36,317 bases of DNA from Armatimonadota bacterium (GCA_023481295.1 JAMCWF010000035.1:14582-50898); one strand, 5' to 3'; shown: positions 1-36,317, counted from the stretch's first letter. The notes: generated from the letters alone by a model not told the origin. Translations and numbers: made by a program.

Positions 1-190
1 TAATTATCTGTAATTGTCGCAACCTAATCAACCTGCGGTCACCGTACCACACTGGCGCTGGGCTTGAAAGTATTCAAGTTAGTGGTATTCTGCTTAATAT
101 ACTACCCACATAAAATAGCGAGGAGCCATAAAATCCCGTTAATCTGAATTCTTACGGCATTCTTATAGGTTTATCAGACGGGCTTTTATA

Positions 191-199
191 TGGTATAAT
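191..199 (+). promoter_or_regulatory. Extended -10 promoter element (TGnTATAAT) upstream of the S53 peptidase gene
   Basis: TGGTATAAT at 191-199. An ATTCTTA direct repeat lies upstream at 148 and 159, and a GAGGGAGG SD-like run lies at about 282-289. Confidence 0.5.
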
Positions 200-305
200 A
201 GGTACAATGGGTTGTTGGCATCTCTCACCTTTGAGTGGTACGACGTCGGATCACGTGGGAATTGCTGAGCGGCCCATTTAAGAGGGAGGTTACAAAGCTT
301 AAATT

Positions 306-1538
306 ATGAAAAAGAGCAAAATTGGAGTGGGATGGGCAGCCGTTTTGCTGACCCTCGCACTCCTTGTCGGCGCAACACTTGCCATCCAGGCTCAGCCCGG
401 ATCGCCCTCGCACTGGCGGGCGCACCGTCCCCTGATTGTTCGCGGGATGCTTATTGGTCCGCCTCGCAGAGGTGCACCATTCGTTAAATTCAAGATTAAC
501 TCCTCTAAACCCTCTAAAGGGAAGGGGGGCGGCGGATCATCAACCGTGGTCTACTACGGCCCTCAATCCATATGGTCCGCTTATTACTATCCATTCACGC
601 CCACGGCACCACCGAACTCAGAAGATGATGGCTCTGGCCAGACCATTGCGATCGTGGATGCATATTCCGATCCTTCCATCACTAAAGACCTATCTGCCTT
701 TGACTCTCAATTCGGTCTGCCGGCTCCCCCGTCATTTACGATTGAACAGCCGGAGGGAGAACCGAGTAACAACAGCGGTTGGGCGCTTGAGCAATCGCTG
801 GACGTCGAGTGGGCCCACGCGATGGCGCCCGGCGCTAACATCGTACTGGTTGAGGCGGTATCCCCTTCATTATCATATCTTTTAAACGCGGTGCAATATG
901 CAGCGACCTACCCCGGTGCTGAGGTTGTTTCGATGAGCTGGGGCGGCAGCGAATTTCCAGACGAAAGCTCCTACGATTCCTCCTTTAGTAGTTCCAGCGT
1001 GACTTTTGTCGCTGCGTCCGGCGATTCACACAGTGTTTATTGGCCTGCCGCTTCGCCCGACGTGATCGGTGTGGGCGGCACGACACTGGAGATGAAGAGA
1101 ACAACCATCAGCGAAACGGCCTGGTCTGACAGCGGGGGCGGCATTAGCGCGTACGAGAGTGAACCGGGCTACCAATTAAATTTCGTTAGTAGTGGGGACG
1201 GAACACGGCTGGGCGAAACGGGGAATATGCGCGGTGTTCCAGATGTGAGCTATGATGCAAACCCGAATACCGGTTTGCTGGTATTCTATAATCGTACTTG
1301 GTACGTAGTAGGCGGCACCAGTTGCGGCGCGCCCCAGTGGTCGGCGATTGTTGCGCTCGTTAACCAAGCTAACCAGAAGATATCACCACTCGGGGGAGGG
1401 GCGGGATCAGACCTGTATTCCGCCGCGACCTCGAATTACAACGCATATTTCAGAGATATCACGAACTCAGGTTTCGGTTATGATTTTTACACCGGGTTGG
1501 GAAGCCCCGATGTTAATGAATTAATTTCCGATCTGTAA
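306..1538 (+). CDS. Secreted S53 (sedolisin/kumamolisin-like) serine-carboxyl peptidase
   Basis: Signal peptide; GQTIAIVDAY; EQSLDVEW (catalytic ExxxD); SMSWG; ASGDS (oxyanion Asp); PDVS; GGTSCGAPQWS (catalytic Ser); C-terminal GYDFYTGLGSP Ca-site motif. Confidence 0.92.
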   Translation: MKKSKIGVGWAAVLLTLALLVGATLAIQAQPGSPSHWRAHRPLIVRGMLIGPPRRGAPFVKFKINSSKPSKGKGGGGSSTVVYYGPQSIWSAYYYPFTPTAPPNSEDDGSGQTIAIVDAYSDPSITKDLSAFDSQFGLPAPPSFTIEQPEGEPSNNSGWALEQSLDVEWAHAMAPGANIVLVEAVSPSLSYLLNAVQYAATYPGAEVVSMSWGGSEFPDESSYDSSFSSSSVTFVAASGDSHSVYWPAASPDVIGVGGTTLEMKRTTISETAWSDSGGGISAYESEPGYQLNFVSSGDGTRLGETGNMRGVPDVSYDANPNTGLLVFYNRTWYVVGGTSCGAPQWSAIVALVNQANQKISPLGGGAGSDLYSAATSNYNAYFRDITNSGFGYDFYTGLGSPDVNELISDL

Positions 1539-1628
1539 ACTATTGATGCCCGGATATCGCAAGAATCCGGAGGAGTTTATTCCGGGTCAGAGCCGACCCG
1601 ATCGTACCATCGTTCTGATCGCTATCCG

Positions 1629-1663
1629 CGGTATGCTTACCTTGAAACAAGGTAGGCATACCG
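1629..1663 (+). terminator. Strong intergenic hairpin (16-bp stem, one G-U pair), possible terminator or mRNA stabiliser
   Basis: CGGTATGCTTACCTTG-AAA-CAAGGTAGGCATACCG. No clear U-tract follows on the + strand. Confidence 0.5.
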
Positions 1664-1685
1664 AAACTATCATAGAGCGCTTCAA

Positions 1686-3236
1686 ATGAGAGGTTGCATC
1701 TTCAGGATCGTGATCGCCGCGGTTTACCTATTACTCACCGCATCGGGTGAGCTTTCGGCTGCTCCCATTCCAGGCTCCACCACCTTTTCCCAGCTCTACA
1801 GCCCCCGCCTCAATGACACTCATATGGTGAACTCGCTGTGGATTGAGACCCCGAAAGACCGGCAGTTTACCACCCGGCGTACCGTCACCATCGCTGATAT
1901 CAAAGGTCCGGGAGTGATCACGATGATCCACTTCGCTATGCCGGCCACCCTGCATCTGGGCCGAGAGGTGGTGCTTAGGATCTATTGGGACAATGAAAAG
2001 CATCCCAGCGTCGAAGCCCCCTTGGTGGACTTTTTCTGTGACCCGAACGGACAGTTAGACCGAGTGAACACCATTTTCCTGAATAAAAATCGAGGCTGGA
2101 ACTGTTATTTTCCGATGCCGTTTCGTCGCCGAGCGCTCATTACCTTGACCAACGATGCGCCTGACCCGGTTGGGCAAGGGCTCTGGCAGCTCTCACCTTG
2201 CTACGCTTATGTGATCTGGCATAATGCACCCAATCTTCCCAAAGACGTGCTCTATTTTTGCGCTCATTGGCGACAGCAGACATTGTTGCTCGGTAAACAA
2301 GATTATATTGCATTGCATGCGGCCGGCGCCGGGCGCTTTATCGGTTGGAACGTAACGGTTCGCGGCGTTGCACCGGGGGATATGGGCTATCCGGTGGATG
2401 AAAACGAAAAGTTTTACGTGGATGGTGCGCGGAACCCCACCATTCAGTTTATGGGACTGGAGGATTCATTCGGATTTTCCTGGGGATTTCCGGAAAAGGC
2501 GAGCCGGTTCTTATACACAGGCTGGCATCCTTATTACCAAGGCGCCTCCGCCTATCGTTTTTTCGTGAACGACGCCATCACCTTTCATAAAAGCCTGAAG
2601 GTGGCAATCGGTTTTGGGCCGCGTGATGACCCCTCGTTCCGCCGTATATTCAGCCGCTCGGATCACGTCTTGCAGTTCAGTAGCTGCTGTTACTGGTATC
2701 AGACCGAGCCTCACTTGCCCTGGGGTAAATTCCCCTTGCTCGCCGAACGCCGGCCGGCTCGGGATTTAGCCCAGCAAGCCCAGTGGGAAAAGAAGGCGAA
2801 AAAGTATCGCGATAAACATGAAACGCTGGTGGTGAACTGCGGAGCCCCCAATGATATGATCGAATTTGCGGATAACGGCTGGAGCTGCATGTTATCTCAT
2901 GGATACAGCTACAATGGCTTCCAGCGCGAGGTGACCCACTGCTGGGCCGACTATCATAACCTAAAGGTGACGATAGCCTGCCCCAAAAACGTGCAGGGCG
3001 TGCTCAGGCTCTACCTGCTGGACGGCGACCGGTTTATGGGCGGCCGGAAGGAGCGGATTTGGGTGGACGGCCGCGATATCGGTGACTTCAGTAACTTTTA
3101 TGAGGGTCGATGGGTGGAAATCCCCATTACACCGGCGGAAACGACGCGCGGGAGAATCTACATCCGCGCACAAAACTTGATTCCCGGCAACAATGCGGTC
3201 ATCTCCTCCATCATCTTTCAAGCTCAAGGCCGATAG
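1686..3236 (+). CDS. Secreted DUF2961 / GH172-like glycoside hydrolase with extra C-terminal beta-sandwich domain
   Basis: Signal peptide; IKGPGVITMIH; LRIYWDNE.HPSVEAPLVDFF; NCYFPMPF; EKFYVDG...GLEDSFG; YRFFVNDAITF.KSLKV; YWYQTEP. Confidence 0.85.
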   Translation: MRGCIFRIVIAAVYLLLTASGELSAAPIPGSTTFSQLYSPRLNDTHMVNSLWIETPKDRQFTTRRTVTIADIKGPGVITMIHFAMPATLHLGREVVLRIYWDNEKHPSVEAPLVDFFCDPNGQLDRVNTIFLNKNRGWNCYFPMPFRRRALITLTNDAPDPVGQGLWQLSPCYAYVIWHNAPNLPKDVLYFCAHWRQQTLLLGKQDYIALHAAGAGRFIGWNVTVRGVAPGDMGYPVDENEKFYVDGARNPTIQFMGLEDSFGFSWGFPEKASRFLYTGWHPYYQGASAYRFFVNDAITFHKSLKVAIGFGPRDDPSFRRIFSRSDHVLQFSSCCYWYQTEPHLPWGKFPLLAERRPARDLAQQAQWEKKAKKYRDKHETLVVNCGAPNDMIEFADNGWSCMLSHGYSYNGFQREVTHCWADYHNLKVTIACPKNVQGVLRLYLLDGDRFMGGRKERIWVDGRDIGDFSNFYEGRWVEIPITPAETTRGRIYIRAQNLIPGNNAVISSIIFQAQGR

Positions 3237-3452
3237 GCCGGTAGTAACGATGTGGTCGCTGACCAGCCGATGAAGGCCCGACAGCACGATGCGGGGTGAT
3301 ATTAACCCATGTTTGGGCTTCATTACGATATCGTAACCCGGTAACGTTTCGGTCTTACTGGAATATCAGTCAAAGAATCTTAAAAGAATTTTCAAGAATG
3401 GCCATCGAATAACATCTAGCGGCTGCCCAATATCCAGGCTGATCGGTAGCCG

Positions 3453-4754
3453 TCATCTTCGTATTAAGAATAACCGTCCTTCCGCCGATCCCAACGAAAT
3501 TTGCAATCCGGCCATAGCTGGACTGTCGTCCACTACCGATGTCTCCTTACCGTTTGTGGGATCAACTTCAACGACGTTTTCAATATCTGTCGCGAATTTC
3601 ACGGTCGGCCAAGCGGTGTAAGTATAGCTGTAGTTATTCAATAACACCGCGGTTCGCCCATCAGCGTGTTTAAATACGCCGACCAGGTAATCGCCGGGAG
3701 TCAACTGGATCGGCGCTCCGTTCAATATCTTCGCAGGGTCGGATCCTCGTGGCACACGATAGACCGCTTCACTGGCCAATTGCATCAAAGTAGGTCCCCA
3801 ATGTTTTAGTTTATTATTGATTCGGCGTGCCTGATTGTAATGATGCGTGGGACGCCCATCCTGAGCGATGATAGCACCGCCTTTCTGAAAGCCCGTTGGC
3901 GTCCAATAGCAAAAATAGAGGACCCCTTTAGCTCCGTATGCCAGCGAGGTGCTTATCTGCCAGCGTAATTGGGCTTCGGTGGGATCGTAGTGCTGATCGA
4001 ACGGCATGTCGTTGAAAAAGTTCCAGAATGGGATGTTTTGGGCGAGCGCATATTTACGTAAAACGGCCAAATTGTCGCAATAGGCGTCCCGCGTGTCTTG
4101 GTTGGGCTGCATCATCGGATAATGGTCCATACAGAGCACGTCCGGATTTACCTCACTCACAAACCGACTGACGTACTCCTCATACGTCGGCTCACCCAAT
4201 TGCCCCTCGTTCGCATAGGTGGGAAACAGGTTGATGAATCCCAGCTTGCCCGGTCGTTTTTCCCGCAGATGATCAACCATAAACCGCAGAGACGGAAAAA
4301 TCGATGAGTTCGGCTCGTCATGCAGCATATATCCCCAACAGGCGGGATGATTGGGGAATCGGTCTGCCTGCATAATTTCATCAATTTTCGATGAGCCATA
4401 CGCGGCGCCGTCTTCATAGCCCGGCAGATACACCAGCGCCTTGAGCCCGTGCTTTTGGCACAGATCCAATTGGCGCCGGTCCGTTTCCGGCGTATTCGCC
4501 CCGAATCCGCCCATCACCACCGTAAAGTTCGCCGCCGCGATTTGAGCGTAGTGTTCGTCCATGTGCGCATCAGCCGGTGGATCTGCCCAAAAACTGATAC
4601 AGAAGCGATCTTGCTTGAATCGCGCCGGATTTATAGCGATCGGCGCAAATCCGGCGCCGTATGAAGCCTTCTCCGTCATCGTGGATGCAACCGCAGCCAA
4701 CGATGACACGATGAACTCCCTCCGCCCGATCGATCTCTTTTTCAATATCATCAT
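3453..4754 (-). CDS. Tat-exported putative glycoside hydrolase (clan GH-A-like TIM barrel)
   Basis: Twin-arginine signal GRREFIV; WGYMLHDEP; DHYP; SLAYGAKGVLYFCYW, typical of uncharacterised beta-galactosidase-like barrels. Lies directly downstream of the GH36 gene. Confidence 0.7.
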   Translation of the reverse strand: MMILKKRSIGRREFIVSSLAAVASTMTEKASYGAGFAPIAINPARFKQDRFCISFWADPPADAHMDEHYAQIAAANFTVVMGGFGANTPETDRRQLDLCQKHGLKALVYLPGYEDGAAYGSSKIDEIMQADRFPNHPACWGYMLHDEPNSSIFPSLRFMVDHLREKRPGKLGFINLFPTYANEGQLGEPTYEEYVSRFVSEVNPDVLCMDHYPMMQPNQDTRDAYCDNLAVLRKYALAQNIPFWNFFNDMPFDQHYDPTEAQLRWQISTSLAYGAKGVLYFCYWTPTGFQKGGAIIAQDGRPTHHYNQARRINNKLKHWGPTLMQLASEAVYRVPRGSDPAKILNGAPIQLTPGDYLVGVFKHADGRTAVLLNNYSYTYTAWPTVKFATDIENVVEVDPTNGKETSVVDDSPAMAGLQISLGSAEGRLFLIRR

Positions 4755-4765
4755 CCTTTTATTTT

Positions 4766-6766
4766 TTATTTCTCACCAACCCGAGCATACCGCACCAACA
4801 GGCTGCCCGGCGCCTCGGAAATTACGATTACCATTTCCATCAATTGCTTTCCACTGAGCCGTTGACGTGAGGCTTCCTCATAGGTGGAGCTCAGGCTCAC
4901 CTCATATTGCGCATTCTCAATGATGGACTTCAATCCGATCTCCATGGTCGAAAACGGGCTGCGATGACGGCGAAAGAACAGCGCGAAACCCGCTTCCATA
5001 TCGCGCCGGTGAAACTGATAGGCACACCAGTCGTGGTAAGACACGGTGAGTGGCAACAGCAGGTGGAAATCTCCCAGGAAGAAGGGCCGAATGCTCCGCC
5101 ATTCCGCGATGGCCGCCCGGGCGTCTTCCAGCGGGAAGTCGTCATCGAGCATCGTTTTGCCTTTGGCCAGCACCTCGGTGTGGCTTACGATGGTGGAAAC
5201 ATCGTCGGGAGGAAAATCCGCATGCCCTATATGAAAGCCGAAGTTGAATCCGCCGATAATTCCACTCCGTACCCTGTAGGGCGTGAAGTTCCAAACACCG
5301 CCACCGAACAGTGGAACCCACCTCGCCAGCCCCGCGTTGATGCATTGATTGCCCACGTCCAGTCCTCCTCCGAACGGCAGCCCAACCACATCGTGGAAAT
5401 CGCTCGGCCACAGCGGCAATGAGCGCGAGAGGGTTTCGAGGTCAATTCGCCTGCCGCCGCTGGCGCAGTTGTCTATCCATACTGCCGGATGGCGACGGCG
5501 AATCTCATCCCAGAAGTCGTAAAGCCCCTCTACATAGCGAATCTCGGTTATACCGATCCGGTCCTCCTCGTCGGCCGCCTGCCAGTAAGGCAGCGGGTCG
5601 AAATTGAAATCCTGTCGGTAGACATCCACTCCATTTTCAACGATAAGATTGGATATAAGATCGGTGAGGTACTTCCGCGCCTCGAGCAAGCCGAGGTTAT
5701 ATAGCAGATTGGTGGCATCCTGATCACAGCCAATCAGGTATTCCGGATGCTCCCGGTGCAACTTCGAATTGGGCCGCACCCGCTCCGGCTCGAACCACAG
5801 CACGAATTTCATACCCGCCTTATGAACGGCGTCACTGATCGGCTTTAAACCGTGAGGAAACCTTTCCCGGTTGATGACCCAGGAGCCGACCGCTTCCCAC
5901 CACTGCTGCGACTGTTCACCATACCAGCAGGCGTCAATCCAGTACGCGTCGGCGCCGACTGCCGCCACCTTCGGCAGCGCCTTCATTTCAAATTGTTCCG
6001 ACGCCTGTCCGGTCAGATAAAAGTAGGCCTGCAGACACTGCGCGGTCGGCGGAGTGACGAGTTGACCATTTATGCGTGGAAGATAGTGCGACAGCAGTAT
6101 CCGGCGCATCTGGTTGTTTCCAATCTCAGCATCGTTTCCTTCCCAAGAGACCAGCAGGATTCGCGGCGTGCGGATCTTCTCACCCGGATGCAATCTCAGG
6201 CGCGTGCGCTCCATCCCCGCCGCGACCCGCAGAGAGCCGCTCTCCCTCTCGAATATCGCCTGCCACTGCCCTGACCATCCGACGGCAAGAACCAGCCCGC
6301 AATCCTTCCGCTGCAGATTCATGAATGGAAAGACGCCGTTGGACGATCGGCCTCCGAAGGGTTTCAGCGATTGCCGAACGTGGGGGGAGAGCTCCACCGT
6401 TTGCGGAAGGAAGTCATCCATTCGGCAGGAGCTGCCGTTGGCGTAGTGAAGCCGCAATCGCTCCTGATCCGCGATCGGAACCGAAATATCCAAAGCCAGG
6501 ATGTCCTCAATGAGGGGCGTATCCATCGCGCCGGTGTTTTCAATTTCTGCCACCCAATCTATGGCGGAAAAGTCATTAAACCTTTGAGTATGCACAGTGA
6601 CTTTCAGGCCGGTTGCGGGGTCTTTTGTACTCCGGTGGGTCAGCTCTCCGCCAGCATTGGTTTCGGTGGAAATCACGGCCGGCCACCCGACGAGCATATC
6701 TCCGGCATCTTTTCCACCATAGCGAAACGAAATTTGCGGGATTTCGGATTTTTCCAGAAAACGCAT
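4766..6766 (-). CDS. GH36 alpha-galactosidase-like protein
   Basis: GRSS; GWSGQW; WIDACWY; FPHGLKP; LWFEPE; YRQDFN (nucleophile Asp); NCASGGRRID; WPSD. A strong SD (GGGAGGT) precedes the ATG. Confidence 0.9.
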   Translation of the reverse strand: MRFLEKSEIPQISFRYGGKDAGDMLVGWPAVISTETNAGGELTHRSTKDPATGLKVTVHTQRFNDFSAIDWVAEIENTGAMDTPLIEDILALDISVPIADQERLRLHYANGSSCRMDDFLPQTVELSPHVRQSLKPFGGRSSNGVFPFMNLQRKDCGLVLAVGWSGQWQAIFERESGSLRVAAGMERTRLRLHPGEKIRTPRILLVSWEGNDAEIGNNQMRRILLSHYLPRINGQLVTPPTAQCLQAYFYLTGQASEQFEMKALPKVAAVGADAYWIDACWYGEQSQQWWEAVGSWVINRERFPHGLKPISDAVHKAGMKFVLWFEPERVRPNSKLHREHPEYLIGCDQDATNLLYNLGLLEARKYLTDLISNLIVENGVDVYRQDFNFDPLPYWQAADEEDRIGITEIRYVEGLYDFWDEIRRRHPAVWIDNCASGGRRIDLETLSRSLPLWPSDFHDVVGLPFGGGLDVGNQCINAGLARWVPLFGGGVWNFTPYRVRSGIIGGFNFGFHIGHADFPPDDVSTIVSHTEVLAKGKTMLDDDFPLEDARAAIAEWRSIRPFFLGDFHLLLPLTVSYHDWCAYQFHRRDMEAGFALFFRRHRSPFSTMEIGLKSIIENAQYEVSLSSTYEEASRQRLSGKQLMEMVIVISEAPGSLLVRYARVGEK

Positions 6767-7160
6767 TGACCTCCCTTTCTCGGTATTTGACTAGATCTAT
6801 TTCAGCGGTTGCTAACCTTCAGCCTGCCGCCTATACGACGCTTGATAGTCGGTCTTTCGTCACTCGGATGAAATTCAGCGGCTGCGATCGGCGAACCCAT
6901 CAAACGAGTTTATATTCGCTTCCGTCGGTATTTAACCGAAATCCGGTCGATTTCCTCCAGGGAAACGGATCACCCGTCTGGGAAATCGTCCTCGTATTGA
7001 CATTGTAGAAATCCACACGAAATGCATTCGTTGCCTTGACAATTCAGACCGCTCGTGCGATAATAACAGACGCTGAGCCGTTCTATCCGAGTGTCTTGCA
7101 ACGTTGTTTTATTGCAATAATGGCTGTGAACCCACATTTGGATCGCGAGGAGAACTGGCA

Positions 7161-7409
7161 ATGAAGCAACCACCTAGAGGTTTGATCCTCAGCCGGGCAT
7201 TGCTGGAGTTAATTCAAGCCAGCCTGGATAGGCGAACCACCAACCACCGTGACCTCGCAGCGCAACTCTGCAAGTCATCGGAGACGGTGCGCACCGAGTT
7301 TGCTCAGATCAGGGAAAAGCTAGGCGCCAAAACCCTCTTTGAGGCGATATTGATCGCAGTCCAAAAAGGTTGGGTGAAGCCGCCCCCCCCGCAGGATGAT
7401 GGATCTTGA
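7161..7409 (+). CDS. Stand-alone LuxR/NarL C-terminal HTH regulator (82 aa)
   Basis: GAGGAG SD then ATG at 7161, preferred over the track start at 7104. LAAQLCKSSETVRTEFAQIREKLGAKTLFEAILIAVQKGWV fits the LuxR HTH pattern. No receiver or ligand-binding domain. Confidence 0.8.
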   Translation: MKQPPRGLILSRALLELIQASLDRRTTNHRDLAAQLCKSSETVRTEFAQIREKLGAKTLFEAILIAVQKGWVKPPPPQDDGS

Positions 7410-7429
7410 ACCCTGCCGATTTACGAAAA

Positions 7430-7449
7430 AATACCTCAATTGAGGTATT
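7430..7449. promoter_or_regulatory. Perfect 20-bp palindrome, NarL/LuxR-type 7-2-7 operator
   Basis: AATACCTCAATTGAGGTATT is its own reverse complement. The core TACCTCA-AT-TGAGGTA resembles inverted NarL heptamers (TACYYMT). Confidence 0.75.
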
Positions 7450-7477
7450 CACAAGCCAATCGGACATATCGTAGAAT
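7448..7477 (+). promoter_or_regulatory. Sigma70-like promoter for the precursor operon
   Basis: TTCACA (7448-7453), 18-nt spacer, TAGAAT (7472-7477). The -35 overlaps the edge of the palindrome. Confidence 0.55.
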
Positions 7478-7547
7478 ATCGCTGATGGTTCGGTAATATG
7501 ATCAATAATCAGTTACCGGACTAAATCCGGAGAAAGTAAGCGTCGGA

Positions 7548-7760
7548 ATGGAAAGTTTAAACCCATCACAAACGCAGGAATGCTTTACCCCATTCGTGAT
7601 GCTCTGGGCAAAAAGCGTGCCGGCGGGATCGTTTTACGGGCCCCAGGCTCAGTTTTCGGAGGCGAGCGGCGGATTTCGCATCGATCCGGAAGATACGGAC
7701 GCCGAAAATAGCAATGAAAACACACATCACATTGAGTCGAGCATTTCGTACACTTGGTGA
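7548..7760 (+). CDS. Putative graspetide (ATP-grasp RiPP) precursor peptide, 70 aa
   Basis: First ORF after the promoter and about 700 nt upstream of the ATP-grasp gene. PFVMLWA recalls the microviridin leader PFFARFL. The C-terminus is rich in D/E and S/T, and hairpins follow the stop. Confidence 0.62.
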   Translation: MESLNPSQTQECFTPFVMLWAKSVPAGSFYGPQAQFSEASGGFRIDPEDTDAENSNENTHHIESSISYTW

Positions 7761-7791
7761 TATGGAAAAAAACATAGCGAATTCCATATCA
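7758..7791 (+). other. Hairpin 1, starting at the precursor stop codon
   Basis: TGATATGGAA (7758-7767) and TTCCATATCA (7782-7791) form a perfect 10-bp stem with a 14-nt loop. Confidence 0.7.
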
Positions 7792-7829
7792 TTGTGACAG
7801 GTAGGGAATGCTCACGATTGAAGAAACTA

Positions 7830-7871
7830 TCTCCATCTTGCCGTAAAATATCCTCTATGGCAAGATGGAGA
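7830..7871 (+). other. Hairpin 2, between the precursor and the HEAT gene (no U-tract)
   Basis: TCTCCATCTTGCC (7830-7842) and GGCAAGATGGAGA (7859-7871) form a perfect 13-bp stem, extendable by 3 pairs. Confidence 0.75.
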
Positions 7872-7886
7872 CGAAGGAATTGATTT

Positions 7887-8459
7887 ATGAACCGAATAAA
7901 AAAGAGGATCTTATTTTCAATCCTTGTTTGCTGTTTTCTAGGAGGCATTATTTATCTTACAGGATGGGTTGGAGGGAGATTCGGTGGTTCAGTCAATGGA
8001 TTCCCGCAACAACTCGTCCCTAGAGTACTACACCTAACACCGCAGACAGTGCAGGTATGCCAGCAGCTCAATGCCTTTATTGGTGTTAGACCAGGTGTAG
8101 GACCACAGAAGACACATTATAACCGTCCGGAATTCGACAAACTTCTTTCATATATCTACTACCCCGACAAGTCACCTGGCGATTGGATGGTAAATGGTAC
8201 AGGGGTAGGCACATTATATTTTGTACATCTTCCGAAGAATGATCCTGCTTTAAGGCAGTATGAGAGGGCGTGGATGGTAAAAGTTGTAAACGATTTCATA
8301 GAACACCCTCTGCCGGTGATTCGGTGGGAAGCCGCACACATTGTGGATGTTCAACATTTGAAGAGGGCAGTTCCGGCATTGCAATCTGCGCTGAAAGTTG
8401 AGAAGAACCCTGTCGTAGCCAAAGAGATACGGGCCGCGATTAAGGCATGTAATAAATAG
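7887..8459 (+). CDS. N-terminally membrane-anchored HEAT/PBS-lyase-repeat protein
   Basis: Basic N-terminus plus hydrophobic helix ILFSILVCCFLGGIIYL. C-terminal HPLPVIRWEAAHIV...RAVPALQSAL..EKNPVVAKEIRAAI follows the HEAT pattern. Confidence 0.65.
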   Translation: MNRIKKRILFSILVCCFLGGIIYLTGWVGGRFGGSVNGFPQQLVPRVLHLTPQTVQVCQQLNAFIGVRPGVGPQKTHYNRPEFDKLLSYIYYPDKSPGDWMVNGTGVGTLYFVHLPKNDPALRQYERAWMVKVVNDFIEHPLPVIRWEAAHIVDVQHLKRAVPALQSALKVEKNPVVAKEIRAAIKACNK

Positions 8460-8469
8460 GTGCAACCGC

Positions 8470-9552
8470 ATGAAAAAGCCGTATGTTTTTATTATTTCAC
8501 AATTTTTCGAGCCAAACGTTGATGCGGTGATCTCCAGATTAAACCAACGCGGTGTGTCATATTTTCGATTAAACACCGAGACAATTCCACTAATTACGAC
8601 TATAAGTCTTTATGAAGGCGCCGAGGAATTATACACGATAATTTCATGTGATGGCAAGCAGGTTGACACGCGCTGCATTACATCGGTATGGCGACGCCGA
8701 AATGGAGAGTTCGTTTACCCGAACGTTTCATGCGCACAGGAACGTGGGTTTATCAGGCACGAATCCGCCAGCATGCTTCACGGTGCTTTTGAAAGTATGC
8801 GTTGTTCATGGGTTAATCATTTTATGAGTGATTACCGAGCAAATGTAAAACCTTATCAATATGAGATAGCAAAGCAGGTTGGACTGACGGTTTCGCGAAC
8901 ACTAATCACCAATGATCCCGATGCGGTTAAAGAATTCGCAAGATCTTTGCCAGTGCCAGTGTTGTTTAAACCTGTTATTGGGTTAACGACCGGCGGGCCA
9001 CCCAATTTTTCGGCTGAAATCCAAGCCACGTATGATGGTAAATTCAATATCCCACCTGCTATACCGGAATCCCGTGGCTCGGAAGTTAGGGCATTATTCT
9101 CTCAAGTCTTAGACGATGATAAAATTAAACACCTTAATACTATCGCTGGTTGCCCAGCAATATTCCAAGAATATATAAAAAAGCGTGTCGAAATACGAAT
9201 TACAATTATTGGTAACGATATGTTCCCAGTAGAAATACATTCTCAGGATCGTGAAGATACTAAAGTTGATTTTCGTGCGCAAACTCTGCTAGAAACCTCT
9301 CAATTTCTTCACCATGAGGTCCATAAGTTGCCTGATGATATCAGTGCTAAACTTATGAAATTGATGAAAGAATTAAACCTTGTTTTTGGATGCGTAGATA
9401 TGATATTAACACCGAATGGTGAATATGTTTTTTTAGAAGTAAATACGGCCGGTCAATGGGGATGGATTGAGCACTTAACCGGATTAAAGATCACCGATGC
9501 GTTAACTGATTTGCTCATCCGAGGATCAATAGATTCAGAATATAACGTATGA
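8470..9552 (+). CDS. MvdC/MvdD-family ATP-grasp RiPP maturase (graspetide synthetase)
   Basis: FRLNTE; SVWRRR; WVNH...ANVKPYQYEIAKQVGL..SRTLITND; CPAIFQEYIKKRVEIRITIIG; IHSQ...VDFR; FGCVDMILTPNGEYVFLEVNTAGQWGWIE. Confidence 0.9.
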   Translation: MKKPYVFIISQFFEPNVDAVISRLNQRGVSYFRLNTETIPLITTISLYEGAEELYTIISCDGKQVDTRCITSVWRRRNGEFVYPNVSCAQERGFIRHESASMLHGAFESMRCSWVNHFMSDYRANVKPYQYEIAKQVGLTVSRTLITNDPDAVKEFARSLPVPVLFKPVIGLTTGGPPNFSAEIQATYDGKFNIPPAIPESRGSEVRALFSQVLDDDKIKHLNTIAGCPAIFQEYIKKRVEIRITIIGNDMFPVEIHSQDREDTKVDFRAQTLLETSQFLHHEVHKLPDDISAKLMKLMKELNLVFGCVDMILTPNGEYVFLEVNTAGQWGWIEHLTGLKITDALTDLLIRGSIDSEYNV

Positions 9553-9577
9553 CATCCTTTGCGTAAGATAAGCCAAT

Positions 9578-11239
9578 ATGAAAGAATCCAATAATAAAAT
9601 TTTTGAGTCTAAGCAATTAGATCCAGTTGAAGGAAATAATGTCAAAAATAATGTTACGGTGAAAGCACCCGACAAGGCAGAAAGGGCTGCCGATCTTATC
9701 GTCTGTACCGGCATTTTAGCTTACGCTGTATTCTACGGGTTTCTATCAGTAAGACGGGTAATCCGATTAGAAGCCGGCGCCTTCGATCTCGGAATTTATG
9801 ACCAAGCAATCTGGCAAATAGCCCATTTTCAGCATCTATTCAGCACCGTGCGGGGGATGAACCTTTTCGGCGATCATTTCACTCCAATTCTATTTCTATT
9901 GGCTCCATTGTACTGGTTCTTCCCGGAGCCGCAGGGGTTGGTCGTTTTTCAAGCCATCGCGCTAGCCCTTGGTGCATGGCCGATATACCGAATTGCCCGG
10001 CGGCATTCTGTATCTCCTTTCCTGGCTACCGGACTTGCTCTATCTTACTTGATGGCGCCGGCCCTTGCCTATCCTCCCCTCTTCGACTTTCATCCGAACG
10101 TGCTCGCCGCACCCTTGTTGTTATTTGCAATCGATTCGGTGGAACGTGAAAACTACCGAATATTTGTAGTTTGGATAACGCTGGCTTTGCTATGTCGCCA
10201 AGACATTGCTTTAAGTGTGGCGGTGCTTGGGTTGGCTATCATCCTAAGAACCTTCTCGATTCGAGGAAATAATCATTATCATGATGAACCCGATCTCATA
10301 AACGATCAACGAGTGGCAAGACGCCGACGCGCTCGATTCATAGCGGGTATCTTAACGATGCTGGCCGGTATTTTATGGTTAATGGGCAGTATGTATATGA
10401 TTACCCTGGTATCCGGTCATGTGACAGGTTATGTTGCTCTCTATAGTCATTTCGGTCGTACACCGCTTCAGATCATTGAAAACGTTACACTGCATCCAAT
10501 CCGAACGATTTCCTATGTTTCCAATCCTGCAACGGCTGATTTTATATTACAACTTATTCTACCAACCGCTGGTCTTTGTCTTTTGTGCCCAGAAATATTA
10601 ATGGTGACGCTTCCAGAACTTGCAATGGATATTCTTAGTGACCGCTGGATTATGCAGACGATTCGCGCTCAATATACCCCGGCAATTCTTCCATTTGTTT
10701 ATGCAGCGGCCGCCGTTGGTTTAGGACGTTTGATGGCGGCGCTACACCGTTTTGAACTGGTTCCACAAATAACCGAGTCATTGGCGGGCCTGATTTTTGT
10801 TCTGTTAGTAGGTTTCTGTTTTTGGAGTTACGGCCCCAGGGACATCTTTCATGAAATTTGGTCCGGTTATTTGACTGAAACCGTGTTGCAAGAGCGGGAA
10901 GCATTACTGTCCAAAATACCGGCAGCGGCTTCAGTATCCGCTGGTTGGGACTTTGTGGTCCCGCTCGATCATCGGAATCAAATCTATATGTTTCCAAATC
11001 CATTCATTAAGGCTTGGTATGGACCCGGAACCGCAGTTATCCGACAAGAGGATTTGAACTATCACCCCCCGCTACCGACAAAATTAAAACCCTTGTTGGC
11101 AAAGCACCCAATAGATTATATCGTAGCAACCGACTCAGGCCAGTATAAATCGTTGCTTAAAGCAGCAGTTAAATATGGTTTATATAAGATCGTATCTAGA
11201 AAAGGCAAGATGATTATACTGAAACGATCCAATCAATGA
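9578..11239 (+). CDS. DUF2079 polytopic membrane protein (GT-C/PMT-like putative glycosyltransferase)
   Basis: FDLGIYDQAIW; GDHFTPILFLLAPLY; FDFHP; many TM helices; C-terminal IPAAASVSA...L.HR.QIY.FP. Confidence 0.85.
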   Translation: MKESNNKIFESKQLDPVEGNNVKNNVTVKAPDKAERAADLIVCTGILAYAVFYGFLSVRRVIRLEAGAFDLGIYDQAIWQIAHFQHLFSTVRGMNLFGDHFTPILFLLAPLYWFFPEPQGLVVFQAIALALGAWPIYRIARRHSVSPFLATGLALSYLMAPALAYPPLFDFHPNVLAAPLLLFAIDSVERENYRIFVVWITLALLCRQDIALSVAVLGLAIILRTFSIRGNNHYHDEPDLINDQRVARRRRARFIAGILTMLAGILWLMGSMYMITLVSGHVTGYVALYSHFGRTPLQIIENVTLHPIRTISYVSNPATADFILQLILPTAGLCLLCPEILMVTLPELAMDILSDRWIMQTIRAQYTPAILPFVYAAAAVGLGRLMAALHRFELVPQITESLAGLIFVLLVGFCFWSYGPRDIFHEIWSGYLTETVLQEREALLSKIPAAASVSAGWDFVVPLDHRNQIYMFPNPFIKAWYGPGTAVIRQEDLNYHPPLPTKLKPLLAKHPIDYIVATDSGQYKSLLKAAVKYGLYKIVSRKGKMIILKRSNQ

Positions 11240-11475
11240 TCGAAGGGGGCATCAGATACGTCTGTTATCAATCATAGGGTATAAAGTTATGGGGCACTAG
11301 AGTTCTCCTCCCCGCCATCTTATGTTGCTATTATCCCTTATAATCTCAATTTATCTCAATGCTTTTTATTATAGGTTTTTCGGACAGGCTCCTCGCCTCC
11401 ATTTTCGTCCCAATTAATGGTAGAGCGCATCGTGCCATTCCGGGTGACATAGATATCGGCAATATCCTGTTGAAC

Positions 11476-12615
11476 CTACTCAGCGTCACCGGAAAATGAG
11501 TTGCCGATCCAAGAGCTGATGGACCAACCAGGATACTTGCGGGCATACGATTGGAGCGTGTAATATGCCGGCACCGGTTTGCCGTCCTGGGTGAGGCTCA
11601 TACCGTCGTGACCCATACCGATCGTATACCAGAAGACACGCCGCATGACGCCCGATCGCCGCGCTCTCTCGAGGACCTGTCTCAGGTAATTTGACTGCTT
11701 CGCGGGCGAAACCTGGCAGGAGGGATTTTGGTTGGTTGAGTTGATGTTCCAGCCGAACTCGGTCACCCAGATCGGCTTGTCAGCCTGATCGTGAGCGGCC
11801 ATCACGTCGTGAATCGTGCGCCAAACCTGATCGAAGGAGGGATTTGGGTGATCGGACGATGGGCTTTGCCAGCAAGGGTAATAATGAAAGTTGGCAAAAT
11901 CGAAATCGTTGCCATAGCCATGGTTGTAGATCCATTCGTAAAAGCTACGGAAATGACCCAGGTCGAGCCACCACATGCCTTGAAAGCCAACGAGCGCAGC
12001 CGGATTCGCAGCACGGATGGCCCTTGCGGCCGCCGCCAGCACCGGGCCGTAGTATTTGGGCTGCCGGCATGGGAGTGAGTTTTCCCAGTATCCGCCCCAG
12101 TAGTTGTCGTACTCCTCATTTCCAACCTCGAAAGCGTCAATCTTGCCATGCCCATGCTTGCCGTCATAGCGGGTGGCGACGGCACCGGCGTAAGCCGCCA
12201 TCTGCTGCGGACCGGCGAAGAGGCGTTTGCCATCACACACCTGGGTCTTCGCCCAGTTCGGCGCGTCTTGTAGCGGAAAACTAACCTTCAACCCCGCCTG
12301 ATTGGCGATCTGGACGACTTTGTCGAGTTCGGTCCAGTGAAAATGGCCTCTCTCCGGCTCGATGGTCTGCCAGTCCCGCTGGTAGCGAATCCAGCCGACG
12401 CCGGCCGCTTTGATCTGCTGCACCGTCTTTGACGTCAGCCCCCAGACCGAAAAGCCATAGGGATTGCCGACCCCGGCCGCCGCCCGACCCCTCTCCGCCC
12501 TGGCATCTCCAACCCAGTTGGGCGCCAAAAAGAGGACAGCCGCAAGGCACAAAATCACCTTCTTGATGTCAATCCTTCCAACCATGATCGCCACCGTTTC
12601 ATACCAAAAACGCAT
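11476..12615 (-). CDS. Secreted clan GH-A glycoside hydrolase (GH39/GH5-like)
   Basis: Signal peptide; WQTIEPERGHFHW; FEVGNEE (acid/base); NFHYY; IWVTEFGW (nucleophile); VFWY. The true start may be slightly downstream. Confidence 0.82.
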   Translation of the reverse strand: MRFWYETVAIMVGRIDIKKVILCLAAVLFLAPNWVGDARAERGRAAAGVGNPYGFSVWGLTSKTVQQIKAAGVGWIRYQRDWQTIEPERGHFHWTELDKVVQIANQAGLKVSFPLQDAPNWAKTQVCDGKRLFAGPQQMAAYAGAVATRYDGKHGHGKIDAFEVGNEEYDNYWGGYWENSLPCRQPKYYGPVLAAAARAIRAANPAALVGFQGMWWLDLGHFRSFYEWIYNHGYGNDFDFANFHYYPCWQSPSSDHPNPSFDQVWRTIHDVMAAHDQADKPIWVTEFGWNINSTNQNPSCQVSPAKQSNYLRQVLERARRSGVMRRVFWYTIGMGHDGMSLTQDGKPVPAYYTLQSYARKYPGWSISSWIGNSFSGDAE

Positions 12616-12724
12616 CAGTATCGTCCGGTACTATTCGTAAACTCGTTGCCTTACGCAAAGGCGCAGTACACACGGTCATACCAAGACATTGCATGTAGCT
12701 ACAATCGTTTGAAAGCCATTGTTT

Positions 12725-13513
12725 TCAATAAGTCTGCAAGATCGCGCCTTTAGGCAGTTTCAGGTCGAAAGTTTTTGAAGGGATCGGTTGATTGATCTGA
12801 TCGCTCACGACCCATTCGCGTATGATGGAGCGCTGACTGACTGTTTGAGTAAGATAATGATGATTCTTTTGTGGAATGAGCACTTTTACGGGAGCAGGGG
12901 GAAGCTTAAGCGATATTTTCATCAACAGATGGGTTTGCTTGTCGATCCACATTTTCAAAACGGCTCCGGCGTTTTGGTGGATCATTTTCAGCGAGCCTTT
13001 AACTACAGAGCAATCACTTCCATTCAACTTTTCACTCCCAACCAACGTTAGGGAACCGATATTGGGCGGTAAAGCACCCTCCAGGGCTAAGAGCAAGTTG
13101 TCAGGAATGGGTTCTATTACTCTCGCCTCCCCTGAAAGCAAGCCATAGAGGGCTTGTGGCGTGCTCGGCGCCGGATACCGTCTATAGAGGCTGTGCAAGC
13201 CATAATAGACGATGACCTGGCTTCCGTCGGAAGCGATAGTAGTCGAGCCGGCAATCGGATTTTGCAAAACCAATAGGAGGTGATTGGGAGGTTGCCAGAT
13301 TATCCGTGATGAGTTTGCAATGATCGTTACCTTGTTCCCAGTTACGGTGTATGTTTCGGCATTGCCCACCAATTGAAGGGATTGCACGCTTCGATAGGTG
13401 GCCAGCATCTGGTTCACGATATCCTGTGCAGTCTGTCCACAGGCCATTATGGGCTGCAGCAGAGCGAAGGCAACCGCAGCGACGAGTTCGATCCGTTTTA
13501 GTCGTTCGTTCAA
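12725..13513 (-). CDS. Exported LolA-like / DUF2092 fold protein
   Basis: Signal peptide; WQPPNHL; SDGSQV.VY; GSEKLNG..C.VV; MWIDKQTHLL; NQPIPSKTF. The TTG start overlaps the upstream stop. Confidence 0.7.
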   Translation of the reverse strand: MNERLKRIELVAAVAFALLQPIMACGQTAQDIVNQMLATYRSVQSLQLVGNAETYTVTGNKVTIIANSSRIIWQPPNHLLLVLQNPIAGSTTIASDGSQVIVYYGLHSLYRRYPAPSTPQALYGLLSGEARVIEPIPDNLLLALEGALPPNIGSLTLVGSEKLNGSDCSVVKGSLKMIHQNAGAVLKMWIDKQTHLLMKISLKLPPAPVKVLIPQKNHHYLTQTVSQRSIIREWVVSDQINQPIPSKTFDLKLPKGAILQTY

Positions 13514-14415
13514 CTCTGTGGCTCCTGAATGATTTCATGGGTGCCTGGTTTGGGGATGTATCGAAAGGCATCCGGCGGAAATGGTGGATTTGCGACCACG
13601 GCGGAGAAAGTCTCATCGGTTTTAAGGATGATTGAGCGTGACTGTGCAGCCGGAGTTCCTGAAGCAGGCGCCCACTCGAGATCGTGAGTAACTCTCAATA
13701 AGCAATAGGTCTGCTGGTCTACGTAGGCAGTGACGATCGCCTTCATCAGCCGATAGCCTTTATTTGGGAGGCCGGCCGCTTTTGCGATGGATTGCAACCA
13801 AGATGTCGAGATGTCGCTTCGGATGACCAGCGCTTTGCGCCCGTTGACTTGGGAGCTTCCAGCCAAGACTGGATGCGCGATCTCCATAGGAATGTTAGTG
13901 TTAGCCATAAATACGATCGCATCGAGGAGCTGTGGAGCGTCATGAGTGATCTTTGCGCAAACTTCCTCCAGCGTTTTCGGCGCCACCTCGCGCGTGTAGC
14001 TGTCATGGGCGCCATAGTAGTAGGCGATGGTATTTCCGTCACATTCAACCAGTATCTCACCTTCCTGGGGGTCATTGCTCTTTAAATAGACTCGATTGGG
14101 GCGTTGAAATCGGAATACCGTCGTTTGATAATATGGCACGGCCGATGCGAAGCCCAGTTGGATTTTAGCGCTGGACTGGGATTGAAAGCTGTTTAACTTA
14201 TGATAAGCGGCGCTAACGCGATTCAGTATGATGCGTGGATCGCTCGTGGGAGGATAATTTTGAATCGGCATTTGGTAGCCGCTGAAGGTTATTTTGGCAT
14301 CGCGAGCGGTGGTCACTTTCAAATCGGGTTTTGACTGATGGCAACCAGCCATGCTAATCAGTAGCACCGCAAGAAGCGGATAAGCCAATGCCAATCGGCA
14401 CCATTTTACCGTCAT
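13510..14415 (-). CDS. LolA-like / DUF2092 lipoprotein
   Basis: Lipobox MAGC; FQRPNRV; CDGNTI.YY; YVDQQTYCL; NPPFPPDAFRYIP.PG. Confidence 0.72.
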   Translation of the reverse strand: MTVKWCRLALAYPLLAVLLISMAGCHQSKPDLKVTTARDAKITFSGYQMPIQNYPPTSDPRIILNRVSAAYHKLNSFQSQSSAKIQLGFASAVPYYQTTVFRFQRPNRVYLKSNDPQEGEILVECDGNTIAYYYGAHDSYTREVAPKTLEEVCAKITHDAPQLLDAIVFMANTNIPMEIAHPVLAGSSQVNGRKALVIRSDISTSWLQSIAKAAGLPNKGYRLMKAIVTAYVDQQTYCLLRVTHDLEWAPASGTPAAQSRSIILKTDETFSAVVANPPFPPDAFRYIPKPGTHEIIQEPQS

Positions 14416-14914
14416 AGTGGGTAAACTTCCTTCATCAATTGGTGTTGCTGCCCCCTACCGGGAATTCACAGCCCCTTATCTGGAGTATAACCGAGATTCA
14501 GTGTACCGGTCAAATTTATGAATGCTTTGTTCATCGCCCCATTTGAAATCGTACATTTCTTTGGGTCAAGATGATCGCCATTATCATTGTTGCCAATCGT
14601 TTGATCTTTCTTTATGGGACAAGCTCTGAGTCAAGTTCCCACCTACTTGTTGCACAACTCGTGCCAATAAGCGGAACAAGAAACCCTGTCAGGCAACTCG
14701 GTCACAAAACCGACGATTGTCTCGCTGAGATGGGAATTGAACCAGTACCGGTGTTAAGTGGGCAGACCAGAGCAGGGGTATGATATGGTTATTCCCGGCA
14801 TTCATAGGGTGTAGCGCGATCCACATCACCATTCGGGAGAATGCGTGGGGGGCATAGGGAAATTTTCTACATTCAGGTTATTCGGACCGTTACGATGAAG
14901 GAGGCAAGCATATC

Positions 14915-16093
14915 GTGATATCAAGAGCGAAGCGGTTGGATCGAATCCCGCCCTATCTTTTTGGTGAGATTGCAGCCGCCAAGCGAAAAGCATTCGCCGA
15001 GGGGATGGATGTGATAGACCTTGGAATTGGGGATCCGGATCGTCCGACTCCATCGGATATCATTGAGGAGCTGGATCGGGCTGCACATGATCCGATTACC
15101 CACCGATATGACGAATCGCCGGCCGGCGAACCGGTATTTTTGCAGGCGGTGGCGGACTGGTATCGGAAGCGATTTGGGGTGGAGTTGGATCCCGGCTCGG
15201 AGGTGCTGCTATTGATCGGCTCCAAAGAGGGACTGGCGCATACCGCGTGGACTTTCATTGATCGGGGAGACATTTCGCTCGTTCCTGATCCGGCCTATAC
15301 CGTATATAAGGTTGGAACGTGGCTGGCCGACGGAGAGGTCTATCCCTTGCCACTGCGAAAGGAAAACGGATTTCTGCCGGTACTGGATGAGGTGGCACCT
15401 GAAGTTGCAAATAAGGCGAAACTACTCTGGCTCAATTATCCCAATAATCCGACCGGTGCAGTGGCCAATGAAGCGTTTTATCGGCAAGCGGTGGAGTTTG
15501 CACACCGCTATCAGTTACTGATTATCAGTGATTTGGCCTACTCCGAATGTGCGTACGACGGCTATCGTCCGCCCTCCATTTTGCAGACAGAGGGCGCCAA
15601 AGAGGTTGCCATCGAGCTTCACTCGCTCTCGAAAATGTTTAATATGACCGGCTGGCGCATCGCGATGGCGGTCGGCAACGGGGAAGCGCTTTCACATTTG
15701 AATAAGCTGAAATCGAACGTGGACAGTAAGCAGTTTTCAGCCATATCACGGGCGGCTGCCTACGCCATTCGCCACGGGGATAACTCGGAGACGATCGAGC
15801 TCTACCGACATCGGCGCAATATATTGGTTGCCGGACTTAAATCGCTGGGCTGGCCGGTTGAGCCGCCGAAAGCGACCTTTTATGTCTGGACTCCCACTCC
15901 AAGTGGAGAAAGCTCCATTGCCTTCGCCAAGCGTCTGCTGGAGCGGGCTGGCGTGCTGGTAATCCCGGGAATCGGCTATGGAAACTATGGAGAGGGATAT
16001 GTCCGAATGTCGCTCACCGTGCCAGGAGATCAAAACGGCGAGCGATTGACTGAGGTGGTGAAACGTTTGGAGGCCAACGTCCCTTATTGCTGA
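14915..16093 (+). CDS. dapL: LL-diaminopimelate aminotransferase (class I/II PLP enzyme)
   Basis: IPPYLF; DLGIGDPD; LIGSKEGLAH; NYPNNPTG; DLAY; SLSKMFNMTGWRI (PLP lysine); PG.GYG.YGEGYVR. Confidence 0.82.
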   Translation: MISRAKRLDRIPPYLFGEIAAAKRKAFAEGMDVIDLGIGDPDRPTPSDIIEELDRAAHDPITHRYDESPAGEPVFLQAVADWYRKRFGVELDPGSEVLLLIGSKEGLAHTAWTFIDRGDISLVPDPAYTVYKVGTWLADGEVYPLPLRKENGFLPVLDEVAPEVANKAKLLWLNYPNNPTGAVANEAFYRQAVEFAHRYQLLIISDLAYSECAYDGYRPPSILQTEGAKEVAIELHSLSKMFNMTGWRIAMAVGNGEALSHLNKLKSNVDSKQFSAISRAAAYAIRHGDNSETIELYRHRRNILVAGLKSLGWPVEPPKATFYVWTPTPSGESSIAFAKRLLERAGVLVIPGIGYGNYGEGYVRMSLTVPGDQNGERLTEVVKRLEANVPYC

Positions 16094-16130
16094 TGAAATG
16101 TAAAATCGAAAGCGATGAATTGATCTACAA

Positions 16131-17456
16131 ATGAAAACATCCGGTCATACGGTTGGGAACGTAGAGCGGGCACTGGTGGTTTGCGTAGAAAGCGATGAGG
16201 CCGTTGAACCCTATAGCATGAATGAGCTGATCTCACTGGCAACGATGGCCGGCGCGGAGGTGGTGGGAGCTCTACATCAGCACCGATCCCAGTCGGTCAG
16301 CGCGTTTTATGTGGGACGGGGCAAGGCGGAGGAAATATTTATGGTTGTAAAGGAGTTGGGTGTGGATCTGGTGATCGTGGACTGTGAGCTATCTCCAACC
16401 CAGCAGCGGAATTTGCAGGATATAACGGAGTGCCGGGTCATTGATCGAACCCAGCTCATTTTGGATATTTTTGCCCAGCGCGCTCATACTCGTGAGGGTA
16501 AACTTCAGGTCGAACTGGCGCGGAATACCTATCTACTACCGCGCATTTCAAATCTCTACACTCGGTTCGAGCGGCAGCAGGGTGGCATCGGAATCCGCGG
16601 TGGGTTCGGTGAGACGAAACTGGAAACCGACCGCCGTAAATTAAGGGATCGCATCGCTGAGCTGGGCGAGGAACTAGCCGAGGTCCGCAGCCAGCGCCGT
16701 CAACAGAGGGCGCTCCGACGTAAATTGCCGTTCCCGACCGCCGCCCTGGTGGGCTATACCAGCTCCGGCAAATCCACCCTGCTAAACGTCCTATCGGGAT
16801 CTGATGTCTATGCGGATCCCAAGCTGTTCGCCACGCTTGACCCCACGACCCGACGCGTTGCTTTGCCGGACGGCTGGGCGCTGCTGTTGACCGATACGGT
16901 TGGTTTTATCCGCAACTTACCCTTAGATCTGGTGGCCGCCTTCCGGGCGACGCTTGAGGAGGTGGTTGAAGCCGACATACTGGTTCATGTAGTGGATGTT
17001 TCACATCCGATGCGTGAGCTGCAGTGCCAAGTTGTGATCCAGATTCTCGATGAGCTGGGTGCCGGCGGCAAGCCCATCATCACCGTGTATAACAAGAGTG
17101 ACCAGGTTGAAGACGCCTCCAGCCTGAGAGAACTGGTCGCCGACACTCCGAACTCAGTCTATCTCTCGGCACTCAAGGCGGAGGGGATCAGTTACCTGAT
17201 GGATAGGGTCACCAAGACATTGAAGTCGCTACTGGTCCCGGTGTTGATAAAAATACCCTACCATCGCAGCGACCTGGTGGCGCAATGCTATGAGTACGGT
17301 CGAGTGATCCGAGCCGAGTATCAAGATGAGGCAATCATCGTCGAGGCGCAAGTAACCCACGAGTTCGCAGGTTGGTGCAGCCAGTACCGGATTGACTTGG
17401 CAAAGCGGGGAAGCGCGCCGCGGAAAAGAGTCAATAGGACAGGGAGCGAAACTTGA
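16131..17456 (+). CDS. hflX: Ribosome-splitting GTPase HflX
   Basis: LSPTQQRNL; IDRTQLILDIFAQRA.T.EGKLQVELA; GETKLETDRR; GYTSSGKS; LFATLDPT; DTVGF; NKSD. Confidence 0.97.
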   Translation: MKTSGHTVGNVERALVVCVESDEAVEPYSMNELISLATMAGAEVVGALHQHRSQSVSAFYVGRGKAEEIFMVVKELGVDLVIVDCELSPTQQRNLQDITECRVIDRTQLILDIFAQRAHTREGKLQVELARNTYLLPRISNLYTRFERQQGGIGIRGGFGETKLETDRRKLRDRIAELGEELAEVRSQRRQQRALRRKLPFPTAALVGYTSSGKSTLLNVLSGSDVYADPKLFATLDPTTRRVALPDGWALLLTDTVGFIRNLPLDLVAAFRATLEEVVEADILVHVVDVSHPMRELQCQVVIQILDELGAGGKPIITVYNKSDQVEDASSLRELVADTPNSVYLSALKAEGISYLMDRVTKTLKSLLVPVLIKIPYHRSDLVAQCYEYGRVIRAEYQDEAIIVEAQVTHEFAGWCSQYRIDLAKRGSAPRKRVNRTGSET

Positions 17457-19291
17457 GGGTATTTTTTGTTCACGATCTTAAAGGTCATGCATGTAGGATG
17501 GGTAAAACCGTTCTTGTTTTAGCGATTTTCAGCACATGGACGACTTTTCAGGCGAAGGCGGCATCCCGGTCGGTTGCATTCGATGTGGTCCAATCTATTT
17601 CACGCTTAAAATCGGGGGATATACGCGGTGCGGCGGTTGAGATCAATCAGGCACGGTTGGCCGACCCGAACGACCGGTTGATCAACGATATGACCGGTGC
17701 GCTGTGGACGATGGTTGGAGCCGATCACCGGGCAAATTGGTATTTCAATGCGGCGCGGGCCGAAAATCCAAACGATGCGATTGCAAATTATGGGCTGGTT
17801 TTACACCTAATCTCAGAAGGCCGCTTTCAACAGGCGCTTTTGCGGCTGAATCGGATACAAAACGGCGACGTGGCGACCCTCAGCATCGCTCGTAAATACC
17901 TGTACTATTTATTGGGAAACGTCAACGGGGCAAGCGGGCTGGCTCTTCCGGATGTTTATGAGGCGCAGGTCGATTTTTTTAATGGACTATCGGCGGAGCA
18001 CCAAAAAAACTGGTCGGAGGCCTACAAGCAGTACCGCAAGGCCTTCTGGCTGCTCGGCACAAACCCAACCAGTGAACCAATCGGCATCTTAATGACTTTG
18101 AACCCCAAGCTACCACTCGCAACCGGATTTTCACAATCGCTCCCCATTCCAAAGCCGACCGTCCGCTTTCCAAGCCGTAAAGATGCCTTGCACGGCGTGG
18201 TATCGTTGACACCTGGAAACCTTGGCGGCGATTTTCAGTACCTTGTCTTCCGGATTGATGGCCACCCCCTTACCATTTTGAACCGCCCCCCTTATCAGTA
18301 TCTTTGGGATACCAGTAAGGAGGCGAATGGATCCCATACGATTGAACTGATCACCTATGGTGCCAATGCGCAAGTTATCGGTCGCTCAACCCGGCAAGCC
18401 TATACCTTGAATCCGGATGCTCCGCCGGCCGCCAGCCAACTGGACGACGAAGCGGCGATGGTTAAGGCGGAGTTGTGGCAGTTAGTCGCCCTTCAGCCAA
18501 GTCGTGCCGTGTTGAGCGACCGAATCGCTCAAGTCGCCCAAGAATTGGGCGACAAAAGCCGGGTTGTGAGTAAATGGCTAGAGCGTTCCATTGCGCTGGA
18601 TCCGAGCCGCCGTCTTGCTCGAAAAGAGCTGATGGCCGATTCGAATGAGGCTGAGTTGGCGCTTTGGAAGGGAGACCCGAAAGACAAGGGGGTCGCGCTG
18701 ACCTTTGATGATGGGCCGAAACCGGGCATTACGCCTGCTCTGCTGGCGATTTTAGACGCCAACGGGACACCCGCCACCTTTTTCGTAATCGGCCGCCACG
18801 TGGTGAAACATCCGAATTTGGTCAAAATGATGGTTCAGGATGGGATGGAGGTGGAAAACCACAGCTACAGCCATCCCGATCTGGCGCTTTTGACCCCTGA
18901 CGGGGTGGACCAGGAGCTCCTTAAAGCGAATGTTGCCATACAGGCGGCCGGAGCGCCCCGCCCTCAATTTTTCAGGCCGCCCGGCGGGGATATTAGCCCC
19001 ATGGTTATACGGGAAGCCGACCGTTGGGGACTGACGCCGGTTTTCTGGACGGTTGACGCCGAGAAGATGGAGTATCCGCCCATTGAGCGGTTGGCTCACT
19101 ACATCGTGAATAAGGCTCGCGATGGCGCGATCATTTTGCTGCACAACGGCCGCTCTGCCACGGTGCAGGCATTGCCGGAGATTATCGCCGGCCTGAAAGC
19201 ACGCGGATTTCGATTCGTCTTGCTCCGGCAGTTAGTTGCAACGGCGGAAAATCGGACACAGTTAACACGAGGAAGCGAAATTAACCGATAA
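17453..19291 (+). CDS. Secreted TPR + Ig-like + NodB polysaccharide deacetylase
   Basis: TPR-like helices; PPYQYLWDT...NGSHTI (Big-type Ig domain); TFDDGP, HSYSH, FRPPGG and LLH CE4 motifs. The start may be the ATG at 17498. Confidence 0.85.
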   Translation: MRVFFVHDLKGHACRMGKTVLVLAIFSTWTTFQAKAASRSVAFDVVQSISRLKSGDIRGAAVEINQARLADPNDRLINDMTGALWTMVGADHRANWYFNAARAENPNDAIANYGLVLHLISEGRFQQALLRLNRIQNGDVATLSIARKYLYYLLGNVNGASGLALPDVYEAQVDFFNGLSAEHQKNWSEAYKQYRKAFWLLGTNPTSEPIGILMTLNPKLPLATGFSQSLPIPKPTVRFPSRKDALHGVVSLTPGNLGGDFQYLVFRIDGHPLTILNRPPYQYLWDTSKEANGSHTIELITYGANAQVIGRSTRQAYTLNPDAPPAASQLDDEAAMVKAELWQLVALQPSRAVLSDRIAQVAQELGDKSRVVSKWLERSIALDPSRRLARKELMADSNEAELALWKGDPKDKGVALTFDDGPKPGITPALLAILDANGTPATFFVIGRHVVKHPNLVKMMVQDGMEVENHSYSHPDLALLTPDGVDQELLKANVAIQAAGAPRPQFFRPPGGDISPMVIREADRWGLTPVFWTVDAEKMEYPPIERLAHYIVNKARDGAIILLHNGRSATVQALPEIIAGLKARGFRFVLLRQLVATAENRTQLTRGSEINR

Positions 19292-19427
19292 TCGAAGTTA
19301 ACCCGTATTGAAATGCGGAGAATTTAATTTTTGAAACTCCTTCAAAATTACAGAAGGAATTCGGTTAAGTCATGTATAATAGAACAATAGTTCAGTTTTA
19401 CGGGAATTTTTGAAGGGCGTTGGAATT

Positions 19428-19526
19428 CACCCCCATCCCAGCCCTCCCCCTTACAAGGAGAAGGGGCCCGCGCGGTGAATAGATTGACTCCCTCCCCCTC
19501 AGAGGGGGAGGGTTTGGGTGGGGGTG
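19428..19526. repeat. REP-like palindromic element (CCCTCCCC/GGGGAGGG family)
   Basis: CACCCCCATCCCAGCCCTCCCCC and GGGGGAGGGTTTGGGTGGGGGTG are imperfect inverted termini. Internal hairpin CCCTCCCCCT-CAG-AGGGGGAGGG. Confidence 0.75.
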
Positions 19527-19656
19527 GATTGTGTAATCGAGAATGATTCCCGCAAAACCGAACTCATACATAATAGAGAAGTGGTTTAACCTTTTACGGA
19601 ACAGGGGCATAGATGCGTTACCTTTACGGATCAATGGATCGGGAGGAGGAAATCCT

Positions 19657-20601
19657 ATGAGGCGGAGTTCACTGTGTATTTTAATAACGGGCGTCCTAGC
19701 GATGGGGGGCTTGATGCCTGCACAGGCGGCCGGGCTGCATGTGGAGCGATCGTTACTGGGCATCTACCTTTTACGCAACTTTCGTTCGGTGCTCGACAAG
19801 TTCGGCTCCCCTTCAGAAATCATTTCGGGCGGTGCGGTGCAGCAAGGCAATATGTATCCTGGCATGGGCATGACCGGTATGACGCCCGGGATGCCAGGTG
19901 GATATCCGATGATGCCGGGTGGATACCCCACGATGCCGGGTAGCGCGCCATATATGGGCGGCAGCTCATTACCCACCTTGCCGGGATTGGGCGGCCCAGG
20001 TACCATTCCGGGAATGCCTACGATGCCGGGAACGACCATGGGCGGTGGAGGATTGAGCTATGTACCCGGTGGCGCCAAGAGAGGCGGTATCGGGATGGGC
20101 GGAATTCCTGGGCTGCCCCCATCCATAATGGGTGCCAGCTCCGCGATGCCTGGTATGCCTCCGTATATGACGACCGGCAGCACGCCCTATGGACTGCCGG
20201 GAATGCCCGGTACGGCCTATGGTGCGCAAAAATCGGGCGCTTCGATCTTCGGTTCAATGTCGGCTAGCACGACCGGTACCGAGCCGGGTGAGCAGACCTG
20301 GATCTATAAGACCAAAAACGATCAGTACGAAAAGCGGTTTCTCTTTAATAAAGATGGCCGAGTGATCCAGATACAGGTATTCGGTTACAGCGGGCCGGGT
20401 GAAACCGAGCGCGGCGTGCGGCTGGGAGATCCACTGTCCAAAGTGTTTAAGCTCTACGGTTGGACATCGCACGTGCAGCAGACCGGCGACACTCTTTACG
20501 TTGATTATCGCGAATCGGCGCACGCTGCATTTAACCTATTGGATCTCCCCAACGGTAAAGGATTTCGAGTGGTGGGGATAACGATCGCCATCACCGAATA
20601 A
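19657..20601 (+). CDS. Secreted hypothetical protein with long Met/Gly/Pro low-complexity tract
   Basis: GGAGGAGG SD then ATG at 19657, preferred over 19543. Signal peptide ending AQA, MPG repeats, and globular flanks. Confidence 0.8.
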   Translation: MRRSSLCILITGVLAMGGLMPAQAAGLHVERSLLGIYLLRNFRSVLDKFGSPSEIISGGAVQQGNMYPGMGMTGMTPGMPGGYPMMPGGYPTMPGSAPYMGGSSLPTLPGLGGPGTIPGMPTMPGTTMGGGGLSYVPGGAKRGGIGMGGIPGLPPSIMGASSAMPGMPPYMTTGSTPYGLPGMPGTAYGAQKSGASIFGSMSASTTGTEPGEQTWIYKTKNDQYEKRFLFNKDGRVIQIQVFGYSGPGETERGVRLGDPLSKVFKLYGWTSHVQQTGDTLYVDYRESAHAAFNLLDLPNGKGFRVVGITIAITE

Positions 20602-20669
20602 AGGTCTCGGCTATGGGGCTGTCGTAAAACAGCCACCCTACCCAGCCCTAACCGGAGAGCAGGCGGAAA

Positions 20670-22535
20670 TTGGCGGCCGATCGGGAGGAGATACGAGACA
20701 AAAACGACGTTGTGTCTGTAATTGGAGAGTATATTCGTCTTAAAAAAGCGGGAAGGGTCTATAAAGCGCTCTGCCCGTTTCACGAGGAGAAGACGGCGTC
20801 GTTTCACGTGGATCCTACGTTTCAGTCTTGGAAATGTTTTGGTTGCGGACTAGGTGGGGATGTCTTCGATTTCATTGAGCGAATGGAAAACCTATCCTTT
20901 GTGGAAGCAGCCGAAAAGCTGGCGCGGAGGGTAGGCCTTGACTTCGAGCGTAAAGGTAAACAAGGAGCCACCAGCGAGCGCGATCAAATTGCGCAAGTCA
21001 ATCAAGTAGCCGCCCGATTATTTCGTGAATTCCTGGCTGAGAGCGACGTTGCAAAGCAGTATTTAAAAACTCGGCGCATTTCGCTTGAAAGCCAGGAGAA
21101 ATTTCAGATCGGCTACTCCCCCGAGAGTTGGAGTGCGTTGGCGGAAGCGTTGCGGCGGAAGGGGGTCTCCGATGCGGTTGCGATCAGCGCCGGGTTGATC
21201 CGCAAAAATCGAAACGGCGAGTTGAGCGATGTCTTCCGCAGTCGGCTTATGTTTCCCATTATTGACGCTCAAGATCGGATAGTGGGCTTCGGCGGGCGTG
21301 CCCTGGGTGTGGAGACACCGAAATATCTCAACTCATCTCAAACCGCCCTATTCGATAAAGGTAAAACGCTTTACGGCCTGTCACAATCCCGAAAATCCAT
21401 CGCAAGGGCCGACTATGCCTTACTGATGGAAGGATATATCGATGTGGTCGCCGCTCATCAAGCGGGCTTTAGTCAGGCGGTGGCCGGTTTGGGTACCGCC
21501 TTAACTCCGGAGCACGGAGCGCTACTGGCAAGATACTGCAGCCGGGTGGTGGCCTGTTATGACGGGGATGAAGCGGGTCGAAAGGCGGCCGTTCGAGCGG
21601 CTGAGGTTTTGACCGGAGCCGGCCTGGAGGTGAAGATCGCCCGAATTCGGGCTGGTGAAGATCCCGATTCGCTGCTAAGGGATGGAAAATCAGAGGTATT
21701 CCAAACCGCGATTCAAAAAGCGGTGGATTCGACGACTTTCCAGATCGAAAATTTAATCTCGTCAAGCGATCTCAGTCAAGAAACGGGTAAAGAGGCCTTT
21801 TTCCGTCGGGCGCTGCCCATTGTGGCGCGGCTGAACAGCGCCATCGAGCGCGAGCGGTTTGTGGGGATGCTGGCGCCCTACCATCCCCGCTACTCGAGCG
21901 GAATTACGGTTGCCGAGTCCCAAATAAGGGCCGACATTGAGGGAAGGCGCCCCCAACAGACAGTCGGAAAAGGGCGGGAGTGGAAATTGCCTCAACTCGC
22001 CCCAAGACATACCTCCACGAAAGTGGTCCGATCGGCCGATAACCGCGATTTAAGAGCGTCGGTAAAAGTTAAGTTGCCCACTGAACTGGCTGAACGCGAA
22101 TTGGTGCGCGCCTTGATAGCCTCTGAATGGCGTCAATTCGTGCTCGATCAGGTCACTGAGGAGGATTTTCAAACCCCTGCCTTCAGGCGACTTTACGATG
22201 TAATCCGTAACGCGACGGAGCTCCATGCAAGCGTTGATGTGCTCGATGTCATCGGAAAATTAGACGATGCCGAATTTTCATCCAACATTCGGATAACCTT
22301 GCAGGAAATAGTAGAACAGGCGGGGAATATGCCATTAACGCAGGCTTCAATTTTAGACTGTAGAGATCGCATCCGCCGGCAGCATCGCGAGGAGCTGCGC
22401 AGGCGTGTATCGGAAATGGTGCGGAAGCAGCCGGTTTTAACGGCGGAAGAGAGTGAGATCGTGCGGGAATATCATCGTCTATCGAGTGAGTTAAAAGATT
22501 CGGATGGTGTTCAGCCCGATATCGGAGGGTGCTGA
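20670..22535 (+). CDS. dnaG: DNA primase
   Basis: CHC2 zinc finger CPFH...CFGC; FRSRLMFPI; FGGR; PKYLNS; TOPRIM EGYID and YDGDEAG; DPD. TTG start. Confidence 0.97.
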
Positions 22536-22536
22536 T

Positions 22537-23685
22537 TTGAACAGTGGTGTTTCAATGAGCCATCATCTTGCAGGGGATCATCTGCCCAGTGGATCGGCCC
22601 CGTTCCCTCAGCTTATACAGCAAGGGCAGCAAAAAGGTTTCATCACCTACGATGAGATCAACGATTCGCTGCCGCCGGATGGAGTGGATCCTGATCAGAT
22701 TGATGATTTGCTTTGCCAGTTGGAAGAAGAAAACATCTCGATTTTGGGGAAACAGAGTGATCTTGCCACCGCGGTAGGTGAACCGGTCCAATACGAACAG
22801 AGAGCGGATACTCACGAAATTGAAGTCACCGATCTGGAGCTTGCAGCGGTTGAGGGCGCTTCACTGGACGATTCGGTGAGGATGTGGCTCCGTGAGATCG
22901 GTAAGACCCCTCTGCTGACCTTAGAACGCGAGATCGAGCTGGCACAACGAATTGAAGGAGGCGATTGGGCGGCAAAACAGCTCCTCTGCGAATCGAACTT
23001 GAGGCTGGTTGTCTCGATCGCCAAACGTTACAGTGGACGCGGAATGTCGTTTCCAGATCTCATCCAGGAGGGTAATCTCGGACTGATCAGGGCGGTGGAA
23101 AAATTCGACTATCGCCGCGGATATAAATTCAGCACCTACGCAACCTGGTGGATTCGACAGGCCATTACCCGTGCAATTGCCGATCAGGCGCGCACCATTC
23201 GGGTGCCGGTTCATATGGTGGAAACGATCAACCGCTTGGTCAAGACCTCCACCCAATTGAGACAGAAGCTGGGCCGCGAGCCCTCGCTGTGTGAAATTGC
23301 CGATGAGCTGCATATCAAGGTTGAGCGGGTGTCTGAAATACTGAGGGTGGCATCGGAACCGGTCTCACTGGAGACGCCGGTAGGCGAAGAGGAAGAGAGC
23401 CATCTCGCCGATTTCATCGAGGACCGAGATTCCCTGAATCCCTCAGATGCAGCCAACTACCTGCTGCTTCGCCAAAAGATTGACGAGGCACTCGATCAAC
23501 TGACCCAACGAGAGCGAGAGGTGCTCATATTGCGTTTTGGCCTGGATGACGGCTGTTCAAAGACACTGGAAGAAGTAGGACGTCATTTTAAGGTGACTCG
23601 TGAGCGGATCCGCCAAATCGAATCTAAAGCACTGAAAAAATTGAAACATCCCAGCCGAAGCAAGAAACTGCGCGATTTTCAGTAA
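22537..23685 (+). CDS. rpoD: Primary sigma factor RpoD/SigA
   Basis: Region 1.1 [11 protein letters not shown]; [11 protein letters not shown]; [12 protein letters not shown]; DLIQEGN; [26 protein letters not shown]; TLEEVG...[18 protein letters not shown] then TTG at 22537, directly after dnaG. Confidence 0.97.
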
Positions 23686-23757
23686 TTCCACTAAACCGGA
23701 AAGCCTCGTCGTTAATCACTTCGAATTCGGGCGGGGATCCTCGAAAGGAGGGCCGGA

Positions 23758-23982
23758 TTGCCTGCCTGTAATATAGATCACCGTGGTCGTTTCATACGGC
23801 TGGGGGGTGGGGTCATTTCGCTCTTAATGGGGGGCACTCTATTTTTGTTGCATCTCCCAAAACTCTATGATCTCCGTGTCACCCTGGTCGTTTTGCTGGC
23901 GGCTGGTGGCACCTTCAGTCTTTATGAGGGACTTATCGGCTGGTGTGCAATTCGTGCGTTGGGAATAAAAACGCGATGGTAA
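23758..23982 (+). CDS. Small two-TM membrane protein (DUF2892/YgaP-like)
   Basis: CNID..GR..R at the N-terminus, two hydrophobic helices, GWCAIRALGIKT at the C-terminus; GGAGG SD. Confidence 0.7.
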   Translation: MPACNIDHRGRFIRLGGGVISLLMGGTLFLLHLPKLYDLRVTLVVLLAAGGTFSLYEGLIGWCAIRALGIKTRW

Positions 23983-25136
23983 ACTCGAAAAATTCCGGGC
24001 ACCTATTCATCTATCACGCTGACCTGTTGGGCTATAACCTGGGGGCGGAACACCCGCTCAACCCGCGGCGGTTGGAGTTGGCCGTAAAGTTGACCGAACG
24101 TTTAGGAATCTTGGATGACGTTCCCGTCATCAGGCCGAGGGAGGCTGGCTTTGAGGAGTTAAACACCGCTCACAGTGCCGATTATCTGAATGCCGTCAAA
24201 CGCCTTTCCCGAGATACCGATGACGATGAACCCAAAGAGGCAGCTCGGTATGGCTTCGGTGGCGGCGACAACCCCATCTTTCCAAATATGTACGAGGCAT
24301 CGGCACTGTACACCGGCGCTTCGCTTCAAGGGGCGGAAGCCATTATCGGTGGAGCAAAGCGGGTGGTCAACCTGTCCGGCGGCCAACACCATGCGCACTG
24401 GGCACGGGCGGCCGGTTTTTGCGTTTTCAACGACCCGGTTGTAGCCATCAAGCGGCTTCGACAAGCATTTAAGAAAGTCGCCTATGTAGACGTTGATGTC
24501 CATCACGGCGACGGGGTGCAGGAAGCGTTCTATGATGACCCAACCGTTTTGACGCTCTCCATTCATGAATCGGGTCGCCATCTCTTTCCAGGCACTGGCT
24601 GGGTCGCTGAGATGGGAAAAGAAGCGGGGAAGGGCTTTGCGGTCAACCTTCCGGTCGCACCTTATACCGATGATGAGAGCTGGAATTATGTATTTCAAGA
24701 AGCGGCGTTGCCCATCTTGCGTGCATTTCAACCGGAAGCGATCTGCCTTCAAATGGGTGCCGACGCTCACTACACCGATCCTTTGGCGCATGTTTGCCTG
24801 ACGGTTCAGGGTTGGCTGAAACCGATCGAAGCGGTGGCGGCAATGGGAGTTCCGGTGCTGGCGCTCGGCGGGGGAGGGTACAATCTTGACAATGTGCCTC
24901 GAATGTGGGCGTTGGCAAGCGCTGTGGTCTTTAGTAAGCCTCTACCGAAAGAGCTGCCACCGGATTGGAAGATCGGTACTGAAAATAGAGCGATGCTGGA
25001 TCCGGAGCCTGTTCAAATCCCGGATGCCTTAATTTCAATTGCAAAAACCACCGCCAACGCAACCGTAAAGGAAATAAAGATCAAACACTTTCCAATTCAC
25101 GGTTTGAGCTCTGACAGCAGGAAAAGCGGAGCATGA
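23976..25136 (+). CDS. acuC: Histone deacetylase family protein, AcuC-like
   Basis: HPLNPRR; GGQHHA; GFCVFND; DVDVHHGDG; SIHE; FPGTG; GADAH..DPL; GGGGY. The ATG at 23976 overlaps the upstream stop. Confidence 0.88.
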   Translation: MVNSKNSGHLFIYHADLLGYNLGAEHPLNPRRLELAVKLTERLGILDDVPVIRPREAGFEELNTAHSADYLNAVKRLSRDTDDDEPKEAARYGFGGGDNPIFPNMYEASALYTGASLQGAEAIIGGAKRVVNLSGGQHHAHWARAAGFCVFNDPVVAIKRLRQAFKKVAYVDVDVHHGDGVQEAFYDDPTVLTLSIHESGRHLFPGTGWVAEMGKEAGKGFAVNLPVAPYTDDESWNYVFQEAALPILRAFQPEAICLQMGADAHYTDPLAHVCLTVQGWLKPIEAVAAMGVPVLALGGGGYNLDNVPRMWALASAVVFSKPLPKELPPDWKIGTENRAMLDPEPVQIPDALISIAKTTANATVKEIKIKHFPIHGLSSDSRKSGA

Positions 25137-25139
25137 AAA

Positions 25140-25709
25140 ATGAAATGGATGGTTTCGCTTTCATTATTAACCCTGACCGCATTCCTGTGGGGATGCGGGG
25201 GATCGAACTCCGGTTTGAATCAATCCACCACCCGCGATAGTGCGATTGGACGTTCCATTAACCAAGTAACGGCGCCCTATGGCTTGCAAGTTAAGCTATC
25301 CACCGATAAAACGGTTTATCATAGCGGTGAAGCCATTCAAATAGACGTCGCAGTCACCAATCCCACCTCCTCCTTGATCCATGTAAACTATCCCACGCCG
25401 CCGCCCACTATTTGGTGGGGATATGCGGTCGTTCAAAACGGACGGGTGGTCACCTGGGAGTGGTGGCCAGGTCATAAGCTGGTAACAACTCAGCAAATCG
25501 TGCCGCAAGACTGGAACCCCGGCCAAACGATCCATTACTCCCTGACCTTTCCACAAAGCATAGCTCCCGGTCTCAACGACTCTTTGAATGAGCTGGCCCC
25601 GGGCACCTATCACATCTACCCACGAACGAATTTAACCTTGACCAACATGGTATCACCAACGGGTGATGATGTCATTGGCCCACCAGTGACGATTACGGTC
25701 GTTCAATAA
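25140..25709 (+). CDS. Lipoprotein with Ig-like (BsuPI-like) domain
   Basis: Lipobox LWGC; [12 protein letters not shown]...V.VTN; W.W; LAPGTY. Confidence 0.6.
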
Positions 25710-25731
25710 ACTAAATCAGAGAGGTTTTAAT

Positions 25732-26724
25732 TTGACGAGCAGATCGACTTTGATAGTTGGAGATCCCCTGCCCAATATTCCGTGGGAGGATAAGCCGGCT
25801 GGGTGTCCTGGTGTTGTATGGCGGTACTCTCACAACCCGATGATCCCCAGAAACCTCAATCCAAACTCAAATTCCATCTTTAACAGTGCGGTGGTGCCGT
25901 TCAACGGTGAGTTCGCAGGCGTTTTCCGGTGTGACGATACACGGCGGTTTATGCAGTTGCATGTTGGATTCAGTCGGGACGGCATTAACTGGAAAGTCAG
26001 CCCGGAACGAATCCAGTTTCAGGGGGATGATCCGGAAGTCTTGCGTTGGGAGTATGGGTATGATCCTCGAGTGGTGTGGCTGGAGGATCGGTACTACGTG
26101 ACCTGGTGTAACGGCTACCACGGTCCAACCATCGGCATCGCCTGGACACGAGACTTCGAGACCTTTAATAAGCTCGAGAATTCGTTCTTGCCGTTTAACC
26201 GCAACGGCGTCCTCTTTCCCCGCAAGATCAGGGGCAAGTATGCGATACTCTCTCGCCCTAGCGATAACGGGCATACTCCGTTCGGTGATATTTTCTACTC
26301 TGAAAGCCTCGACCTGGAGCATTGGGGCCATCACCGCCACGTGATGCGCCCGAACGGCGGCTGGCAGGCCACCAAGATCGGCGCCGGCCCGATTCCTATC
26401 GAAACCACCGAAGGCTGGTTGATGATCTATCACGGTGTGTTGACCTCGTGCAACGGCTTCGTATATAGCGCGGGAGCCGCGATACTAGACCTCGACGAGC
26501 CATGGAAAGTCCGATACCGCACCGAGCCTTACATCATATCCCCGCAGGAGCTATACGAATGCGTAGGGGATGTGCCGAACGTGGTGTTTCCCTGCGCCGC
26601 CTTAACCGATGCGTCAACTGGCCGGATTGCCATCTACTACGGCTGCGCCGACACCGTGACCGGACTTGCCTTCGCCCTGGTGGATGAGTTGATTGAGTTT
26701 ACAAAAACCCACTCGAGAGTTTAA
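25732..26724 (+). CDS. GH130 beta-mannoside phosphorylase
   Basis: IFNSAVV; GVFRCD; YDPRV; [10 protein letters not shown]; [11 protein letters not shown]; KIGAG; GDVPNVVFP; YYGCAD. Confidence 0.93.
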
Positions 26725-26781
26725 CGGTAAAGTCGGAGTACTATCTCCACCGATCAACACAGGGATAGGGGATGAGGGACG

Positions 26782-27807
26782 ATGAAAGCGATTGTCTTTT
26801 ACGAGCACGGCGATGTGGATCGCCTGCAACTGGCTGAGGTCGAGACACCGGAGCCGGCGCGGGGAGAGGTGCTGGTCCAGGTCAGGGCCTGCGCTTTAAA
26901 CCACGTGGATATTTGGGTTCGACTGGGAGGTGGGGCCTATGGGCCGCCACTGCCTCACGTGCTGGGCGGCGATGTTGCCGGTGAAATCGCCATTTTGGGA
27001 AACGAGGTTGAAGGGCCGCCGGTCGGAACTCGGGTTGTGATAGCGCCCGGTATCTCCTGCGGTAATTGCAGCGAATGCCTAGCTGGGAGGGACAATCGCT
27101 GCAGCTCGGCTAAGATACTCGGCGCTCATGTATGGGGAGGATATGCGGAGTACGTGGTGGTGCCGGCCCGAAACGTGGTGCCGATTCACGATTCCTTCTC
27201 ATTCGTTGAGGCGGCCGCCGTTCCCATTACGTTTTTAACCGCCTGGCACCTGCTTGTAAATCGGGCCGCCGTCAGGCCGGGAGAAACGGTATTGGTGCTG
27301 GGTGCCGGCAGCGGGGTGGGCGCCGCCGCAATTCCGATCGCGAAGCTGGCCGGCGCACGGGTCATTGCGGCATCGCGAACCGAAGTCAAACGAAACCAGG
27401 CGCTTCAAATCGGCGCCGATGAAGCGGTGGATAGCGGTGGTAATTTTGCGGAGACGATTATGGCAATAACCGGTGGGCAGGGCGTGGATGTGGTGGTGGA
27501 ACACGTCGGCCCGGCCACCTTTTCCCAAAGTGTTGCGAGCTTGCGTCGCGGTGGGAGGTTAGTGACCTGCGGCTCAACCACCGGACCAACCACCGAGTTC
27601 ACCTTGCGGACCCTGTTCGGCCGCGAGCTATCGCTGATCGGCGGGATGTTGGGCACGCGCTCTGAGTTTGCCACCGTGATGTCTTTGGTGGCCGGTGGTA
27701 AGCTGAAGCCTACGATCGATCGCACTTTCCCGTTGGACGAGGCGGCCGATGCGCAACGTCGGTTACTGGCACAAGAGCAATTCGGAAAAATTGTGTTGAC
27801 CGCTTAA
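26782..27807 (+). CDS. MDR-family zinc-binding dehydrogenase / quinone oxidoreductase
   Basis: ALNHVD; structural Zn motif C-x2-C-x2-C-x7-C; GAGSGVG; GKIVL. Confidence 0.9.
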   Translation: MKAIVFYEHGDVDRLQLAEVETPEPARGEVLVQVRACALNHVDIWVRLGGGAYGPPLPHVLGGDVAGEIAILGNEVEGPPVGTRVVIAPGISCGNCSECLAGRDNRCSSAKILGAHVWGGYAEYVVVPARNVVPIHDSFSFVEAAAVPITFLTAWHLLVNRAAVRPGETVLVLGAGSGVGAAAIPIAKLAGARVIAASRTEVKRNQALQIGADEAVDSGGNFAETIMAITGGQGVDVVVEHVGPATFSQSVASLRRGGRLVTCGSTTGPTTEFTLRTLFGRELSLIGGMLGTRSEFATVMSLVAGGKLKPTIDRTFPLDEAADAQRRLLAQEQFGKIVLTA

Positions 27808-27812
27808 GCGGA

Positions 27813-27960
27813 TATTAATAAATCCGGTGACATCCTTCGGGTCGTCATTCCGAGGCTGAAAAGCGGAACCCGGGATACAGCGCATCTGGATTCCTGCATG
27901 CTGCTAGGAGGGGACTGGATTCCCGCTTTCGCGGAATGATGAGGTGGGGTGGGAATGACA
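27813..27960. repeat. Degenerate GTCATTCC...GGAATGAC REP cluster
   Basis: CGTCATTCCG at 27843; CTGGATTCCCGCTTTCGCGGAATGA (near reverse complement of the unit at 34310); GGGAATGAC at about 27951. Confidence 0.7.
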
Positions 27961-28004
27961 AAGCGGTAGGCACCAGAACTTTTTAAACAACCGCTAAACA
28001 ATGA

Positions 28005-28040
28005 GCCTGGTGCATCTCCACTGCTGGTGATGCACCAGGC
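28005..28040 (-). terminator. Hairpin terminator of the small minus-strand ORF
   Basis: GCCTGGTGCATC / GATGCACCAGGC perfect 12-bp stem, followed on the minus strand by TCATTGTTT, about 25 nt after the stop at 28066. Confidence 0.65.
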
Positions 28041-28065
28041 ACTGCCTGAAATGGCTACTTTGGAA

Positions 28066-28296
28066 TTAGGAATTTGGATCGGTTGTGTTCCCGCTTGGGG
28101 AACTGTCCGAGTTTTCGAACACCCGGCGGATAATCTCGGACCGGATATCCTCAATTGCGCCATTGATGCGGCGATCCAGCGTTTCTTCAAGCCTCTCTAC
28201 CCGCGAAGCGGAGGTATTGGTGGTTTCAACCTGATCGCAGGACGATTGGCTTGTCACATGGATCCGCAAAGCGCCGTTCCGCGCTGATTTTGCCAT
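28066..28296 (-). CDS. Small hypothetical protein (76 aa) with amphipathic/coiled-coil helix
   Basis: AAAGGGAG SD; RVERLEETLDRRINGAIEDIRSEIIRRVF heptad-like helix; has its own terminator. Confidence 0.65.
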   Translation of the reverse strand: MAKSARNGALRIHVTSQSSCDQVETTNTSASRVERLEETLDRRINGAIEDIRSEIIRRVFENSDSSPSGNTTDPNS

Positions 28297-28320
28297 TGTT
28301 TAGCATCTCCCTTTGTCTCC

Positions 28321-28427
28321 GCAAGTAGAGCGCATCCGGGTGAGACATCCCCGGCCGCTGGCTCCTGGGTTTAATGCATTCGCATTGTAAGCTCCTTACA
28401 CAGTGAATGCTCCTTAGGCCCTACTGC
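28321..28427 (-). ncRNA. Candidate structured cis-regulatory leader (unassigned family)
   Basis: A closing stem GCAGTAGGGC/GCTCTACTTGC encloses two hairpins and ends just upstream of the SD of 28066..28296. Confidence 0.35.
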
Positions 28428-28949
28428 CCTTAAGAGATTCTTATGTGGAGCGGTGTTTTGGGAGACTTTGAAGGTGTCGCATCGCGATGGAATGATGGTA
28501 CAATCCAATCCGCAATCCAGCAATGACGATCGCTAATCCCCTTTCCTTGATGCCATTGGAGAGTCGGCTGCTTCTCCGTGTAAGTTTTGCCATGAATCCA
28601 CGCCATCTTCACATATGATTTGACAGTTGAAAGACTCGTTTTGAGACGGAAAAGGCGCTGCCCGTTACATTGCCGGTTTTATCCTTGAACCGATTATTCG
28701 CCCTGATGAAACGGGGCGGCGCTGCCAGAATATGCTTCGTGAGCGTACGATCAGTGCGGATGTACCAAAAGGGGTCGCCTCCTGGTCGTATCGGCTCCCG
28801 GTCCGCCGTGCAATGAGAGCCCATCCTTGTTGCGCGGCGGGTCGTTTTTGTTCCTCATATTGCAGCGAATCTTCCCGCTTGCAGGATTTTCAATTTGAGC
28901 CGGCCAATTACATCCCGAATCTAGGCCAAATCTCCAAGCACACTACTGT

Positions 28950-30128
28950 ATGAAAACACAATTCACCGCTCAGTGCCGGAAGTTCATTCGATCATTGCCG
29001 CTTTTGTGTGAGACTTTGCTACTGCCGGTCTTCCTTACGGTGGCCGTCGCGCCGGCCCGGGCTGCAGTTGCAAAGCATGCCGTTAGCCGCCCGAGCGATG
29101 TGCTGGTGGTCGCCAACATAAACAGTCGTATCTCGATGGAAATTGCAAACGATTACATGCATGCCCACCGCATTGATCCAAAGTACCGCTGCCTTGTGTT
29201 GGCTCCCGATACGGAGCAGATTTCTTACGCCGAGTATCAGGATGCCATTGAAAAGCCGATCCAACGATTTTTACAAGAGAGACATCTCAGCCGCCAAATT
29301 GATTACATCGTGCTGACCAAGGGGGTGCCATTAATCGTACATCAGGGGAGCCGAGATACCTGGTCAGTTGACAGTCTGCTTACGGTGATGGATATCCAGG
29401 GTCTGACGGGCAAGCAGGATAACCCCTATTTCGGGGCTGACCGGCCCTTCAGTCACCGGCGCTATTCGATCTACCTGGTGACCCGTCTGGATGGATACAC
29501 GCTGGCCGATGTGAACGCATTGATCCGGCATGCGGTTGAACCGCATTCTGAGAGCGGGTTGTTCGTGCTCGATGTGGATCCCGGAAGAAACTGGGGCGGC
29601 TACAAAGATATCAACGATGAGATGATATCAGCCGCTCATCACCTGAAAGGAATGGGTTTGCCGGTCATGCTGGATAAAACCGGCCATTTCCTGGGTGGGA
29701 TAAAAAATATTATCGGGTACTACTCGTGGGGCAGCAACGACTATCATTTCAGCGAGAAGGCCTTCTTAAGTCTGCGATTTATGCCCGGCGCCATCGCGGA
29801 GACCGCCGTTTCGACCAGCGCCAGGACCTTTCAAAAAACCTCGGGCGGCCAGTCACTGATCGCCGACCTCATCCACGACGGTGTTACCGGTGTCAAGGGT
29901 TATGTATCGGAGCCGTATGTGGATGCCCTATGCCACGCCGATCTCTTGTTTGAGCGCTACGCGGAGGGATTTAACCTGGCCGAGAGCTTTTATATCGCCT
30001 CACCCTATCTCCATTGGAAGGATGTGGTGGTCGGCGATCCGTTATGCCGCGTTTATCCATTCCATAACAAAACGCCGGGAAAGGGAGGGCGCAAAGATCG
30101 AAAGGAGCAAAAAAAGAGCGCAAATTAA
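28950..30128 (+). CDS. TIGR03790-family secreted protein
   Basis: Signal peptide; DYIVLTKGVP; SVDSLL; LVTRLDG; GAIAET.VSTSARTF; GVTGVKGYVSEP; GDPL. Confidence 0.85.
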   Translation: MKTQFTAQCRKFIRSLPLLCETLLLPVFLTVAVAPARAAVAKHAVSRPSDVLVVANINSRISMEIANDYMHAHRIDPKYRCLVLAPDTEQISYAEYQDAIEKPIQRFLQERHLSRQIDYIVLTKGVPLIVHQGSRDTWSVDSLLTVMDIQGLTGKQDNPYFGADRPFSHRRYSIYLVTRLDGYTLADVNALIRHAVEPHSESGLFVLDVDPGRNWGGYKDINDEMISAAHHLKGMGLPVMLDKTGHFLGGIKNIIGYYSWGSNDYHFSEKAFLSLRFMPGAIAETAVSTSARTFQKTSGGQSLIADLIHDGVTGVKGYVSEPYVDALCHADLLFERYAEGFNLAESFYIASPYLHWKDVVVGDPLCRVYPFHNKTPGKGGRKDRKEQKKSAN

Positions 30129-30148
30129 ATAGGCGACTGGCTGAACAT

Positions 30149-33139
30149 TTAATCGAGTGATTTCGGCGGCGGCGCATAACCGCGGCGGATCGTGTTTTCG
30201 GTAACGACACGCATCACCATAAAATGTTTCAAGTAATCTGGGCCTCCCGCCTTGCTGCCAGTGCCAGAGAATTTGTACCCGCCGAACGGTTGCCGGCCAA
30301 CCAGGGCGCCGGTGATTTTTCGATTGATGTAAAGGTTTCCAACTTTAAAATTTCGCCGCACAAAATCTATATGAGAAGGGCTTCGGGAATAGATGCCCCC
30401 AGTCAAGGCGTAAGCGCTTTGATTGGCGATCCGAACCGCAGTCTCGAGATCTTTCGCCGGTATCACACACAAAACCGGCCCGAATATTTCTTCCTGAGCG
30501 ATGGACGAGCTCGGGTCAACATCGCGGAAGATGACCGGGCCGACATAGTATCCCTCGTCCATATTTGTAGCAGGAACCTCGATCGCGATCGCAGCCTCTT
30601 TCTTTCCTCGATCTATCGCTTCGAGGATGCGATCCCTTGCCACTTCATCAATCACCGGCCCAGTCCGGTAGTAAGGGTCATCGGCGGGGCCTATTGGGAG
30701 GGTTTTCGTTGCTTCTGCTAATCGCTTCAAGAATGGTTCGTAGACCGATCCCACGCATATCACTCGGGAGCATGCTGAGCATTTTTGGCCTTGATAGCCA
30801 AATGCCGAGTCAACCACCCCACTGACCACCTCATCCAGGTCGGCGTCGGAATCGATGATGGTTGCGTTTTTCCCACCCATTTCGGCGATCACGTGCTTTA
30901 GCACATTCTGCCCTTCGTGAACGAGAGATGCCCGTTGATAGATTCTTTCCCCGGTCTTACGCGAGCCGGTGAAGGCTACCATAGCGATATTTGGATGATC
31001 CACCAGGTAATCGCCGATCACCGCGTTCCGCCCGGCGACAAAGTTTAAAACGCCGGCGGGCAAGCCTGCCGCACCCATAATTTGGGCAAATAGGGCCCCG
31101 ATCACCGGCGTTTGCGGGGCGGGCTTCAGCACCACCGTATTTCCGGTAACCAGCGCGGCCGATGTCATGCTGGTGAGGATGGCCAGCGGGAAATTCCAGG
31201 GCGGAATTACCGAAACGACTCCACGAGGCTCGTAGACTATTCGGTTGTCTTCGCCGGGCAAGCTCTCGACTGTCTCAGACGTCTCCATATTCAGCATTTG
31301 TTGCGAATAGTACTCCAAATAGTCAATACTTTCGGTGACATCGGCGTCGGCCTCGCGCCACTGTTTTCCCGCCTCGAACACCTCCCAGGCGGACAATTCA
31401 TCGCGGCGCGTTCGGATCAGTTCGGCGGCACGATGCAAAATTTCCGTTCTTTTAATTGCTTCGGTTTCACGCCAGGATTTGAGGGCAACGGTTGCCGACT
31501 GAATTGCCTGCTCGATATGGGAGGTACCAGCGGCGGCCACCCGCCCAACCACCGCCTTATTGTGGGAAGGATCGAGCGAGACCAGCCAGTCATCGGTATA
31601 AACGGGCTGATCGGCGATATAGAGTGGGTAATCTTGACCCAGTAGGCCACGGACTCGTTCAATTGCGTTTAAGAAAGCATTTCTTAGGTCAGGCTGAGAA
31701 AAATCGCGATCCGGCTCATTCGAAAAGTGTGCGGATTGGTTCTCAGGTTCAATTGACATGGTTTCGGATGACGGTCGCTCCGGTGGCGCCAGCACCTCTT
31801 CGGCGGAGCGGTCTTCAACCCAGCGAAGCCGCACCATCGAGGAGTTACTTGCATTTTCAAGCAATCGGCGGACCAGGTAGGCCATACCGGGGATGAGTTC
31901 GCCATAAGGAGTGTAGACACGCAGCCTCCATCCCATATCGGCTATGGCCCGTTTAACCGGATCGGCCATTCCGTAGAGCATTTGAAATTCGACTGCGTTC
32001 TCGGGCAACCCAAGCCGCTGCTGTATCGCCATCGCCAGTGCGATGCTGCGAATATTGTGAGTGGCTACTGCGGTTCGCACGTTCGGGTAGGCATCCAGCA
32101 ACATAAGCAAACAGGTTTCATAGGATCGGTCGGTTTCCCACTTTTCAGTAAAGACAGGTATCGGCCAGTGCCGCTGACGGGCGATAGTGGTCTCATAATC
32201 CCAATAAGCGCCGCGCACCAAACGAACCGTGATGGGAGCGCTGCGGTTCTTTGCCCACTGGATCAAGTCATTTAAATCACTGACCGTCTCTTTTAGATAG
32301 GCCTGAATGGCAATGCCGCAATCTTTCCATTTTTGGAACTCGGCCTCCGCCAAGATGTCACGAAAGATACGAAGAGTCATACTTTTGAGCTCGAATTGCT
32401 CCATATCAATGTTCACCGCCGCCTGGCGATCCACCGCTTGATGCAGAATTGGGCGCAAACGCCGGCGAACTGCTTCGCTGCTTTCCGACGGCGCAATGGG
32501 ATCAATCAATGGATGTAAAGAGGACAGCTTAACCGAGATATTGGTGCGAGGGAGTGGGTCACCGTCGACCTCATCCAGTAGCGGATTCGGTTTCCAGTGG
32601 TCGGTTTCATTTACCAGATTGTGGAGCAGATTGAGATATTGCTGCTCGTAAGCGGTGGCTTCTTCATCGCTGACGGTGGCCTCCCCCAAGATATCAACCG
32701 TAGCGGCGTACCGATTTTTCCTCAATTCACGTGTGGAGGATATGACCTCCGATATGGATTCACCGGCGATAAATCGGCGCGCCAGATGCACGATATTAGC
32801 CCTGACTATCGTAGCGGCAGCCTTTGACGCCAGCGGGTTGCTAGAAGCGACGCCCAATCCGACCCGGCCGACATCAGGAATGGGAAGTTTCGGTTGCAGG
32901 AGGTATTCTCGGATATGGGTTGCTATTTCTTCGGGCGAGCGAAGGGCTGGAACCACATCAATAAAGCGAAGAAGCTGAGTTTTGAGCTGCTCATCTCGGG
33001 TAACCCAATCCATAACCATCTGGTTGAAACGATTGACGCGCCCCGATGTAGAAGCGATTTTCGAGGATATTTCAAGAATGCGGCGACCAAAACGTTGGGT
33101 ACCACGCTCAATGCCTTCATCCGTCAGCGCAAATGTCAT
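30149..33139 (-). CDS. putA: Bifunctional proline dehydrogenase / P5C dehydrogenase (short PutA, no DNA-binding domain)
   Basis: LRFIDV.P.L; DILGE; SVKLS; IDME; IQAYL; RLVRGAYWD.E; ATHN; EFQMLYGMA; YLVRRLLEN; PWNFP; FTGS; EMGGKN; GQKCSA; EEIFGP. AGAGG SD then ATG at 33139. Confidence 0.96.
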   Translation of the reverse strand: MTFALTDEGIERGTQRFGRRILEISSKIASTSGRVNRFNQMVMDWVTRDEQLKTQLLRFIDVVPALRSPEEIATHIREYLLQPKLPIPDVGRVGLGVASSNPLASKAAATIVRANIVHLARRFIAGESISEVISSTRELRKNRYAATVDILGEATVSDEEATAYEQQYLNLLHNLVNETDHWKPNPLLDEVDGDPLPRTNISVKLSSLHPLIDPIAPSESSEAVRRRLRPILHQAVDRQAAVNIDMEQFELKSMTLRIFRDILAEAEFQKWKDCGIAIQAYLKETVSDLNDLIQWAKNRSAPITVRLVRGAYWDYETTIARQRHWPIPVFTEKWETDRSYETCLLMLLDAYPNVRTAVATHNIRSIALAMAIQQRLGLPENAVEFQMLYGMADPVKRAIADMGWRLRVYTPYGELIPGMAYLVRRLLENASNSSMVRLRWVEDRSAEEVLAPPERPSSETMSIEPENQSAHFSNEPDRDFSQPDLRNAFLNAIERVRGLLGQDYPLYIADQPVYTDDWLVSLDPSHNKAVVGRVAAAGTSHIEQAIQSATVALKSWRETEAIKRTEILHRAAELIRTRRDELSAWEVFEAGKQWREADADVTESIDYLEYYSQQMLNMETSETVESLPGEDNRIVYEPRGVVSVIPPWNFPLAILTSMTSAALVTGNTVVLKPAPQTPVIGALFAQIMGAAGLPAGVLNFVAGRNAVIGDYLVDHPNIAMVAFTGSRKTGERIYQRASLVHEGQNVLKHVIAEMGGKNATIIDSDADLDEVVSGVVDSAFGYQGQKCSACSRVICVGSVYEPFLKRLAEATKTLPIGPADDPYYRTGPVIDEVARDRILEAIDRGKKEAAIAIEVPATNMDEGYYVGPVIFRDVDPSSSIAQEEIFGPVLCVIPAKDLETAVRIANQSAYALTGGIYSRSPSHIDFVRRNFKVGNLYINRKITGALVGRQPFGGYKFSGTGSKAGGPDYLKHFMVMRVVTENTIRRGYAPPPKSLD

Positions 33140-33259
33140 CAAAGGACCTCTCAACGATCGGTTTATTTTACGACTATATAATGATACGGATTACCAATTC
33201 ATTGGTTTCCAGACACCGGTGCTCCGAAACGAGGCTGGTTAATGGTGGCATATCATTCT

Positions 33260-34231
33260 TCATGTGAAAGCTCGGTTGATAAGAAATTTGTAAAGAAATT
33301 TTATCGCTTTTTTGTCGGAGTAGCGAATCTCTTGGCCCGGATAGACATCCAGATCGAGGTTGGCGGCCGAATCTAGGCTTGCGTATATGGTGCCTACCGA
33401 CTTAAATGAGGATAGTACCTCGTCCAGCGGTAGCTCGAATGAGGACTGCGGCGTTTCAATCAAGAGGGGACGGGGCGCGATAAGGCCGGCGATGTCGGCC
33501 GGGTCGGCGTAAAGGAAGAGACCGGGTACAGTATCGCATACACAACGTTTTTCAGAGTTCAGGTGACCGGCGGGTGAGGTGAGCGCGCCGTTTGCGATGG
33601 TAACCATTATTCGGGTGTCGAAGCCAGCCAAAAAGAGTGCGATATCCCCGCCGAGCTCCCACCCGATCACGCCGATCTGATCGGAAACGACATCGGAGCG
33701 GCTTAAGAGGTAGTCAACCGCACATTGTGCATCGAAAAGCCGCAATCCAGTTAAATTCATGCCCAACTGGCCCAGCAACTGGAACTCTTGAGAACAGGTT
33801 ACGGTGCCAGATTGGCCGGATAGCGAGCGTTTATCGAATCCACGCTGCATCGGAGCGATAACCAGATAGCCGTAGCTTGCAAATGTGGCGGCAACATTTA
33901 ATGAAGCCTTGTGTCCGTGTAAAAACAGCAGGGCGGGGTAGGGGGGATAGCCACTTTTAGGGCGATAAAGGTTGACCGGCATTCTGACCATGGCTTCGGT
34001 GGATATCAGTATCCGCTCGAAAAAAACGGCGGCCCACTCCTCCTGATGCACCGTTTGAGGTGCGAGCGGTACCACCTCTACCTGCTCCATGGTGAGCAAC
34101 TTTTTCAAGACGAAGGTCAGCTCATCCCGCCAGTTTGCCCACTGACTGCGCCCCCATGCCTTGTAGGAGTGGCTGGGCTGAAGTTGAGAGAGGGCGGACT
34201 CGTAGTATTGGCGTGAAGTTTGTTCGAGCAT
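33260..34231 (-). CDS. Alpha/beta-hydrolase-fold protein (dienelactone hydrolase/acetyl xylan esterase-like), catalytic Ser absent
   Basis: PALLFLHGH; GYLVIAP..RGF; AVDYLLSRSDV; IGVIGWELGG; DIAGLIAPRPLLI. Confidence 0.78.
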   Translation of the reverse strand: MLEQTSRQYYESALSQLQPSHSYKAWGRSQWANWRDELTFVLKKLLTMEQVEVVPLAPQTVHQEEWAAVFFERILISTEAMVRMPVNLYRPKSGYPPYPALLFLHGHKASLNVAATFASYGYLVIAPMQRGFDKRSLSGQSGTVTCSQEFQLLGQLGMNLTGLRLFDAQCAVDYLLSRSDVVSDQIGVIGWELGGDIALFLAGFDTRIMVTIANGALTSPAGHLNSEKRCVCDTVPGLFLYADPADIAGLIAPRPLLIETPQSSFELPLDEVLSSFKSVGTIYASLDSAANLDLDVYPGQEIRYSDKKAIKFLYKFLINRAFT

Positions 34232-34278
34232 GAAAAGATATTACCACCAGAGCGGTGCCTCGTGGTATCTACTTCAAT

Positions 34279-34393
34279 TATTAACCCGGCAGATAAATAT
34301 CCCGAATTTGTCATTCCCGCGAAAGCGGGAATCCAGACGGCTCTGGATGCCGGATCAAGTCTGGCATGACGGTATTTAATCGCCGGATTAATA
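34279..34393. mobile_element. 115-bp MITE/REP-like element with terminal inverted repeats
   Basis: TATTAACCCGGC and GCCGGATTAATA termini (11/12 inverted). Internal GTCATTCCCGCGAAAGCGGGAATCCAG and CTGGATGCCGGATCAAGTCTGGCATGAC REP doublet. Confidence 0.7.
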
Positions 34394-35407
34394 TTATGGA
34401 CCGTAGAGGTTAGAGATCACCGCATCGAGCTGAGATGACGAGATCACAAAGCCGGTGGTGCTGGGTGAAACGGTCATAATGGCCAGTACTTCGGCCGGAG
34501 ATAGGCCGCTTCCCGATAGAGTGCTCATTTTCCCAAGCTCACGCCGGATTGCAACCGAGCCGCCCATGATGCCGGATTGATGGACTCCCATAATCCCAGC
34601 CATCATCATCGCACTTTTCAATGCGGCCGGAGTAATGATGGTGTGATTGAGCTGGGCTTTTGCCAACCGATTGACGGTTGTATCGGAAACCGATACCGTC
34701 CAACCATGATTGACATGCCCATACGCGATGATACACTGCATACTCACCACCAGGTCTGATAGTGGCTGCTGTGGTTGAGCCATGTCTCCAACCGCGTCGT
34801 TGGCGGTGTCGGTAATCAATTGAGCGGCGTGCGTATCGAGGTGGTGTGAGTTATGAATATCATCGTTTTCTTCCGATTCACTCTCCGTTTCACTGCTGGC
34901 AGTGTTCAACAGGCGGCTCTCCAAATTCGGCGAGGTGATCGAACTCGATATACCCGAGGCCTGTTCCAGTTGTACCGCACGGGCCACTACTGAGGACCGT
35001 GCATCAACGGTTCCGGTATTGAGCGGCTGGCCGCCAACCAGAGTGGGGTTCACCGGCATCGGGGCCAGCATTCGATAGCCGTTCGTGCCGATGGTTTGGA
35101 CGATGACGATTAAGCTGGGGTCAAAGGATATTGGCGGCGTCTGAAACCGGCCCTGGCCGTTCGTGACCACCGGTGTCGGGAGCAGGTTGGTGCTGGAATT
35201 GGCCAGCGTAACTTGGACGGTGGCGTTTGCAGCCGGCTGATTGCCGGGCAACACCGCTTGGCCGGTTATCGGAACCGCACGGCCGATCGGGATACTTCCA
35301 CCGGTGATGCTCAACGGAGCATCGGCACCGCACCCGGTGAGGGCGAAAAATAACAGAAGGGATCGGCACAATTTGGGGATGCGTGATCTGCGTATCAAGG
35401 TATCCAT
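34394..35407 (-). CDS. Hypothetical lipoprotein (N-terminal carboxypeptidase-regulatory-like beta domain)
   Basis: Lipobox LTGC; ITGQAV.PG.QPAANATV; TNGQGRF. The ATG at 35407 is coupled to the upstream TGA. Confidence 0.7.
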   Translation of the reverse strand: MDTLIRRSRIPKLCRSLLLFFALTGCGADAPLSITGGSIPIGRAVPITGQAVLPGNQPAANATVQVTLANSSTNLLPTPVVTNGQGRFQTPPISFDPSLIVIVQTIGTNGYRMLAPMPVNPTLVGGQPLNTGTVDARSSVVARAVQLEQASGISSSITSPNLESRLLNTASSETESESEENDDIHNSHHLDTHAAQLITDTANDAVGDMAQPQQPLSDLVVSMQCIIAYGHVNHGWTVSVSDTTVNRLAKAQLNHTIITPAALKSAMMMAGIMGVHQSGIMGGSVAIRRELGKMSTLSGSGLSPAEVLAIMTVSPSTTGFVISSSQLDAVISNLYGP

Positions 35408-36317
35408 CAGTCCTTTGAATGCGAAATAATAGAGAGCAGGGGAGACCAATTGCTCTTGAGTGCGATCGCTTCCGCCTCGTCAGCCTGATTGGAATCCAAA
35501 AGGGCGGTTATTAACCGGCGATAGTAGCTATATTTTGTCTCTTCTTCCAATGAAGCATCCATCAATCCGGCCTGTCTTAGCTTTGATCGCAAATTCTCCA
35601 TAATATTTACCGCTTGCCTAAAGTGTTCCAATGCCCGTTCCAGGTCCCAATCACCAATCGCGTTACCGATTGCGGTGTGGGCCATCGCTTCCAGCTCCGG
35701 CATTTCGAGCTCTTGGGCAAGCCGAAGCGACCGTTCAGCCAGTCGGTGCGCGTCCTCCGGTCGACCGTTTGCTCTAGGAATATCCGACAGAACGCATAGT
35801 GCCTCCGCTTCAAGGTGGCGGGCGCCGATATTTTCGGCGCTGGTGAGGCCCGCTTCCCCCTCGGCAATCGCTTCCGAATGGCGTTTTGACTTTACGAGCA
35901 AGGTTGTTCTGGCGATCTGGACGGCCGCCAGCAGCGGTACCGCCTTTAACTCCGAGGCCAGCGTGCGCGCTTTATCAAGGTAGTAGAGGCACTCTCCCGC
36001 GTCCTCCTGCGCGCCTTGCAGCCGCCCCAATTGCCAGTAAGCGATCAACTGGCCTATTTTGTTATTGGTTTGCAAGGCTGATTTCAAAGCCTCGACTCCT
36101 TCCTGTTTCGCCTTATCAACCCCTTCGGTGAGCGATAGGACAGGGAGGAGCCAGGCGCGCATCGAGCTGTCTCGTGCTCGATCCCCCGCGAAATGGCAGA
36201 TATCAATGGCGCGTCGGGAATGATAAACGCTTTTATCCCAACTGCCAAGGTGGTATTCCGCTGTGGCCTGATTTGCTTCCGCCTCGATAAGCTGATCATT
36301 GAGACCAATCTGGTACG
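35407..36317 (-). CDS. TPR-repeat protein, 5' end outside the window
   Basis: The frame stays open from the window edge (YQIGLNDQL...DSSMRAW). Repeated A..LG......G...A......A..LA TPR/MalT-like helices. Confidence 0.85.
   Translation of the reverse strand, partial: YQIGLNDQLIEAEANQATAEYHLGSWDKSVYHSRRAIDICHFAGDRARDSSMRAWLLPVLSLTEGVDKAKQEGVEALKSALQTNNKIGQLIAYWQLGRLQGAQEDAGECLYYLDKARTLASELKAVPLLAAVQIARTTLLVKSKRHSEAIAEGEAGLTSAENIGARHLEAEALCVLSDIPRANGRPEDAHRLAERSLRLAQELEMPELEAMAHTAIGNAIGDWDLERALEHFRQAVNIMENLRSKLRQAGLMDASLEEETKYSYYRRLITALLDSNQADEAEAIALKSNWSPLLSIISHSKD

Follow-up and report, generated by a model that had tools for sequence, protein, structure and literature searches.

A probable graspetide precursor family encoded beside a distinct clade of ATP-grasp ligases in Armatimonadota

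Introduction

The ATP-grasp ligases that produce graspetides are under development as peptide and protein stapling tools. To our knowledge, the characterised examples in the available literature all join an upstream nucleophile to a downstream acid. According to the article text of one study, graspetides 'typically' have the nucleophile N-terminal, and a ThfA variant with the reversed order was left unmodified by a promiscuous ligase (PMC12291112). Rosaritide, an ester-only product with three rings made by the TIGR04187 ligase MirB, is described with donors S8, S9 and T11 preceding acceptors D22, D24 and D26 (PMC13097080).

The known range of graspetides has been set out in two surveys. Makarova et al. 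(2022) report 174 precursor families, about half with a 'Phhx(1,2)h' leader motif and about half with GG (PMC8939145). Carter et al. (2026) give 43 groups and 21,584 predicted graspetides and introduce partner-protein dependence; by their article text, many of the new groups carry DUFs or proteins without a matching model (PMC13097080).

Here we describe a locus in a metagenome-assembled genome of an Armatimonadota bacterium. The window, meaning the whole stretch of DNA analysed, is 36,317 nt long (GCA_023481295.1, JAMCWF010000035.1:14582-50898). An original prediction, made from the window sequence, proposed that positions 7548–7760 encode a precursor with a PFVMLWA leader, an SGG site that may be where cleavage occurs, and a Lys-free core in which acids mostly precede hydroxyls. 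We find that the region very probably encodes a real graspetide precursor, belonging to a small and apparently uncharacterised family. Its gene is consistently found a short way ahead of an MvdC/MvdD-type ATP-grasp ligase gene, and these ligases form a single distinct clade.

The locus

The locus consists of five co-directional genes: a small HTH gene, the precursor, P0003, the ATP-grasp ligase P0004 and a DUF2079 membrane protein. Features are listed in window coordinates, with the evidence for each.

7104..7409, + strand: small helix-turn-helix protein, LuxR/GerE-like by a weak match (NCBIfam E 0.00094, no Pfam match)
7448..7477, + strand: promoter-like site TTCACA-18-TAGAAT, 70 nt upstream of the precursor start
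7548..7760, + strand: probable graspetide precursor gene P0001, 70 aa (translation, homologous loci, alignment, profile search, codon comparison)
7590..7610, + strand: predicted leader recognition motif P15-F-V-M-L-W-A21 (P15, F16 and W20 invariant, 20/20)
7653..7673, + strand: second conserved block F36-S37-E-x-x-x-G42 (F36 and S37 invariant, 20/20; Gly equivalent to G42 in 51/55)
7674..7757, + strand: probable core peptide F43-W70 (alignment, residue-order counts)
7756..7793, + strand: hairpin 1, 12-bp stem, beginning at the precursor stop codon (folding of 7755–7890)
7830..7871, + strand: hairpin 2, 16-bp stem, in the gap ahead of the P0003 gene (folding)
7887..8459, + strand: P0003, 190 aa, predicted N-terminal membrane helix and HEAT/ARM-like helical repeat domain (AF2 model)
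8470..9552, + strand: ATP-grasp peptide ligase (graspetide synthetase) P0004, 360 aa (PF21068, PDB matches)
9578..11239, + strand: DUF2079 multi-pass membrane protein (PF09852, 1.2e-60)

Precursor ORF. The precursor ORF lies inside the 477-nt gap between an ORF end at 7409 and an ORF start at 7887, 710 nt upstream of the MvdD-type ATP-grasp gene. ATG 7548 is the earliest start downstream of an in-frame stop. No Shine-Dalgarno-like sequence precedes it at canonical spacing, and a GGAG at 7529–7532 is 15 nt away. Translation of the + strand gives a 70-residue protein identical to the one originally described: P15-FVMLWA, then E38-A-S-G41-G42, then F43...W70. The F43-W70 segment has seven acids (D46, E48, D49, D51, E53, E57, E63), seven Ser/Thr (T50, S55, T59, S64, S65, S67, T69) and no Lys. 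Folded alone, P0001 has a pLDDT of 59.5 and no predicted structure, which is expected for a RiPP precursor. It has no match among the precursor families of Pfam and NCBIfam.

The genome carries one copy each of the peptide and the ligase in an assembly that is 64.6% complete. A 70-aa ORF at 14571–14783 was considered as a second precursor and rejected, as it lacks the leader motif and the search of the genome with P0001 gave a single match. The completeness estimate itself looks too high, because the assembly has 1.23 Mb, compared with about 3.5 Mb for G136, a genome of the same genus that is 97% complete.

HTH gene and non-coding elements. The weak NCBIfam match of the 7104–7409 protein is to the C-terminal HTH of an autoinducer-binding regulator. 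The protein is 43% identical to the ORF at the same position in G136, and its true start is possibly an internal ATG at 7161. Three promoter-like sites were found in the region against 2.8 expected, which is chance level, so the site at 7448–7477 is a lead only.

The 127-nt gap 3' of the peptide gene contains two strong hairpins, both without a T-run; hairpin 2 is therefore not a classical terminator. Folding of 7755–7890 gives −41.9 kcal/mol (z −4.75), and none of 200 shuffles folded as well. Folds at this place vary among the 20 related precursors, from z −6.1 to +1.25, and are strong in some, not all. No intrinsic terminator was found in 6900–8600, and Rfam gave no match at E ≤ 1 in 6800–8600. 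Near-identical contigs from three runs (at least 99%) differ solely at 7873, G to A in one run, an intergenic position just 3' of hairpin 2. No RNA is listed for 7000–9600, and one metatranscriptome from a related study gave 0 contigs. Elsewhere in the window, two neighbouring DUF2092 genes at 12725–14415 (− strand), predicted to be periplasmic, have no apparent relation to the cluster.

Conservation across related loci

A word-index search with the P0001 peptide returned only itself, and homologous loci were reached via the ligase in genome and metagenome collections. A close ligase homologue occurs in 4 of 300 other genomes of the phylum (G136, 69%; G109, 67%; G130, 51%; G296, 50%). In an index of 5.8 billion proteins, about 40 cluster representatives had at least 42% identity (293–562 bits), followed by a drop to 224 bits and 37%.

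The original prediction proposed aligning homologous short ORFs near related ligases as a check, and its reading of P0001 as the precursor of an ATP-grasp-modified RiPP with a PFVMLWA leader is supported. Each of the 17 distinct loci with enough upstream DNA carries, a short way ahead of the ligase gene, a homologous short ORF with this leader or a pair of them. These are the window, L013, L014, L015, L016, L019, L045, L047, L049, L050, L052, L053, L054, L055, L057, L058 and L059; L046 and L056 are exact duplicates and were left out of the count. In L018, L048 and L051, the upstream DNA is shorter than 175 nt and shows no such ORF. The 20 distinct precursors from these loci are only 16–54% identical overall, with P15, F16, W20, F36 and S37 invariant, so that PF..W is present in 20/20. 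The D/E/S/T segment is conserved along with the ORF, at positions 53, 57, 59 and 63–65, so neither of the failures of conservation that would have counted against the original prediction is seen. The PFVMLWA sequence also matches the 'Phhx(1,2)h' leader motif as given in the text of Makarova et al. (PMC8939145).

Searched with a profile of these 20 sequences, a set of 1.84 billion representatives yielded 43 proteins at E ≤ 1e-3, 22 of them at E ≤ 1e-10 and P0001 included, with lengths of 59–190. Removing seven repeats of locus sequences from the 42 other hits gives 55 distinct family members in total. Ten of the proteins found were looked up, and all were unnamed or 'hypothetical protein' from metagenome sources only.

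Codon comparison shows how the frame is evolving. Each of five close relatives was compared with the window over a 26-codon block of the leader, giving 7–10 synonymous and 8–10 nonsynonymous codon differences; the codons drift while the conserved amino acids stay, as in a translated, constrained frame.

In some relatives the precursor frame extends upstream without a stop (L013 5697–6113; L047 514–1017), and in L047 it runs through the frame of the HTH gene. Because the frame is open upstream, public gene calls of 128–190 aa (P0128, 128 aa; P0126, 190 aa) mask a precursor of about 70 aa. In L019, the ligase at 951–2023 is in two ORFs of 220 and 126 aa, yet tblastn covers residues 6–356; this split in an Armatimonadales contig reflects a frameshift, a stop codon or an error in assembly.

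The ATP-grasp ligase

P0004 matches the MvdD pre-ATP-grasp domain PF21068 at 45.4 bits against a cut-off of 27. Its PDB matches are MdnB (5ig8, 7.4e-41) and MdnC (5ig9, 8.1e-36), and also AMdnB and CdnC. The alignments with MdnB and MdnC run end to end, over both halves of the protein. D267-F268-R269 is kept, with few or no exceptions, in 39 relatives, and the text of a preprint on PsnB describes a DFR region as common to graspetide ligases (10.1101/2021.03.09.434688).

No NCBIfam RiPP-ligase model scores P0004 above its curated cut-off. The top model is TIGR04187 (237.6 bits, E 1.9e-70, below a curated cut-off of 350), and the MvdC/MvdD equivalog scores are also below their cut-offs (TIGR04184, 205.5 versus 475; TIGR04185, 204.5 versus 425). 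In a 20-row tree, the 14 ligases of the family form one group with support 100/100, and the subclade of five that includes the window's ligase has support 100/98. Precursor subtypes track the ligase clades, and related loci have one ligase each. Ligases that are 26–36% identical come with different precursors, which have PFMVRFAE- or PFGLRFA-type leaders.

Core peptide and ring polarity

Conserved positions. In the 20-sequence alignment, an acid stands at position 53 in 18/20 and at position 63 in all 20. Position 57 is Glu in 18/20, Ser/Thr fills position 59 in every sequence, and position 60 is Gly in 15/20 (His in the window peptide). Ser/Thr occupies position 64 in 15/20, position 65 in 18/20 and position 67 in 14/20. 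The core residues conserved across the family are thus E53, E57, T59, E63, S64 and S65. D49, D51, S67, Y68 and T69 are fully kept only in the six-sequence subclade of the window; the remaining 14 sequences have a gap in the column of D49, and 12/20 have an acid at position 51. The core of the wider family is approximately [ED]-x-x-E-[TS]-T-G-x-x-P-E-x-A-D-T-T-x-x-F. The window's subclade is without the middle Glu, and all its members keep D49-x-D51 on the upstream side and [ST]67-Y-T69 on the downstream side.

Leader/core junction. The proposal that GG may mark the cleavage site is not supported across the family: Gly-Gly occurs there in 16 of 55 members, and conservation is confined to its second Gly (G42), kept in 51 of 55. 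This Gly is followed by Leu in 31 of 55. With it, F36-S37...G42 forms a second block of conservation, at which the boundary between leader and core can reasonably be placed. From the alignment, the block probably either closes the leader or serves in processing or positioning. Searching the window's own genome (64.6% complete) for the C39 peptidase family PF03412 gave no match. The family is present in three of four relatives, on other contigs or far off, never beside the cluster.

A Pfam scan found no recognisable leader peptidase or exporter inside the cluster. A secreted subtilase-like peptidase is encoded 6 kb upstream (window 306–1538, + strand, PF00082, 3.9e-12). Its homologue in the same-genus genome G136 (L013 6738–7979), 70% identical, adjoins the cluster and is divergent from the HTH gene. 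The protein is a possible candidate for the leader peptidase, for which same-genus synteny is weak evidence.

Residue order. The original prediction described the core as having acids mostly N-terminal and hydroxyls C-terminal, and no Lys. The acid-first bias is real: the fraction of acid/nucleophile pairs in which the acid comes first is 0.86 in the window core and has a median of 0.63 in the family (n = 54). The division is not a clean one, as the residues conserved family-wide are interleaved (acid 53, E57, T59, acid 63, S/T64, S/T65). Absence of Lys likewise describes the window peptide and five of the six subclade members but not the family, where Lys occurs in 22 of 55 cores.

A [DE][STC][ST] motif lies within the last 16 residues in 42 of the 55 members, and in 37 of these 42 no acid follows it. 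The conserved C-terminal hydroxyls, if esterified, therefore have an upstream partner. Since conserved hydroxyls come after the last acid, the family is a direct test case for the opposite ring orientation.

Ring T59 to E63, a short ester of standard polarity, is the most likely. An ester-only product in which D49, D51, E53 and E57 are the acceptors for the C-terminal S64, S65, S67 and T69 is possible but on the unlikely side. Such reversed links would be unusual, given that the nucleophile is described as typically N-terminal (PMC12291112) and that the rosaritide donors come first (PMC13097080). Besides the pair fractions and the C-terminal motifs, the lack of Lys in the window core is in keeping with it, as is the subclade's full retention of an upstream D-x-D and a downstream [ST]-Y-T that share i,i+2 spacing. 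The best antiparallel register matches D/D/E to S/T in four of six subclade members. Tested across the family, however, antiparallel complementarity of acids and hydroxyls is no better than in shuffles (mean 3.09 pairs versus 2.70; p ≤ 0.05 in 2 of 55). The same core also offers pairs of standard polarity, from T50 to E53 or E57, from T59 to E63 and from the invariant S37 to E53 or E57. The restriction of D49 to six sequences, and of an acid at position 51 to 12 of 20, speaks against acceptors at these positions as a family trait, and a G296-type sister branch of the same ligase family has nucleophile-first cores that include Lys (pair fraction 0.10–0.33). Conserved acids may also serve enzyme binding rather than ring formation, according to the text of the PsnB preprint (10.1101/2021.03.09.434688). 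Weighing these points, we regard reversed polarity, an idea drawn from the order of residues in the peptides, as a reasonable but tentative hypothesis that is unlikely on balance.

A more specific arrangement would combine both polarities in a ladder-like hairpin. Here an inner T59-E63 ester would be enclosed by outer links from E57, E53 and, in the subclade, D51/D49 to S65, S67 and T69, and a dedicated membrane-anchored HEAT-repeat protein, whose gene duplicates with that of the precursor, would bind the product in the periplasm. We consider this ladder doubtful as a whole. If true, it would contain the first natural graspetide linkages with the acceptor ahead of the donor, a topology that, as far as we know, is unreported for characterised graspetides.

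Neighbouring genes

P0003 has no homologue in Pfam, NCBIfam or the word index, and its seven homologues come from related loci. A homologue lies between the peptide and the ligase in all loci of the closest subclade, and in that subclade only. The AF2 model (pLDDT 84.1) has an N-terminal helix followed by seven helices. HEAT_2 leads the Atlas comparison (score 0.91, TM 0.61), and the VIA match to CpcF has a Z of 11.6, a value that in helical repeats can arise by chance or from shared architecture. A Foldseek search of the PDB with the model gave nothing at E ≤ 0.001 (best E 0.011). Four basic residues stand ahead of the membrane helix, which by the positive-inside rule suggests that the repeat domain faces outward. 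An outward-facing domain argues against a role as a cytoplasmic partner of the ligase and for binding of the exported peptide.

The DUF2079 gene 3' of the ligase is conserved in the closest subclade, and G136 has it in the same position (7.3e-60). G109, L045 and L047 have ORFs of comparable size downstream of the ligase. Beyond this subclade, peptide and ligase are found together in loci that have neither P0003 nor DUF2079.

One relative has an expanded arrangement: in L014 (G109:C39, 5056–7679, − strand), three P0003 paralogues and two divergent precursors stand in tandem ahead of one ligase. This co-duplication of precursor and P0003 resembles the style of toxin-immunity systems. Separately, four sister-branch loci (L015/L017, L016, L019, L050) have a DUF1559 protein with a prepilin-type N-methylation motif preceding the precursor; the assignment is Pfam-confirmed in L017, L016 and L050 and was read from the sequence in L019.

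Proposed biosynthesis and alternatives

The locus has sequence-level features of the graspetide class: an adjoining MvdC/MvdD-type ligase, a conserved leader motif, and conserved Asp/Glu and Ser/Thr positions in the core. By analogy with the enzymology of microviridin and plesiocin ligases, the leader P15-FVMLW-A21 would dock on the ligase and open its active site. The ligase would then phosphorylate core carboxylates with ATP and close macrolactones with Ser/Thr hydroxyls. The near-invariant F36-S37...G42 block would mark the leader/core junction. Ring residues would be drawn from E53, E57, T59, E63, S64 and S65, to which the subclade may add D49/D51 and S67/T69. The product would probably be handled outside the cytoplasm by the co-conserved membrane proteins, HEAT-like P0003 and DUF2079.

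Two alternatives to a ligase substrate were weighed. P0001 could be a real small protein that acts as a secreted signal or ligand for P0003 and the HTH regulator, or as a substrate of DUF2079. This would explain why the P0003 gene always follows the peptide gene in the closest subclade, why the pair is tandemly duplicated in G109 and why DUF2079 is co-conserved. Outside that subclade, however, the peptide keeps the ligase and is found without P0003 or DUF2079, which makes the ligase the constant partner, and its leader motif is of a type that the text of Makarova et al. describes as binding such ligases (PMC8939145). We judge this alternative quite improbable. The ORF could instead be a chance intergenic frame, or the real gene could be the 73-aa ORF on the opposite strand (7566–7787). 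The ORF is indeed short, and neither a match to a family model nor a canonical ribosome-binding site supports it. Against this stand residues that are invariant across sequences 16–54% identical, synonymous drift over conserved residues and the 43 profile hits that include P0001, and we judge both of these readings very unlikely.

As a precursor modified by its adjoining ligase, P0001 would add a RiPP family to Armatimonadota. P0003 may represent an accessory protein of a new kind: by its predicted structure it is a HEAT-like repeat anchored in the membrane, and its gene duplicates along with that of the precursor.

Comparison with known graspetide systems

We found nothing in the literature on graspetides or ATP-grasp RiPPs in Armatimonadota beyond a general genome-mining tool, and none of the graspetide literature among the matches listed had the core motifs ETTG, ADTT or DTTF. 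The article text of PMC8939145, whose family members are listed in supplementary tables, contains 'Armatimonad' and 'ETTG' 0 times; that of PMC13097080, with members likewise in supplementary tables, contains 'Armatimonadota' 0 times. The core of this family likewise appears in neither article text.

The nearest solved structures to P0004, MdnB and MdnC, belong to microviridin (group 1; MdnA, MdnB, MdnC). The microviridin leader motif PFFARFL, as given in PMC8939145, and PFVMLWA of P0001 are alike in P, F and the hydrophobic/aromatic spacing and differ in sequence. The gene order, a short precursor upstream of the ligase, is also microviridin-like. The P0001 core, in contrast, is without a TxKxPSDx(D/E)(D/E)-type motif (TxRxPSDxDE in the text of the PsnB preprint, 10.1101/2021.03.09.434688), and is acid-first and Lys-free. 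Microviridins have two ligases, for the ester and the amide, whereas the window's genome gave one match (64.6% complete). Unlike microviridin clusters, this one has no acetyltransferase or ABC transporter.

Plesiocin (group 2, TTxxxxEE in the text of the PsnB preprint) is made by PsnB, which has the DFR motif in common with P0004 but is distant from it (E 1.9e-7 over 50 residues). The wider-family E-T-T-G-x-x-P-E-x-A-D-T-T has a T-T...E...D stretch that could nest in a similar, hairpin-like way. P0001 differs from plesiocin precursors in having no TTxxxxEE, LFIEDL leader or repeated cores, and its subclade is without the middle Glu.

The best model for P0004, TIGR04187, is the 'ATP-grasp ribosomal peptide maturase' (GRASP_SAV_5884), which it matches below the cut-off. 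Rosaritide (group 21), whose ligase belongs to this model, has a PpiC-type isomerase as partner (TIGR04500); the neighbour here, P0003, is a membrane-anchored HEAT-like protein without such a match. The locus is of the same type as the catalogued but uncharacterised graspetide families of the two surveys: a short precursor with a 'Phh..h' leader beside an MvdD-like ligase, often accompanied by proteins of unknown function.
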